Source: an uncultured Thermococci archaeon
Lineage (GTDB): Archaea; Methanobacteriota_B; Thermococci; Methanofastidiosales; B48-G16
Direction of reading: 5' to 3'
Assembly (NCBI GenBank): GCA_964595645.1
Contig: CAZQQT010000001.1
Coordinates: forward strand, 160,001 to 224,000
DNA length: 64,000 bases
In this document: one piece after another, positions 1 through 64,000 of the stretch
How the letters are laid out: each line of letters starts with the position of its first letter
Numbering within the stretch: position 1 is the stretch's first letter
Program-made: the position numbers and the translations under genes
Notes under the pieces: generated by a model
Told to the model about the DNA's origin: nothing
Databases searched by the model: none
Seen by the model: only the letters and a program-made list of their open reading frames with translations

Positions 1-660
1 TTTGGGTTCTACGCCGATGAAAATGAAGAGCTCATGCCCCTCGCGCAACGATACTTCGGTGAAATCATGATGCCCTTCCGTACAATGGGTAAAAAAGCTC
101 TTGAAAAGATAGATAAGTTAGAGATCGAGATGATAGCACCGAGTCACGGCCCCATCCATAAAAATCCTCAACAAATTCTCGAAAGATACCGAGCATGGAC
201 AGCCGGTGAAACAAAGGAAAAGGTCACGGTGGTGTATGTCAGTATGTGGAACTCCACCCACACAATGGTAGACTCCATTGTCGAACAGCTGTTATCTGAA
301 GGCATCGATGTCCGAGTTTACGATTTATCTGGTGCAGATATCGGGGATATTGCGAAGGATCTTGTCGATTCTCGGGCACTTGTACTCGGAACCCCCACAG
401 TGTTAGGCGGAATGCACCCCCTTGCGATTTACGCTTCTTATCTAGTGAAAGCGCTGCGTCCACCAGTAGAGTATGCTGTGGTTCTCAGTTCCTACGGATG
501 GGCTGGAGGAGCTTTACAGCAGATACAGGATATCCTCGGCTCAACGAAAATGGAAGTCGTGGACGCACTGACAATAGAAGGTTCTCCATCCGATAACGAT
601 CGTCAAAAGATACGAGAAATAGGGAAAAAACTCTCGCAGAAAATCAAAAGAGGGAAGTAG
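1..660 (+). CDS. fprA: Flavodiiron protein (FprA family), C-terminal part; runs off the left edge
   Basis: IAPSHGP motif then flavodoxin domain (VYVSMWNST, SSYGWAGG); frame open from position 1. Confidence 0.9.
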   Translation, partial: FGFYADENEELMPLAQRYFGEIMMPFRTMGKKALEKIDKLEIEMIAPSHGPIHKNPQQILERYRAWTAGETKEKVTVVYVSMWNSTHTMVDSIVEQLLSEGIDVRVYDLSGADIGDIAKDLVDSRALVLGTPTVLGGMHPLAIYASYLVKALRPPVEYAVVLSSYGWAGGALQQIQDILGSTKMEVVDALTIEGSPSDNDRQKIREIGKKLSQKIKRGK

Positions 661-661
661 C

Positions 662-850
662 ATGAAAAAACCGGTGGTAGATAAAGATACCTGTATTGGG
701 TGTGGCATGTGCACGAGTATCTGTCCAGATGTGTTCGAGCTGCACGATGGGAAGTCCCATGTAGTGAATCCCAATGGATGCGACGCGTGCGACTGTCAGG
801 ATGCCATTGACAGCTGTCCTGTGGATGCGATCTCGTGGGAGAAGAGGTGA
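662..850 (+). CDS. Ferredoxin (mono-cluster type)
   Basis: CIGCGMC...CPVDAI, 62 aa. Confidence 0.9.
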   Translation: MKKPVVDKDTCIGCGMCTSICPDVFELHDGKSHVVNPNGCDACDCQDAIDSCPVDAISWEKR

Positions 851-855
851 TTAGT

Positions 856-2031
856 ATGGGTGGAAAAGATAAAAAAAATATGATAAAAGAAGTGATAAAA
901 AAGTTGCACGATGGAGCAGATCCCCAAGAAATGAAGGAGCAGTATGGAGAGGTTCTCAAAGAGATGACTCCCTCTGAAATATCAACGATAGAAGAGGAGC
1001 TCATTGAAGAAGGCATGGAACCAGAAGAGATTCGTCGTCTCTGTGATGTGCATCTCGCCATGTTCAAGGATTCGTTGGAAAAAGAGGAAGCGCTTGCACC
1101 CGAGGGACATCCTATCCATATCCTCATGGAGGAACACAAACTTATCCTCGAACATGCACACACATTACGGGATACAGCACAGCAGCTTACCGATACGGAA
1201 GAAGCCATCGAGGAACTTACACATCTCGTAGAGCATCTGGAGGAGTCGGAGGATCACTACCTGCGGGAAGAGAATGTGTTGTTTCCTTATCTAGAAAAAC
1301 ATGGCGTGACCCAGCCTCCAGCAATTATGTGGACAGAACACGACAAGTTGCGAAACATTAAAAAGGGAGTTCGCAACCTCGTCGATAGATACGGTGAAAT
1401 GGATTTTCAGACGTTTTTACAGCGATTAGAAGAGTTAGCACTGTCTCTTGCTGATGCACTCTCAGATCATATCTATAAGGAGAATAACATTCTTTACCCC
1501 ACTGCACTGGATGTCATAGGAGATGATGAATGGAAAGAAATACGGAATGATTTCGATAAAATCGGATACTGCTGTTATACTCCTACGCCTGTAGAAAAAG
1601 AGAAAAAAGAAACGGTAACTGTATCAGAAAAAGGTATTTCCTTTGAGACAGGATCATTGTCCAAAAAAGAGTTAAAAGCAATGCTCAATTCACTTCCTGT
1701 AGACATTACCTTTGTGGACAACGAGGATACAGTACGGTACTTTAATGATACAGAGGACAGAATTTTTGTGAGGACAAAGGCAGTTATTGGACGAAAGGTC
1801 CAGCAGTGTCATCCGCAGAGGAGTGTGCATAAGGTTAATGAAATACTCGAGGACTTTAGAAAGGGCACACGAGATAAAGCATCTTTCTGGATTACTATGA
1901 ATGAAAGGCTTGTATACATCCGATACTTTGCCGTGCGCGATCGAAATGGAACGTACCTGGGCACATTAGAGGTCACACAGGATATCACTGAGATACAAAA
2001 ACTGGAAGGAGAGAAGCGATTACTCGATTAG
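856..2031 (+). CDS. DUF438 / hemerythrin / PAS domain protein
   Basis: EIRRLCDVH, GHPIHILMEEH, HYLREENVLFPYLE, HIYKENNILYP; C-terminal PAS (PVDITFVD, VQQCHP); GGTGA SD before ATG 856. Confidence 0.85.
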   Translation: MGGKDKKNMIKEVIKKLHDGADPQEMKEQYGEVLKEMTPSEISTIEEELIEEGMEPEEIRRLCDVHLAMFKDSLEKEEALAPEGHPIHILMEEHKLILEHAHTLRDTAQQLTDTEEAIEELTHLVEHLEESEDHYLREENVLFPYLEKHGVTQPPAIMWTEHDKLRNIKKGVRNLVDRYGEMDFQTFLQRLEELALSLADALSDHIYKENNILYPTALDVIGDDEWKEIRNDFDKIGYCCYTPTPVEKEKKETVTVSEKGISFETGSLSKKELKAMLNSLPVDITFVDNEDTVRYFNDTEDRIFVRTKAVIGRKVQQCHPQRSVHKVNEILEDFRKGTRDKASFWITMNERLVYIRYFAVRDRNGTYLGTLEVTQDITEIQKLEGEKRLLD

Positions 2032-2157
2032 AGTACCATCGCATAAATGATAGAGAAAGATAAATTTTTACATAGTATAAAAAATAGAATATATTTTTTT
2101 TCATGCGCAAACTATAAATATGTGGACTATACACATATAGCAGAAAAGGGATATTGA

Positions 2158-2403
2158 ATGGTCGTTGCATTTATTCAGGTGGTCGTAAGACCGGGAAGCG
2201 AAGAGAGAGTTAAAGGAAAAGTGAGAACGCTCTCCTATATGTCATGCAAGGTGGAAGAAGCGTATATGACCTATGGGAGTTTTGATATCGTGGTGAAAAT
2301 TCGTGCAGATTCAGCATCAGATATCCACAATTTTGTATTAAAACTGAGGGAGATTGATGGAATCAAAAAGACAGAGACGTCTCTGGTCCTTGGGCCAACG
2401 TGA
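2158..2403 (+). CDS. Stand-alone Lrp/AsnC ligand-binding (RAM) domain protein
   Basis: TYGSFDIVVKI, IDGIKKTET pattern; no HTH. Confidence 0.8.
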   Translation: MVVAFIQVVVRPGSEERVKGKVRTLSYMSCKVEEAYMTYGSFDIVVKIRADSASDIHNFVLKLREIDGIKKTETSLVLGPT

Positions 2404-2414
2404 ACGTATAGTAG

Positions 2415-3395
2415 ATGGAGATGGGCAGCATGTCGGAAGATACATACCATAGTGAAGTGGGTATTATTGGCGGAGGCGTAGCCGGTCTTGGAGCTGGTAT
2501 CACTGCGTCCTACAGAGGTTTATCGAATACAGTTTTTGAAGGAGGAGCGTTAGGAGGGATTGTATCTACACTGTACCCACATAAGGTCGTTGAGAACTAT
2601 CCCGGCACACCGAGTATTCTGGGCCGACGGCTCATCGATGAGTTCGTGATACAGGCGAGAGAAGAACAGGTAGAAATCCGCCAGGAACGGGTGATCAATG
2701 TACGTCCAGACAAAACAATCGTTACAAACGAAGGTACGTACAAATTTAAAACGATAATTATTGCCACAGGCTCACAGCCGGCGGAACTGGGCATTCCTGG
2801 AGAGAGAAAATTCAAGCGAAACGATAAAGGAGTTTACCACTTCGTGACAGATCCGAAGAAGTTCAAAAGAAAACAGGTACTTGTAGTTGGAGGTGGAGAT
2901 ACTGCTCTCGACGCAGTTCTTGAGCTTCATGGTACTGCAGAGAAGGTATACATCGTTCATAGACGGGATAGATTTAGAGGCGCAGAGAGCAAAGTGAAAG
3001 AGATCCGTAAAAAGGATATGGCCGAACTTGTGATGGACAGCGAACTCGTTCGGTTGGAAGGAGACAAAGAGCTGGAGAGAGCCGTGATAAAAAACAAAAA
3101 GACACAGTTGGAAGAGGAAGTGGAGATTGATAGATGTATACTTGCAGTGGGAATGAAAACCAACCTGGAGATTTTTTCCGATCTAGGTCTTCAGATAGAG
3201 GGAAAGTACATTAAAGTTGATAGAAAGATGCGAACCAACGTGGAGGGATTTTTTGCCGTGGGAGATGTCGTCTCACGGTACCAATTGATTGTGATTGCTG
3301 TGGCGCAGGGCGCGATTGCCGCTCACCATGCATACGAGATGATACGGAATCCCTACTGGGCAGAAGAAGAGCCTTGGCCTACTGAAATAGAGTGA
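2415..3395 (+). CDS. Thioredoxin-reductase-fold oxidoreductase, probably TrxR-type ferredoxin-NADP+ reductase
   Basis: GGGVAG, ATG, GGGDTA, HRRDRFR, GD motifs; lacks CxxC (GVYHFVTD instead). Confidence 0.75.
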   Translation: MEMGSMSEDTYHSEVGIIGGGVAGLGAGITASYRGLSNTVFEGGALGGIVSTLYPHKVVENYPGTPSILGRRLIDEFVIQAREEQVEIRQERVINVRPDKTIVTNEGTYKFKTIIIATGSQPAELGIPGERKFKRNDKGVYHFVTDPKKFKRKQVLVVGGGDTALDAVLELHGTAEKVYIVHRRDRFRGAESKVKEIRKKDMAELVMDSELVRLEGDKELERAVIKNKKTQLEEEVEIDRCILAVGMKTNLEIFSDLGLQIEGKYIKVDRKMRTNVEGFFAVGDVVSRYQLIVIAVAQGAIAAHHAYEMIRNPYWAEEEPWPTEIE

Positions 3396-3396
3396 T

Positions 3397-3669
3397 TTAT
3401 CCGCCACCGATAGGCGAGAAGATCGAAACAACGTCTTCTTCCTCGAGTGTAGTGTTTATTCCATCAAGGAACGAGATGCTCCTACCGTTCACGATTATTA
3501 ACACATTCTTCAGTGCCAGTGGGTCTTGGTTTTTCACCAGAAGATCCTCCATTTTTTCATATTTTTCAGTAAGGATTTTTACGAGTTCTTTCACATTTTT
3601 TGCGTCAATATTCAGCTCTTTTTGACCTACAGGTTCACGAAAAACACCAAACAAACGAACGGTGACCAT
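3397..3669 (-). CDS. MoaD/ThiS/SAMP ubiquitin-like protein
   Basis: VRLFG start, IVNGR, C-terminal GG. Confidence 0.9.
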   Translation of the reverse strand: MVTVRLFGVFREPVGQKELNIDAKNVKELVKILTEKYEKMEDLLVKNQDPLALKNVLIIVNGRSISFLDGINTTLEEEDVVSIFSPIGGG

Positions 3670-3674
3670 TGTTC

Positions 3675-4406
3675 TCATCCTCCGCAGCTCGGACATTGTA
3701 GATTTCTCTCCACATCGATCAAGGTATACTGGAGATCCTTCCCACTGTAGAGTAGTAATTTGTTCGTGAGGATCGGCGATATTCCTGTGAAGAACTTGAT
3801 CACCTCAGTTGCTTGGATCGTACCGATTGTGCCTGGTGTAGTGCCGAGTACGGGTACTTTTTTCTCAGGGGGACTTGTGGGCATAATGCATCTGAGACAC
3901 GGCGTTTCTTGGGGGATGATGGTGGTTGCTCTTCCCTCAAATCCTTCACAGGCACCATGGAAAAAGGGGATATTCATCTCGACTGCCGCGTCGTTCAGTA
4001 TGAATCTTGTCCTAAAATTATCCATACAGTCGACAATAGCGTCCGTATTCTCCACCAGCCCCATTACCGTTTCTTCAGTGATTTTTCTCTCTTCTCCCCG
4101 GATTTCAATATCTGAGTTTAGTTCTTGGAGTTTTTTTACCGCTGTTTTTGCCTTACCTTTTCCTACGTCACGTTCACCATAGAGAATCTGTCTATTCAGG
4201 TTAGAGAGATCTACGCGTTCGTGATCGATGAGCGTGATATGTCCGATACCTGCAGCAGCAAGGTATATGCTCACCGCAGAACCGAGACCTCCGGCTCCCG
4301 CAATCACAATTCGAGCGTCGTGTAATTTTTTCTGTCCTTTTTTTCCAATCTCCTCAATTGTTATCTGCCTGTCATACCGTTCCGTATCACGATCTGAGAG
4401 TATCAT
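3675..4406 (-). CDS. ThiF/MoeB/UbaA E1-like adenylyltransferase
   Basis: RYDRQI, GAGGLG, SNLNRQ, CxxC pairs. Confidence 0.9.
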   Translation of the reverse strand: MILSDRDTERYDRQITIEEIGKKGQKKLHDARIVIAGAGGLGSAVSIYLAAAGIGHITLIDHERVDLSNLNRQILYGERDVGKGKAKTAVKKLQELNSDIEIRGEERKITEETVMGLVENTDAIVDCMDNFRTRFILNDAAVEMNIPFFHGACEGFEGRATTIIPQETPCLRCIMPTSPPEKKVPVLGTTPGTIGTIQATEVIKFFTGISPILTNKLLLYSGKDLQYTLIDVERNLQCPSCGG

Positions 4407-4414
4407 GGGAATCC

Positions 4415-4807
4415 CTACTGTGTTATGATTTTGTAGTCCCATTCTACTTCAACACCACTTTTCTTCATCTGTGCCAATGCGGAGCAGTACGTGTCTTGAC
4501 TCAGCATGATTGCCCGTTTCACTTTCCGTTCGTTGAGATTTCCTTTTATTTTATAGTAGAGTCTGATCGTTGTGAAGTATTTCGGATGTTCATCTCGTCG
4601 TTCTCCTTCAATTTCTACTTTCAGTCCCTCTACTGGCTCTCTGAACTTTTTTAAGGTATATATCACATCAAAGGAGGTGCATCCCGCTACCGAGAGGAGC
4701 ATCATCTGCATCGGAGAAACACGGGTTTCCTTCCCCATTTCCACGGCAATACCGTCGATTTTTCCGGTGAATTCCATTTCTTCCTTCCATTCTACTGTTC
4801 CCTTCAT
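4415..4807 (-). CDS. OsmC family protein
   Basis: SPMQMMLLSVAGC and YCSA cysteines. Confidence 0.85.
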   Translation of the reverse strand: MKGTVEWKEEMEFTGKIDGIAVEMGKETRVSPMQMMLLSVAGCTSFDVIYTLKKFREPVEGLKVEIEGERRDEHPKYFTTIRLYYKIKGNLNERKVKRAIMLSQDTYCSALAQMKKSGVEVEWDYKIITQ

Positions 4808-4882
4808 AGTACTATTTTCCTGAGAGGTGTTAAAAAAGTATCGATGGAAAAAATATTTATTCTTGTGAGAGGATAGAAATTC

Positions 4883-5350
4883 ATGAGCAGAGGAAAGTTA
4901 GAAGGTGAACAACAATACCTTTCTTGTTGCGGCAAATACTATTGTGCCTTCTGTGACTACCATACAGGAAATATGGTGAAGACAGCAGAGGATCTTCTCT
5001 CATACGTGGAAAACCACAACTCACTTCCGCTGATAGCTGCCGGAACGGATACAAATTTCGATGCCTTCGTAAAAGGATTACAATGGCTCGCCTTGCACAA
5101 GGAGCCGTGCAAAGGATGCCGCTTTGGCGGGGGCTGGTCATGGAACCCTGACTGTGAGATACGGATCTGCACCATGGAAAAAGGAGTAGACTTCTGTTAT
5201 CAGTGTGAGGAGTTCCCGTGCAAAACATTACAGACAGAACCTTTTTTCGAACGTAAAAAAGGAATAATTGATGCAAACACACAAATTAAGGCTATAGGGA
5301 TCAAAAAGTACATGCAGACACTGAAGAAAAAATATACAAAGGTGAAATAA
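4883..5350 (+). CDS. Cys-rich DUF3795-like protein
   Basis: CGxYCxxC, CKGCR, CEIRIC, FCYQCEEFPC. Confidence 0.75.
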   Translation: MSRGKLEGEQQYLSCCGKYYCAFCDYHTGNMVKTAEDLLSYVENHNSLPLIAAGTDTNFDAFVKGLQWLALHKEPCKGCRFGGGWSWNPDCEIRICTMEKGVDFCYQCEEFPCKTLQTEPFFERKKGIIDANTQIKAIGIKKYMQTLKKKYTKVK

Positions 5351-5604
5351 TCAGGATTGGAATCCATCTCATCCTCACACCAGATAAGCTTTCTGAGGGG
5401 GTAAAACTTCGGAAAGAGAGAAAAATAACATCTCCAGAAGGTGTGAAAATCATTGAAGAGTACGTGTGGGATCTGAAGTTTCTTGTGATACTCGTTGAAG
5501 CTGAGGAAGTGAGGAATGTACTGGTATTTGTCCAAGAGTTCGCTGAATACGCTACAGATGTAGAGACAGGTGTGGTCACAAAACTGAAGGATCTCACAAG
5601 GTAG
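5350..5604 (+). CDS. 84-aa ORF absent from the ORF track (GYD/DUF3303-like), ATC start or start-lost pseudogene
   Basis: Open frame (M)RIGIHLILTPDKLSEGVKLRKERKITSPEGVKIIEEYVWDLKFLVILVEAEEVRNVLVFVQEFAEYATDVETGVVTKLKDLTR*; GGTGA SD; TAATC overlap with upstream stop. Confidence 0.6.
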   Translation: MRIGIHLILTPDKLSEGVKLRKERKITSPEGVKIIEEYVWDLKFLVILVEAEEVRNVLVFVQEFAEYATDVETGVVTKLKDLTR

Positions 5605-5668
5605 TTCAAGAACAATACTTTCCCATTTTCTTTACCTTCAGGGTTAAGAAGTAGTCAAGTATAGCGCG

Positions 5669-6247
5669 TCACTTTTCATCTATCATCTTCTTGCACATAT
5701 CAATAGCTGCGTATCGAAACTCGCCCAGTGTAACCACTGGCTTGACTTTTTTGTATCGATCCTCAATAGATGCATTGAAAACATCCTCATCGATACCGAC
5801 CTTCACTACCCGTCCGAAAATGATAATTTCATCGTCGTAGGTTGTGGTATACTCTTCGATACACTCGAGATGGATCGGACACTCTTTAATGCGTGGCGAC
5901 GTGACGACGGATGAAGATACTGCTGTCAGTCCTGCCTTCTCCAGCTCATTCACTTCAGGAGGATACTCCTTTGCTGTCTCCATTGCTTGCGCGATGATAT
6001 CCTCTCCTGCAATATTCACCACAAACTCATGCGTTTCGAGAATGTTCTGCGCTGTATGGTGGGCAAGGTTGCACCCAAAGGCAAGAATGGGCGGATCTGA
6101 GACCATATTCATGATATCCGACTTGACCGCCGCGTTCACACCACCATCTGCATCTACGGTGGTGACAATCACCATCTGTCCGAGGATCGGCAACTTGTTT
6201 CCCAATGGGCTCCGAAAACTCTCTAACTCAAGATCTATTTTTTTCAT
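5669..6247 (-). CDS. Flavin reductase family protein
   Basis: HTAQNILETHEFVVNI, SPRIKECPIHLEC. Confidence 0.85.
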   Translation of the reverse strand: MKKIDLELESFRSPLGNKLPILGQMVIVTTVDADGGVNAAVKSDIMNMVSDPPILAFGCNLAHHTAQNILETHEFVVNIAGEDIIAQAMETAKEYPPEVNELEKAGLTAVSSSVVTSPRIKECPIHLECIEEYTTTYDDEIIIFGRVVKVGIDEDVFNASIEDRYKKVKPVVTLGEFRYAAIDMCKKMIDEK

Positions 6248-6629
6248 TTACTCCTCCGCATACCTCAAAATACTTCTTCCAGTCCATTTCCGTGAGTTGT
6301 AGCACATTCCCGTCAGGGTCGGTGAAGAGGAGTATCTTCCCACCCCAGATCGCGTCTTTCGGTCCTTCAACAATCGATACGTTTTTTTGTTTCAGTCGTG
6401 TGTGCGCTTCCTCAATATCATCGACGAGAAAGTTGATACACGGCTCACCTTCTCTCGGCTTCTCGCGCTCACCCCATGTTTTAAGTCCGATCTCGATACC
6501 GCCACAATCGAATCCGACGTAGTCCTTAAACTCGTACTTCTTTTGAAGCCCAAGTACAGTCTCATAAAATGTTACCGCGCGTTTTAATTCACTCACGGTA
6601 AGCGTGACATCCCATACTCTCCGAATCAT
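6228..6629 (-). CDS. VOC/glyoxalase family protein
   Basis: FYETVLGL, FLVDDIEE, FTDPDGNVLQL. Confidence 0.9.
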   Translation of the reverse strand: MIRRVWDVTLTVSELKRAVTFYETVLGLQKKYEFKDYVGFDCGGIEIGLKTWGEREKPREGEPCINFLVDDIEEAHTRLKQKNVSIVEGPKDAIWGGKILLFTDPDGNVLQLTEMDWKKYFEVCGGVNEKNRS

Positions 6630-6661
6630 ACTACTCACCTTTTATAGGACACAACATCCCA

Positions 6662-7348
6662 TTACCTCTCTCCCTGCGCGTAGATATAAAATAGAGGATC
6701 TCCTAATGCGTACTCTCCATGTAATAGATACCGATATCCCTCCTTCTTCTCTCTGCGACTACGTTGCTCCCAGATTTCTCGTATCCGCGGCGTGAGATCT
6801 TCAACAGTGATATTGTTTAGTCCTGCCTCGCTCATCCATCGCCGAAAGTCGTCCTTTGTGGCGTTACAGAGGTATTCGAGGCCGATGGATCGAAATTCGT
6901 TCATCACAGCCTCCGGCAATTCTTCAGTCATGATCACGTCGGTGATCAGTATTTTTCCGCCCGGTTTGAGCACCCGAGCCATCTCGTTTTGGCTTATTTC
7001 TGTCGGTTTGGGAGTAGGGAAGATGATGAACTCGCTGAGCACAGCGTCAAATGTCTTATTAGGGTACGGAATCGTCTGACGTTCTGCTCTATTGAATGTG
7101 ATGGTCTCTTCCCATTCAGCGTGCTTCAAACGTTCTTTACTTTTCTTGAGGGATTTTTCATCCTATTCTAATCCCACAATTTCTCCGCTAAAATCATTTG
7201 TGCGGTTCATGAGCCAAAAGGCGACATCACCTTCACAGCTACACAGTACAAGAATGTTTTTTCCATCGAGTGGCTTCAATTCCTGATAGAACTTTTCCAA
7301 AATTACTGCACTCAATTTTTCCTTTTCCGTATCAGACCAGAGTGTCAT
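6662..7348 (-). pseudogene. Class I SAM methyltransferase interrupted by one in-frame TAG (7163-7165)
   Basis: ORFs 7163-7348 and 6662-7129 share a frame: ...IVGLE*DEKSLKKSKERL...; FDAV and RVLKPGG motifs. Confidence 0.75.
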
Positions 7349-7415
7349 ATACCTCCCCCATAATGGGCATGATATGTCTTTCCTATTTCTTTCTATTTAT
7401 ATATTCCTTTCGTTT

Positions 7416-8210
7416 TTATCGAGGAGTATAGTGCCGCTTCAACCATTTACAGAGTCCGTCGAGACCGGGAAACATGACGCGCTCGTTGATATTTGCTTGA
7501 TCCAGTTTATCCCGTACCTCCCACATGAGGGGCTTAGGAATGATTACCTTTTTGCAAAGTTCAGGGTGTTGGGCGAGGATCTCGTCGAGTAACACCGTAG
7601 GATCAGCGATCATAGAGTGCAACGCGTACTGATTCACAATACGTTCGTCCATGGACGGCGGCTCGAAGAACAGTATGAATGGGTCATCAGCAATCGAGTC
7701 GAGTTCCTGAAGTGACGTAACAATATCCGAAAGCATCTCCACGGTGAAGACGTTGGCACCTTCCTCTTGTAGTTTCTTCTTGAACTTCTTCGGAAGCATC
7801 CGATGGACTTCGACAAAGTCTACACACCACACTGCTCCATTCACTTCGTGCTCCGTAATTTCAACAGTAGCGAAATGCATCGCGGTAAAAGGAGAGTACG
7901 TCCAGTCCAGCAGTCGTGTGGGCAAACCGTGTTGCTGTGCCAGTGTCAACCATTTCCACGTGCTGTACTGCTTCGAGTCCTCAACTCTCGCGTACTTGAT
8001 AAAATTCCGCAGGAGATGGAACTCCAGTTTTGGATAGTCACCACCGAGCTGCATGAGTGACGTTTTTAGGTCCTGCCGTTTATCAGGCAATCCTCTGAAG
8101 GCATAGTTGGATCGGTACCGTTGGATGTCCTCCTGCCACGAGTTCGCGTACAGCTCCTCGATTAACTGGGGCCACGAGGTTACGGTGACCTCTTTCATTA
8201 CCTGACTCAT
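7416..8210 (-). CDS. FRG domain protein
   Basis: AFRG, LAQQHGLPTRLLDWTYSP, RIVNQ, MFPGLDG. Confidence 0.9.
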   Translation of the reverse strand: MSQVMKEVTVTSWPQLIEELYANSWQEDIQRYRSNYAFRGLPDKRQDLKTSLMQLGGDYPKLEFHLLRNFIKYARVEDSKQYSTWKWLTLAQQHGLPTRLLDWTYSPFTAMHFATVEITEHEVNGAVWCVDFVEVHRMLPKKFKKKLQEEGANVFTVEMLSDIVTSLQELDSIADDPFILFFEPPSMDERIVNQYALHSMIADPTVLLDEILAQHPELCKKVIIPKPLMWEVRDKLDQANINERVMFPGLDGLCKWLKRHYTPR

Positions 8211-8304
8211 ACTATATTATGGTGTATGTAACTTTAAATTAGTTGGTTTCCCGAACATTTATTAACTGTGCGTGTGTATCACGCATAATAAGGAGCGAGT
8301 CTAC

Positions 8305-8574
8305 ATGAACCTGCGAAAGAATGAAAAGAAGGAACTCAAAGAGCACGGTTACTCACAAAAACAGATTCAGGAGCTTAGGGAGACATCAATGACTTTAAAA
8401 GAGCTCAAACACGAGCTCAAGGACATCTACAACGAACCTCTTTCTCATATGGATCAGACGGATAGGATGGTCGCTCCGTGTTCCCACTGTCGGCAACATA
8501 CCGTCTTTCGGAAGATTGAGTGTGAGGCGTTCTCTGACTATTTTTGTAGTCGTTGCGGAGAAATTAAGCGGTAG
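8305..8574 (+). CDS. Hypothetical protein with C-terminal zinc ribbon
   Basis: CSHC...CSRCGE; AAGGAG SD before ATG 8305. Confidence 0.6.
   Translation: MNLRKNEKKELKEHGYSQKQIQELRETSMTLKELKHELKDIYNEPLSHMDQTDRMVAPCSHCRQHTVFRKIECEAFSDYFCSRCGEIKR
8510..8570 (+). repeat. Direct repeat copy 1 (attL-like), 61 bp, 3' end of the Zn-ribbon gene
   Basis: ggaagattgagtgtgaggcgttctctgactatttttgtagtcgttgcggagaaattaagcg; 60/61 identical to 9321-9381. Confidence 0.95.
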
Positions 8575-8578
8575 AGGA

Positions 8579-9031
8579 TCAATGGTTTTCTTCAGGATTT
8601 ATAATCTCAAAATATTTTTCGGCTACATTACACAGTTTCTTGTCAGCACATACAACTATCGGTTTAAACCTTTCAATATCATCAACAGCTGCTAGTTGCA
8701 AAGAATCAAGTGTTCTTACATTATCCTTTAAAATGAAATCGAGGCTTTTCTTAAAGTGTATTTCATTAAGTTCAATGATAATGTACCTTTTTATGACGTC
8801 TGAATAAAATTTGGACAGCACTATGTCCAATTCAGTAGATGATATTTTTCTTTCATTTTTCTTTCTTACAAAAGCAGATGTCGTTTCTATAATTGTCAGG
8901 TTAGAAATGATGATAACGCTATTTTTTCCTTTTATTATTTTATCAACAATTTTTGAGCCTTTTTCCTCATGGTATCGCTTAATAAGAGCTGAGGTATCAA
9001 AAAAGTAGAATTCTAAATTCTCAGCATTCAT
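8579..9031 (-). CDS. vapC: VapC PIN-domain toxin
   Basis: FFDTSALIKRYHEE, RTLDSLQLAA, CADKKL. Confidence 0.9.
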   Translation of the reverse strand: MNAENLEFYFFDTSALIKRYHEEKGSKIVDKIIKGKNSVIIISNLTIIETTSAFVRKKNERKISSTELDIVLSKFYSDVIKRYIIIELNEIHFKKSLDFILKDNVRTLDSLQLAAVDDIERFKPIVVCADKKLCNVAEKYFEIINPEENH

Positions 9032-9234
9032 GTTCTTTTATTCCTTTCTTTCACGATTTCTTCTGCCATTTCTGTATCTATTTTTGAGAGTATTTTCCTT
9101 ACTTTCTCTATATCTTCATCCTTTGCCATTTTTTTTATGTATTCTAACAGAGGACTCTCCTTTGGTTTTTTCAGTAAAGTTTCTATTTCTTCTCTCGACA
9201 CAGTGTATTTTTTGTGTTTTTTAGTGAGGTCCAT
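9028..9234 (-). CDS. Putative antitoxin (VapB-like)
   Basis: 68 aa, ATGA overlap with toxin, C-terminal VRKILSKI...EEIVKER; GGTGA SD. Confidence 0.7.
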   Translation of the reverse strand: MDLTKKHKKYTVSREEIETLLKKPKESPLLEYIKKMAKDEDIEKVRKILSKIDTEMAEEIVKERNKRT

Positions 9235-9258
9235 TTTTTTCACCGCTTCATATCTTTT

Positions 9259-9287
9259 ACACACAAATGTTTTTTAATGTTGTGTGT
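9259..9287 (-). promoter_or_regulatory. TA promoter with inverted repeat ACACACAA-N13-TTGTGTGT straddling a TATA-like element
   Basis: Perfect 8-bp arms about 25-53 bp upstream of the antitoxin ATG. Confidence 0.55.
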
Positions 9288-9320
9288 GTGGAAAAATTGC
9301 TCTGAGAAAAAAAATATCTA

Positions 9321-9381
9321 GGAAGAGTGAGTGTGAGGCGTTCTCTGACTATTTTTGTAGTCGTTGCGGAGAAATTAAGCG
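9321..9381 (+). repeat. Direct repeat copy 2 (attR-like), followed by TTAA giving an alternative stop
   Basis: 60/61 identity to 8510-8570. Confidence 0.95.
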
Positions 9382-9433
9382 TTAATTACCCTTTTAAGAT
9401 ATTTCACATATTAAAAAAGAAAAAAAGATAATC

Positions 9434-9667
9434 TCAAAGTTTTAATACTAAGTCTCCTTTCTTTACTTTACCAGGCGTTTTTATCATTATTGATCCTTCG
9501 CCACGTTTTGCTTTCGTTACTTTGTCACTAGCTTTCATAATTTCTGCTTCGAATTCCATATCACCGATTTTCAGCTTGTCTCCTTCCTTAAAATCTACCA
9601 TCACATCGATTCCAGCCATACCTTTATCTGAAAAATACGTGTGAACTTCTCCTACTTTCGTTGCCAT
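9434..9667 (-). CDS. Small beta-barrel protein (translation-factor-like / U32 C-terminal-like)
   Basis: KVGEVHTYF...GDKLKI...VKKGDLV pattern. Confidence 0.6.
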   Translation of the reverse strand: MATKVGEVHTYFSDKGMAGIDVMVDFKEGDKLKIGDMEFEAEIMKASDKVTKAKRGEGSIMIKTPGKVKKGDLVLKL

Positions 9668-9897
9668 TTATTTCACCATATCTTTATTTACCCTTGGATT
9701 TATATAGCTTTGCTTTATCAAATTATGATGCAACTAGGTACATGTATCCCTAGTAATCTATCTTCTTATAATACCTCGGGCATTGCACTACTCATGCATG
9801 AACACTACATTAGATATGTTGTGGGAACTGAAACCTTTTTAAGGTACACCATAGAGTAAAACATGGTACGTAGATTATAGAGCAAAACGTGGTGTAA

Positions 9898-11274
9898 ATG
9901 CAAACGAAAGTGGCCATTATCGGTGCCGGCCCATCAGGGCTTTTTGCAGCGCGGGAGTTGATAGAACAGGGTGTAGCGTGCCTGGTAATCGAGTCGGGGA
10001 AGGAAGCATTGGAGCGGGAATGTCCTGTGCCCGATAAGGATCTCTGCTTGAAGTGTAATCCCTGCCAGATCACTTCTGGTGTTGGAGGGGCCGGTGCGCT
10101 GTCCGACGGTAAGCTGAATCTCACGTATAAAATAGGGGGAAATCCTGCAGCGTTAAAACGGACGCCCGATGAGATTCAGAATCTCATCGACTACGTGGAC
10201 AAAATTTTTCTAGAGCACGGCGTGGAAGATAGTACTTACGGCGAGGATGGCGAGTCGTTGGAAAATTTAGAGCGAAAGGCGAGCAAGAATGGAATAGAAT
10301 TTATTGCTGGAAAACAGCGACATATTGGAAGTGACAGGACGAAACAAGTGGTGGATAACTTTTATCAAAGTTTAAAATCTAAAGGAGTAAAATTTTTACT
10401 AAATACAAAAATTTCAAAGATTGAGAAGAATAGACATTCATTTACCCTTCATAACGACGGGAAAAATATCGAAGCAGAGTATCTGATTGCAGCGCCAGGG
10501 AGAGCAGGTGCGTACTGGTTGCGTTCTCAGGCCTATAACCTCGGCGTGATCTCGCGGTACGGTCCCATCGATGTAGGTATTCGGATCGAGTTCCCCTCTA
10601 CCATCTACAAACCCATCGCTAGCGTGATGTACGACGCGAAGTTCAGACTCTTTACCCGCACCTACGATGATATGGTTCGTACCTTCTGTACGAACCCCGA
10701 GGGCTTTGTCACCGAGGAGAAGTACGACGGGTTTGTTCTCGTCAACGGCCACGCGAAAAAGAAGGAGAAATCTGAGAACACCAATCTGGCACTTCTCTCC
10801 CGCGTAAACCTCACCGATCCCGTGGAGGATACCACGAAGTACGGTCGTTCCATCGCGAAACTTGCTACCACTATCGGTGGGGGGAAGCCTATACTCCAGC
10901 GGTACAAGGATTTTATTAAGGGGAGACGGTCCACCTGGCACAGAATCAATAAAGGGCTTGTGAAACCGACGCTCCGAAATGTCACTCCGGGAGATATTTC
11001 CATGGCCATGCCTCATCGGATCGTCCTTAATCTCAAGGAAGCGTTTCAGCGGCTCAACTCAGTCATTGAAGGCATCGCTTCCGATTCCACACTGCTCTAC
11101 GCACCGGAGATAAAGTTCTACGATACGAAGTATCCCACCACGAAGTTCATGGAGAGCAATGTCGACAATATGTACATCTGTGGCGATGCGTCTGGACGTT
11201 CCCGGGGAATTATCTACGCTGCGGTCACCGGTGTACTGGCGGCGAGGGGTATCCTTCAGAAGGAGGGAGCGTAG
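9898..11274 (+). CDS. FAD-dependent oxidoreductase (COG2509-type)
   Basis: GAGPSG, GVGGAGALSDGKL, VRTFCTNP, YAPEIKFY. Confidence 0.85.
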   Translation: MQTKVAIIGAGPSGLFAARELIEQGVACLVIESGKEALERECPVPDKDLCLKCNPCQITSGVGGAGALSDGKLNLTYKIGGNPAALKRTPDEIQNLIDYVDKIFLEHGVEDSTYGEDGESLENLERKASKNGIEFIAGKQRHIGSDRTKQVVDNFYQSLKSKGVKFLLNTKISKIEKNRHSFTLHNDGKNIEAEYLIAAPGRAGAYWLRSQAYNLGVISRYGPIDVGIRIEFPSTIYKPIASVMYDAKFRLFTRTYDDMVRTFCTNPEGFVTEEKYDGFVLVNGHAKKKEKSENTNLALLSRVNLTDPVEDTTKYGRSIAKLATTIGGGKPILQRYKDFIKGRRSTWHRINKGLVKPTLRNVTPGDISMAMPHRIVLNLKEAFQRLNSVIEGIASDSTLLYAPEIKFYDTKYPTTKFMESNVDNMYICGDASGRSRGIIYAAVTGVLAARGILQKEGA

Positions 11275-12035
11275 TGGACTTACGCGAAATTCAGAAGCGA
11301 ATTGAGAAGTTCGACGAAAAAAGAGGGTGGGATAAGTTCCCACCATCGCTCGTGCTCTCACACATTCTCGAGGAACTCGGAGAGATATCACGGTATATTC
11401 AGTTTGAGGAAGGATACAAAAAAGAGGGTATCGGCCACGAGTACAATGTGAAGGAATTGAAACGCGAGTTTGGCCAGGTGCTCGCACTTCTCTCTCAGCT
11501 CGCACTCCACTACGACATCGATCTCGAAGACGCCATTCTCGACGAGCTTGAGATTATGGAAACGCGATTTTCACCAGAGGAGTGGAGAACGTATATGGAT
11601 CAGTACGAGCCGCATTACCGTATCAAAAATGTGGTAACAGCTTTTTTGATGCATCACGATACTGTTCTGGTACTCAGACGTAGCACTGAGGTTTCCACCT
11701 ACATGGAACGATGGGCTGGAATATCGGGGACTATCGAGAATGAAGATCCCATTGACGCTGCGTATCGAGAAATTTTTGAGGAGACAAAGCTCAAAAAGGA
11801 CGATGTGCAGTTAATGAGCAGTGGGGAGGTAGTTACGGTACGGGACGATGAGTTGAGTACAATTTTTTACGTCCATCCCTTTTTGTTCGAACTAAAAAAG
11901 AAGAAGGACCTTGCACTTAACTTTGAGCATACAGAGTACCGTTGGGTGGACAAAACAGAGCTGGATAGGTTGGACACAGTTCCAAAACTCAAGGAAGCGT
12001 TGGAGACATGTTTGAAGAAGAATTCTTTCGGTTAA
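11274..12035 (+). CDS. MazG-like NTP pyrophosphohydrolase fused to a Nudix domain
   Basis: N-terminal EELGEI/KREFGQV; C-terminal Nudix box GTIENEDPIDAAYREIFEET. Confidence 0.8.
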   Translation: MDLREIQKRIEKFDEKRGWDKFPPSLVLSHILEELGEISRYIQFEEGYKKEGIGHEYNVKELKREFGQVLALLSQLALHYDIDLEDAILDELEIMETRFSPEEWRTYMDQYEPHYRIKNVVTAFLMHHDTVLVLRRSTEVSTYMERWAGISGTIENEDPIDAAYREIFEETKLKKDDVQLMSSGEVVTVRDDELSTIFYVHPFLFELKKKKDLALNFEHTEYRWVDKTELDRLDTVPKLKEALETCLKKNSFG

Positions 12036-12619
12036 TTCATACTCGTGAGTTTAAAAAGATGCAGGAGTTTCAGCAAAAGATAGCTGCGCACGTCGATAGA
12101 GCGTACCACGAGGTGAAGAAGCTCTATGGCGCAGATGTTGCGTACAAAGGGAGTAAGGCAGTGGCTGCTGTGGTATCGGAGGATTCTGAGGCGTACAAGG
12201 TAAAGGAGGTACGGTTTCCCTATGTGTCTACCTACTTTGCCTTCAGAGAGCTTCCTGTACTGTGGGATCTTCTTCAGGACTGTGATGGGTGCGTGATTTT
12301 TGATGGTCACGGGCAGCTCCATCCACGAAGAGCTGGGCTCGCTACCATGGCAGGCGTCATGCTGGGAAAACAGACGATTGGGACAGCAAAGGCTCTCATT
12401 TGTGGAGAAGTGCGGGAGAGGTACGTGTATGAAGGCGATGAAGTTATTGGGAAGGTGCTCACTGTGGAAAACGCAGAAAACCCGCTTTACGTCTCTATAG
12501 GAAATAAAGTTACTCTGGAACAAGCCTATAGTATTGTATCTGAAAACTGTGTGCACAGAACGCCGGAGCTGGTGAGAAAGGCGCACATAGTAGCTACTCA
12601 GATTGCAAAACGTATATAA
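12008..12619 (+). CDS. nfi: Endonuclease V
   Basis: GADVAY, FPYVSTYFAFRE, DGHGQLHPRRAGLA, PLYVSIG. Confidence 0.9.
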   Translation: MFEEEFFRLIHTREFKKMQEFQQKIAAHVDRAYHEVKKLYGADVAYKGSKAVAAVVSEDSEAYKVKEVRFPYVSTYFAFRELPVLWDLLQDCDGCVIFDGHGQLHPRRAGLATMAGVMLGKQTIGTAKALICGEVRERYVYEGDEVIGKVLTVENAENPLYVSIGNKVTLEQAYSIVSENCVHRTPELVRKAHIVATQIAKRI

Positions 12620-13520
12620 ACCGTGTGAGGCTCCTGTGCATTCTCATCTTCTCCGTATCGAGAATGGTGAATCCCAACCGTTCAAACTCGTACTCTCTAT
12701 CCATCACTACACAGGCCCGTTCGGAAACTCCGTAGATTTTCTCAAAGGCATTCTCATACAGATCTTTTTTCCGTTTCGTCGATCGTCCATATGGGACATC
12801 AGTAGCCACACTTTCCACACTCTGGAAGTACGAGTCCAGCTGTTCGGCGTCACCCTGCAGTATTGTAGAGTCTTTTACCTCATAGCGTTCGAGGTTTTTC
12901 TTGCATCCTTCCACCATTTTCTCCTCAATATCCAGCCCGTAGACCGTTAATCCCATCAATCCTGCCTCGATGAGGATTCCTCCCGTACCACAGAAAGGAT
13001 CGAGCACCTCTGTTCGTGCGCCGGCAAGGTTTACCAGCGCGCGTGCATACTTCGGATGGAGCGATGAAGGATGGAAGTACGGCCTAAACTGGGGTTTTCT
13101 CTCCTCATAACCGCTTCTATCGATATCCACCAGCGTTCTCCCCTTGTAGAGTGTGTCGGTGTACAGACAGTATATTTCATTGTCGGGATTCTCGAGATCC
13201 GTGGTGAGCGAGGGATTGCGTCGCTGTACCTCATCGGCAATCTCTTTTTCAAGAGAGGGGTCTGCCTTCCGCCTTCCCAGCGACTGCACCCGTACGGCGA
13301 AGGTACCCTCGAGGCTGATGTCATCATCCAGGTATTCCAATACCTTGTGACAGAGTCCGAGTCTAGAAAATGCAGCAGGATCGATATCCGTCTCTGCCAT
13401 CATGAGCTGACCGTCGCATTCGAGAATCTGGTGGTCCTTGTCCAGTCTGGTGAGAAGATAAATGATCTCCTTCTGTGAGAGCGATACGTGTTCTCCAGAG
13501 AGGTAAAATAACAGCTTCAT
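12594..13520 (-). CDS. tRNA (guanine(10)-N2)-dimethyltransferase (THUMP + MTase)
   Basis: LSGEH start, RPYFHPSSLHPKYARALVNL, LDPFCGTG, TDVPYGR. Confidence 0.85.
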   Translation of the reverse strand: MKLLFYLSGEHVSLSQKEIIYLLTRLDKDHQILECDGQLMMAETDIDPAAFSRLGLCHKVLEYLDDDISLEGTFAVRVQSLGRRKADPSLEKEIADEVQRRNPSLTTDLENPDNEIYCLYTDTLYKGRTLVDIDRSGYEERKPQFRPYFHPSSLHPKYARALVNLAGARTEVLDPFCGTGGILIEAGLMGLTVYGLDIEEKMVEGCKKNLERYEVKDSTILQGDAEQLDSYFQSVESVATDVPYGRSTKRKKDLYENAFEKIYGVSERACVVMDREYEFERLGFTILDTEKMRMHRSLTRFIYVLQSE

Positions 13521-14428
13521 TGTACCACTTTGGCTACAAACATGCCGTGAGTATCGTGAATGTGTGGGAGGAACCGTTTGCACTTCCGTACTTCACTATC
13601 CAGTGCTTTTCCAAGGGGGTGTTGGAACCCATCCACAAGTTTTTCTCCATTAACAACGGTATTCACCTCCTCCAACGAGATATCGAAGGTCCGCAGTGCC
13701 CAGTCGATGACATGCTCATTCTCCTCTGGCTCAAAACTACACGTACAGTAGAGAAGTTCCCCTCCTTCTTCCAGCGCGTTAATACCCGTTCTCAACAGCC
13801 TTTTTTGCATTCTCTGGCAGAATTGAATATCCTCCATACTCCGCGAGTACTTTCTCGTGGGATCTTTTCGAATAATTCCAGAGCCCGTACACGGCGCGTC
13901 CAAGAGAATGTGCGAGGATTTTTGTGTGAGCGCTGTGGCGTCCTTTTCGAACACCACGCAGTTTTTTACTCCCATTCGCTGGAGGTTGTTTTTTAACGCC
14001 TCGATTTTATTTACATCATATGCGAGGATCGCTCCTTCGTTCCGCATGATTTCAGCGATCTGCGTTGTTTTTCCTCCCGGCGCCGCACACATGTCTATTA
14101 CCAGATCCTCATGGATATCAAAAAAGGGGACGATATTCATCTCTGCTTCCCCCTGGATGTAGAAGTACCCGAAGAGGTGTTCGGGACAGGAGCTGATGGA
14201 AAATGGTGAGGAGATAATTCTGAATCCATGAGAAATTTCTTTGAGTTGGACCCCTCGTTTTCGAAGTCTTCTTCCAAGCTCTTCTTTTGAAATTTTTAGG
14301 GTGTTTACTCTTATACATGTATTTTCTCGTTCATTTGCCTTTAAAAAAGAATCAATATCTTTAAAAAGTTTTTTATATCTTTCTAAAAACTCTTGCCTGT
14401 ACTTATCGGTACATGCTTCCTCTGTCAT
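13517..14428 (-). CDS. RsmB/NOL1/NOP2/Sun RNA m5C methyltransferase
   Basis: DMCAAPGGKT, DAPCTGSG, YCTCS, EENE. Confidence 0.9.
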   Translation of the reverse strand: MTEEACTDKYRQEFLERYKKLFKDIDSFLKANERENTCIRVNTLKISKEELGRRLRKRGVQLKEISHGFRIISSPFSISSCPEHLFGYFYIQGEAEMNIVPFFDIHEDLVIDMCAAPGGKTTQIAEIMRNEGAILAYDVNKIEALKNNLQRMGVKNCVVFEKDATALTQKSSHILLDAPCTGSGIIRKDPTRKYSRSMEDIQFCQRMQKRLLRTGINALEEGGELLYCTCSFEPEENEHVIDWALRTFDISLEEVNTVVNGEKLVDGFQHPLGKALDSEVRKCKRFLPHIHDTHGMFVAKVVQ

Positions 14429-14906
14429 AGAATACCAGTTTGTCTAACTCCTGTGCCAGTTTCATATCTAGTTTTTTCTGGGATTTGGAGAGTTTCTGAA
14501 GTGGCGTGTCAGAAAATGCGATCGGCCCCTGAAAGACATATTCCTCATCAATATCGAAGAAGGATTTTGGCGATATCCGTAGTACTTCTTCCACTGTCGA
14601 CTGGGAGAGTTCTCCCTGTTCCTTCAATTCCTCGAGTATTTTTTTTATTTTTTCTTCGCTGAGAGGTCTCCAACCAAAATCAAATCCATGGTCGATTTCT
14701 TCTTTTGTTTTTATTTTCCCACCGAGGCCTATTTTTTTGTACGGTGTGAGTATCTCCGTTTTTAATTGCCAAAGATGTCCATTTTTGTAGATGTAGAGAT
14801 CTAATCGTGAGCCCCTTCTTGAGGCGGATACCTTCCAACCTTCCGGGTCATCGTTGTACTTTTTTGACACTTCTTTGTAGATTTCTTCGTCCTGCGTTAT
14901 CTTCAT
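14403..14906 (-). CDS. Hypothetical protein
   Basis: 167-aa ORF tightly packed in the operon. Confidence 0.65.
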   Translation of the reverse strand: MKITQDEEIYKEVSKKYNDDPEGWKVSASRRGSRLDLYIYKNGHLWQLKTEILTPYKKIGLGGKIKTKEEIDHGFDFGWRPLSEEKIKKILEELKEQGELSQSTVEEVLRISPKSFFDIDEEYVFQGPIAFSDTPLQKLSKSQKKLDMKLAQELDKLVFYDRGSMYR

Positions 14907-14907
14907 T

Positions 14908-15690
14908 CTATCTACCCATTCGTCTATTTCTCCTTTGATACTCGCGCAGTATCCTTAAAAAATCTATCCTCCTGAAAAAAGGGAAGTATATCTCTGTGAA
15001 GAACAGTTCAGAGTACGCCGACTGGAAGAGAAGAAAGTTACTCAGTCTTACCTCTCCTCCTGTTCGTATCACGAGATCGGGATCCGGGAGCCCTTCTGTG
15101 TAAAGATTATTTTTTATCATCTCGAGGCTGATCTCTTCCGGCGCGACCCCCTTTTCCATGATTTTTTTTGCAGCCTCAAGAATTTCCACTCGTCCACCGT
15201 AGGCAATGCAGATGTTAAGTATTTTATTCTTGTAGTGTTTTGTTGCCTCTTCCGCCTTTTTTATGGAGTCCAGTACATCATCAGGTAAAAGTTCGAGTTT
15301 TCCTATGGCCTTTATCCGCACCTTGTTTTTGTGAATTCGTGTATCCGTAATAATCGACTCGAATTTCTTTTTAAAGAGGTCCATGATGTGCGCCACCTCC
15401 GTATCATCCCTCTTAAAATTCTCCGTTGAGAAGGCGTATACAGTAATAATATCGATACCAAGGTCATTTATCCAGTCCAACATCTCTTCAAGTTTATCAG
15501 CGCCCTTGCTGTGTCCCCTCCATGGATCCATTCCAAATAACTCAGCGTATCTCCTGTTTCCGTCCATGATGATTCCAATATGGTTCGGTACCTTTCCCTC
15601 TTTAACCTTTCTTTCAAGAATTTTTTCATACACCTTATATATAGGTTTTAATACCGTCGAAAGTGTGAGCTTGAGAATATTCATGATCAT
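14908..15690 (-). CDS. uppS: cis-prenyltransferase (UppS family)
   Basis: HIGIIMDGNRR, YAFSTENFKR, RTGGEVRLSNFLL. Confidence 0.95.
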   Translation of the reverse strand: MIMNILKLTLSTVLKPIYKVYEKILERKVKEGKVPNHIGIIMDGNRRYAELFGMDPWRGHSKGADKLEEMLDWINDLGIDIITVYAFSTENFKRDDTEVAHIMDLFKKKFESIITDTRIHKNKVRIKAIGKLELLPDDVLDSIKKAEEATKHYKNKILNICIAYGGRVEILEAAKKIMEKGVAPEEISLEMIKNNLYTEGLPDPDLVIRTGGEVRLSNFLLFQSAYSELFFTEIYFPFFRRIDFLRILREYQRRNRRMGR

Positions 15691-16166
15691 TTCCGTTGGA
15701 TATACTCTCGTGAGAGCTTGTAGTATATTTCCGCATTTTTCTGTATTTTTTCCTGCCACGATTTATCCAGTGTTTTTACCACCTTTCCCGGGACACCGAG
15801 AACGAGCGAGTTGTCAGGGATCTCTTTCTCTTCAGGCACGAGTGCGTGTGCACCGATGACGCAGTGGCTTCCTATTGTTGTATTGTCCAGTATGGTGGCA
15901 TGCATACCGACTATCACATTGGATTGTACTGTACACCCGTGGAGTACTGCATTATGTCCCACCGAGACGAAATCTCCGATGGAGGTAGGGTTATGGATGG
16001 AGATATTATCCTGAATATTCGTATACTTTCCTATCTCTACTTTTCCTCTGTCTCCCCGGAGTGAGGCAAAGGGCCAGATACTTGAGTTCGCTCCTACTTC
16101 CACATCTCCGGTGATAAATGCCTTTTCATTTATGTACGCACTCTCATCTATCTGGGGATTCTTCAT
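15687..16166 (-). CDS. Gamma carbonic anhydrase family protein
   Basis: LRGD, NIQDN, VGHNAVLHGC hexapeptide repeats. Confidence 0.9.
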   Translation of the reverse strand: MKNPQIDESAYINEKAFITGDVEVGANSSIWPFASLRGDRGKVEIGKYTNIQDNISIHNPTSIGDFVSVGHNAVLHGCTVQSNVIVGMHATILDNTTIGSHCVIGAHALVPEEKEIPDNSLVLGVPGKVVKTLDKSWQEKIQKNAEIYYKLSREYIQRK

Positions 16167-16278
16167 ATTTGAGGTAGGTTCCACGAGTTTAAAAATGTAT
16201 TCCGGTTATATACCTTGAAACTTCCAACAGCTTTTTTCAACCCAATAAATATATAAACGTAACCATTGTAGTGCTTTT

Positions 16279-16761
16279 ATGAAGAGAAAGGTTAAAAATA
16301 TACTACGGAGATTTAAGGATTTTAAAAAGGTACATCTTAAAGGCGGTCTTTGGGGGGCTGCCGCAGGATTGTTTTGTGTCTTCCTCTGGTTCTACGTAGG
16401 ATTGCCATCCTTTTTAGTAGTTTTGGGTGGAGTTGTAGGTGTTTTTGCAGTAAGAAAAGAGATTAGACTCAACAATGTAGAAGGGTTAAAAATAGGGATT
16501 ATTTCAGCAGTCCCACCAGCTCTATACGTGCTCTTTGTGCTGGTAAAGGGAGCAAGCGATATTAAAGCGTACATTTTGAAGCATGGCGTGGAGGAATACA
16601 TAGAGAAGTACAACCTCACTGTTGAGGATGTCCAGGTCTTCGAAAAGAATGTGTTGGAACACACGTATACGGGAGCGTTTCAGTGGGCATTAATGGTATT
16701 TATCCTTATACTTACAGGAGCGTGGATAGGACTTATTTTCTTCAAACCGAGGAAGAAGTAA
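16279..16761 (+). CDS. Hypothetical membrane protein
   Basis: About four hydrophobic segments. Confidence 0.65.
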   Translation: MKRKVKNILRRFKDFKKVHLKGGLWGAAAGLFCVFLWFYVGLPSFLVVLGGVVGVFAVRKEIRLNNVEGLKIGIISAVPPALYVLFVLVKGASDIKAYILKHGVEEYIEKYNLTVEDVQVFEKNVLEHTYTGAFQWALMVFILILTGAWIGLIFFKPRKK

Positions 16762-17052
16762 TTATTCCATCATTCTCTTAATGTTTTCTTCTACTATTTC
16801 ATCTATAATATCGAGAAGTGCAAAAATTTTTTCGTTCACAATGAAGTAGTATACTGTCTTTCCCTTTCTTCTATTATCAACGATTCCTGCGTCTTTCAGG
16901 ATTCGCAGATGTTGGGACACATTTGATTGTGTGGTTCCGATTTTGGGCCTGATCTCTCCCACACTTTTTTCGCCATTTTTTAGAAAATTTATTATTCTTA
17001 ATCTATTCTTATCGGCCAGTGCCTTCAGGATCTGAAGCTTTATTCTTTTCAT
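16762..17052 (-). CDS. ArsR/SmtB transcription regulator
   Basis: KALADKNRLRI, QSNVSQHLRILKDAGIV. Confidence 0.9.
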   Translation of the reverse strand: MKRIKLQILKALADKNRLRIINFLKNGEKSVGEIRPKIGTTQSNVSQHLRILKDAGIVDNRRKGKTVYYFIVNEKIFALLDIIDEIVEENIKRMME

Positions 17053-17055
17053 TAC

Positions 17056-17071
17056 TAATAAATTTGTATTA
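17056..17071 (-). promoter_or_regulatory. Candidate ArsR operator (TAATA-N6-TATTA)
   Basis: Short inverted repeat immediately upstream of the arsR ATG. Confidence 0.35.
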
Positions 17072-17163
17072 ATATGTATTTAAATTTTTTGGTACCACTC
17101 TCTTCAATATTGAGTGATTTTTTTCTATGCGTTAGTTTTTTATACTCCCATTGAAAGTTTTGT

Positions 17164-18999
17164 GTGATGTCCAGTGAAAAAAAGAAAAATGCAGAAGAAA
17201 TCGATCATGGATTAGGATACGAATTTGAGACAACAGAGGAGATCCCCATTCCAGACAACCTGATAGATCAGGTTATTGGACAGGATCGAGGCGTTGAGAT
17301 AATCAAAAAGGCTGCACAGCAGCGAAGAAATGTACTTCTTATCGGGGATCCGGGCAACGGTAAATCTATGCTCGGTCAGGCAATGGCAGAACTTCTTCCG
17401 AAGGAGGAGCTGGAGGACATCCTCGTGTACCCGAATCCCGATGATCCTAATACTCCACGAATTCGAGTTGTGAGGGCGAGAAAAGGGAGAAGGCTCGTTG
17501 ACGAGTATAAACAGCGGGCCCAGCGAGATGAACGAAGTAAACGAATGATGTTGATTCTCATCTCTATGTCAGTCGTCCTTTACGGATTTTACATCGGACA
17601 AGTGTTGATGGCAGTGTTTGTGGCCGTAATCACCATTTTCCTCGGCACACAGCTATTAAAATCAAAATCTGAGACGCTTGTTCCGAAACTTCTTGTCGAT
17701 AATGGTGATACTGATAAGGTACCCTTTGTGGATGCCACAGGCGCACACGCCGGAGCGCTTCTGGGTGATGTGCGGCACGATCCCTTCCAGTCAGGGGGTA
17801 TGGGCACACCGGCCCATGAGCGTGTAGAGTCAGGCATGATTCATCGGGCCCATAAAGGAGTGCTCTTCATCGACGAGATCTCCACATTCAAGATTAACAT
17901 GCAGCAGGCAATGCTCACAGCGTTACAGAATAAAGAGTACCCTATCACAGGTCAGAGTGAGATGTCGTCCGGTGCCATGGTAAGAACAAAAAAGGTCCCG
18001 TGCGATTTCATTTTAGTGGCTGCAGGAAACTTAGAAACGCTCAAGGCCATGCATCCAGCCCTCAGATCACGAATGCGGGGCTACGGTTACGAGTTCTATA
18101 TGAACAACACCATGCCTGACACTGTAGAAAACAGAAGAAAATTGGTACAGGTCGTTGCGCAGGAAGTAGATAAAGATGGGAAGATCCCTCATTTTACAAA
18201 AAATGCTGTGAAAGAAGTAGTGAACGAAGCAAGGAGACGTGCAGAGAGAAAAAACAGCCTCACGCTCATCATACGGGATCTCGGCGGCATGATCCGTTCA
18301 GCTGGTGATATTGCAGTGAAAAAAGGAGCCAAATACGTGACGGTAGAGCATGTGAAGGAGGCGAGATCCTTCGCCCGATCACTTGAACACCAGGTAGCAG
18401 ATAACTACACGGAGAAGAAAAAAGAGTACAGAGTATTCAACACATCTGGTTCAGAGGTTGGGAGAGTCAATGGCCTCGCTGTCCTTGGAGGAAAAAGTGG
18501 CATCATCATGCCCATAGAAGCTGAGGTGGCACCTGCCGAGAGTAAGAACGAAGGAAACATCATTGCCACCGGTAAGCTTGGTGATATTGCAGAAGAGTCT
18601 ATCCTGAACGTTTCCGCACTCATCAAGAAATATACAGGAAAAGAGATATCTAATTACGATATTCACATTCAGTTCTTACAGTCTTACGAGGGTGTAGAAG
18701 GCGATTCAGCAAGCGTGAGCGTGGCAGCTTCTGTGATCTCGGCGATTAAAAACCGACCGATACGACAAGACGTCGCCTTGACTGGATCGTTGAGTGTTCG
18801 GGGAAAGGTTCTGCCTGTTGGAGGAATCACCGCAAAAGTAGAGGCAGCGATAGGTGCCGGTATGAAGGAAGTAATTCTTCCTGAGTCCAATAAGGAGGAT
18901 GTGTATTTGGAGGAGAAGGACAGAAAGAATATCACGATCACTACGGTCTCCACGCTCGAGGAACTTCTTGAGCACGTATTCACAAAGGTGGAGGAATGA
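17164..18999 (+). CDS. lonB: Archaeal membrane Lon protease
   Basis: GDPGNGKS, two TM helices, DPFQSGG, GDSAS; no intein. Confidence 0.95.
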   Translation: MMSSEKKKNAEEIDHGLGYEFETTEEIPIPDNLIDQVIGQDRGVEIIKKAAQQRRNVLLIGDPGNGKSMLGQAMAELLPKEELEDILVYPNPDDPNTPRIRVVRARKGRRLVDEYKQRAQRDERSKRMMLILISMSVVLYGFYIGQVLMAVFVAVITIFLGTQLLKSKSETLVPKLLVDNGDTDKVPFVDATGAHAGALLGDVRHDPFQSGGMGTPAHERVESGMIHRAHKGVLFIDEISTFKINMQQAMLTALQNKEYPITGQSEMSSGAMVRTKKVPCDFILVAAGNLETLKAMHPALRSRMRGYGYEFYMNNTMPDTVENRRKLVQVVAQEVDKDGKIPHFTKNAVKEVVNEARRRAERKNSLTLIIRDLGGMIRSAGDIAVKKGAKYVTVEHVKEARSFARSLEHQVADNYTEKKKEYRVFNTSGSEVGRVNGLAVLGGKSGIIMPIEAEVAPAESKNEGNIIATGKLGDIAEESILNVSALIKKYTGKEISNYDIHIQFLQSYEGVEGDSASVSVAASVISAIKNRPIRQDVALTGSLSVRGKVLPVGGITAKVEAAIGAGMKEVILPESNKEDVYLEEKDRKNITITTVSTLEELLEHVFTKVEE

Positions 19000-19586
19000 T
19001 TCGCGAGCATATCTCCACCGGAATGGATTCTAACGTGTTCGTGATAGATAATTCTAAAATTATTCTCATCGACGCGGGTACAGGAAGGAACAAATCGCTC
19101 ATCGACTTCATTGCTTCCTTTGAGATTGATCTTCTCATCAACACACACTGCCACATCGATCATGTAGGTGGTGATCCCAAGGACGTCCCCGTTGCCATAG
19201 GTGCCCACGATGCCGATGATCTTGAGAAAGGAACAAAAAAGACATTATACCACTTTGGTGTTTCTGCGTTTGATGGAGTTCCGGTGTCGAAACGGTTAAA
19301 AGAAGGAGACACGATAGAGACTGACGACTACCGACTGGAAGTTCTTCACACACCGGGACACACGAACGGCAGTATCTGTCTTTATGACGAAGCCAAAAAG
19401 ATCTTATTTTCCGGTGACACACTATTTGTGGATGGAATCGGAAGAACGGATTTCCCCTCGGGGAGCAGGAGTGATCTGAAGGACTCGTTGGAACGGCTGG
19501 CTGATCTGGAGATCGAGAAGATATATCCTGGTCATGGAAAAACAGGTGCATGCGATATTACGCGCATACTTAATTTCTGGTTTTGA
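18996..19586 (+). CDS. MBL-fold metallo-hydrolase
   Basis: THCHIDHVGG, HTPGH, FSGD, PGHG. Confidence 0.9.
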   Translation: MIREHISTGMDSNVFVIDNSKIILIDAGTGRNKSLIDFIASFEIDLLINTHCHIDHVGGDPKDVPVAIGAHDADDLEKGTKKTLYHFGVSAFDGVPVSKRLKEGDTIETDDYRLEVLHTPGHTNGSICLYDEAKKILFSGDTLFVDGIGRTDFPSGSRSDLKDSLERLADLEIEKIYPGHGKTGACDITRILNFWF

Positions 19587-19595
19587 GGTGTAACG

Positions 19596-21188
19596 ATGGA
19601 AAAGATATTCTGGTGTGACACACTGGTGGATGAAATTTTAGAGAGAGAGGATCAGTTAGAGGAAAAATCAGAGGAGTTTATCACAGAAAGTGGACTTGGT
19701 GCCTCCGGGATACCGCACATCGGGTCTGCAGGTGACGGTATTAGGGCGTATATGGTATACCTTGCACTCAAGGATAGGGAACTTAACGCCAACTACTACG
19801 CTGTCTCTGATGATAGAGATGGACTTCGAAAGGTACCCATTGGATTTCCAAAGGAGCTGGAGAAAGAGATAGGACGCCCCGTATCGCACATTGAAGATCC
19901 CTTTGGATGTCACGATTCCTATGGAGCGCATATGTCATCCCTTCTTATCGATGCGCTGGAGAAAGTGGGCGTCGAGTTTGAGTTTGTCTCCTCCGATAAG
20001 ATTTACGAGGAAGGAGTACTTGATACAGAGATTAAAGAAATTTTGGGGAACTATAAGCAAGCTGGAGAGATTATTAAGAGAGTGACAGATCAGGAGAAGT
20101 ACACTGAAGAGTACCCCTTTTTTGTTATCTGCGAGAACTGTGGAAGGATCTATACCACCCGTGTGACGGCGTTCCATGGAGATACCGTTGAATATGTCTG
20201 CGATGAGAGTTTCCTCGGGAAAAACTCGGAAACAGGGGAGGAAATCCCCGTAGAAGGCTGCGGTCACGAAGGAGAGGCCTCAATACGGAACGGGAAACTC
20301 CAGTGGAAGGTGGAGTTTGCTGCTCGATGGAGGGCGTTAAAGGTGAACTTCGAGGCCTTCGGGAAGGATATATTGGATTCTGTGAGGGTAAATGATGCAA
20401 TTTCTCGGGAGATACTGAATTTCGAACCTCCTGTTCACGCACTGTACGAGCTTTTCGTCGAGAAAGGAGGAGAAAGGATCTCCAAGAGTAAGGGGAACGT
20501 ATTCACTCCCCAAGTATGGCTGAAGTACGGTTCACCGGAGTCCATGCGACTCTTGATGCTGAAGCGGTTGAACTACACACGTGTAGTGAACCCTCAAGAG
20601 ATTCCGAAACTTATGGAGGAGGTGGATTACCTCGCCAATGTGTACTTTGGAGAGGAAGAGATCCAGAATGAGAGGGAACGATCCCATCTGACACGGCTGT
20701 ACGAGTACGTTCACCGTCTCAATCCACCCGATGAGAAACCACTCACCCTCTCGTACTCAACGCTCAGTAATATCTGCAGTGTGTTGCCACGGGAAGTAAA
20801 AAGTCGATATGATATAATTAAAGGTATTCTTCAGCGAACAGGGCTCCTTCCAAAGGATTTTGATGAGTCAGTGTTGCAGGAGAGAATAGAGTATGCAACG
20901 ACCTTTGTAGAAGACGTTGGAGAAGGTGAAAGGGAAAAAGTGCAGCTGGAACCCGAGGAAAAAAACGCTCTGGATGCATTCAGTGAGAAACTGAAGAGGG
21001 ATATGAAGGAGGAAGATGTGCAGACGCTCATATTCGAGACAGCAAAGGAACATGGAATACGTCCCGGGAATTTTTTCAAAGCCATCTATAAGGTAATTCT
21101 TGGTGTGGACCAAGGACCAAGGGCCGGCCCACTGATAAAAACTATTGGTGTGAAGCGAGTGAAGGAGTTAATCTCCAAGCATTCGTAA
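19596..21188 (+). CDS. lysS: Lysine--tRNA ligase, class I
   Basis: SGIPHIGS (HIGH-like), ISKSKGN, QGPRAG. Confidence 0.95.
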   Translation: MEKIFWCDTLVDEILEREDQLEEKSEEFITESGLGASGIPHIGSAGDGIRAYMVYLALKDRELNANYYAVSDDRDGLRKVPIGFPKELEKEIGRPVSHIEDPFGCHDSYGAHMSSLLIDALEKVGVEFEFVSSDKIYEEGVLDTEIKEILGNYKQAGEIIKRVTDQEKYTEEYPFFVICENCGRIYTTRVTAFHGDTVEYVCDESFLGKNSETGEEIPVEGCGHEGEASIRNGKLQWKVEFAARWRALKVNFEAFGKDILDSVRVNDAISREILNFEPPVHALYELFVEKGGERISKSKGNVFTPQVWLKYGSPESMRLLMLKRLNYTRVVNPQEIPKLMEEVDYLANVYFGEEEIQNERERSHLTRLYEYVHRLNPPDEKPLTLSYSTLSNICSVLPREVKSRYDIIKGILQRTGLLPKDFDESVLQERIEYATTFVEDVGEGEREKVQLEPEEKNALDAFSEKLKRDMKEEDVQTLIFETAKEHGIRPGNFFKAIYKVILGVDQGPRAGPLIKTIGVKRVKELISKHS

Positions 21189-21248
21189 GGCTGAATAGTT
21201 TCACTGTTCACCCTAAGATTTTTATGTAAAGCTATCGAGACTATAAGT

Positions 21249-22001
21249 ATGGATAGGAGTATTATAGGGTATGTAGCGTTAATTGTGTCTATAGTGTACT
21301 ACTCGATTCTTGCATCATTTATTGGCCAAGGTCTTTTTTCTCAAGCGAGCTTGGTGGAGCGATACGTCGTCGTCACTACATTATTTTTGATGATATTTTT
21401 CAATATATTCATCGGAAGCTACGTGCTTGGTGTAGAATCACAAGCTCAGAAGGGAGAGATAAGAGATCAGTTCTATAAACTTGAGCGATCTGAAGCAATC
21501 GACGAGATTATCTCTCATAAATTAAACAATCTCAACCAAGTTGCGTTAGGCTATCTTAACATGTTAGAGGAAGAAGAGATAACCGATAAAGGAAGAGATT
21601 ATTTAAAACGAGCCATCACCACTATTAGAAAGAGTGGAAGCACAATAGAGACGCTTAAACGGACAAAAAATATGGATAACTATGAGAAAGAAGAGATTGA
21701 GGTGAGTGAGATCCTTTCAGAGCTGGAAGATAAGTACAAAACAAGGAAGGAAATGAGTATAGATATCGATGGGAAATTTGTAGTGAGAACAACCCCACTG
21801 ATCTCCGATCTTCTCGAAGTAATCTTTTCTTCCGGCAGTAATTTACAGGTCCGTTCCCGTGAAGACATGAGGAATAAGTACCTAGTATTCAGAGGAGTTG
21901 GGGGGGACATGGATATCTCTCTCGCAAAAATGATTATCGAAGACTACGGTGATGTGATGATAGACGAAGAAGGCATCACCCTTCGATTTCCTAAGAGGTA
22001 G
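21249..22001 (+). CDS. Membrane histidine-kinase-like protein with degenerate ATPase domain
   Basis: Two TM; ISHKLNNLNQVALGYL H-box; N and G boxes absent. Confidence 0.65.
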   Translation: MDRSIIGYVALIVSIVYYSILASFIGQGLFSQASLVERYVVVTTLFLMIFFNIFIGSYVLGVESQAQKGEIRDQFYKLERSEAIDEIISHKLNNLNQVALGYLNMLEEEEITDKGRDYLKRAITTIRKSGSTIETLKRTKNMDNYEKEEIEVSEILSELEDKYKTRKEMSIDIDGKFVVRTTPLISDLLEVIFSSGSNLQVRSREDMRNKYLVFRGVGGDMDISLAKMIIEDYGDVMIDEEGITLRFPKR

Positions 22002-22126
22002 ATACAACGCACGTATAAGAGATCTTGTGTCTAAAGTAGCCTTCCTTGAGGTAGACTTTTCTTAATAGTGTCTGTGAGCATATGAAAACCGAGCAATCTT
22101 CTGATCAGCCATTAGTGAAGCAAGAG

Positions 22127-22199
22127 CGGACCCGGTGGGATTCGAACCCACGAAGACGAGGTCCGAAGCCTCGCGCCTTGTCCACTAGACTACGGGTCC
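22127..22199 (-). tRNA. tRNA-Arg (anticodon TCG)
   Basis: GGACCCG/CGGGTCC acceptor, CGAGG-CT-TCG-GA-CCTCG, GGTTCGAATCC; no intron, CCA not encoded. Confidence 0.95.
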
Positions 22200-23885
22200 T
22201 TAAAACCATTCCTGCAACCGAGAAAGTACCTTCTCTTCATTGGTTATACCCGCTTGTTGAGTGAGCTCCCTATCGGTACCGGCGAGTATCAACACCAGTT
22301 GTTCATCTTCCCACACGTTTGTTTTTATAAACATTGTGGATGTTCCCTCCTCTCTCACCAGATCGATTTCATTTGCGTCCAGTGCAGTCTGGACGATATA
22401 GCCCACTCCATTATATGCATCGGGCCCACCGAGGATCACAAGTATCTTGTCCTCCTGATGTTCTGGGAAATCAGCCGCAGTGATTCTGGTGATACGCACG
22501 TTGTTCATATCGAGGAAGCTAAGAAAATCTTCGGCGAGGTTATAATCGATGTCATTTGCTACAACAGTTATCTGTACAGCGGTAACTTCGTAGGCTCCCA
22601 GATCAACTCCCTTTCCATAGGGTCTCGCCTTCCCCTCAAGGTCTGTTCCCGGTGCGTTTTCGGTCTTCCCAAAATCAATACAGGGCGAATTGATATCGAG
22701 TCTGAAGTTTTCGTTTTCTGCGTCAAGAAATCGAGGATTTTGGAATATATTGTATTCCATCTCGTACTGTTCGACTCCAGTGAAGTATCCGGGGGCAGGA
22801 TTCGGTGAAAAGTTATTGTAGCTTACTTCCACTGTTGATTCTTGGGAATATACAGCGTAATCTCCTCCAATAATGATATTGTTTTGGATCAATACATCTT
22901 GCGAGTTATGTGTCCATATATTTTCTGTGTTTTCGTAGAGTGTGTTATTCACTATTTTTGTGTTATCGCACCCAGAGAGCACAGAGATCCCATGCTTGTT
23001 TCCATAGAGAACATTGTTATAGAGCTTGCAGTTTTTTGACTCATACATTATTCTAATAGCATTTTCATTGGTATTTCTAATAATGTTTGAGTGTATAGTA
23101 TTATTAGGAGAGTTTTGAAGGTATATGCCCTTTTTTCCTCTCACTATTGTGTTCCCGTTGATAGTGGTGCTTTCCATATCTGTTGCCGCTATATGGGTGA
23201 TGTTATCCTGTAGAAAATTGTTTTCTATATATCCTTTTGATTTTTTGAAATTTATTCCTATGTCACAGTTGGTGATAACGGATTTTGAGATGGATATAAA
23301 CTGGGAGAGGGAGATCCCGATGCCAGTTGGCGAGTCGCTAATATTGGAGTTCACGATTGAGGAGTTAGAGACATTTTGGAAGTACACAGCGGATGCGTTG
23401 TGATTGGAGAAGCTCGTACTTTCCACAGAAGTGCTCGTGTTGTCTTCGCTGTGAAGACCGTACTCACAGGCATTCACGGTGCAGTTACGGATGCTCACCC
23501 CTCCGTTTCTTTCTACTTTTATTCCATAGGTACAGTTTTTCACTGTCAGAGAGTAGAGTATGGTACCCCCTGCGGTAATCTTTACGCCTTCAACCGCGTC
23601 TTGAACTGTCATTTTTGATATCTTCACATTTCGAGCCGTGATAGTGATACTTCCGCGTAGGATGGAGGAGTCCCCTTCCAGTGTCAGCCGTTTATTTATC
23701 GTGATGTTTTCTGTGTAAGTTCCCTTTCTGATCTGTATCCTGTCCCCAGATGCAGCGTGTGCGATGGCTTCTCCGATGCTGGGGTAATCGTCGGGTACGG
23801 TGATAACGCTGGCTTTTCCAGTAGGCACAGTACCTGCGAATATCAATAGTAGTATAATAGCAAACCCCAGCATGCAACGTTTCAT
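22200..23885 (-). CDS. Secreted right-handed beta-helix (NosD/pectin-lyase-like) protein with S-layer-like C-terminal domain
   Basis: Signal peptide, VPDDYPSI, N/I-rich repeats, SPCID...DLGAYE, ILGGPDAY. Confidence 0.8.
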   Translation of the reverse strand: MKRCMLGFAIILLLIFAGTVPTGKASVITVPDDYPSIGEAIAHAASGDRIQIRKGTYTENITINKRLTLEGDSSILRGSITITARNVKISKMTVQDAVEGVKITAGGTILYSLTVKNCTYGIKVERNGGVSIRNCTVNACEYGLHSEDNTSTSVESTSFSNHNASAVYFQNVSNSSIVNSNISDSPTGIGISLSQFISISKSVITNCDIGINFKKSKGYIENNFLQDNITHIAATDMESTTINGNTIVRGKKGIYLQNSPNNTIHSNIIRNTNENAIRIMYESKNCKLYNNVLYGNKHGISVLSGCDNTKIVNNTLYENTENIWTHNSQDVLIQNNIIIGGDYAVYSQESTVEVSYNNFSPNPAPGYFTGVEQYEMEYNIFQNPRFLDAENENFRLDINSPCIDFGKTENAPGTDLEGKARPYGKGVDLGAYEVTAVQITVVANDIDYNLAEDFLSFLDMNNVRITRITAADFPEHQEDKILVILGGPDAYNGVGYIVQTALDANEIDLVREEGTSTMFIKTNVWEDEQLVLILAGTDRELTQQAGITNEEKVLSRLQEWF

Positions 23886-24181
23886 TTATCTCACATATAT
23901 TGATACGTAAGCTACATTTATAAATTTAATGTCTGGCTAAGTAGACGTTAGTAAGAGATTCTACTTTATCTAAATAATATGTCCGAAATAACTAATATAC
24001 TATGAGTGTGTTCTTCTTCTATCATTCTCATTTCATTTGGAATCCTAGAAAAGGTGGTCCATACGAATTCTACTAAAGAAAATGAATTAGGTAGAATAAT
24101 GCTTAATGAGAGAAAATAAGTTAACCAAAGGGTTAAATTGGTGTTTGTGTATCTAGACACATTCTTTTTCCTGGTATAGTG

Positions 24182-24370
24182 CTATATCCCACCGCCAAAG
24201 ATGAAGAGTAACACTATCAGTATGATGGGGAATGCCATAAGAAGATATATGTATCGTTTTTGCTTCTTTACTCGATCTCTATAGTCATTTTCGCATTCTT
24301 CCGAACAGAATCGTTCTTCCGATGAGATCGTTTTCCCACATATCACACAGTGTCTATGAGGTTCTACCAT
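24182..24370 (-). CDS. DUF2116-like Zn-ribbon membrane protein
   Basis: PHRHCVICG...FCSEEC then TM helix. Confidence 0.8.
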   Translation of the reverse strand: MVEPHRHCVICGKTISSEERFCSEECENDYRDRVKKQKRYIYLLMAFPIILIVLLFIFGGGI

Positions 24371-24520
24371 GTATGCAGTATACTCAGTACGTTTAAAAGG
24401 TTTGTCATATCGAAGAGAAGAAATAAGATATTTCATTCTATTTCTAGCGCCCTATCACTTTACGAGTTTTTCTTTAGAGAACGAAACCCTTAAATACTAT
24501 ATTCAAGAGTATTCTTTTTA

Positions 24521-25558
24521 ATGAAGGAGAATATGAATATGCTGAAACTTGTATTCTCTGTTCTTGTGATAATAACAGTAGTTTTTATCCTCCTCGTCTC
24601 TCTAACTGTTCAAGGATCCACCGATGTGAGATGGGGACATGTAGGAGCTGAGATTGCTGTTACAGTTTTTGTATTCGGGTGGATACTCCTGTTTAGCTTG
24701 CTCATTAGACGGCGATATGTGGAGAGAAAGGTGTATATGCTCCTTCTCCCTGGATTCTGTCTAATGTACATGGGTGTGCTTCTCAATGTCTTGGATGATT
24801 TTTATGTGTTTAACCTCTTCTGGAGGACGCTGGAAGATGTAACAATAGTAATCAGTACAATTTTGGTCACGCTGGGCGTTTATCTTCATATCAGCGAGCT
24901 ACAACGAACACGTCGGGAAATGGAGTTTTATACCGATGCACTCGCCCGTGATATTGGGGATCTCAGTCAACTTGGACTTACACACCTTCAGATACTTAAG
25001 AGTGCCGATGATGAAGCGACAAAAAAAGAGGGAATAGAGGGTATCAAAAGCACGATACGAAAAACTTCACGTCTCGCAGAAGCTGTAAAAATACTGAAAG
25101 AGATAGAGGACACGAAATTAGAAAAAGTCGATCTCGATGAGTCATTAGAGACATCACTACGGAGAATACGAGAATACTCCAATCGAGAGATTGATGTGAA
25201 TCTCAGCATGGAAAAACGATGTTATGTTAGGGCCAATGAGTTTTTGGATACCATGTTCTTCAATTTTTTTGAACTGATGGTAGAGAAGAGCTCCCATGAT
25301 CCAGTGAAATTGTATATTCAGGTGACAAAGAAGTATGGGCTATGTGTTATTCACATTCACAACTACAGTCTCACTCTTACGTCGGAACGAAAGAAAGAGA
25401 TCCTAGAGACTCTTGAAAATCTCTCTAAAGACACGTACTTGGAACTTTACGTTGCAAAAAGAATTCTCGAACGTTTTCACGGAACCTTTACACTTCATGA
25501 CATGGATGAGGAAACAAGAGTGACTGTAAGCATTCCGCTCACGCCGGATGCGTATTAA
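24521..25558 (+). CDS. Membrane pseudo-histidine kinase
   Basis: Four TM; HisKA-like YTDALARDIGDLSQ without His; HATPase-like region without N/G boxes. Confidence 0.65.
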   Translation: MKENMNMLKLVFSVLVIITVVFILLVSLTVQGSTDVRWGHVGAEIAVTVFVFGWILLFSLLIRRRYVERKVYMLLLPGFCLMYMGVLLNVLDDFYVFNLFWRTLEDVTIVISTILVTLGVYLHISELQRTRREMEFYTDALARDIGDLSQLGLTHLQILKSADDEATKKEGIEGIKSTIRKTSRLAEAVKILKEIEDTKLEKVDLDESLETSLRRIREYSNREIDVNLSMEKRCYVRANEFLDTMFFNFFELMVEKSSHDPVKLYIQVTKKYGLCVIHIHNYSLTLTSERKKEILETLENLSKDTYLELYVAKRILERFHGTFTLHDMDEETRVTVSIPLTPDAY

Positions 25559-25581
25559 TCAGCGTTTCTTTTTTTCTTTCA

Positions 25582-25600
25582 CCGAAAAAATTTATATATA
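25582..25600 (+). promoter_or_regulatory. BRE-TATA promoter
   Basis: ccgaaaaaa-tttatatata. Confidence 0.6.
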
Positions 25601-25643
25601 ATATTCAAATATGAACTGCAGAGTTATTAGAATGGTGATCAAT

Positions 25644-25718
25644 ATGAGAAAAATAAAAGGAGGAATTCTGGCAGTAATTTTTTTCTTTTTCTTATTTAAA
25701 AATTACTCCTTTTTTTAA
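25644..25718 (+). pseudogene. Signal-peptide stub (MRKIKGGILAVIFFFFLFKNYSFF*), relic of a secreted-protein gene
   Basis: First 24 bp identical to the start of the 49102 gene; runs into a T-tract. Confidence 0.5.
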
Positions 25719-25754
25719 AAACACTTTTTAAAATTTGATTAAAGGTTTAAATGC

Positions 25755-26000
25755 AACAATTCCGGTGTGAATGCTACTTTTTCTAAATATTGAGAAAAAT
25801 CTAGTTTTAAATAAGACATATGAGTGGGAGCAGAAAAAGAGACATTAGCTTGCGGAACAAGATCAGTTGCAGTAGCTTCTTCTGCTTACCCCTTCATGTT
25901 ATCGCGAAATCACGGTAAAAACTAAAGGAGAAGATTAAGCATTAGGATCGGATAAAAACTTAGAAAATATTTATTTTCTCAGTGATATCGGTACAGAGTA
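25755..26000 (+). pseudogene. dapF: Diaminopimelate epimerase C-terminal relic (frameshifted)
   Basis: Fragments NSGVNATF, KTYE, AEKETLACGTRSVAVA, EITVKTKG in the expected order. Confidence 0.6.
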
Positions 26001-26108
26001 AAAAAGGACCAATGAACGTTTTTTAAATGAGTCTTTCGAGGAGTGATCTAGATAATTAGTACATAGTATTATCCTACATTAATAAGAAAATTCCACAGTG
26101 GTGATAAG

Positions 26109-27341
26109 ATGTGGCGATGGAATAGTAAATCGAAGATACTTGGCAAATGGGCTATTATTCTCATACTGTTGAGTGCGACACTCGTAGGGTTCATCGCGAG
26201 AATGAGTGTCTCCGTCGCACTCCCTTCCATAACACAGGAATTCAACTGGTCGAGTGTGCAGCAGGGAAGGCTTGGGGGTATCTTGTTGGGGATCTTTCTC
26301 ATAAGTTACGGATTCTCCAATGTTTTTCTTAGTCCATGGATCGATACACTTGGTGCGAAGGTCATGTTAAGTGCAGCTTCGCTGGTAACGGCAATTTCAT
26401 TATTGTTTGCCGGGGCGTTTGGACATATCTACTACTTATTTTTATTCTCTCGAATTTTGTTGGGATTGGCTCAGGGAGTTGTTTTTCCTTCTGCGAGTAA
26501 AGTTACGGCACAATGGTTTCCTATGAAAAAAAGAGCGCAGGCCAATTCCGTTTTTTTGAGCGGCGGACCACTCGGTTCTTTCCTCTCACCACTTATATTA
26601 ACACCGCTTATCACCTCTACCTCGTGGGAGATCGCCTTTTACTTTGTCGGGATTCTAAATTTCTTGGTTGTACTACCTATTCTTTTTTTATTAGATGAAA
26701 ACAAAAATCAAGCAACGAAAAATCCTAAAAACGACAAATTCACCATAAATCACAGTATACGAGAATTACTCGCCAAAAAACAATTTCAAGTGATACTCGT
26801 GACTTTTACCGTGACGTTAGTGATTTGGTGGGGTCTGTCTCTTTGGCTCCCCACGTATCTTGTCGATGTCAAAGGATTCGATTTAAGTGAGATGAAATAT
26901 GGTGCCAGTTTTACCTATCTCGGTGCAGCGTTGGGCATGTATGCAGCTTCCTGGATGAGTGATGTTACAGGCGGGAGGAAAACAGTGATTGTTTCATCAC
27001 TTACATTGACTACAGTCTTGATCCTCTCCCTCACAGTCTTAGATATACAATCCAAAACTGTGGGGTTACTCCTGCTCTTCACGATTTTCTTCGTTAGCAC
27101 AATGCCGTCTCCAGTATTCTTCACGATATTACAGACTAAAGTGCCCAATTCGCTTATAGGGTCTGCCTCAGGGGTCATGAATGGTGTGGGCAATGGAGTT
27201 GGAGTAATAGGTCCTCTATCGGTAGGGTTCGTAGTCTCGTTGACGGGTTCTTACAATTGGGGATTGATTCTCCTAGGCCTAATCGCCCTCACAGGTGGCC
27301 TTCTCTTCAAATGGCTGTACCATGAAGAAGATATTTCTTGA
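26109..27341 (+). CDS. MFS transporter (ACS/sugar-acid-like)
   Basis: About 12 TM; WFPMKKRAQANS, SDVTGGRK. Confidence 0.9.
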   Translation: MWRWNSKSKILGKWAIILILLSATLVGFIARMSVSVALPSITQEFNWSSVQQGRLGGILLGIFLISYGFSNVFLSPWIDTLGAKVMLSAASLVTAISLLFAGAFGHIYYLFLFSRILLGLAQGVVFPSASKVTAQWFPMKKRAQANSVFLSGGPLGSFLSPLILTPLITSTSWEIAFYFVGILNFLVVLPILFLLDENKNQATKNPKNDKFTINHSIRELLAKKQFQVILVTFTVTLVIWWGLSLWLPTYLVDVKGFDLSEMKYGASFTYLGAALGMYAASWMSDVTGGRKTVIVSSLTLTTVLILSLTVLDIQSKTVGLLLLFTIFFVSTMPSPVFFTILQTKVPNSLIGSASGVMNGVGNGVGVIGPLSVGFVVSLTGSYNWGLILLGLIALTGGLLFKWLYHEEDIS

Positions 27342-27442
27342 GAAATTGTTCGAAGGATCTTGCAGTAGAAAGATATGAGATAGTTCTTTAGGGGAGATCC
27401 CTCAGTAATTGTTGTGGATCAGGACTAAAATAGAATTACAAG

Positions 27443-27516
27443 TCCCGACGGCCGGATTTGAACCAGCGATCCGCGGATCTACAGTCCGCTGCCCTTCCAG
27501 ACTAGGCCACGTCGGG
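27443..27516 (-). tRNA. tRNA-Tyr (anticodon GTA)
   Basis: CCCGACG/CGTCGGG-A acceptor with C1-G72, GCGGA-CT-GTA-GA-TCCGC, GGTTCAAATCC; no intron. Confidence 0.95.
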
Positions 27517-27615
27517 TACAGGTGTAGTTTGCAAAATGCATTTATTAAGTTTTCGGTAGAGTTTTTTCCCACTTCATGAGCAGAAATTTAAATGTATTCC
27601 ACTCATTCCATAGTA

Positions 27616-28272
27616 ATGGTCACGAATGAAAATATATCGACAGTATTGAAGACGCTCCATGAGTATCTGATGCAGTTCGAGGATCCGATCGTCACCGAGG
27701 TATCCCGAAAGCGGGATCCTTTTAAGGTACTCATCAGTACGGTGTTGAGCGCACGGACAAAGGACGAGGTAACACGAGAGGCATTTAACCAGCTCATAGA
27801 GAAGGCAGAAACGCCCGAAGAGATCTTAAAACTGGACAACATCGAGGAACTGATATATCCTGTGGGATTCTACAAGACGAAGGCGAAAAACTTAAAGATT
27901 CTCTCCAGACAGTTGCTCGAGGATTTTGATGGTGAGGTACCGGACACATTGGACGATTTGTTAACACTCCGGGGAGTGGGAAGGAAAACAGCGAATCTTG
28001 TACTGGTGTTAGCATTTGACAAGTATGGGGTCTGTGTAGATACCCATGTACACAGGATCAGCAACAGGTGGGGGTACGTGGACACGAAGACCCCGAAACA
28101 AACAGAGTTTGCCTTGAGAGAGAAACTTCCTAAAAAACACTGGAAGGAGTACAACGATCTTCTCGTTACCTTCGGCCAGAATGTCTGCAGACCGATAAAT
28201 CCACAATGCGAGCAATGTCCCATTACGCAGTACTGTCAACACTATCAAGAAAAGAAAAAAGAAAAAGATTAA
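27616..28272 (+). CDS. nth: Endonuclease III
   Basis: HhH LRGVGRKTANL, VDTHV, CRPINPQCEQC. Confidence 0.95.
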   Translation: MVTNENISTVLKTLHEYLMQFEDPIVTEVSRKRDPFKVLISTVLSARTKDEVTREAFNQLIEKAETPEEILKLDNIEELIYPVGFYKTKAKNLKILSRQLLEDFDGEVPDTLDDLLTLRGVGRKTANLVLVLAFDKYGVCVDTHVHRISNRWGYVDTKTPKQTEFALREKLPKKHWKEYNDLLVTFGQNVCRPINPQCEQCPITQYCQHYQEKKKEKD

Positions 28273-30416
28273 GCGTGTTGGTACATGTACTTTGCCGTTT
28301 CGTACGGTTTCGATTTGATGGTCATCCGTGCGTCCACCACAATGGCACCTTCTCCTTCATCCAGCACCATCAGTGGGTTGATGTCCATCTCTACGATTTC
28401 AGGAAACTCGTGGCTGAGATGGGAGATACGTGAGATCGTCTCAGCGATTGAGTCAATATCTTTTTTTCCTTCTCCCCTCACGCCGTAAAGAATTTCGTAA
28501 GATTTTATGTCGTGTATCATCTCCAGAGCATCCTTTTTCGTGATTGGTGCCACTCGAAACGCTACATCCTTCAGTACCTCCACGTGGATCCCTCCGAGCC
28601 CAAACATGACGACGGGTCCAAACTGTGGATCCTCAGAGCCTCCAACGATAGTTTCAACACCCTGTTCTACCATTTCGTTCACGAGAATACCCTTTATCCT
28701 CGCTCCTGGATGTTTTTCCTTTGCGTTGTTCATTATCTCGTTATACGCCTTTTTCAGCTCCTCTTCGTCCTTTATGCCCACCTTCACGCCGCCGATATCG
28801 CTCTTGTGAATGATATCTTCAGAGACGATCTTGAGTACCACGGGGTAGCCTGTCTCCTTTGCAGCCTCGACAGCCTCATCTACTGTTGTCGTCAGTTTGT
28901 ATTTTGGGAGATGCAGTCCACAGGCCTTCAGTATATCCTTTGCTTCGTGTTCCAGGAGCTGTGTCCTTCCATCCTCTCGTGCATTACGAATTATCGAATT
29001 TATTCTCTTCTTGTCTATTTCTACCGTAGTTTTCTTTTTCTTTTCTTCCTTTGTGTAGTTCCACCAGTCATACAGTGCCCCCAGCGAGTTTACAGCCCTC
29101 TCAGGTTGAGGGTAGGCGGGGATTTGATGTTTGTTAAGAATATCTAGAGCATTTTTGCTTTCCTCTCCACCAATAAAGTTGAAGACTATTGGTTTTTTTT
29201 CGTCGTCAGAGAGAGTCTCCACGTATTCCACAACTCTTTTTGAGAACTCCACGGTGTCGAAGGCAGCTGTTTCGCAGTTGAGTACGATTAACGACGAAAT
29301 TTTACCCGATTCCAGCGCTGTTTTAAAGGCGTTGAAATACTCCTCTACAGTTACCTGCCCCGTGAGATCAATGGGGTTTTTTGTGGAGCCAAAGGTGGGC
29401 ATGTATGGCCTGAATGTTTCTTCGAGGAACTCTTGGTCATCCAGCAGCGGAATTCCCTCTTTTTCACAGGAGTCTGTAGCCAGTACACCGACGCCCCCCC
29501 CGTTGGTGAGGATTACAACCTCTTCACCATCCGGTTTTGGGAGAGAAAACATTCGTGCCCAGTCAAATGCTTTTTCCATGGTATCGGCGCGGAGAATACC
29601 ACTCTGCTTAAATGCTGCCGAGTACACCTGGTCACTTCCTGCAAGGCTGCCTGTATGGGATGCGGCTGCCTTGGCACCCCTCTCACTTCTTCCCGATTTG
29701 ATAATCACGATGGGTTTTTTCTTTGAAACCTTCTCTGCCGTTTCAAGGAACTTCCGCCCTTCCTTCACCCCCTCCATATAGACAACAACGCCACGGGTAT
29801 TTTTGTCCTCAGAAAAATATTTGAGGAGATCATCATCATCGATATCTGCTTTATTCCCAACACTGACAACAGCGGAAAGTCCGATGTGTTCCAGCACAGT
29901 CCATCCGATGAGTGCACCGCCCAGCGCTCCACTTTGAGTAATACAGGCGACATCTCCAGGCATTACTTCTCGAGGGCCGAACGTCGCGTTGAGCTTGGAT
30001 GGCGTATAAATTACACCGAAGATATTCGGTCCAAGCAGTGCAATATTGTACCTTTCTGCGAGAGTAGTGAGCATCTCCTCCTCTTTCTCATTTCCCACCT
30101 CAGAGAATCCGGATGTAATAACTGCCGCGGCTTTTACTCCTTTTTTTCCACACTCTTTGAGTACTTTAGCTACAAACTTGGCCGGCACGACAATCACAGC
30201 AAGATCAATATCCTCTTTTACATCTAACACAGAGTTATACGCCTTTTTTCCCATTATTTCGTCTCTTTTAATGTTTATTGGATAAATTTTTCCTTCGTAT
30301 CCGTACTCGAGAATGTTTTCCATGATTTCGTACCCTATTTTTCCCTTCGTAGCAGATGCGCCGATCACAGCGATGCTTTTAGGAGTGAACAGGTACTGCA
30401 CGTTCTCTTCCGACAT
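28269..30416 (-). CDS. acd: Acetate/acyl-CoA ligase (ADP-forming), fused alpha-beta
   Basis: SIAVIGAS, QSGA, ASHTGSLAG phospho-His, HKSDIGGV ATP-grasp, DINPL. Confidence 0.9.
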   Translation of the reverse strand: MSEENVQYLFTPKSIAVIGASATKGKIGYEIMENILEYGYEGKIYPINIKRDEIMGKKAYNSVLDVKEDIDLAVIVVPAKFVAKVLKECGKKGVKAAAVITSGFSEVGNEKEEEMLTTLAERYNIALLGPNIFGVIYTPSKLNATFGPREVMPGDVACITQSGALGGALIGWTVLEHIGLSAVVSVGNKADIDDDDLLKYFSEDKNTRGVVVYMEGVKEGRKFLETAEKVSKKKPIVIIKSGRSERGAKAAASHTGSLAGSDQVYSAAFKQSGILRADTMEKAFDWARMFSLPKPDGEEVVILTNGGGVGVLATDSCEKEGIPLLDDQEFLEETFRPYMPTFGSTKNPIDLTGQVTVEEYFNAFKTALESGKISSLIVLNCETAAFDTVEFSKRVVEYVETLSDDEKKPIVFNFIGGEESKNALDILNKHQIPAYPQPERAVNSLGALYDWWNYTKEEKKKKTTVEIDKKRINSIIRNAREDGRTQLLEHEAKDILKACGLHLPKYKLTTTVDEAVEAAKETGYPVVLKIVSEDIIHKSDIGGVKVGIKDEEELKKAYNEIMNNAKEKHPGARIKGILVNEMVEQGVETIVGGSEDPQFGPVVMFGLGGIHVEVLKDVAFRVAPITKKDALEMIHDIKSYEILYGVRGEGKKDIDSIAETISRISHLSHEFPEIVEMDINPLMVLDEGEGAIVVDARMTIKSKPYETAKYMYQHA

Positions 30417-30890
30417 TTATTCCACCAATCTTATACCATGTATGTGTTTGCACATTTCAGTGAGAAAGGAGATATCAATAGAACCGGGATTTGATCGCAA
30501 TCCTTCAATCGTTTTTATCTTCTCATTGATAAATTTTCCAATGGTTTTCTCATCTTCCCCGATGAGCTCTACAACAATATCATGATCCCCAGCGGTAACA
30601 CCCACCATCTGAACTTTGTTGTATTTCGCGATCTTTTTTGCCACCTCGTTTATTTTTCCCGGATCAACGCTGAGTCCCAGAATAGCAAAGGAGCTGTATC
30701 CTAGCTTTTCATAGTTGATCACAGTTGAAAATCGTTCTATGATATCTTTTTTAATCATTTTTTTGATTCGAGAGTGAACTGTTGTTGTGCCGATTCCAAC
30801 CTTATCAGCTATTTTGTGGTACGGCATCTTTGCGTCCTCACGTAGAAGATCGAGGATCTTTCTATCTATCTTGTCCATATGGATCACCAT
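30417..30890 (-). CDS. Lrp/AsnC transcription regulator
   Basis: DKIDRKILDLL HTH, TAGDHDI. Confidence 0.9.
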   Translation of the reverse strand: MVIHMDKIDRKILDLLREDAKMPYHKIADKVGIGTTTVHSRIKKMIKKDIIERFSTVINYEKLGYSSFAILGLSVDPGKINEVAKKIAKYNKVQMVGVTAGDHDIVVELIGEDEKTIGKFINEKIKTIEGLRSNPGSIDISFLTEMCKHIHGIRLVE

Positions 30891-31008
30891 ATTAAATTAA
30901 ATTCTTCCCTTTATAAATTTTCCGAAAAAATATTCACCACAGGCCCCTTGATGACCATACCCTAAAGTAATATTTAGAATTTAGTATTGAAATGTCTATA
31001 AGACGGAT

Positions 31009-31024
31009 CCGAAAATCTTTTAAA
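31009..31024 (+). promoter_or_regulatory. BRE-TATA promoter of the acuA-like operon
   Basis: ccgaaaatc-ttttaaa; a divergent promoter (cggaaaatttataaa) lies on the minus strand near 30910-30924. Confidence 0.55.
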
Positions 31025-31115
31025 TCAATGACCACAATGTTCTATAATGATGGAAAAAAATTTTGCAATATTAAAAAATGGAAGATTATTATTCTCATAA
31101 CTTTAAAGGTGTAAC

Positions 31116-31760
31116 ATGAAAACAAATGAGACTTCAGAAAACATCAAAAAAATCCGTTCCGAACCAAAAGGAAAATTTGAAAATTATACGTTTTCTATAG
31201 GAGAAACGATACATGTGGTACAGCGAGCATCGCCAGAAGACATACGCTCATTAAAAATGAATGAGGGCATGGGAAACTTTTTTGAAAACTTTGAAAATCC
31301 CCCAAAAGAAACAAAAAAGATGCTTAGCAGTCTTGCAAAGGAAAATATTGTATGTATCGCGTATAACAAAAACGATGAGATAATAGGCTATCTCTCTGTG
31401 GTAAGCCCGGATGATGATCGATTCGATCTTGAAAATGTTTATCAAATAGGTGCTATAGAAGTGAGCAAAAAGTATAGAAAGAAAGGAGTTGCTATGGAGC
31501 TCATGGACCTATTCAAAAGTGAATTTTTTGACAATAAAATTGTCTACACCTTTTGCTACTCGTGGCACTGGGACACACCGAAGAACAATAAAAAAACATA
31601 TAGAAAAAAACTCTTAAGTCTTTTACATTCCCAAAATTTCTCAGAAAAGCCTATAAATGATATCAATATAAAAATGGATGAATACAACATTTTTGCGGTG
31701 AGATATGGAGAAAAAACAGATCCAGAATTGATAGAAGAATTCAAAAAGAAACTTATTTAA
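31116..31760 (+). CDS. acuA: AcuA-type GNAT protein acetyltransferase
   Basis: GAIEVSKKYRKKGVA, YSWHWD...YRKKL, VRYGE. Confidence 0.75.
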   Translation: MKTNETSENIKKIRSEPKGKFENYTFSIGETIHVVQRASPEDIRSLKMNEGMGNFFENFENPPKETKKMLSSLAKENIVCIAYNKNDEIIGYLSVVSPDDDRFDLENVYQIGAIEVSKKYRKKGVAMELMDLFKSEFFDNKIVYTFCYSWHWDTPKNNKKTYRKKLLSLLHSQNFSEKPINDINIKMDEYNIFAVRYGEKTDPELIEEFKKKLI

Positions 31761-31799
31761 GTATCTCCCTTTGAATATTGCATATATGGGTGAATTGCA

Positions 31800-33683
31800 A
31801 TGAGCTGGAAAGAAAAGTATAGCGATAAAGTAATGCCTGTAAAAGAGGCGTTGGATGCAATAGAGAATGGAGATCGAGTGTTTATTGGTGGAGGTGCAGC
31901 TCAGCCCAAGACTCTTGTAGAGGGAATGTTGGAACGAGGAAAACAGCTGATGGATACGGAAATTATTCACACGCTCACCCTTGGTGTCACCCCATATACT
32001 TCCCCCAAGTTCGCGGATGTGTTTAGACACAATGCCTTTTTTATAAGTCAGGATGCCCGACAAGCTGTAAAGGAGGGCAGAGCAGATTATACGCCCATAT
32101 TCCTTTCCGAGATCCCAAGAAATTTCAAACTTGGATTAATACCAATTGATATTGCACTGGTGCAGGTCTCACCCCCTGATGAGTACGGATTTTTCAGTCT
32201 TGGTACTTCTGTGGATATCGTCAAAAGCGCGGTAGAGGCGAGCGATATCGTAATCGCAGAGGTCAATGAGCAGATGCCGCGGACGCTCGGTGACAGCTTC
32301 ATTCACATCAGTGACATTGAAACGCTTGTGGCAGCAGACTATGCGCTACCCGAGTGGGAAGAACCGGAAGAAACAGAAATAGCGGGCAAAATTGGCGCGT
32401 ATGTGGCGAGCCTTGTGGAAAATGGCTCGACGATACAGACAGGATATGGAAGCATTCCAAACGCTGTCCTTGCTTCTTTAGAGGACAAAAAGGATCTTGG
32501 TATCCATACTGAGATGTTCTCCGACGGTGTTGCAGATCTTGTGGAGAAAGGTGTTATTACATGTGAGGAAAAGTCGATTCACCGAGGAAAGATAATTGGC
32601 TCCTTCTGTGTCGGATCAAAAAAGATATACGATTTTGTCGATAACAATCCCCTCGTTGAGTTCCATCCGGTGGAATATACCAACGATCCCTTTGTTATCG
32701 CAAAAAACGATAAAATGGTGGCCATCAACTCTGCACTGGAAGTAGATTTTACCGGGCAGGTATGTGCAGATTCGCTGGGTCCAATGTTCTACTCCGGTAT
32801 TGGCGGGCACTGTGATTTCATGCGCGGTGCAGCACGTGCTGAAGGCGGCAAACCGATCATTGTCATGCCATCTACAGCGGAGAATGGAGAAACGTCACGG
32901 ATCGTTCCTTTCCTCAGCCAGGGTGCGGGTGTCGTTGAAACGAGGGGAGATATTCACTATGTCGTGACAGAATACGGTATTGCGTATCTCTATGGAAGAA
33001 CGATACGTGAACGAGTCTTGGAACTCATCAATATTGCCCATCCCAAGTTCCGTACCGAATTACTTGAGAAGGCAAAGGAGCTGAACTACATCTATGAGGA
33101 TCAGCTTGAGAAAGGGTTTGAAGAGGACGTACGTTATCCAGCGCAGTGGGAAACAGAGAAAATAATGAAAGATGGAACGTTAATGCACTTTAGACCTATA
33201 AAACCCACGGATGAACCGGAACTCCGAGAGTTCATGTACTCTCTGTCAGATGAGAGCCTCTATATGCGGTTCTTTACCAAAGTAAAAGCGATGCCTCACA
33301 AACGGGTGCAGTATTTCGCTAACGTGGATTATAAGTGGACCATGGCCATCTGTGGATTCGCAGAGGAAAAAGGAGTGAAGAGACTCGTTGCAGTTGGAAG
33401 ATACGGGAGATCGAAGGGAGAGAACATGGCCGAAGTAGCATTTCTAGTGCACGATGACTATCAGGGGATCGGTATCGGCGGATTCCTGTTTAATTACCTC
33501 ATTAAAATAGCCAAGGCAAATAACGTCAAGGGTTTCACTGCAGAGGTCCTTCCAGAGAACAGGAAAATGCTTGAAATATTCTTCAAAAGTGGTTATGAGA
33601 TAAAAAGTACGCTGGAAGGAGGCAATTATCATATAGAGTTCACTTTTGACTCAAAAAAAGAGAACAAAGAAAAATCTTCTTAA
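31800..33683 (+). CDS. Acetyl-CoA hydrolase / 4-hydroxybutyrate-type CoA-transferase fused to a C-terminal GNAT
   Basis: DLGIHTEMFSDG, YSGIGG, VVTEYG, IAHPKFR; then LYMRFF, AEVAFLVHDDYQGIGIG, ENRKML. Confidence 0.85.
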   Translation: MSWKEKYSDKVMPVKEALDAIENGDRVFIGGGAAQPKTLVEGMLERGKQLMDTEIIHTLTLGVTPYTSPKFADVFRHNAFFISQDARQAVKEGRADYTPIFLSEIPRNFKLGLIPIDIALVQVSPPDEYGFFSLGTSVDIVKSAVEASDIVIAEVNEQMPRTLGDSFIHISDIETLVAADYALPEWEEPEETEIAGKIGAYVASLVENGSTIQTGYGSIPNAVLASLEDKKDLGIHTEMFSDGVADLVEKGVITCEEKSIHRGKIIGSFCVGSKKIYDFVDNNPLVEFHPVEYTNDPFVIAKNDKMVAINSALEVDFTGQVCADSLGPMFYSGIGGHCDFMRGAARAEGGKPIIVMPSTAENGETSRIVPFLSQGAGVVETRGDIHYVVTEYGIAYLYGRTIRERVLELINIAHPKFRTELLEKAKELNYIYEDQLEKGFEEDVRYPAQWETEKIMKDGTLMHFRPIKPTDEPELREFMYSLSDESLYMRFFTKVKAMPHKRVQYFANVDYKWTMAICGFAEEKGVKRLVAVGRYGRSKGENMAEVAFLVHDDYQGIGIGGFLFNYLIKIAKANNVKGFTAEVLPENRKMLEIFFKSGYEIKSTLEGGNYHIEFTFDSKKENKEKSS

Positions 33684-33736
33684 CATTTGCCTTTTTTATG
33701 CGGAAGTTATAAAAATTGTACAGGAGAGGGAGTGAT

Positions 33737-35263
33737 ATGGATCTTACTGTAAGATTATTGGATTTAGATGCAGCGGGCAAGACGATTGTGATTCTCAATG
33801 AGCAGGATGCTCTTGAGCTGGGTGTCTACCCTCTAGACAGAGTATGTCTAGAGAGTGAGTTGACGGCAATAGTAAACACAAGCGATAAATTTGTGAAACG
33901 AGGAGAAATTGTGGCCTACGAGGAGGTTTGGGAGATCCTGAATCTGCAAGAAGGTCAGACGGTGGAGGTGAATCCTCTCACCCAGTTTAGATCGAGCGAG
34001 TACATACGAAGAAAAATAACTGGAAAGGAACTAGAACAGGAGGAGATTAACGCAATTGTACAAGACGTTGTGGATAGAAATTTAAGTGATTTGGAGTTAG
34101 CTGCTTTTATTACGGCTCTCTCAATTAAAAGATTATCTAAAGAAGAAAAAAAATCATTAACGCGAGCGATGACAGATGTAGGTACACGATTAGATATAAA
34201 GAGAGATATCATTGCGGATAAACACAGTATTGGTGGAGTTCCTGGCGATAAAACTACCATACTGTTGGTTCCTATCATTGCATCTGCCGGTCTTACTATC
34301 CCCAAAACGTCCTCCCGTGCGGTGACCTCTCCCGCCGGAACCGCCGATAGGGTTGAAATGCTTACCAATGTGGAGCTGGAGAAGGAGGAGATCGAGGAGA
34401 CCGTGCGGAAGACAAATGGATGCATGGTCTGGGGGGGAGCCCTGGATCTCGCACCTGCCGATGATCTTTTCATTCAGATAGAACGACCACTTCATGTCGA
34501 TCCTCTCCTTCTTCCTTCAATTTTAAGCAAGAAAAAAGCAGTAAATGCGTCCCATGTTGTCTTAGACATCCCTTCTGGAAGAGGAGCAAAAATAAAAACC
34601 TTTTCGGATGCGAGAGAACTGGCGGATGATTTCATTACACTGGGCAAAGACTTAGGTATGGTCTTGGAGTGTGGTATCACCTTCGGTGAACAGCCTATCG
34701 GTCACACCATCGGAGCTGCACTTGAGGCACGTGAGGCTCTGGAGACGGTTATGGGCAGAGGCGCGTATGACCTCGTGGATAAAGCAACCTCACTGGCAGG
34801 TATTTTACTGGAGATCACGGGAAAATCAGGAAATGGAAAAAAATTAGCATTGGAACTCTTCGAAAAGAAGGCAGAGGAAAAACTGAGAGAGATAATCGAG
34901 GTCCAGGGCGGCGATCCTGATATTACTCCTGAGGATATAGAAGTGGGATCGCGGACATTCACACTTCACGCTACAGAAGAGGGAGAAGTGAGGTGGGTGA
35001 ACAATGTGCAATTGGTGACCTTGGCAAAAAATCTCGGTTGTCCTAAAGACAAGAGAGCAGGAGTCAAGATCCACAAAAAACTTGGTGATATTGTGAAAAA
35101 GGGAGATCCACTGCTGACACTCTATGCCGAGAAACGCTATAAGTTGCAGACAGCTGAAAAGAATCTTGAGAAAATGGAACCGATTGTTGTTATGGATGAA
35201 CTGGAGAAGCATATGCTCACCAAAAAGATCCCGGAAGAGGAGATCCTTTTCATGAGGACATAA
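33737..35263 (+). CDS. AMP phosphorylase
   Basis: DKHSIGGVPG, PKTSSRAVTSPAGTAD, archaeal N-terminal domain. Confidence 0.9.
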   Translation: MDLTVRLLDLDAAGKTIVILNEQDALELGVYPLDRVCLESELTAIVNTSDKFVKRGEIVAYEEVWEILNLQEGQTVEVNPLTQFRSSEYIRRKITGKELEQEEINAIVQDVVDRNLSDLELAAFITALSIKRLSKEEKKSLTRAMTDVGTRLDIKRDIIADKHSIGGVPGDKTTILLVPIIASAGLTIPKTSSRAVTSPAGTADRVEMLTNVELEKEEIEETVRKTNGCMVWGGALDLAPADDLFIQIERPLHVDPLLLPSILSKKKAVNASHVVLDIPSGRGAKIKTFSDARELADDFITLGKDLGMVLECGITFGEQPIGHTIGAALEAREALETVMGRGAYDLVDKATSLAGILLEITGKSGNGKKLALELFEKKAEEKLREIIEVQGGDPDITPEDIEVGSRTFTLHATEEGEVRWVNNVQLVTLAKNLGCPKDKRAGVKIHKKLGDIVKKGDPLLTLYAEKRYKLQTAEKNLEKMEPIVVMDELEKHMLTKKIPEEEILFMRT

Positions 35264-35300
35264 CAACTCTTAAAAATACCAGCTTCTATCCTGTGATAAC

Positions 35301-36614
35301 ATGTTACACACGGTATTCTACCCTAAAAGTATCGCTGTGATCGGCGCGTCGAAAAAGGAAGGAAAAGAAGGACACATCATCATGAAAAATATTCTCGACC
35401 TAGGATACCCTGGTGATATCTACCCTGTGAACCCAAGGTATGACGAGGTATGCGGGGTTCCATGCAAACTCATCGATGAGCTTGATGTGGATCTTGCGAT
35501 TATTGTTACCCCTCCTGAGACGGTCATTGGCATTGTTCGTGCACTGGAAGGACACGCAAAGGCGGCTGTCATTGTGACCGCAGGGTTCTCTGAGGGAAGC
35601 GAGGAAGGTGAAGCACGGGAAGAGGAACTGAAAAAAGTTATCGAGGAGACGGGAATTTGTGTGGTGGGCCCAAACACTGTAGGCATTTTAAATACTGAGA
35701 ACAACCTCACCACAACATTTGCCCAGCTGAAAGAATTAAAAAAAGGAAATATAAGTTTTATTTCTCAATCGGGCGTTGTACTCGGAGTAATTCTTCTAAA
35801 ATGTATCTCGAACGGTTATGGGATTAGTAAGGTAGCAGCTCTTGGGAACAAGATAGATCTCGATGAGGTCGATTTTTTGGAGTACTTTTTTGAGGATGAA
35901 CATACTGATGTTGTGGGCATGTACCTCGAGGAGATACAGGGAAGAAAGATGTTCGACTTTTTAAGAAAAAATAGAATGAAAAAACCAATTGTTCTTTTAA
36001 AGTCAGGCATGACAGATGCAGGAAAACAGGCAGCCATGTCGCATACATCATCACTGGCAGGAGATTACAAAGTATTTAAGGGGTTCGCAAAACAGATGAA
36101 TCTTGCTACCGTCGAGACGCTTCAGGAGCTGGTGCAGACCACAAAGACACTCTCTTTTCTCGGAAGAATAGAAGGAAGGAGACTGGCAGCTATTCACTAC
36201 ACAGGAGCGGGTTGTGTGCTTGCCTCCGATTTTGCGATACAACACGGCTTTGAGCTTCCGGAACTCTCTCAGGATACAAAGGAAAAAATTCGAAAAATCA
36301 CACCGAACTGGCATAGAATCCGGAATCCAGTGGATATCTGGCCTGCCTGGGAACAGCATAAGAAAACAGCATATGAGAGGGCACATGAGGCACTACAGGA
36401 GGATGAGAACATCGACATTATCCTGATCGGATTTCCTGCGATGCATGGCATGACTCTTCCGGATCTCACCGTAAAAAAACCAACAGTTTTTTGTATAGAG
36501 GGAGACACAGCACTCAAAGAGATGTTCAGAAAAAAACTTGAGAGCAGTGGAATTCCATGTTTTGTCAGTGAGAAGAAGTGTATCGAGACGCTGGACAGAA
36601 TATCAGTGTTTTAA
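35301..36614 (+). CDS. ADP-forming acyl-CoA synthetase alpha-like subunit (no ATP-grasp)
   Basis: YPKSIAVIGAS, GPNTVG, SQSG, SHTSSLAG, NPVD. Confidence 0.8.
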   Translation: MLHTVFYPKSIAVIGASKKEGKEGHIIMKNILDLGYPGDIYPVNPRYDEVCGVPCKLIDELDVDLAIIVTPPETVIGIVRALEGHAKAAVIVTAGFSEGSEEGEAREEELKKVIEETGICVVGPNTVGILNTENNLTTTFAQLKELKKGNISFISQSGVVLGVILLKCISNGYGISKVAALGNKIDLDEVDFLEYFFEDEHTDVVGMYLEEIQGRKMFDFLRKNRMKKPIVLLKSGMTDAGKQAAMSHTSSLAGDYKVFKGFAKQMNLATVETLQELVQTTKTLSFLGRIEGRRLAAIHYTGAGCVLASDFAIQHGFELPELSQDTKEKIRKITPNWHRIRNPVDIWPAWEQHKKTAYERAHEALQEDENIDIILIGFPAMHGMTLPDLTVKKPTVFCIEGDTALKEMFRKKLESSGIPCFVSEKKCIETLDRISVF

Positions 36615-36720
36615 ATACTCTATACTATAGCGTGTATATTCCACAAATTTTTCTAGAAATGTTTATTTTAATCACCAAAAATTTTTAAATACATAGCGTA
36701 TATAAATTATGGGGATTTGA

Positions 36721-37827
36721 ATGCATGATATATTAAAAAGTTGTGGAGCGGTGTTGTGTCTTTTTTTTGTCGTAGCATGTGTCGGTACAGAGGAAAAAAT
36801 CAGGAATACAGTGATTATTGAGGATAAGGGAAATAATAGTGGTGATTTTGTATTGCCAACAGAAGATGGATTTATTATTTTTGGAAAAAATTCTTTTAAT
36901 AGAGAAACCGAGCCAAGACTTCTAAAAATCGATAAAAACTACAACATTCTTTGGTCTAAGAGCTACGCCATTGAAGGGGAGTATTATATATCTCGTGACC
37001 TTCTTGAAACAGAAGAGGGCTATCTTCTTTCCGGCTGTGTGCAATCACTAGAAGAGAGATACTCAAAGATCATGGTTTTGAAGACGGATAAAGAAGGAAA
37101 TGAGCAATGGCGGGGGTACTACACAGGTCTTGGCTATTCAATGTATGGATCTGTTTTATCAGTAGATAGTGGCTTTATCATCGCCGGTCTCACATACTCT
37201 TTACCTGGAACGCCGACGAGTACTTTTCTTATAAAAGTCAATGAGGAAGGAAATAAAGAGTGGCAAGAAGTTTACGGCAAAAATCAGACAGGAAATGTTG
37301 TCTGCAAGGCTGAAAATGGTTATCTCATAGCTGGAATGAGTCGAGCGAATGACAATGGAGACCTGCTCTTGATAAAAGTGAATAAATTAGGAGAAAAAAT
37401 ATGGTCAAAAACATATCATAAAACAGCCGTCGAATGGCCGTGTTCAGTATTTTCTGTTAATGATGGGTATGTAGTGGCAGGATACAGCTCGGGACATGGT
37501 GGAGATTTTCTACTCATGAACGTGGATAAGCGGGGTAAGGAACTATGGTCAAAAAGATACGATAACGAAGATGAGCTTCCAAGAGATGCTATAGAAACGG
37601 ATAATGGGATTATTATGGTAGGATCAACATTTCCTGCTTTTGAAGCTGAAAAGGATATATTTATCGTAAAAACTGATAAGGAAGGAAATGAGGAGTGGCG
37701 CAAGATCAGAGAGGATGAGAAGAGCCAGATAGCACACTCTCTCTGCAAGGTAGAGGAGAGTATTTTTGTTGTTGGAACGACGACAAAAAAGGAAGAGGGA
37801 GATGTACTCTTAATACAAATAGAATAA
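36721..37827 (+). CDS. Lipoprotein with repeated beta-propeller blades
   Basis: Lipobox VVAC; about seven repeats of GY/FxxAG...LLKxDxxGxxxWxKxY. Confidence 0.75.
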   Translation: MHDILKSCGAVLCLFFVVACVGTEEKIRNTVIIEDKGNNSGDFVLPTEDGFIIFGKNSFNRETEPRLLKIDKNYNILWSKSYAIEGEYYISRDLLETEEGYLLSGCVQSLEERYSKIMVLKTDKEGNEQWRGYYTGLGYSMYGSVLSVDSGFIIAGLTYSLPGTPTSTFLIKVNEEGNKEWQEVYGKNQTGNVVCKAENGYLIAGMSRANDNGDLLLIKVNKLGEKIWSKTYHKTAVEWPCSVFSVNDGYVVAGYSSGHGGDFLLMNVDKRGKELWSKRYDNEDELPRDAIETDNGIIMVGSTFPAFEAEKDIFIVKTDKEGNEEWRKIREDEKSQIAHSLCKVEESIFVVGTTTKKEEGDVLLIQIE

Positions 37828-37834
37828 AAAGGAG

Positions 37835-38158
37835 ATGAAAAATATGAAAAAATTAATTTGTGCGATGCTTGCTTGCTTGTTACTAGCAGGCATGGTCAGT
37901 GTTGTAGCAGATGAAAATGATAAATGTCCGTGCAATAAAAAAGATAACGTTGAGCCGATGTACATAGGGGCAACAGAGACTAAATGTATGTGTTTTCCTT
38001 ACGATGACTCGAAGCCCTATACATGTGCATGCCGGGACCGCGAGTGTCGCTATCTCTCAGGTGAGTGGCACTGTGGTGCTTGGGCTGCAACATGGACAGT
38101 TGACTACAATATATGCCTCGCCTATGGTGGTCTTTTTGGTTGCAATTGGTATCACTGA
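37835..38158 (+). CDS. Secreted cysteine-rich small protein
   Basis: AAGGAG SD, signal peptide, 10 Cys in the mature region. Confidence 0.7.
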   Translation: MKNMKKLICAMLACLLLAGMVSVVADENDKCPCNKKDNVEPMYIGATETKCMCFPYDDSKPYTCACRDRECRYLSGEWHCGAWAATWTVDYNICLAYGGLFGCNWYH

Positions 38159-38161
38159 GTG

Positions 38162-38202
38162 ATTTTTCTCCTCCACGTTTCTTTTTCTTCTTTTTCCCTT
38201 TA
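38162..38202 (+). terminator. Oligo-T terminator
   Basis: T-rich tract directly after stop 38158. Confidence 0.5.
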
Positions 38203-38348
38203 CTTATTTCACTCGCTGCAAGAATCTATACTTCATTCTGTATGTGGTCTTCTCCCTCGATAAGAAAGCTTAAGATAAATATGGAGTTATGGATGTGAAG
38301 AATCACAAGGTATAAAAATAAACGAGGGAAAAAGTATATGGTGAGTTC

Positions 38349-38825
38349 ATGGAAATAGACGTTGTCGATATACAAAAAGATGAAGGCGTGGAGTGTATCA
38401 TTGGTCAGGGAAACTTTTCAATCTTCACCGTGGACGATCTCGCGACAGCGCTGAAAACATCTGTACCAAATATCTCCTTCGGTATTGCCATGAATGAGGC
38501 CAAACCAAAGCTCACACGGGCTGAGGGAAATGATGAAGCCTTAAAGAAGATGGCCACTGAAAACTGCGTGGAGATTGGTGCGGGCCACGTGTTTGTTATC
38601 ATGATGAAGGACGCATTTCCCATCAACGTGCTCAATATCATTAAGGATCATCCCACTGTCTGTTCCATCTACGCAGCTTCCGAGAATCTATTGCAGGCGA
38701 TTGTCGGCGAGACGGATCTCGGTAGAGCCGTGCTCGGTGTGGTGGACGGAACAGCAGCTACCGCGATAGAGAATGAGAAGGAACGAGAAGAGAGGAAAGA
38801 TCTATTACAGAAGATTGGATATTAG
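38349..38825 (+). CDS. Adenosine-specific kinase family (DUF355-like)
   Basis: FGIAMNEA, GAGHVF, FPINVLN, GRAVLGVVDG. Confidence 0.8.
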   Translation: MEIDVVDIQKDEGVECIIGQGNFSIFTVDDLATALKTSVPNISFGIAMNEAKPKLTRAEGNDEALKKMATENCVEIGAGHVFVIMMKDAFPINVLNIIKDHPTVCSIYAASENLLQAIVGETDLGRAVLGVVDGTAATAIENEKEREERKDLLQKIGY

Positions 38826-38833
38826 GTGAGAAC

Positions 38834-40609
38834 ATGGAGAAAGATTTACTTATGGGTAATGAAGCGATTGCACGAGGAGCGGCTGAAGGGGGTGTCTCCT
38901 TCGTGAGTGCATATCCCGGAACACCTTCCTCGGAGATTCCGGCGACAGTAGCAACCTTCGCAGAGGAGTATGACATCTATATGGAGTACTCTACAAACGA
39001 AAAAGTGGCATTTGAAGTTGCACTGGGTGCTTCATGGTCTAACCTGAGGGCCATGGTCACTATGAAACATGTCGGTCTCAATGTGGCCTCAGATGCGTTT
39101 ATGTCCGTGGCGTACGCTGGTACACAGGGTGGATTTGTACTTGTGGTGGCAGATGATCCCTCTATGCACTCTTCCCAGAATGAGCAGGATACTCGGTGTT
39201 ACGCCCGGTTTGGGAATGTTCCGTGTCTCGATCCAGCCTCCCCTCAAGAGGCAAAGGAGATGACCATCGAAGCCTTCGAGATCTCTGAACAGTTTAACCT
39301 TCCGGTAATTGTACGACCTACCACCCGTGTCTCTCATTCCCGTGGCGATGTGACATTAGGGGAAGTAAAGGAACAGAATGCGGTACAATGGGAGCGGGAC
39401 CCCACACGAAAGGTCACACTACCCGCCAATGCGCGACGGTTCCATCCGGAACTTCTTGAGAAAATGAAGAAGGCGGAAGAATACTTCGAGGACTCAGAGT
39501 TCAACTGGAAAGAAGGAGATGGTGAGCTCGGTATTATCGCTTCAGGCGTTGCCTATAATTACGTGAAAGAAGCAGTAGATTATTTTGATATTGACGCTGA
39601 AATACTGAAGATCGGTACAGCGCATCCTCTTCCCCGAACATTATTGTTAGGATTCATCAAGGATCATGCCGAAATCATTGTCGTTGAAGAGATGGAGCCT
39701 CTTGTAGAGATGGAAACGAAAAAGATTGCGCAGGAAGAAAAGATCGAGGCGACGATCCACGGAAAGGACCTCCTCTCTCGATGTTACGAGTACTCCACCA
39801 TGCAGGTGGCACAGGCGATGGGATCATTGGTGGGAAAAGAGGTGGAGGTACCTGATGTGGATGTGAGTGAGTATATGGTACCGAGACCTCCGGTCCTCTG
39901 TCCCGGTTGCCCACATCGCGGATCCTTTTACGCCCTGAAAAAAGTGGCACCCGATGGTGTCTACCCCAGTGATATTGGGTGCTACACGCTCGGTGCGCTG
40001 GCACCATTGAATGCCGTGGATACTTGTTTTTGTATGGGTGGCAGCATCGGTATCTCTTGCGGACTTTCCAAGGCGTTGAAAGATAAACCCGTAGTGGCGA
40101 CAATCGGAGACTCTACGTTTTTCCACACGGGACTCCCTCCGATGGTAAACGGCGTCTACAATAACGATGACTTTACAATATTCCTTCTGGATAACAAAAC
40201 AACGGCAATGACGGGACATCAGCCCCATCCCGGAACGGGAAAGACCGGGACCGGAAAGGATACGACGGTACTCTACCCCGAAAAGATTGCAGAGAGTATC
40301 GGCGCGTTTACGAAAGTTGTCGATCCTTACAATCTGGATGAAACAATTAAGGGGCTTAAAGAGGCAATATCGTACGACGGTGTTGCTATGGTTGTTGCGC
40401 GCCGTGAGTGTGCGCTCATTAGTGAGAACAAAACACCCCTTGCCGTGGATGAAGAGAAATGTATTACCTGTCTCACGTGTGTGAATGAACTTGGGTGTCC
40501 TGCCATCGTGAAGGAAGGCGATAGAGTATATATAGATGAAAAATTCTGTACGGGCTGCGGTGTATGTGCGCAGGTATGTCCTGTACAGGCAATAGAGGTG
40601 ATAGAATGA
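38834..40609 (+). CDS. iorA: Indolepyruvate:ferredoxin oxidoreductase alpha subunit
   Basis: YPGTPSSE, MKHVGLN, SSQNEQD, CPGCPHR, GDSTFFH, C-terminal ferredoxin. Confidence 0.95.
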   Translation: MEKDLLMGNEAIARGAAEGGVSFVSAYPGTPSSEIPATVATFAEEYDIYMEYSTNEKVAFEVALGASWSNLRAMVTMKHVGLNVASDAFMSVAYAGTQGGFVLVVADDPSMHSSQNEQDTRCYARFGNVPCLDPASPQEAKEMTIEAFEISEQFNLPVIVRPTTRVSHSRGDVTLGEVKEQNAVQWERDPTRKVTLPANARRFHPELLEKMKKAEEYFEDSEFNWKEGDGELGIIASGVAYNYVKEAVDYFDIDAEILKIGTAHPLPRTLLLGFIKDHAEIIVVEEMEPLVEMETKKIAQEEKIEATIHGKDLLSRCYEYSTMQVAQAMGSLVGKEVEVPDVDVSEYMVPRPPVLCPGCPHRGSFYALKKVAPDGVYPSDIGCYTLGALAPLNAVDTCFCMGGSIGISCGLSKALKDKPVVATIGDSTFFHTGLPPMVNGVYNNDDFTIFLLDNKTTAMTGHQPHPGTGKTGTGKDTTVLYPEKIAESIGAFTKVVDPYNLDETIKGLKEAISYDGVAMVVARRECALISENKTPLAVDEEKCITCLTCVNELGCPAIVKEGDRVYIDEKFCTGCGVCAQVCPVQAIEVIE

Positions 40610-40971
40610 GTGGAGAAGTACCTCCAAATGTACAACATCAGATTCAGCAGTTCCAGCAGTTGCAACAGCAGTATGAGATGATAGTCTCTCAGAAACAGAG
40701 ATTGAATTTGGAAGAGCGAGAAATAGAGCTTGCGCTGGAAGAACTGGATAAAACAGATAAAAAAACTGTATATAGGGATGTAGGAAGTGTAATGCTTAAA
40801 AAGGGCACGGACGAAGTGATAGAGGAGCTTAAGTCGAGAAAAGAAGATATCGATTTAAAGAAAGAATCTCTCGAAAGACAGGAAAAAAGGACAACAAAAA
40901 AACTGAAAGAGATGCAAAGCAAACTCCAGCAACTACTGAGCGGAGCTGGAGGCGCAGTAAAAGGTTCGTAA
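40606..40971 (+). CDS. pfdB: Prefoldin beta subunit
   Basis: PPNVQHQIQQFQQLQQQ, VYRDVG. Confidence 0.9.
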   Translation: MSGEVPPNVQHQIQQFQQLQQQYEMIVSQKQRLNLEEREIELALEELDKTDKKTVYRDVGSVMLKKGTDEVIEELKSRKEDIDLKKESLERQEKRTTKKLKEMQSKLQQLLSGAGGAVKGS

Positions 40972-41937
40972 GTGAGTGGAGTGAGTCCTAATCCTGTAGA
41001 AATAATAGACAAAATAAAGTCTACTTTCGAGGAAAAAAATCAATTTTTGGTAGTTATTCATAAGAATGCGGACGCTGATGCTGTTGGGAGTGCACTTGCA
41101 CTGAAATACTACCTCCAAAGCAAAGGTAAAGAGACAATAATAGGATGTGAGTCTATTAACAGTCAAGGAAAGATGCTTCTGGAGAACCTAGAGGAAGAGG
41201 TAGAGTACCATGTACCTCCAGGAGACCACGATACAGTGGTTCTTCTGGACACCTCCTCAGTCGAGAAGGCGGGCATTTTCAAAGAGTGTGTATATGCAGC
41301 TGAGAATGTTGTCGTGATAGATCATCACGAAAAAAACAAAGAATTAGAGCAATTTCTATATTATAATGAACATTTAGCTTCGAACGCTGAAATAATATAT
41401 AAATTCTTTCCATTATCTAACGAAAATTATTTAAAGGCCATATTAGCGGGTATAGTTGCGGATACGGGCCATTTTAAACATGCCACTCCGGCGACCTTTG
41501 AGACCGTTCATACGATCCTCACAAATGGAATTGATTTACAGGAAATCTTTCTCCTTCTCCAAACAGAAATGGATCGATCACGGAAAATTGCGGTGCTGAA
41601 AGCATGCAAACGGATGAAGTTGCACTACATCAAGGACCTAATAATTGCCACCACGAGTGTCGGCTCCCACGAATCACTTGCCGCGAAATACCTTCTCTTC
41701 ATGGGCGCCGATATCTCCTTTGTGGCTAATAAGGATAGAATAAGCTCACGTGCGAAAAAAAATGTGATAAAACGAGGAATCAATCTCGCAGAGATCATGC
41801 AGAAGATAGGAACACTGGAGAATGGAGATGGCGGAGGGCACAAGGCGGCGGCAGGTGCCGCATCTCTTGAAGATACAAAAAACGCGTTGAATTTATGCGT
41901 GAAGTTAGTGGAGAAAAGACTCGATACCCATGGATGA
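40972..41937 (+). CDS. DHH family phosphoesterase
   Basis: HKNADAD, IDHH, DTGHF, GGGHKAAAG. Confidence 0.9.
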   Translation: MSGVSPNPVEIIDKIKSTFEEKNQFLVVIHKNADADAVGSALALKYYLQSKGKETIIGCESINSQGKMLLENLEEEVEYHVPPGDHDTVVLLDTSSVEKAGIFKECVYAAENVVVIDHHEKNKELEQFLYYNEHLASNAEIIYKFFPLSNENYLKAILAGIVADTGHFKHATPATFETVHTILTNGIDLQEIFLLLQTEMDRSRKIAVLKACKRMKLHYIKDLIIATTSVGSHESLAAKYLLFMGADISFVANKDRISSRAKKNVIKRGINLAEIMQKIGTLENGDGGGHKAAAGAASLEDTKNALNLCVKLVEKRLDTHG

Positions 41938-42835
41938 ACGAGTGAGAAAGTTACTGAGAAAACAGCAGTATAAGATAGTGGGGGGCCATTCTGCAGTAAA
42001 AACGTGCCATTGGCTAAAAAAGAGCTTAATGGAAGATAGGGTTTGTTACAAACAGAAATTTTATGGAATAAAGAGCCATAGATGCCTTCAGATGAGCCCT
42101 GCCGTGATCAGTTGTACTCATAAATGTTTATTTTGCTGGAGACCTGTACAGCACACGGTGTCAACGATAGAGAATCCGGATCCTCCGGAGTTTATTGTAG
42201 AAAAAAGTATTGAGGCGCAGGAAAGACTCCTTTCAGGATATAAAGGTGTGCTTGACAGAGTAAACAGAGAAAAACTAAAAGAAGCGCAAGAACCAAACAA
42301 TGTTGCCATCTCTCTAGCCGGCGAACCAACGCAGTACCCATTTCTGAGCGATCTTATCGATGAATATAAAAAAAGAGGCTTTACTACTTTCCTTGTGACT
42401 AACGGAACAAATCCGGATGTGCTTGCGGAAATAAGTCTTCCGTGGAATCTTTATGTGACTATTCCAGCACCGAATGAGAAAATTTATAAAAAACTCTGCG
42501 TTCCACAGATCAACGATGGATGGAAACGAATTATGGAAACATTAGAGCTTTTCCCATCATTAGACACGCAAAAAGTAGCTCGATTGACTATGGTGAAAGG
42601 GTACAACCTTAAAAATCCCGAGCAGTATAAAGTACTGGTGGAGACTGCCTCTCCAGAGTACATCGAGGTCAAGGCATATATGTACGTAGGGTACTCTAGA
42701 CTACGGTTGAAGATGGAGAACATGCCCACCTTTCCTGAAATATTAGAGTTTTCACAGCAGCTGGAGAGAATTATACCGTATGAAATAAAAGACTCCTCCG
42801 AGAGTAGTAGAGTAGTATTACTGGTGAGAGAATGA
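41930..42835 (+). CDS. tyw1: 4-demethylwyosine synthase (radical SAM)
   Basis: HSAVKTCHW, CYKQKFYGI, CTHKCLFCWR. Confidence 0.95.
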   Translation: MDERVRKLLRKQQYKIVGGHSAVKTCHWLKKSLMEDRVCYKQKFYGIKSHRCLQMSPAVISCTHKCLFCWRPVQHTVSTIENPDPPEFIVEKSIEAQERLLSGYKGVLDRVNREKLKEAQEPNNVAISLAGEPTQYPFLSDLIDEYKKRGFTTFLVTNGTNPDVLAEISLPWNLYVTIPAPNEKIYKKLCVPQINDGWKRIMETLELFPSLDTQKVARLTMVKGYNLKNPEQYKVLVETASPEYIEVKAYMYVGYSRLRLKMENMPTFPEILEFSQQLERIIPYEIKDSSESSRVVLLVRE

Positions 42836-43236
42836 TAAAAGATTTCAGTATTAAAACTGTAGAAGCACGAAAGTTTGTGGAAGAATACAACGTTTCCAAT
42901 GTGAAGATATCAAATAAGAGTATGATAACAGACATGACCAAGCTCGATGAAGGGTTGAAGATAGATTTTATTTTCGTTGTAGAGTATAACCCAAATCTAG
43001 CGAATATACGTATAGAAGGAAATTTGGCATACTCGGGAGAAAATTCCGAAAGCATTTTGGAGACATGGCAAGAAAAAGAAAAGGATGAACGTGTGAAGAA
43101 ACTCCAGATGAGTATTGTACAGCGGTGTATCGCCGAGAGTATTCTCCTGGCAAAACAGATTAACGTTCCACCACCTGTCCCTATGCCGCAGTTTCAGAAA
43201 AAGGAAAAGCAGGACTACGAAGCGATGTTTGGTTAG
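42832..43236 (+). CDS. Hypothetical protein (possible SecB-like fold)
   Basis: Beta-strand pattern then C-terminal PPPVPMP. Confidence 0.6.
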   Translation: MIKDFSIKTVEARKFVEEYNVSNVKISNKSMITDMTKLDEGLKIDFIFVVEYNPNLANIRIEGNLAYSGENSESILETWQEKEKDERVKKLQMSIVQRCIAESILLAKQINVPPPVPMPQFQKKEKQDYEAMFG

Positions 43237-44063
43237 ACAATACCATCTATTTCAGTATGGAAATCTCCTGCGATTTTATCTTCTTTCATTATTCCCGCGA
43301 AATACTCATCCTTTAATCCTTTTTCAAACATTATTTTCCTCAACATGCTTCTAAATGCTTCTTTTTTATCGTCCAGACAGGCAAGTCTATGAGCTTCTAG
43401 GAGAGGGTATGGGTAACCAAGACAGAGTGGATTCGTTGCAAAATACGCGAGACGGGAGAATACTCCCTCTCCTCCGTTTACGACGTCAATTCTGAATGTT
43501 CTGCTCCTCTCATGAAGTCGGGAAATATATACATCACCAATCAAAAACCACTCGTACTTTGGCATCGTGACATCTACCTTATAGTACCATTTCCCTGTGT
43601 TTTTTATTACCATAGTATCGGGTATACCTTCTTCGAGGAGTGTTACTTTTGTTTTTTTGCTCACACCAACTACAGTATTCTCGAGATCTTGTATAGTCTC
43701 CTTTATCCGTTTGTTCGGGGCTATTAATGCACCGTCGTAGAGTACGAGATCACACCGTGCAGCTGCCTTTTTGACCATCTCCATTTCATGGGCAAGTCGC
43801 AGGGAGTCGATGTCTTCCACGAGTACGGCTTTGTTCTCGACCACATAGTCCTTTATTTTGTTGTTTTCATACACTACGAAGCCGTACCGTACAATGCCAA
43901 TGTTTTTCACTCCGTTACTCCACAGTACGGAGGATCCACCGTCTACTGCTGCGATCTTTCCCCCTTCCTCTTCAGTCTCTATATACGAAACGTTAAATTC
44001 CTTTCTCTTTTCGTACATCGTTTTCAGCTGGGAGAGAATATCCCGCATTTCATTCTCGATCAT
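43233..44063 (-). CDS. nurA: NurA-family nuclease
   Basis: AAVDGGS, LYDGAL, VGVSK, GYPYPLLEAH. Confidence 0.8.
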   Translation of the reverse strand: MIENEMRDILSQLKTMYEKRKEFNVSYIETEEEGGKIAAVDGGSSVLWSNGVKNIGIVRYGFVVYENNKIKDYVVENKAVLVEDIDSLRLAHEMEMVKKAAARCDLVLYDGALIAPNKRIKETIQDLENTVVGVSKKTKVTLLEEGIPDTMVIKNTGKWYYKVDVTMPKYEWFLIGDVYISRLHERSRTFRIDVVNGGEGVFSRLAYFATNPLCLGYPYPLLEAHRLACLDDKKEAFRSMLRKIMFEKGLKDEYFAGIMKEDKIAGDFHTEIDGIV

Positions 44064-44098
44064 CAGTTATTTATAGGATCGATGAAAATAAAAGCATT

Positions 44099-44746
44099 GT
44101 GAAAACGGATTCTCCCCTCGACAAACTCTCAGATGGATTCCCTGAAAAAGCCATTACACAGATTTATGGAGATTTTGCTACGGGCAAAACGACGTTCTGT
44201 CTACAGCTGTGTGTTCAAAGCTGCAACCTCGAAAAAAAATCTATTTATGTAGATACAGAAGGAAATTTTTCTCCTGAACGTCTGCTCCAGATCGATTCCG
44301 AAATAGATTTAAAAGATATCCTTGTACTGGAGCTTTTTTCCTTCGAAAAACAATGTGATACAATAGAAAACCTCGATGAAAAGATGAACGATGGAATAGG
44401 ATGTATTGTAGTGGACTCAATGGTATCGCTATATCGTCTGGAGGGGAGTTCATACGATGAGCGGCGGGAGCTGAACAGACTTCTCGGCAAACAGATGCTC
44501 ACGCTCTCAAAAATTGCCAGGGAGCACGATATTCCCGTGGTCATCACCAACCAGATCTACGAAGATTTCGACAACGGCATTACACCGTTGGGCGGAAGCG
44601 TGCTTAAGTACTGGTCCAATATTATCATCGAGCTCACAAAAATTCCAGAACGTACAGGCTGGAGGCGGGCGACGATCATCAAACACAAGTATAAAAAAGA
44701 AGGGGCCTCCTGCGAATTTCGTATTTCTGGGAAAGGCATTATATAG
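44099..44746 (+). CDS. radB: DNA repair and recombination protein RadB
   Basis: QIYGDFATGKT, YVDTE, VVITNQ, KH basic patch. Confidence 0.9.
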   Translation: MKTDSPLDKLSDGFPEKAITQIYGDFATGKTTFCLQLCVQSCNLEKKSIYVDTEGNFSPERLLQIDSEIDLKDILVLELFSFEKQCDTIENLDEKMNDGIGCIVVDSMVSLYRLEGSSYDERRELNRLLGKQMLTLSKIAREHDIPVVITNQIYEDFDNGITPLGGSVLKYWSNIIIELTKIPERTGWRRATIIKHKYKKEGASCEFRISGKGII

Positions 44747-44754
44747 TCTTCTTT

Positions 44755-45020
44755 TTCTACCATCTTATTTTAAAGAACCCCAGTGCCGTGACGCTTCCGA
44801 GGATATTACTCAGTGCCATTCCTATTCAGATATTGGATGGTACCATAGGTACACGTGATGACAAAGAGGTAGTAGAGTGGGAGCCGCGATCCCCAGAGCT
44901 GGATCATTCCCAGCCCCTGCAAGATAGAAATGAAGGCAAATATGCCGAACATGAAGAGATTCCGAGAAAGATGATCCCGATATAGCTCAGCACGATCTCA
45001 AAGATTTTTGGCCATCGATC
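44755..45020 (-). pseudogene. MATE transporter C-terminal relic
   Basis: Frameshifted fragments LWGSRLPLYYLF and I*IGMALSNILGSVTALGFFKIRW. Confidence 0.5.
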
Positions 45021-45026
45021 TTATTA

Positions 45027-45934
45027 TTACTTATCCTTACGGCTAAATACTAATTCATCGAGCACCACTGGAAACAACAGAGCCACTGCGATAATAATGA
45101 GCCAGAGAGGGATCATTGGACCGCCTTCTCCAAACAGATCCTTACGCTGTGCCCGTTCGTTCAAGTTGATCTTCCATATTTCCCGCGTTTCCATTCCCGA
45201 TAGATAGTGCATATTATCTTTACCTATCGCGATTGCACGGGGGGGAAGTATCTGGGGGATAGTACCAGTCAGTCGTTTCTCCTGTCTCAACATCTACATA
45301 GAATACCTTTCGGGAGGTGTATCCGGTAACTATCACCTGTGCGTTTTCGTATGCAATATCTCCCGAGAAGTGTGCTGGTGAATCGATCTCTTTCAACACG
45401 GTATCGGTCTTCGGATCATACCTGTACAGAAGTGAATTAGGGAGTATTTTTTCCTCGCCGTGGGGATCTGCCGGTGGGAGCTCCTCCATTGCATACACAT
45501 CCAGTATCTAGAGCGTTTCGCCATCCCATGCTACGCCATAGGGTGTACTATACGGCGTCTCGTGCGTCTCCATCACTGTCCCCTTTGGTGAGATTTTATA
45601 GATCATACTGTCGCCGTAGTCAGCAACCCAGAAATTTTCACCATCGAATGTTAGTCCCTTAGGGTCTTTACATGGGAGTTCAAATGATTCTACTACCTTT
45701 TCTGTGGCAAAATCGCATTAAGAGAGCATGATCGCTTGTAGAGGTGATCCATAAATATTCATTGGTAAAAACTAATCCATATGGTGAGTCTGTTGGAGTT
45801 TCACAGGCAGTACTTTTGTACCGATGGGGGAGGTACTCTTCCGCCTTTTGCTGTTGGTGCTCCCTGTATAGATACGCAGTAACTACGAAGAATATCACCA
45901 CGCCTACTACGATTATTTTATTACTTCTTTTCAT
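45027..45934 (-). pseudogene. Membrane-anchored beta-propeller protein (glutaminyl-cyclase-like repeats) with two frameshifts and one TAG
   Basis: Repeats PYGLVFTNEYLW, PKGLTFDGENFW, PYGVAWDGETL*; frameshifts near 45720 and 45245; TAG at 45508-45510. Confidence 0.7.
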
Positions 45935-45970
45935 TGTTTGTCCCTCCTTGAATTTTCATCTTACTGTCAC

Positions 45971-46400
45971 CTATAGTTCTACTCGTGGATCAAGCCATTT
46001 ATAGGAAATGTCAACCAGAAGGTTTGAAAGGAGAATGATAATTGATAATACAAGGGAGACCCCCATAACAGAGAAATAATCTCTTTTGAAAGCGGCCATG
46101 ACAAAATACTGCCCCAATCCAGGCCAAGAAAATACTCTTTCGATGATAGGCAAAGTAACTCCCATCAAAAATGCAATTCTCAATCCAAGAACTGTTGTAA
46201 TAGGAAGCATTGCATTTTTCAGTGCATGTTTGTAAATTACCACCCTCTCTTTTAATCCTTTCGCCCGAGCTGTCTTTATATACTCTTCCTTCAAGATATT
46301 AAGCATTGAGGAACGTATCAGTCGTGTGAGGTAGCCTACAGTCCCCAGTGCCAATGCTAAGGTGGGAAGTATCATATGTTTAAGATAGTCGAGATAATAA
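45971..46400 (-). pseudogene. DppB/OppB ABC permease, 3' fragment only
   Basis: EAA motif YIKTARAKGLKERVVIYKHALKNA, WPGLG, LDPRV; N-terminal half and partner genes absent. Confidence 0.75.
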
Positions 46401-46724
46401 GCGAGATTATGTGGGGCGTTGATGAACCCCCATGAGTGAGTGCCTTATAATACATCAGTATTGAAGGGTGGGATTTTATCATTTCATCCTTTCGCCCGAT
46501 AAGAACCGTGTGAATAGCGTTATTTCCTTGCATCTGTTCAATAATCATAACGATGAAAGTTAACGTGATGTCTATAGCTTTTTTCGGACGGGAAGAAACC
46601 TACGGTGTAATTTTTTTATTAGATTCATACTACTCTATACCGGCCAGTCGGTCGGTAGATTTAAATCTTTGGATGTATTGCCGCTATCACAACCTTTATA
46701 TAACGCCGTTATATGCATAGACGT

Positions 46725-47657
46725 ATGAGAAAGGACACCACCGTACTTGATCTGATCGGAGATACTCCTTTGGTGAGGCTCAAAAGGCTCGTTCCCACTA
46801 AGCGTGCACACCTTTACGCGAAACTTGAATGGTACAATATTGGCGGATCTGTGAAAGACAGAGCGGCAAGGTATCTGATTGAGCGTGCGGAGGTTGCTGG
46901 AGAGCTTACAAAGGAAAAAACTATACTCGAAGCTACCTCGGGTAATACAGGAATTGCACTATCCATGATAGCTGCTGTGAAGGGATACCGAATCACAATC
47001 ACAATGCCAGAATCTGTAAGTTTGGAGAGACGAAAAATAATCAAAGCATACGGTGCAGAATTACTACTTTCTCCCGCAGAGAAAGGGACAGCTGGGGCAT
47101 TAGAGCTCAAACAACAGTTACTACAAAAAAATCCCGAAAAATACGTTGATATCGATCAATTTAAGGACTCAGCGAACGTTCTGGCACATTACCAAACAAC
47201 AGGAAGGGAGATCCTTGAACAGACAGGTGGGAAGGTGGATACGATTGTGGTGGGAATCGGTACCGCAGGGACAGGAGTCGGTACATCTTTATGTGCGAAG
47301 GAGTACAATTCAGACATAGATGTCATTGGAGTTCTCCCGACATTAAATGCAGACATTCAGGGACTGAGACATCCAAAAGAATCATATCCTTCAAAACTTT
47401 TTGAAAAAGATTTTTTTGATGAACTTGTGGAAGTATCTAAGGATAAAATACCAGAAATCTATACTGTTGCCCGGAGAGTAGCGAGAGAGGAAGGATTGCT
47501 CGTGGGCATGAGTGCTGCGACAATTTTACATGTGGTCTTAGAGAAAATAAAAAAATTAGAAAAGAAAAAGACATTTGTTGCCATCCTCCCCGACGACGGT
47601 ATGAAGTATCTCTCAACTTCGTTATTCGATGAGAATCCCGAAAACCAAGATTTATAA
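46725..47657 (+). CDS. cysK: Cysteine synthase family PLP enzyme
   Basis: GSVKDR, EATSGNTG, GIGTAGT. Confidence 0.85.
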   Translation: MRKDTTVLDLIGDTPLVRLKRLVPTKRAHLYAKLEWYNIGGSVKDRAARYLIERAEVAGELTKEKTILEATSGNTGIALSMIAAVKGYRITITMPESVSLERRKIIKAYGAELLLSPAEKGTAGALELKQQLLQKNPEKYVDIDQFKDSANVLAHYQTTGREILEQTGGKVDTIVVGIGTAGTGVGTSLCAKEYNSDIDVIGVLPTLNADIQGLRHPKESYPSKLFEKDFFDELVEVSKDKIPEIYTVARRVAREEGLLVGMSAATILHVVLEKIKKLEKKKTFVAILPDDGMKYLSTSLFDENPENQDL

Positions 47658-47680
47658 ATTTTGAGGGTGTATACTCTTTA

Positions 47681-48397
47681 ATGAAGATCGTGGAAGTAAC
47701 GGAGATTGTAAAGGAATCCAACGATGTTAAAACGTTTTTTGTTGATACATCATTTCATGCGAAGCCCGGGCAGTTCGCCATGCTCTGGCTCCCTGGCGTG
47801 AATGAAAAGCCCATGTCATTTTCGTACAAAAATGGATTCACAGTGAAAAAAATCGGTCCATTTACTGAAACAATGCATGAGCTTTCCGAGGGGGATAAAA
47901 TTGGAATACGCGGTCCCTACGGGACATCATTCTCCCTTCAGCATGGAACCACCGAGATAATTGGGGGCGGAACAGGACTTGCACCTCTACGATTTCTGGC
48001 AGAAACCCTTGAGACCGATATGAAAATTTTATTAGGATTCAGAACAAAATCTGAGATTTTCTTTGAGAAGGAGTTTAAAAAGTACGGGGATGTTCTCGTA
48101 TCAACGGACGATGGAAGCTATGAAAAAAAAGGATTTATCACAGAGTATCTAGATGCAGATCATGAGTACTACTACGTATGCGGTCCAGAGTCGATGATGA
48201 AGCGATGTGCAGAGATTTTACCGTCGAAGCGTGTAGAATATTCACTAGAACGGTATATGAAATGTGGCATAGGACTCTGCGGTAGCTGTGAAATAGGTGG
48301 AAACCTTGTCTGTAAAGATGGACCCGTGTTTGGTACGCTTCCCGATGGTGTTGGTGAGTATACACGAGACAAGACGGGGAGGAGGATACCACTGTGA
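47681..48397 (+). CDS. pyrK: Dihydroorotate dehydrogenase electron-transfer subunit
   Basis: RGPYG, GGGTGLAP, CGP, MKCGIGLCGSC, VCKDGPVF. Confidence 0.9.
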   Translation: MKIVEVTEIVKESNDVKTFFVDTSFHAKPGQFAMLWLPGVNEKPMSFSYKNGFTVKKIGPFTETMHELSEGDKIGIRGPYGTSFSLQHGTTEIIGGGTGLAPLRFLAETLETDMKILLGFRTKSEIFFEKEFKKYGDVLVSTDDGSYEKKGFITEYLDADHEYYYVCGPESMMKRCAEILPSKRVEYSLERYMKCGIGLCGSCEIGGNLVCKDGPVFGTLPDGVGEYTRDKTGRRIPL

Positions 48398-49020
48398 CCG
48401 ACGAAATGGCTCGTCTTTGGCAGTTCCTGGTAACACTTCTTTTTTTTATTTTAATTTTCCAACTCTCAAAGTATTTGTATTGGGAGTTTACTCTTAGAAG
48501 AAAGAAACAAAGAATGAGAAACAGATTGAAAAGTGAGAGATTATACCCTATTTTTCAAAAAGAGCCTGAAATTGAATTTAATGTGTTCTACGATGGAAGG
48601 ATGAAAGCTACCATAGAGAACAAGGAGTCTTTCTTCATTCAGGGTGTGAGACTCACCGTCGCAATTGATGAGATGGATGTCTCGATCACTCAGAAAGCAC
48701 CACCTGGCACCATTGAGTTCCCCGTGGACATAGATATTTCGCCAGGAACTCATAGTTTGCGGGCAGAGCTACGGTACACACACAATTTCCAGTGGTACTG
48801 CAAGAGACTTGCACGAGAAATACATATCCAAGCACCGGAGGAAGAACTCTTCCATGAAACATCAATTCGGGATCTGAAGAAAGAGTACAGAGATCTTGCA
48901 AAAAAGTACCATCCAGATCTGGCGGAGAATGAAGAAGAACGTGCGTACTTCGAGTCACAGATGGAGAAAATCAATGAAGAGTACTCCCGGCGTCTGGAAC
49001 GGATGAAGAATCTGCAGTAG
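48394..49020 (+). CDS. Membrane-anchored protein with C-terminal J-domain
   Basis: N-terminal TM; LKKEYRDLAKKYHPD...MEKINEEY. Confidence 0.8.
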   Translation: MTDEMARLWQFLVTLLFFILIFQLSKYLYWEFTLRRKKQRMRNRLKSERLYPIFQKEPEIEFNVFYDGRMKATIENKESFFIQGVRLTVAIDEMDVSITQKAPPGTIEFPVDIDISPGTHSLRAELRYTHNFQWYCKRLAREIHIQAPEEELFHETSIRDLKKEYRDLAKKYHPDLAENEEERAYFESQMEKINEEYSRRLERMKNLQ

Positions 49021-49037
49021 GTTTTTACCCAGAGTAT

Positions 49038-49053
49038 CCGAAAACTTTATATA
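49038..49053 (+). promoter_or_regulatory. BRE-TATA promoter
   Basis: ccgaaaac-tttatata. Confidence 0.6.
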
Positions 49054-49101
49054 TACTAATTTAATTACAAATTATAAAATTTATTAGCGAGCGTGAAAAA
49101 A

Positions 49102-50181
49102 ATGAGAAAAATAAAAGGAGGAATTATTGCGGCGATGGTGGTACTCTCATTAATTGTATTTGTTAACATAGTGAGCGCACCGATATTACCATCTGTAGTG
49201 TGGGTCGATGATGACTATCCCACTGGAGAAGATACTGATGGAGACGCATATTTCAAAACTATCCAAGCAGCTGTTAACAATGTTGCCGCTGGAGGCACTG
49301 TGTATGTGGCAGCAGGGCACTATACAAACACCCCCATCCAGATCTATACATCCGTCTCACTGATCGGTAAAGGAGCCTCTGTGACTATTATTGGAAGTAT
49401 AACAGATGAAATATACATCAGTGGTGCGATCACAGTCAATATCAGCGGCTTTACTGTACAGAATGGAACGTGTGGAATCGCATACAGAAATAGTTCATCT
49501 GGAATTATGAAAAACAACGTAATTACGGGAAACACGAGTCATGGCGTCTGTATTGATGGAAGTAGTCCTACTATTGTACACAATACTATTGACAACAACA
49601 ACGGAGACGGCATCCACATTTTATGTGGAAGCTCTCCGATAATAAAAAACAATATTGTTTCTTCGAATGGTAATGGCGGAATCGTTTGGGATATTACGGG
49701 TGCTCCTGTATCCGGTTACAACGATGTCTGGAACAACGGGGTGAATTACGTTAACATAATGCCAGGTCTCGGCGCAATATCACAAAATCCACAGTTTGCA
49801 GGTATCGGAAATTACCATCTCACTGGTAGTTCTCCATGTATTGATGCGGGCACTGATGTGGGAGTCTACACGGATATGGATAGCGACACACGGCCACAGG
49901 GAACAGGCTTCGATATCGGCGCCGACGAATATCCACAGGCAGCGGTGAACCTCATCGTGGATTTCATGCCAGTAAAAAACTACCATCTTACGCAGGTCAA
50001 CGCACTGCTCGGCAAGGTAGAGGGAGCTCTTCCAAGCGATGTTCCAGAGGATATTCAGACGCTTCTCGATGAGGTACAGAAACACATTAACAACGCGAAC
50101 ACCACGAATAATAGTATATACGCGAACAATGAGTTATTAAGAGCATTGAAGTTGTTGGAACAGGTTCTATCACAGTTATAA
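49102..50181 (+). CDS. Secreted beta-helix protein with helical C-terminal domain
   Basis: Signal peptide, VWVDDD, TIQAAV, SPCIDAG...DIGADE. Confidence 0.8.
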   Translation: MRKIKGGIIAAMVVLSLIVFVNIVSAPILPSVVWVDDDYPTGEDTDGDAYFKTIQAAVNNVAAGGTVYVAAGHYTNTPIQIYTSVSLIGKGASVTIIGSITDEIYISGAITVNISGFTVQNGTCGIAYRNSSSGIMKNNVITGNTSHGVCIDGSSPTIVHNTIDNNNGDGIHILCGSSPIIKNNIVSSNGNGGIVWDITGAPVSGYNDVWNNGVNYVNIMPGLGAISQNPQFAGIGNYHLTGSSPCIDAGTDVGVYTDMDSDTRPQGTGFDIGADEYPQAAVNLIVDFMPVKNYHLTQVNALLGKVEGALPSDVPEDIQTLLDEVQKHINNANTTNNSIYANNELLRALKLLEQVLSQL

Positions 50182-50274
50182 CCTTTCTTTTTTCTGTTTT
50201 TTCCAGCTTTTCCTTCTCATACACTATACTATACCATGAAAAAAAATATAAACTCAGCCCGTTGAAGGACACAC

Positions 50275-50718
50275 ATGGCGCGAATTGATACTGACCACTA
50301 CTTCATGAAGATTGCGGAGATTGTGAAGGAACGATCTACCTGTGTGAAACAGAAGGTGGGTGCGGTATTGGTGAAGGACAAGCATATTATCTCTACAGGG
50401 TACAACGGTGCACCACGAAACGTGACTCACTGCACGGAGGAAACGTGTTTGCGATTGGATCTTGACTCTCTTGAAAAGTCTCATTTATGCAGAGGGGCAC
50501 ACGCGGAAGAGAACGCCATCGCTCAGGCGGCGTACCACGGTGTTTCTACCAAGGATTCCGTGATTTACAGCACACACTTCCCCTGCATGTCCTGCTCCAA
50601 ACTTCTGATAAACGCAGGTGTCACGAAGCTTTACTATGCGCGGGAGTACGACATGGACAACGAGTTAAAAATGAACCTTTTAAAGGAGGGCAAAGTGACC
50701 ATTAAACAGGTCGTGTAA
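50275..50718 (+). CDS. dCMP deaminase family protein
   Basis: TGYNG, HAEENAI, PCMSC. Confidence 0.9.
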   Translation: MARIDTDHYFMKIAEIVKERSTCVKQKVGAVLVKDKHIISTGYNGAPRNVTHCTEETCLRLDLDSLEKSHLCRGAHAEENAIAQAAYHGVSTKDSVIYSTHFPCMSCSKLLINAGVTKLYYAREYDMDNELKMNLLKEGKVTIKQVV

Positions 50719-51566
50719 TGTACGCGATACGTAAGTTTGATCCGTGGAACAACAGATTCTGTACCTGTCCACAAAAATACTCATTCAATCCGTATACGGG
50801 CTGCGATTACGGCTGTATTTACTGCTATTCTACATATATTCCCAATTTCTATCACTGCAGGAGGAAGAAAAATCTTTTGAAAAAAATGGAGAGGGACTTG
50901 GAGAACATCCCAGAAAATACGATAATTAGCATGTCCAACAGCTCCGATCCGTACCTACATCTTGATAAGACGTATGGCGATACGCGAAAGGCACTTGAGC
51001 TGCTCGAGGAGTACAATATGCGGGTACTCATTGTCACAAAGGGAACGCATCTCATAAGGGATGCCGATCTCCTCGCCGAGATGAACGCCGTGGTAACAGT
51101 CACGATCACCACATTCACTGCAGGAAAGCTCGAGCCGAACGCTCCTCCTCCAGAGCAGCGAATCGAGACGCTGCGAACGTTGAGCGATCATGGTATCCCC
51201 ACAGCATTACGGTTAGATCCGATTTTTCTGCACCTCTCCAAGGACTGTGAAAGAGTGATAGAACAAGCAGTAGATGCGGGAGTGCAACATGTGACGTCGT
51301 CGACTTTCAAACCAAAAAAAGACAGCTGGAACCGCTTCTCCACCGTATATCCTAAGGTTGCAGAGAAAACACAGGATCTGTATTTTGAGAAGGGAAAAAA
51401 GATAGGGAGGAGTTATTACCTTCCCGAGAACATACGGCGAGGGATGATGAAAACAGTACAGCAGTTATGTCAAAAGTATGGAGTAAGTTTCTCCACGTGT
51501 AGAGAGAATCTCGACATGGACGCACGGAGCTGCGATGGTTCTCACTTGTTTTTGAACTCTGTGTAG
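50718..51566 (+). CDS. Radical SAM protein (SPL-like family)
   Basis: [27 protein letters not shown]. Confidence 0.85.
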
Positions 51567-51688
51567 CCGCACTTCCCACAGGTTCGTCTGTCCTTATGTT
51601 CTGCGAGAAAGACACCGGCTCCGCATCGAGGACATGTCTTTTTTCGAACTACTTTATCTCCTTTAACCTCATACTTGTCAGAAATCAT
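51542..51688 (-). CDS. rps27ae: 30S ribosomal protein S27ae (not in the ORF track)
   Basis: [48 protein letters not shown]. Confidence 0.95.
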
Positions 51689-51975
51689 TTTTTCTCACCT
51701 ATCAGTCCATTTCGTTTGAGTACGTGGTTTTCCTCAACATGTCTCATTTTCTCTTCATTCTTGTATACCTTCAAGAAGCCTCTGTACTCGTTTTTTCCGA
51801 AACGGGACTTCATGCTCTGTATGACAAACGTATTTTCATCGATATCCATCATGGCGGCTATTCGTTCCCTCACCTTTTCATAGGGCTCACCACCACCTTC
51901 TGGAATAAGCTTAAATGTTACTTCTTTCCTTTCTAGGAGGGGATTTTCCTTCTCTTCAAGTATTTCGATTTTCAT
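51685..51975 (-). CDS. rps24e: 30S ribosomal protein S24e
   Basis: [14 protein letters not shown]; conserved gene order. Confidence 0.95.
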
Positions 51976-52469
51976 TCTACCACTTCCATTTTTTTAATAT
52001 CTTCTTTCACTCTCTTTTTATTCTTTTCATTCACTTCGATAATTTCAATACCTTCTTCAGGCACACCGTACACTATCAACGCACCCATCGGTGCGAAGAG
52101 GATAGCGGGCAACGATGCTAAATCTTCTTCACCTTCTATAAAAATCTTTTGTCCCGATTTCATGGTTTTCATTGCGTTCCAGAGGTCGTCGGTAATTGTA
52201 CCCTGAGGATTACGGATCTGTATTTCTTCGTATCCTTCTGCACCAACTTCCTCTTTTTTTGTTCGCATACTCTTTCCATCGATTACGAGTACATCGGGTC
52301 GTATTCCGATTTTCAACATATTTTTCGCTACTACATCCCCGATCACAACGAAAAACTCTCCCTTATAGAATTTTTTAAATTTATGGTACGGTTTTGGTAT
52401 CTCCCCCCTGATAACCTTCCCAATATGTGTTTTAAAAAGCTTTCGTGTCTCCTTCGTAAGTTTTAACAT
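51972..52469 (-). CDS. GTP-dependent dephospho-CoA kinase (DUF359)
   Basis: IGDVV, DGKSMR, NPQG, GEEDL, YGVP. Confidence 0.9.
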   Translation of the reverse strand: MLKLTKETRKLFKTHIGKVIRGEIPKPYHKFKKFYKGEFFVVIGDVVAKNMLKIGIRPDVLVIDGKSMRTKKEEVGAEGYEEIQIRNPQGTITDDLWNAMKTMKSGQKIFIEGEEDLASLPAILFAPMGALIVYGVPEEGIEIIEVNEKNKKRVKEDIKKMEVVE

Positions 52470-52654
52470 TATCTAACCTTGAGCGCGTACTTTCCCGGCG
52501 CATTTATCCCAAGTTTTTCCGCCATAATAGAGTTTTTAGGATCGATTATCACGACGAGACCGTGCCACTCATCGGAGAAATTGGCTTTCTTACAGATGGG
52601 ACAGAGCTCTGCTTTTGCACTCAGCACTCTGTTGCAGTCTTTACACGCTATCAT
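52469..52654 (-). CDS. spt4: Transcription elongation factor Spt4 (RpoE'')
   Basis: ACKDC...CPIC, PGKYALKVR. Confidence 0.95.
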   Translation of the reverse strand: MIACKDCNRVLSAKAELCPICKKANFSDEWHGLVVIIDPKNSIMAEKLGINAPGKYALKVR

Positions 52655-53202
52655 TCTTCTTCCTCCTCCTTCTTCTCATCTTCTATCCACTCAAGCTTTC
52701 CGAGGTAGGGCTGTCTCATCGTGAGTCCTATCTTCACAACGTCTTCCTTCGTGCTGATGGTCACGATCCGTGCCCGCGCGGAGTCGCCCTCCTTTATTAT
52801 TTTTTTCGTTTCTTTTCCTGTGAGTGTATGCTGTTTTTTATCGTAGCTGATATAATCGTTTGTAATCTGAGAGACGTGCGTGAGCGCATCTACGGGTCCA
52901 ATCCGCACGAAACTACCAAACTCCACGATTTCAACGATATGTCCCTCTACTACTTCGTGAAGTTTAGGAAAGAATGTGAGAACATTGAATGTGACGGTAT
53001 TATACGATGCTCCATCTCCATGAATCACTCTTCCGCTGCTCATCCCGGTTACATCTTTCACACAGAGAATCATCCCGAGATCCTTATCCCATTTTCCCTC
53101 ATACTGTTCTCTCAGGATATCGAGGGCTACCTTTTCCTGTTCCTCGCCAAATCTGTCTGGAGGAATTCGTATTACATCTTCTAGTTCCACGAGTTTATAC
53201 AT
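52651..53202 (-). CDS. rpo7: RNA polymerase subunit E' (Rpo7)
   Basis: IRIPPDRFG, HVSQI, GLTMRQPYLGK. Confidence 0.95.
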   Translation of the reverse strand: MYKLVELEDVIRIPPDRFGEEQEKVALDILREQYEGKWDKDLGMILCVKDVTGMSSGRVIHGDGASYNTVTFNVLTFFPKLHEVVEGHIVEIVEFGSFVRIGPVDALTHVSQITNDYISYDKKQHTLTGKETKKIIKEGDSARARIVTISTKEDVVKIGLTMRQPYLGKLEWIEDEKKEEEEE

Positions 53203-53260
53203 TCCAAAGCCTCATACTCTACACGAGGCTCGTATTTAAAAAGCTTTACTTTTCGTGAGC

Positions 53261-53947
53261 TCACTCCTTCAATGCAATAACTAACGATTTATCTTTCGTT
53301 TCCATTTGCAAGAGCGTTCCATCAGAGACGTACATAACATATCCCAGTTCTGGGAAATTGACCACATCACAGTTGTATCCCTTTAATTCCTCTGTTCCTT
53401 CTACTTCCATTGTGATTTTCAGTGCTTTCATCGGTTGTGCTGCAAACATGGATATACTTTTGGACATATTCGCCTCCAGTTCTATTATTCGAAACATTAA
53501 TGCCCACTGTCCGATCATATTGTTATCGAGAAGGTAGGTATTCGGTTCAAGAGTTATATCTTTTTCAAACTTGTTGTCGCCCTTCGTCGCTACTTCATGG
53601 ACCCTTCCTTTTGTAAACTCACAAGAGACCGTCTGTTTTTCACTATTCACATATGCAACAAACTCGTAATGAAGAGGGTTACATTTCTCCGTGACAGTAT
53701 ACGTTGCGTCCAGTTCCATTTGAATTGGCGTTGTAATCTTTACTTCTGACTCTATTTTATACGTTCCTTCTTCTTTTTCAACGACCTTATACGTGTTGTG
53801 CCCCATCTTATTCCCATCCATAAAGAACTCGTACGTGTGTGTCTCTCCTATTTCTAGATCAAGTGTTTTTGGTTCTGTTTGTTCTTCCTCCGACGTGCAC
53901 CCAGAGAACAGTATCACAACGATTACGATTGCTACAATCTTTTTCAT
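53261..53947 (-). CDS. Hypothetical lipoprotein
   Basis: MKK...LFSGC lipobox; GGAGGTGA SD. Confidence 0.7.
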   Translation of the reverse strand: MKKIVAIVIVVILFSGCTSEEEQTEPKTLDLEIGETHTYEFFMDGNKMGHNTYKVVEKEEGTYKIESEVKITTPIQMELDATYTVTEKCNPLHYEFVAYVNSEKQTVSCEFTKGRVHEVATKGDNKFEKDITLEPNTYLLDNNMIGQWALMFRIIELEANMSKSISMFAAQPMKALKITMEVEGTEELKGYNCDVVNFPELGYVMYVSDGTLLQMETKDKSLVIALKE

Positions 53948-54636
53948 TCCATCACCTCCTTTAATCTGAGTATTCCAACGATTCCTATCACCCCAAAGAG
54001 TACTACGGGGATTTCCATCATGTATATTTCCTTCACCGTGCCAGAAATATTTTGTTGCATCCACGGGATGATCCCATCGATAGAGCTTTTATAGAGCACA
54101 GAACAAAGGAAATATCTTAGTTGTTGTGTATGAACCGAGTGTATCACTAGAAGACACGAGAAAATATGACCAAATAACACGAACACCCTCTCGATGATAG
54201 GGGCAAAGATAATCTGCGGATCTTGCGTGAACGAGGACTCCGTGAGCAGTAAATTAGAGACACTAATCAACGACATGGACCCCAAGATGATAGCCTCGGT
54301 TCCGCCGAACCCAATCCCAAAAGCAGTACCCTCAGTGAAATTCATCCTCATTTTCTTTGAGAAAATATATGTAATTCCGTTCTCGAGTATCCCCGTTCGT
54401 AGCCCCACATAGATCCCCGTTAGTATAATGAATGTAGACAGCGTGAACTTCCGCATAAGAAAATCATTGAACGGCGTGAGATCCAGTAGTACCTTTATAC
54501 CGATGGCGCTACCCCAGGCAAGAGCTCCATAAAGAAAATATTTTATTTCTACTCCCTTTTTCCACCAATAGACGGTGGCGAAAGCTCCTACGAGCACCAT
54601 TCCAGCTCCTGCAAACAGGAGATACGGACTTGTCAT
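53944..54636 (-). CDS. YhfC/PrsW-like intramembrane metalloprotease family protein
   Basis: TGILE, FGIGFGGTEAI, ER...H. Confidence 0.75.
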   Translation of the reverse strand: MTSPYLLFAGAGMVLVGAFATVYWWKKGVEIKYFLYGALAWGSAIGIKVLLDLTPFNDFLMRKFTLSTFIILTGIYVGLRTGILENGITYIFSKKMRMNFTEGTAFGIGFGGTEAIILGSMSLISVSNLLLTESSFTQDPQIIFAPIIERVFVLFGHIFSCLLVIHSVHTQQLRYFLCSVLYKSSIDGIIPWMQQNISGTVKEIYMMEIPVVLFGVIGIVGILRLKEVME

Positions 54637-54638
54637 TT

Positions 54639-55133
54639 TTATCCCTCTATGAGTCTCCACAGAATAGAGAACAGATGAATATTTAAGTTTTTTTCTCGAA
54701 AGAAGAAATTCGTCTTATACAATATTTTTATCTCTTCCATTGATAACCCCATGCCCTTTGATATGCTCTGTAAGGAGATCGACTCGTCGATCCGAAATAA
54801 ATGGCTCTCGCATGTGCAGTCAGAACAGCCGAATTTTTTTATTGGCTCACCCCACTGTGTCATTTTCCGTGCAATAGTACACTCTTCTTTTTCTGAGGAT
54901 CCTTTCCAGTAGACATGAGTAATTTTGGCGTGATCACTTTCCAACAGGTAGTCAATATGCCAGAAAATCTTTTTTTCATCGGAAAGATGCCGTTCGATTC
55001 TCTTTTTAAGGTTGTTCATCGCTGAGCCTATGTAGATGTATCATCCTCTTTTGAAAAGCAGTTTATTGAGACTGCCGATGGTAATACACGTATCTTTTGA
55101 GACTTCAATGACAAGACAGTACGTTCCCTTCAT
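54639..55133 (-). pseudogene. DUF123 / GIY-YIG (Uri) endonuclease with an in-frame TGA at 55041-55043
   Basis: MKGTYCLVI...[21 protein letters not shown]...WHIDYLL...[12 protein letters not shown]. Confidence 0.75.
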
Positions 55134-55254
55134 CTTGTCATGTTCTTCAAGTAGGTATTTAAACTTGTTTCGAGTTTTTTTACTGTTTTAGACCCGCTAT
55201 GATATTAGTAATAACATTTAAATACATGAAAAAATATCTCAGCTGAGGAATACC

Positions 55255-56163
55255 ATGGAGGCTATTATCCCCCTTATCCTTCTAATCGGTCTTGGTTATC
55301 TTTCACGGAGATTTAACATTCTGAAGTCCGGGGATGAGAGAGTACTGAGCGCCTATATCTACTATTTTGCACTTCCATCACTCTTTTTCGTCAACCTGTC
55401 CCAGACAGCATTTCACGTGCAAAATGTGAAGTTTGTTGCTGTGGGTATTCTTCCTCTTGTCCTTTTTCTATTGATCTACCTTTTAATTTTCCTTGTTTTT
55501 AAAATATCCTCAAATACATTCTATCTTCTTGCTGTAAGTACGACATTTGGTAGTTACGCCTTTTTTGGAATACCTTTTGTTACATTTACTTTTTCTGAGC
55601 AGGGAGAACAGATAGCAACATTTACCGCATCCTTTCTTGCCGTGGTAGGGGTAGTGATTAGTCTCACACTGCTTGAACTCTATAAGCTTGACTCATCTTC
55701 TGTTCTAAAGGCATTAGGTATTGTAGCCAAAAAACTCGCCAAAAATCCATTATTACTCTCGATTTTTTGCGGTGTTTCCTTCTCGTTACTGGAGATACCT
55801 ATGCCCTCTGCGGCGAAGGAGACGCTTCACATGCTTGGTACAACAACGTCCCCTGTGGCAATTCTCATGCTCGGCGTATTTTTATATGGGCGATCGTATG
55901 GGAACCTTTCCACTGCCCTCGCTTTGAGTACTATACGGATCGTGGTACTCCCTTCCATCGCGGTGATCTTCGTGAGTTTCTTCTCATTCCCTCCACTTCA
56001 CAGTACGACATTGGTGCTTATGCACAGTATGCCGGCTGCTGTATCTCTGATTGTGCTCAGTGAACGATACAACTTTTACCCGGAGACAATTGCGTCCATG
56101 ATACTTATCACCTCTCTTAGTTCACTGGTGCATCTCAATCTCTGGCTCTTTGTTCTTGGGTGA
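55255..56163 (+). CDS. AEC (auxin efflux carrier) family transporter
   Basis: YFALPSL, FFGIP, KNPL, MPAAV. Confidence 0.85.
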   Translation: MEAIIPLILLIGLGYLSRRFNILKSGDERVLSAYIYYFALPSLFFVNLSQTAFHVQNVKFVAVGILPLVLFLLIYLLIFLVFKISSNTFYLLAVSTTFGSYAFFGIPFVTFTFSEQGEQIATFTASFLAVVGVVISLTLLELYKLDSSSVLKALGIVAKKLAKNPLLLSIFCGVSFSLLEIPMPSAAKETLHMLGTTTSPVAILMLGVFLYGRSYGNLSTALALSTIRIVVLPSIAVIFVSFFSFPPLHSTTLVLMHSMPAAVSLIVLSERYNFYPETIASMILITSLSSLVHLNLWLFVLG

Positions 56164-56290
56164 TGTATACACTCTTCAACCTTTGGATGAGAAAAAAATA
56201 CACGTATCATACATGTAGAATAAAAAGATAATCCAACCGAAAACTTTTTATACCGTTCTATCTCGTGGCAGTTTCGAAAAGCGTGATACC

Positions 56291-56527
56291 ATGACTTCCA
56301 AAAAAGAGAATAATCCATCCAGAGTACGAACAATGGTAAAAAGCGTGACATTCCGAATCTCAGCAACAGTAACTACATTCCTCCTCGTGTTCTTTACGAC
56401 TGGTGAGGTTGCTCTGGCATTTCAGATAGGGCTCATTGAGTTCATTGCCAAACTTTTCCTTTACTATTCTCATGAACGAGCCTGGAATTTCGTAGGCTGG
56501 GGCAAAAATACTGTAAGCGCAAAATAA
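56291..56527 (+). CDS. DUF2061-like membrane protein
   Basis: KSVTFR, YYSHERAW. Confidence 0.8.
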   Translation: MTSKKENNPSRVRTMVKSVTFRISATVTTFLLVFFTTGEVALAFQIGLIEFIAKLFLYYSHERAWNFVGWGKNTVSAK

Positions 56528-56549
56528 TTCTTATTTATCTCATTTTCTC

Positions 56550-58334
56550 TTATTTCTTTACTTTTGATTTTAACAAATGGTGTTCTTGTCCTTTTTTATA
56601 ATTCTTTGCAAGTATTCTCAACTTCACATCACGTTCGGGCCACTCTATCCTATGTTGTGTGATCAGGATGTTACTGTCTAGGATTGAGTTGTAGTACTGT
56701 TCTTGATACTCTTCTTCCTCTTGTAATACTCTTTGTTCTCTGCACGATTTACAGGGACATCCAAGAACTTGTAACTCGTCATAACACCGATTTCCGATGG
56801 GATCCTTTCCTATCGTCTCCCGCAACTCTTTGTTAGCGTACAGAATCACGAATGTTTTTGGATCAATAATACAAATAAACTCATACATACTATCAAATAT
56901 CGATACAAGCTGAATTCGTTCCGACCAAAGGTTCTCTTCCGCTTTTTTCAATTCAGTCATGTCTACAATAGATCCCACAAATTTGTTCGTCCCTCGAATT
57001 GCATCTATATAAAGAAGGACATCATGGACTTTGCCCTTTCTGGAAACAAATCGGAATTCATAAGATTTTGGCGCCTTTTCCGGATTTTTTTTACGTAAAT
57101 CATTATATTTTTCCATTCTTTCTATGTCTTCCTCAAAAACGAACTCTTTCCACTTCTTTTTTCCCTCTATTTTTTCCTTTGTATATCCTGAAAGTTTTTC
57201 AAATTCTTTATTTACAAGGGAGAGCGTTCCGTCTTTCTCAACCATCGCTGTTGCATTTCCCGTATTTTCAAATACCGTCCTATATTTTTCTTCGTTTCTT
57301 TCCAACGCTCTTCTCGATCGGATTCGTTTCAGTGCTTCACTCGCATGAGAGATCAGCAGTTCGGTCGTTTTGAGATCTTCTTGGTCAAATGCATTGAAGC
57401 TGGTGGATATTGCCTGAAACACTCCTAGGTCTCCAATAGGTACACTTATGGCGGATCGATACTCCTCTACACTGGGATCTGCTTCTTTTATCTTTTTTAT
57501 ATTTGGAACGAGGTAAGATTTTTTTTCCCTATACGTTTTCCCTGCGATTCCATCGTGAATGGGAATGTCTTTTCCTCCTCCTGGCGGTGTACCAGGAGAG
57601 TTCAGTTTAACTTTCAACATATCTCCCTCTGCTATAAGCACAGGACAGATATCATACTCTAGTATTTTGTCCGCTGCATCAATAATCAGTTGGTATACCT
57701 CTTCCTCTGAACGGCATCTTTCCATCGCTACTGCTACATCATGGAGTTCTTCAATTTTTTCTTTACTCCTTTTCAACAATTTTTTAGCTTTTTTTTGCTT
57801 CGTGATATCCTCTATAATTAGTGTTATCCCTATGTCTCCGTCCTCAAAGGTAGTAGGGATGAGTTTATTTCTGAAATAGGATTTTTTTCCATCTATTTCA
57901 TTTTCTGTTTCCGTCACAGAGTTTTTTTTGTCCCACATTCTTTCGATTTCTGATGTCAACTCCAATTTTTCAAAAAAAGGGCAGTTTATTTCTTCTAATT
58001 TTCTTTTAAGGACTTTTTCTCTTTTCATACCTATAAATTCCAAAAAATTATCATTAATATCATGAATAACGTTATTTTTGTCTATCACAAGTACGTAATC
58101 TGTTGAAAAATTAAGTATTTTAGAAATAGGAGTACGTTTTGCCAGGGTGTAAACTTTTGCAGGTCCAAATTGTCTTTTTTCTACGCGACCGGATATTTCA
58201 AGCACATTGAGGTATTTCGCAGTGGTATTTCTATTTACACCTAATTCATCGGCAATTTGCTTGATGGTCATTCCTTGAGGATGATTTTTGAGGATCTCTT
58301 TTACTCGACAAAGGTTTCCTTGGTACTCATCCAT
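56550..58334 (-). CDS. wHTH-PAS-GAF-PAS-PAS sensory regulator
   Basis: IADELGVNRNTTAKYL; EDITKQK; GIAGKT...SAISVPI; EKYRTVFEN; no kinase domain. Confidence 0.8.
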   Translation of the reverse strand: MDEYQGNLCRVKEILKNHPQGMTIKQIADELGVNRNTTAKYLNVLEISGRVEKRQFGPAKVYTLAKRTPISKILNFSTDYVLVIDKNNVIHDINDNFLEFIGMKREKVLKRKLEEINCPFFEKLELTSEIERMWDKKNSVTETENEIDGKKSYFRNKLIPTTFEDGDIGITLIIEDITKQKKAKKLLKRSKEKIEELHDVAVAMERCRSEEEVYQLIIDAADKILEYDICPVLIAEGDMLKVKLNSPGTPPGGGKDIPIHDGIAGKTYREKKSYLVPNIKKIKEADPSVEEYRSAISVPIGDLGVFQAISTSFNAFDQEDLKTTELLISHASEALKRIRSRRALERNEEKYRTVFENTGNATAMVEKDGTLSLVNKEFEKLSGYTKEKIEGKKKWKEFVFEEDIERMEKYNDLRKKNPEKAPKSYEFRFVSRKGKVHDVLLYIDAIRGTNKFVGSIVDMTELKKAEENLWSERIQLVSIFDSMYEFICIIDPKTFVILYANKELRETIGKDPIGNRCYDELQVLGCPCKSCREQRVLQEEEEYQEQYYNSILDSNILITQHRIEWPERDVKLRILAKNYKKGQEHHLLKSKVKK

Positions 58335-58400
58335 ATCGCTAATATAGTAGGGGCATTTAAATACCTTTTTGTTTCGCCTAGCGGTAATGCAATGCAAAGA

Positions 58401-58416
58401 CCGAAAGCTTTATAAA
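58401..58416 (+). promoter_or_regulatory. BRE-TATA promoter
   Basis: ccgaaagc-tttataaa. Confidence 0.55.
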
Positions 58417-58477
58417 GGGTAAAGGAAAGAACAAATATAATGCAAAAAAACGTTATATTTTTACAGGAGGAAAGAAA

Positions 58478-58789
58478 ATGACAAATGAAGCAAAAAGTGG
58501 TAAGAAAGAAAAAAGAGTAAAGTATGCTCAAATGTTGGGGCGAAAAGGATTTTATGAGATATTGCTACACGTAAAGAATAACGATCGCGTTATCCTATCA
58601 GACCTTCTCCCCATCGCAGGTCACGGTACTATCATGGATAGGAGGGAGGAACTTCTCGATCTGGGCTTAATTTCTGACAGAAAAATTAAAGAAGGAAGAA
58701 GGAACTATATAATTTATGAGTTAACTCCTAAAGGAGAAAAAATTTTAGAGAAAATGGAAGAACTTCTAGACATGATGCTCAAAGAATAA
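58478..58789 (+). CDS. Winged-helix transcription regulator (HxlR/PadR-like)
   Basis: LLDLGLI, YELTPKGEK. Confidence 0.75.
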   Translation: MTNEAKSGKKEKRVKYAQMLGRKGFYEILLHVKNNDRVILSDLLPIAGHGTIMDRREELLDLGLISDRKIKEGRRNYIIYELTPKGEKILEKMEELLDMMLKE

Positions 58790-58842
58790 GTTTCTTCCAG
58801 TTCTTTTTTATGTTCCTATTTATTGTAATACTTGCTTTCAGA

Positions 58843-59577
58843 TCAGATCTGGAGTTCTTTTGTTTCATGAATGATGTCTTTTAAGCTCTTCGCCGCGCTT
58901 GTCTTCACGAGTTTTTCTGGATTTCCTAGAGAATTCTCAAACTCGCTGTCGTACGGAATTTTTCCCAGAAATCGTATTCCCATTTTTTCCATTTCTTCTT
59001 GTACATAGGAAGAGTCTCCCATTTTCATGTTTTCTACTACACCGGTAATCGGAATGTTAAGCTCCTTTAGTATCTTCAGCACCTTTTTCACTGTTTCCAG
59101 CGCCATTCTCGAAGGAGTGGTGACCACGACAAACTCTGTCTCCTTCATCAGCCTGATCACATCCAGTATCGTATCTCCCATCCCTGGCGGCATATCGATA
59201 ATGAGAAAATCTAGTTCCCCCCAGCGTGTAACAGCGAGAAGTTCTATCAACGCATTGGACACCTCCTTTCCTCTCAATGGTGCTGGTTTATCCTCGGTGT
59301 AGTGGACGATGGACATGAATTTGATACCTTTTACTTCAGGAGGGATAATACCTTTTTCTTCTTCAGGCAGTTGTCCCTTGGCTCCAAGTATGATGTGTGT
59401 TGAGGGACCGCAGAAATCCATGTCTAACAATCCAACGTCGTATCCCATTTTTGAGAGATTCAATGCTAGTAGAGAAGCAACAGAGCTTTTTCCGATCCCA
59501 CCTTTTCCTCCGGAGACAGCGATGACTTTTTTGATTTTCTCCAGTCGTGTACTAATGATATTCAGCCGCGGATCCAT
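58843..59577 (-). CDS. Mrp/NBP35 P-loop ATPase
   Basis: SGGKGGIGKS, DMPPGMGD, VENM. Confidence 0.9.
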   Translation of the reverse strand: MDPRLNIISTRLEKIKKVIAVSGGKGGIGKSSVASLLALNLSKMGYDVGLLDMDFCGPSTHIILGAKGQLPEEEKGIIPPEVKGIKFMSIVHYTEDKPAPLRGKEVSNALIELLAVTRWGELDFLIIDMPPGMGDTILDVIRLMKETEFVVVTTPSRMALETVKKVLKILKELNIPITGVVENMKMGDSSYVQEEMEKMGIRFLGKIPYDSEFENSLGNPEKLVKTSAAKSLKDIIHETKELQI

Positions 59578-59578
59578 A

Positions 59579-59980
59579 CTATCTCACCTCAATAGACTCG
59601 AGCTCCACACCCCTCCCTTTCAACACATCAAAATCGGGGCTGTCGCACTTAGGACAGCGAATATAGGTGTGAGCAATTTCGGGGATAAAGTGAATGGATT
59701 CAGACTCTTCAAAAGAGAGATTGTCCTTTGCGAACGTCCACTCATGTCCGCAGACATTGCATTTCAACACAGCGCTTTCTTCTTCCATCTTTATTTCAGC
59801 GTTTTCTAATAATTCTTTATTTTTCATGATTTCTTTCAACGCAAACTCAAATATTTCCAGCTCTATCTGTTGCAGTTCTCCGATTTTGATCTTGAGTATT
59901 GTAATTTCACTGATATCTCTATCTTTCACTGTTTTCAGTGCAGTTGATACCACTGCCTCTGCTAAAGCCCATTCATGCAT
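59579..59980 (-). CDS. hypA: Hydrogenase nickel incorporation protein HypA
   Basis: MHEWALA, CNVC...IHFIPE...CPKC. Confidence 0.95.
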   Translation of the reverse strand: MHEWALAEAVVSTALKTVKDRDISEITILKIKIGELQQIELEIFEFALKEIMKNKELLENAEIKMEEESAVLKCNVCGHEWTFAKDNLSFEESESIHFIPEIAHTYIRCPKCDSPDFDVLKGRGVELESIEVR

Positions 59981-60014
59981 GTGTCAGGTTACTGGGTACG
60001 GTATATAAATCTTT

Positions 60015-60464
60015 TCACCTGGAAGTATCCCTCACAGTAATCACTGTACTCCCACATATCTCACATTTTCCTTCATAATCAAGAGAATACTCCTTTTTGC
60101 ACCCTTTACAGATTTTTTTCCACCTATAAACTTCTTCTATACCTTCTGTGGCAATGCTGCTAAACTTTATCCCCAGCGCCTTGGCAACGTTCTGAATATC
60201 GTAATCCTCCGTGAGGAGCACACCGTCAATGTCCAATGCTAACGCAAGCAGTTTTTTATCGGTGATTGAGAGATCGTCTCCTGTCTTTTCGACAAATTTT
60301 TCTATTTTTTTTACGCTTTCTTCAGAAGGAGCGTACACCTTTAGTATTTTAGCAGGGTAATTGAGGCTTTTTAACTCTTCTATAACTTCTTCTATAGTAA
60401 TATATTCTTCCGTGTTGTTCGGCACAAATCCAGAGAGAAGCGCAGATGTATCGACTATATACAT
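60015..60464 (-). CDS. nob1: Nob1 endoribonuclease
   Basis: VDTSA, LSITD, TEDYDIQNVA, Zn ribbon. Confidence 0.9.
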   Translation of the reverse strand: MYIVDTSALLSGFVPNNTEEYITIEEVIEELKSLNYPAKILKVYAPSEESVKKIEKFVEKTGDDLSITDKKLLALALDIDGVLLTEDYDIQNVAKALGIKFSSIATEGIEEVYRWKKICKGCKKEYSLDYEGKCEICGSTVITVRDTSR

Positions 60465-61202
60465 TCACATCCTCACAAAATGAGCTTTATTTTTTGACTT
60501 CTTTATTTTTATTTTTTCATTCAGCTCTAATATACCACGATTTTCTCCATCAAAGATTAAATAAGCGTTTTTTCCAATATTTTTTATAGATATTTCAAGA
60601 TTATCAGGAATAACGGTCGGAAAATTTTGTCTGTTCAGTGATACCAATGGCGTGATTACAACTGCACTCAGGTCTATGTGGAGTATTGGTCCTCCAGCGG
60701 AGAGGGAGTGGGCTGTCGATCCTGTGGGAGTTGCTACTATCACACCGTCCCCACGAATTATTTCTTCCTTGTCGTCGTATCTCAACAGGAAATTTGCCAC
60801 TTTTCCAGGTTCTTCTGAACGGATTGTGATCTCATTCAATACTTCTCCTATTACATTTCCGTTTCTTATTATTTTTAGTTTTGTTCTTTCCTCGATTTTG
60901 TGGTCCTTCAGGATCTCAAGGATTTTTTTGTAGTTTTCCGGTTTTATTTCTGTGAGGTATCCATGGGTCCCCATGTTCACAGGTAGAATTGGTATTTCTT
61001 TGTACTTTCTTACTGACCTCAGGATTGTTCCATCTCCACCGATGACAATGATAATATCTACGTCATCTATCACATCCAGATCAAAGTACTCCACCATTGA
61101 TGGGTCTACGAAGATCTCATGAGTACGTAGAAGTGTAATAATTTTTTCTGTTAGTTGCAGTGCTTCTTTCCTGTCAGTCCGCGAGACTATCCCGATTTTC
61201 AT
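60465..61202 (-). CDS. nadK: NAD(+) kinase
   Basis: GGDGT, NE, ATPTGSTAHSLSAGGP. Confidence 0.95.
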   Translation of the reverse strand: MKIGIVSRTDRKEALQLTEKIITLLRTHEIFVDPSMVEYFDLDVIDDVDIIIVIGGDGTILRSVRKYKEIPILPVNMGTHGYLTEIKPENYKKILEILKDHKIEERTKLKIIRNGNVIGEVLNEITIRSEEPGKVANFLLRYDDKEEIIRGDGVIVATPTGSTAHSLSAGGPILHIDLSAVVITPLVSLNRQNFPTVIPDNLEISIKNIGKNAYLIFDGENRGILELNEKIKIKKSKNKAHFVRM

Positions 61203-61945
61203 TGTTTTCCCTCTTTTTTAAGGATATTTATAATTTTTGATTGCACCTTTTCAGAACATGAGGTTACGAAAGAAAATCCTTTTGCATCTTGGGAGATTTC
61301 TCTTCCTTCACAATCTGTGACTACACCCCCTGCTTTCTCCACGATGTACTTTCCTGCAGCAATATCGAAAAATCTCCCCCTATCTCTTACGTCGATGCAG
61401 GCTTTGGTTTTTCCACAGGCCACAAAACAGAGTTCCAGTGCTAACGATCCGAGATTTCGTATTTTTTTTGATATTTCTAAAAAGGGGCTGATATCTGAAA
61501 ATGTGTAGAGTGAGATGATCTCGCTTTCTCTTGGTTCTATCTTTTTGTCGTTGAGGTATGCATGGGTGTCTGCGGTGAACACATCACCGTTAGCCAGATT
61601 TTTTACGAAGGCAAACTCCTGTTTTTTCCTATAAAACGCTAGCGATATGGAAAAGAAAGGTATTCCATTGCATGCATTTGTCGTGCCGTCTATCGGATCC
61701 GCAATAAGCGTAAAATCGTTTCCTGTTGCGTACTCTCCTATTTCCTCGCTTATCAGCGTACAGCAGAGATCATGTGCCTCAATGTAGTCTATTATGGCAC
61801 GCTCTGCCACGTAGTCGATGTATTTTGTTGGTGTTCCATCGGCCCCTCTTTTTATCGTGCTTCTCCCTCTTTTTGCATTTACAAGTTCTTTTGTAGATTT
61901 TTCTACGTCTTCACCGATTTCATAGGCAATTTTTTTAAAATCCAT
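61199..61945 (-). CDS. Inositol monophosphatase / FBPase / NADP phosphatase family
   Basis: SEE, DPIDGTTN, FDIAAG. Confidence 0.9.
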   Translation of the reverse strand: MDFKKIAYEIGEDVEKSTKELVNAKRGRSTIKRGADGTPTKYIDYVAERAIIDYIEAHDLCCTLISEEIGEYATGNDFTLIADPIDGTTNACNGIPFFSISLAFYRKKQEFAFVKNLANGDVFTADTHAYLNDKKIEPRESEIISLYTFSDISPFLEISKKIRNLGSLALELCFVACGKTKACIDVRDRGRFFDIAAGKYIVEKAGGVVTDCEGREISQDAKGFSFVTSCSEKVQSKIINILKKEGKQ

Positions 61946-61947
61946 TA

Positions 61948-62406
61948 CTACACCAACACACACGCAGATACAACTGTTGAGTAGTTTTTTACCGCATCAA
62001 GCTCTATAGAAGTAAGGTACGTATCTTTCTTGATGAGGTTCCTTTCTCTGCACATTATTTCAGCCATTTTTACGACCTTTTCTCTTGCATATTTCTTTCT
62101 GCACGACCCGCTGTACTCTGTGATCAACCCTATTGTGTCAGTGATTAAAAGACATACCGCAGAGGCTATCGTTTCTTTTTTTTCTGCAGTATACCGAGAT
62201 AAAATACAGTGAAGTACAGTACCTTTTTCAAGGTTCTTTAAGAAATCCTTATCTACAAGAGATGCTCTCTTCGGTGCAATACTCGACACTTTCACGAGAT
62301 TAAAGTCATGTATCCTGGCATCCATTAATGCAGCATCAAAAGATGTTAATGCTGTATTAGATATACCGGAACCTGATGTCAATACCATCTTTTTAGGGAG
62401 ATACAT
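61948..62406 (-). CDS. pdaD: Pyruvoyl-dependent arginine decarboxylase
   Basis: SFDAAL, NLVKVSSI. Confidence 0.85.
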   Translation of the reverse strand: MYLPKKMVLTSGSGISNTALTSFDAALMDARIHDFNLVKVSSIAPKRASLVDKDFLKNLEKGTVLHCILSRYTAEKKETIASAVCLLITDTIGLITEYSGSCRKKYAREKVVKMAEIMCRERNLIKKDTYLTSIELDAVKNYSTVVSACVLV

Positions 62407-62519
62407 ATCCCCCCTACCTGCTATAAGTTAAAAAAGTTGACTGTTATTTTTTTCACCACCTCTAGAAAAGGTAGTATTTTTAGAGAAGCACAACAATAAA
62501 AAGGTGAAAGGAGGATTGT

Positions 62520-63068
62520 ATGATCATGAGAGAGCTGAAAATAGCTGATTCCGTGTTGAGAATAACACAGGGCGATATCACAGAGCAGAATACTGAAGCA
62601 GTGGTGAATGCAGCGAATGCACGACTGGCACCAGGTGGTGGTGTGGCAGGGGCGATCCATCGTGCTGCCGGTCCAAAACTCTGGGAAGAGTGTAAAACGT
62701 TGGGAGGATGTACTACAGGAGACGCTAAAATTACCAGAGGATATAACTTGAAAGCAGATTACGTAATTCATACTGTGGGGCCTGTGTATCATAACGTCAG
62801 CAAAGATGCACAGTTACTCAAATCCTGTTATAAAAAGAGTCTGAAGCTGGCAGAAAAACATGGTATAAAAACTATCTCTTTTCCAGCTATCAGTACAGGA
62901 GCCTTTGGATACCCTATGGACAACGCGGCAGAGATTGCAATAATCACCCTCGTAGAAACCTTGCATGAGATTGAAATGGATCTTGTGCAGCTTGTTCTGC
63001 ATTCCAGTAGTTCCTATGCCGTACATGAGAAGAAATTAATGGCGATAAAAGAAAAAATGAACCCCTGA
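62520..63068 (+). CDS. Macro domain protein (O-acetyl-ADP-ribose deacetylase-like)
   Basis: GDIT, VNAAN, GGGVAGAI, ISTGAFGYP. Confidence 0.9.
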   Translation: MIMRELKIADSVLRITQGDITEQNTEAVVNAANARLAPGGGVAGAIHRAAGPKLWEECKTLGGCTTGDAKITRGYNLKADYVIHTVGPVYHNVSKDAQLLKSCYKKSLKLAEKHGIKTISFPAISTGAFGYPMDNAAEIAIITLVETLHEIEMDLVQLVLHSSSSYAVHEKKLMAIKEKMNP

Positions 63069-63137
63069 TCGCCGTCTCTTGGGGGATGTTTGTATTTAGG
63101 TGCTGAAAAAAGATTATTATACTATTTCATGAGATTT

Positions 63138-63365
63138 TTACTCTCTCATTCTCTTTTTTTCTATTTTTTCAGTTTTTTTATCTTTCTTTTTTACCTTCCA
63201 GTGAAGTTTCCCATCTATTTCTACACCTTCAATTTTTCCCTCTTCTTGAAGTCTCAATAATCCCAATGTAGCCTTTCCAGAGCTAATGTCCATTTTCTTT
63301 GCTATTTTTCCTGTGGGAATCGGATCCTTTGCCTCTTGTAGTATCTTGTGTATTTGTTCATACAT
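63138..63365 (-). CDS. Small winged-helix DNA-binding protein
   Basis: TGKIAKKM...LLRLQEEGKI. Confidence 0.65.
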   Translation of the reverse strand: MYEQIHKILQEAKDPIPTGKIAKKMDISSGKATLGLLRLQEEGKIEGVEIDGKLHWKVKKKDKKTEKIEKKRMRE

Positions 63366-63441
63366 GGTATTCCCTCTGTACCAAAAGTTTTTTAGAGCGC
63401 AAGTATTTAAGTCTTGTCGTTATATCTTGAAAGGTGATAGC

Positions 63442-63690
63442 ATGAGCAAAATAGATGAGATTACTGAGTATCTCCAAGATTACATCGTTCAGGATACTAC
63501 AATACCCAGAAATGTGAGGAAGGCTGCATCTGAAGCTATAACCTATTTACAAGAAGAAGGTAAAGAGGATAAAATAAAGGCATATTCAGCGATAGAGGTG
63601 TTGGATGAGGTCAGCAACGATCCGAATATGCCCATGCACGCCAGAACAATTGTCTGGGAAGTTCTGAGCGAGCTCGAGAAGGTAGAGTAA
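63442..63690 (+). CDS. UPF0147 family protein
   Basis: DTTIPRNVR, DPNMPMHART. Confidence 0.9.
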   Translation: MSKIDEITEYLQDYIVQDTTIPRNVRKAASEAITYLQEEGKEDKIKAYSAIEVLDEVSNDPNMPMHARTIVWEVLSELEKVE

Positions 63691-63807
63691 CGTGAACGTC
63701 TTTTATAGCGTGCTGGAGATATCGTTCAACAGACGTGGGATAGATGTATCGTAGATTCGAGGTTATCTATCACTAGTTATAGATAATTTCTGCAATCTGT
63801 TTTCCTC

Positions 63808-64000
63808 TTATTTGTGCGGTTCAATGATGATTTTGAGAGATTCTTCTGCTCCTGTCATTAACGTAAATCCCCTTTTTGTCTCCGAGAGAGGAAGACGGTG
63901 CGTTATCATCTTTTTTACATTGACTTTCTTCTCCCCGATCAGCTCCAGTGCATTTCTCAGATCGTCTCCGGCTGCAGCATACGAGGTTACAATTTTCACG
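63808..64000 (-). CDS. Zn-dependent (MDR) dehydrogenase, C-terminal end; runs off the right edge
   Basis: MITHRLPL, SLKIIIEP. Confidence 0.8.
   Translation of the reverse strand, partial: VKIVTSYAAAGDDLRNALELIGEKKVNVKKMITHRLPLSETKRGFTLMTGAEESLKIIIEPHK

Follow-up and report, generated by a model that had tools for sequence, protein, structure and literature searches.

A toxin-antitoxin operon bracketed by a 64-bp duplication of a neighbouring gene end in an uncultured Thermococci archaeon

Toxin-antitoxin modules have often been noted to spread between genomes without a mobility gene of their own, and toxin-antitoxin loci stabilise chromosomal segments by penalising their loss. Integron gene cassettes frequently carry toxin-antitoxin pairs; like the insert described here they are small promoter-proximal units without their own recombinase, whereas the repeat at our locus belongs to the coding part of the gene next to it. 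Archaeal integrons are the subject of a preprint (10.1101/2022.02.06.479319). Phages and islands that enter the 3' ends of tRNA or protein genes by means of a tyrosine integrase resemble our locus in that direct repeats bound the insert and the duplicated 3' end restores the target; in contrast to them, the insert has no integrase, the genome has no matching att site elsewhere, and the repeats differ in sequence and length from locus to locus. In archaeal genetics, the 'pop-in/pop-out' procedure sets an insert between two copies of a homologous stretch by one crossover, and recombination of the copies removes it again; laboratory constructs of this kind carry hundreds of bases of homology, as opposed to 64 bp here.

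[quoted passage not shown] In their study of such insertions in bacteria, Furuta, Abe and Kobayashi (2010; PMC2853133) required repeats of more than 30 bp that duplicate the target, an insert of less than 20 kb containing no mobile element, a repeat that is not multi-copy, an empty site in a relative, and the presence of R and M genes. [quoted passage not shown] No archaeal case passed their screen, and DNA breakage by the cargo was suggested as the common cause (PMC2853133).

The locus analysed here lies in a stretch of 64,000 nucleotides, hereafter the window, from an uncultured archaeon of the Thermococci. It shares with these insertions a small addiction-type unit of deviant GC content, a genome-unique repeat from a set of variable length and the lack of any mobility gene; the differences are that the host is an archaeon and not a bacterium, and that an antitoxin and a PIN RNase stand in the place of the R and M genes. 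An empty site was found at one sister locus (C7), the relatives of the window site having a single copy followed by other cargo. Because its cargo is not a restriction-modification system, we class the locus as a variant of the insertion with long target duplication rather than as a member of the group in its original definition. A literature search returned no report tying long target duplication to toxin-antitoxin cargo, and nothing specific on flanking or target duplications of toxin-antitoxin modules.

The duplicated gene end and the inserted operon

A repeat search of the window delimited a 64-nt direct repeat on the forward strand, copy A at 8510..8573 and copy B at 9321..9384, with 62/64 identity and a spacing of 811 nt. 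The initial annotation had reported near-identical repeats at the 3' end of a gene, 60/61 over 8510-8570 and 9321-9381; blastn returned the same 61 nt at 98.4%, and the observation is confirmed for the longer repeat. Copy A comprises the last 21 codons of a zinc-ribbon gene and the first two bases of its TAG stop codon. One mismatch (8516 T / 9327 G) changes Ile to Ser in the frame of this gene, the other (8571 G / 9382 T) gives CGG or CGT, Arg in both. The base after the repeat differs as well (TAG against TAA), and both copies end validly, as had been proposed. Beyond this point and on the other side similarity breaks off sharply, and the 400-nt surroundings of copies A and B have no further sequence in common. 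The 64-mer is present exactly twice in the whole 1.97-Mb genome, and the 54-nt exact match within it appears to be far above chance expectation in 2 Mb.

The target gene (8305..8574, forward strand) encodes a zinc-ribbon protein of 89 aa (CxxC...CxxC). Copy A keeps the gene whole, in agreement with the proposal that the supply of a duplicate 3' end had left it intact. The protein gave a weak sub-threshold match to DUF7879 in Pfam and no match in NCBIfam, and its homologues number only two among 5.8 billion proteins, with 92% and 76% identity. All three sequences agree almost completely over the last 20 residues. Copy A retains the Ile common to all three orthologues; the Ser, which is the sole nonsynonymous difference, falls at this invariant residue in copy B, an orphan 3' gene end that has no upstream coding region and ends in TAA. 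Copy B has a host-like GC content of 44%, in contrast to its AT-rich surroundings. In the best explanation, which taken as a whole we hold to be just on the probable side, copy B would be a functionless leftover and the gene would end, intact, in copy A.

The segment between the copies (8574..9320) measures 747 bp, is foreign in composition (30.3% GC against 43.2% for the genome) and contains a toxin-antitoxin operon with its promoter region only. ORF and Pfam inspection found no integrase, transposase, other mobile element or remnant of another gene in it, which bears out the earlier description of an AT-rich antitoxin-vapC pair with its promoter and no recombinase. The repeat search of the window found no inverted repeats at the ends of the insert. 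A transposon, an insertion sequence or a MITE was therefore rejected on the lack of terminal inverted repeats and on the size of the duplication, which is 64 bp at this locus and ranges from 66 to 311 bp at its sister loci. An integron cassette was rejected likewise: no integron integrase adjoins the locus and the repeat has no attC-like hairpin, as each single strand of each copy folded no better than shuffled sequences did (z -0.3 to -0.8).

The predicted toxin gene (8579..9031, reverse strand) converges with the zinc-ribbon gene, their stop codons being 4 nt apart. It encodes a 150-aa VapC-type PIN protein (Pfam PF01850, 30.8 bits for a cut-off of 23.6, 5.1e-07) in whose translation the acidic residues D12, E49, D109 and D129 can be read. 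Its 115 homologues include NCBI-named VapC toxins of haloarchaea (40-44% identity), and there are closer VapC homologues with 67-82% identity; a PDB sequence search gave no match, and the viral contigs searched held no relative. The candidate antitoxin gene (9028..9234, reverse strand, 68 aa) starts at an ATG at 9234, and its stop codon overlaps the toxin start (ATGA). The open reading frame extends to a GTG at 9264, and the start was set by alignment to a 68-aa homologue of genome G004. The candidate matched no family in Pfam or NCBIfam, including known antitoxin and DNA-binding families. A conserved promoter-like element, TTAAAAAACATTTGT (9262..9276, reverse strand), precedes the antitoxin ATG by 28-42 nt and, judged by its sequence, may act as a TATA/BRE-like element. 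The module has in common with type II VapBC systems a small upstream gene, here that of the antitoxin candidate, overlapping a PIN toxin gene by 4 nt, AT-richness, a patchy distribution and toxin homologues annotated as VapC; it differs from them in that its antitoxin candidate fits no described antitoxin family.

A cassette 73% identical to positions 8589-9285 of the window occupies an unrelated context on contig C35 of G004, the homology stopping at the promoter-like element. As this cassette runs from promoter to toxin stop, the unit that moves is the two-gene pair. The G004 cassette is AT-rich too (32% GC), and the genomes of genus g2 have 36-38% GC; composition is therefore uninformative as to which way the transfer went.

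The integrated order was compared with public contigs. An 817-bp unitig of the cassette had a depth of 32.4 in one run of the source microbial-mat samples (flanks, 34.2-34.6) and of 77.2 in a second (flanks, 67.3-68.5), and the 54-nt identical core of the repeat stood at about twice the flank depth in both. The two mismatches cannot be phased in unitigs of k=31, so that the evidence for the integrated order comes from the genome assembly together with one contig of an independent study (X4). This contig, from a strain of roughly 95% identity, continues without a break from the cassette across copy B to the flank on the right (9214-9467) and thus has the same junction. The public contigs, in which rare variants are dropped, showed neither a circle junction nor an excision product, and stretches lacking cover in X3 and X4 were given no weight.

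The site in relatives and sister loci across the genome

Relatives were expected, on the initial proposal, to present either an empty site or different cargo. The second part of this expectation was borne out. In the congeneric genome G001, a HepT/MNT pair directly follows the orthologous zinc-ribbon gene, and in an 88%-identical strain (run X3, a contig of 1323 bp) the gene is followed by unrelated sequence, different from both the cassette and the G001 cargo; each has a single copy of the repeat. The 27 nt after the TAG in the X3 strain (a 30-nt loose contig end) match no sequence searched. An empty site, in which the sequence now to the right of copy B would directly follow the zinc-ribbon gene, was not found among the genomes and metagenomes scanned, nor was a donor state in which the VapC cassette abuts the gene without duplication. 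Searches of metagenomes and genomes with a protein pattern or a degenerate DNA pattern of the C-terminus yielded no new zinc-ribbon allele.

Comparison of the whole genome with itself revealed 12 sharp-edged direct-repeat sets, 8 of which enclose toxin-antitoxin modules (content confirmed by Pfam or by sequence); this census is an association and not a mechanism, as a duplication made de novo at insertion gives the same final structure. The eight loci use eight unrelated repeats of 64-311 bp with 84-100% identity. In the seven besides the window locus the repeats measure 66-311 bp, and each derives from the end or the start of the adjacent gene. At C7, three relatives have contiguous flanks and a single instance of that part of the repeat which is conserved. 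A gap of 287 bp separates copy A from the left-hand gene at this locus, which a simple model does not predict. At C8, a cassette with 86% identity abuts the same gene start in G001 with no second copy, and the two repeat copies in the genome studied here, G000, are 100% identical. Taken together, these two observations make the C8 duplication younger than the adjacency of cassette and gene, as expected if a piece consisting of the cassette and the gene end had popped in.

The 127-bp repeat at C4a was considered as a sister case and rejected: it is not a clean duplication but what is left, in a tandem toxin-antitoxin array, of a second MNT-HEPN module that has had its core replaced. Among 29 PIN loci sampled in relatives, only one or two are bracketed, a low count that is weak evidence because contigs of fragmented assemblies often end at repeats of this kind.

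Origin of the bracketed arrangement

We favour, at slightly better than even chances, a scenario in which a horizontally acquired vapBC-type operon was inserted by host recombination with a 64-bp target duplication and is kept by addiction. The incoming DNA would be a small circle made of the cassette and ~64 bp of the end of the zinc-ribbon gene, possibly originating in a strain where cassette and gene were already adjacent. A single crossover between the circle and the chromosomal gene, catalysed by the host homologous recombination machinery (a Campbell-type 'pop-in'), would then integrate it, and a cassette lying between two copies of the shared stretch is the necessary outcome of such a crossover. 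Inserts bracketed by repeats are normally lost again through recombination between the repeats. From the layout, we agree with the initial proposal that recombination at this locus would yield an 811-bp circle and leave the host gene intact. Loss of the cassette would deprive the cell of the labile antitoxin while the stable VapC poisons it; toxin-antitoxin inserts would thus persist, and be over-represented among bracketed inserts, because the cells that lose them are poisoned.

An assembly artefact, in which the chromosomal site would be empty and a separate 811-bp circle or a contig of another organism would have been threaded in via the shared 54-mer, is extremely improbable. Formally, either phasing fits the graph of k=31 unitigs from these runs, but two diverged copies exist, cassette and flanks stand at 1:1 with the core at ~2x in both runs, and the X4 contig independently links cassette, copy B and right flank; moreover, an 811-bp circle would have no replication function, and the copies at the sister loci, diverged by up to 16%, are not collapsed repeats. 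The initial annotation had read the repeats as att-like and the insert as a non-autonomous cassette mobilised in trans, or as the residue of a larger element; the two 64-mers would then be attL and attR, and in the first case the recombinase would be encoded elsewhere. The layout does resemble that of elements entering a gene 3' end and restoring the gene, and the genome has three tyrosine recombinase (Phage_integrase) genes, at C3:65172, C3:101110 and C6:87209, two of them of ~410 aa, one of these two adjoining tRNA-Asn; at C6, a repeat-bracketed toxin-antitoxin pair lies directly beside the tRNA-Asn-adjoining one. We nevertheless judge this reading improbable. The genome-wide search, which included the surroundings of these three genes, returned only the two known copies of the 64-mer, and the repeat has no inverted-repeat or attC-like structure. 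One integrase acting on one att site is inadequate, since the seven other toxin-antitoxin loci have unrelated repeats of very different length. Nothing spoke for a residue left by a larger element with an integrase. The 747-bp insert contains no remnant of any other gene.

The repeat might instead have been made during insertion, with no prior homology required, either because a linear cassette fragment was captured where a break had long staggered ends, or because replication switched template at the stop codon, copied the cassette and returned to the chromosome 64 bp upstream. Such a de novo long target duplication would account for the sharp edges, for repeat lengths that vary from 64 to 311 bp among loci and for an insert that is almost exactly a promoter-to-stop unit, and the original description for restriction-modification systems leaves the mechanism open (PMC2853133). 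We regard it as plausible but rather unlikely: an RNase cargo is unable to cut DNA for its own break, the enrichment in toxin-antitoxin modules is unexplained unless survivorship through addiction is added, and the state of C8, adjacency in G001 with no duplicate and identical copies in G000, fits homologous re-insertion better. In a last scenario, allelic replacement by homology-facilitated illegitimate recombination, DNA of a related strain that already carried the gene with the cassette would have joined by homology on the left and illegitimately, inside the resident gene, on the right, the last 64 bp of the resident becoming copy B. The stretch past the stop codon is indeed a variable junction in three lineages, and the right edge of the repeat is the stop codon, where donor and recipient would diverge. 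This mechanism demands that at every bracketed locus the illegitimate joint should happen to fall upstream of the point of divergence and no more than a few hundred bases from it, and it only shifts the primary insertion to the donor; both points make it highly improbable.

The nature of the cargo also bears on the cause suggested for the bacterial insertions. Because the toxins (PIN, HepT) are RNases, breakage of DNA by the cargo cannot explain these cases, and with that explanation removed host recombination combined with selection against loss is indicated. More speculatively, and at a probability that we put below even, a toxin-antitoxin pair with a few dozen bases of host homology might be a complete recombinase-free mobile element, which would enter by one host crossover, be held since its excision kills, and leave as a small circle that re-enters genomes with the same homology. 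If so, this would be a general route for the mobility of toxin-antitoxin and other defence genes in archaea and bacteria, and survivorship rather than DNA cutting would account for the long target duplications around restriction-modification systems. The window locus and its seven sister loci, all in one nearly complete archaeal genome, offer a concrete, testable anatomy for the spread of toxin-antitoxin modules: the cargo, a duplicated target stretch that is long and varies in length, and the lack of a recombinase. Annotators and island-finding programs that take such repeats for att sites would infer integrases that do not exist.

It is also worth noting that the right-hand neighbour of the site, a 77-aa gene (9434..9667, reverse strand), lies within a second AT-rich stretch (9385-9890). 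The genome has a second copy of this gene at G000:C12:5244-5465, with 49% identity, and the window copy is closer to homologues of other genera (58-64%) than to that of G001 (46%). The gene in the window is an extra paralogue and was probably also acquired.

A VapC cassette between two copies of a gene end

A direct repeat lies at window positions 8510-8573 (copy A) and 9321-9384 (copy B), with 62/64 matching positions and a spacing of 811 nt. The repeat reported in the initial annotation is real: blastn recovered its 61-nt core, which is the 60/61 match counted there, its edges are abrupt on both sides with nothing else common to the neighbourhoods of the two copies, and exactly two copies are present in the whole 1.97-Mb genome (14 contigs, with the window at C1:160001-224000). 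Its GC content is 43.8% (genome, 43.2%). Copy A constitutes the last 21 codons of a gene (8305-8574) encoding an 89-aa zinc-ribbon protein (CxxC...CxxC), which is rare, as a search of 5.8 billion proteins returned two homologues only; copy B is not preceded by coding sequence. In copy B, the orphan, G at 9327 stands for the T at 8516 and puts Ser where all three known orthologues share Ile, while the 8571 G/9382 T difference is synonymous; the stop codons differ in their third base (TAG in copy A, TAA in copy B). Upstream of the zinc-ribbon gene lies a divergent gene for an FRG-domain protein (7416-8210; Pfam 2e-23), in place of which the congeneric genome G001 has a LysE-type gene.

The 747-bp insert has a GC content of 30.3%, versus 43.2% for the genome. 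On its minus strand it encodes a 150-aa PIN protein (8579-9031; Pfam PIN above cut-off), with 115 homologues that include NCBI-named VapC toxins of haloarchaea (40-44% identity), and, upstream of it, a 68-aa ORF (9028-9234), the candidate antitoxin; the end of this ORF and the start of the toxin gene overlap in ATGA. Positions 9262-9276 form a promoter-like element, and the stop codons of the toxin and zinc-ribbon genes are 4 nt apart. Recombinase genes, inverted terminal repeats and further notable ORFs are absent from the insert; ORF, Pfam and repeat scans agree with the original description of an AT-rich antitoxin-vapC pair and its promoter. The pair is an ordinary module of the VapBC type, its antitoxin unclassified and its toxin function predicted. 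Within the PIN gene, an 11-bp unit, ATTTTTCTTTC, is present twice in tandem (8844-8866). One unit is missing from a 258-bp contig of a near-identical strain in another sequencing run, X3, a loss that would shift the toxin's reading frame and may reflect inactivation of the toxin by slippage, at the very low coverage of depth 2.

An assembly artefact, in which an empty site and a separate 811-bp circle had been merged, is very improbable. The public k=31 contigs of the two runs that are the probable source of the genome end at the repeat, as expected of a two-copy sequence (a 24.5-kb contig stops at 8546), and the k=31 graph, which cannot phase the two mismatches, would on its own also allow a circle beside an empty site. 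The depths in the two runs argue against a circle, however, being 1:1 for cassette and flanks (32.4 and 77.2 for the 817-bp unitig spanning 8541-9357, against 34.2-34.6 and 67.3-68.5 for the flanks), as does the lack of a replication function on 811 bp; the identical 54-nt repeat core has depths of 57.9 and 141. In addition, a contig of 253 bp from another study (run X4, strain ∼95% identical) joins the cassette, copy B and the right flank (9214-9467).

Repeat-bracketed toxin-antitoxin modules in the genome

The genome was compared with itself for direct repeats 0.2-20 kb apart, and CRISPR arrays, paralogous genes and internal protein repeats were removed. Twelve sharp-edged direct-repeat sets were obtained, eight of which enclose toxin-antitoxin modules, each with a different repeat sequence derived from the adjoining gene. 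This genome-wide pattern bears on how toxin-antitoxin modules move. Besides the window locus (64 bp, 97%; antitoxin and VapC), two short brackets are found on contigs C7 and C8. The first (C7:45992-47162; L026 2493-3663; copies at 45992 and 47097, 66 bp, 92%) holds a PIN gene and an AF2212-like antitoxin, and its flanks are contiguous in G001 and in the relatives G003 and G004. Its copy B contains the 3' terminus of the gene to the right, and 287 bp separate its copy A from the gene to the left, a distance left unexplained by a simple model of duplication. The second (C8:115267-116320; L025 2768-3821; copies at 115267 and 116223) is a perfect 98-bp repeat around a PIN_2 toxin and a 75-aa antitoxin. 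This repeat comprises codons 1-15 of a gene for a secreted protein and the 52 nt that precede them; the gene is complete downstream of the operon and present as a truncated start upstream.

The longer repeats are located at C2:83630-84867 (copies at 83630 and 84734, 134 bp, 84%; MNT and HepT, assigned from sequence), C6:85028-86713 (85028 and 86518, 196 bp, 89%; DUF2281 and PIN, adjoining a tyrosine recombinase gene and tRNA-Asn), C7:60063-63627 (60063 and 63393, 235 bp, 97%; the repeat is a whole RHH gene and the 3.1-kb block contains PIN), C4:183040-185929 (183040 and 185619, 311 bp, 99%; the repeat is a promoter and antitoxin gene, around a 2.3-kb block with several toxin-antitoxin pairs) and C4 130577/131897 (127 bp, 98%; HepT and MNT). 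Identities of 84-99% in these five point to events of different ages. The last was rejected as a clean sister case, being instead what is left of a second MNT-HEPN module, with HepT and MNT in place of its core; the locus (C4:129832-132023, repeats of 127/187 bp) is a remnant of a tandem MNT-HEPN array. A repeat-bracketed insert lacking a toxin-antitoxin pair was seen at C10:68093-69606, where a perfect 148-bp repeat, encoding a lipoprotein signal peptide and a Thr/Pro-rich linker, forms the common 5' ends of two adjacent genes with unrelated bodies.

Among 29 PIN loci sampled in relatives, one is bracketed and perhaps a second, a count of little weight because fragmented assemblies break at such repeats. 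The sole clear case, in the same-order relative G027 (contig C11; L069 1199-2486), is a PIN gene inside a perfect (100%) 215-bp direct repeat.

Origin of the repeats

The initial reading of an att-like cassette holds as regards insertion without a recombinase, but not as regards the att site. Eight unrelated repeats of 64-311 bp are not explicable by a single att site of a single integrase; a genome-wide search for the repeat, suggested at the outset, returned the two copies only, neither of them adjoining one of the three genes for tyrosine recombinases, and the folding of the 64-mer is unlike that of an attC site. Site-specific integration is thus unlikely. The recombinase at C6:86861-88229 (L028 4862-6230; 410 aa, C-terminal zinc ribbon, adjoining tRNA-Asn) probably marks an integrated element, because it is absent at that tRNA in relatives.

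The window locus resembles 'insertion with long target duplication', defined by genome comparison for bacterial restriction-modification systems (Furuta et al. 2010, PMC2853133): repeats exceed 30 bp, vary in length and often cover a gene's 3' end, no mobile element is present and the GC content deviates. In contrast to the published cargo, restriction-modification in bacteria, the cargo here is toxin-antitoxin in an archaeon; no archaeal case passed the screen of Furuta et al. (2010). The insertion scar is known for bacterial restriction-modification systems; in the literature searched, no paper joins long target duplication with toxin-antitoxin cargo, nor offers anything specific otherwise. 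DNA breakage by the cargo, suggested as a common cause in the same study (PMC2853133), is not applicable here because the toxins (PIN and HepT) are predicted RNases.

We favour, at slightly better than an even chance, a single crossover of a small circle through host homologous recombination. The circle would carry the cassette and a short stretch from the target gene, and would enter the chromosomal gene by a Campbell-type crossover; loss through recombination between the repeats would then be penalised by the toxin, which we propose as the reason why toxin-antitoxin modules dominate repeat-bracketed inserts. That a piece of cassette plus gene end can pre-exist unduplicated is supported by the C8 locus: in G001 (contig C99) its cassette (86% identity) abuts the same gene start without a second copy, whereas the two copies in the source genome are identical. 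De novo duplication at insertion, by staggered breaks or template switching, is a serious rival, if a doubtful one. Homology-facilitated illegitimate replacement appears less likely still than an att site.

The same interval in related genomes

Other cargo at this site, which the initial annotation had suggested seeking in relatives, does occur. In G001, a HepT and MNT pair begins 17 nt after the orthologue's stop, with more genes before the FAD-oxidoreductase gene common to both genomes; on its contig C31 (L018 997-1778), the pair is followed by two short ORFs and then a gene with a metallo-beta-lactamase fold. The end of the zinc-ribbon gene is not duplicated in G001. In the X3 strain (zinc-ribbon protein 92% identical), unrelated sequence follows immediately past the stop. 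As the G001 and X3 sequences differ there, the junction is variable in three lineages, and the interval from the zinc-ribbon to the FAD-oxidoreductase gene is a variable island. A true empty site or donor state for the window locus was not found among the relatives compared, and the public contigs, which drop rare variants, showed no circle junction. From promoter element to toxin stop (8589-9285), the VapC cassette shares 73% nucleotide identity with a stretch between unrelated genes in G004 (contig C35), which belongs to a different genus; the mobile unit is the antitoxin-toxin two-gene unit.

A degenerate fragment of the cassette (L019 1750-1832), in which the promoter directly joins the opening codons of the toxin and the antitoxin is missing, lies ∼1 kb upstream of the G004 cassette (compared over L019 2729-3003). 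Cassette-derived repeats therefore surround a 247-aa minus-strand gene (L019 1837-2580), which we take from its sequence to resemble a pyrF/OMP-decarboxylase gene.

To the right of copy B, a second AT-rich stretch (9385-9890; GC 34%) contains a 77-aa gene with a weak biotin/lipoyl-like match. This gene is an extra paralogue, another being present at C12:5244-5465, and its product is 58-64% identical to other-genus homologues versus 46% to the congener's; this suggests that it was probably likewise acquired, and separately.
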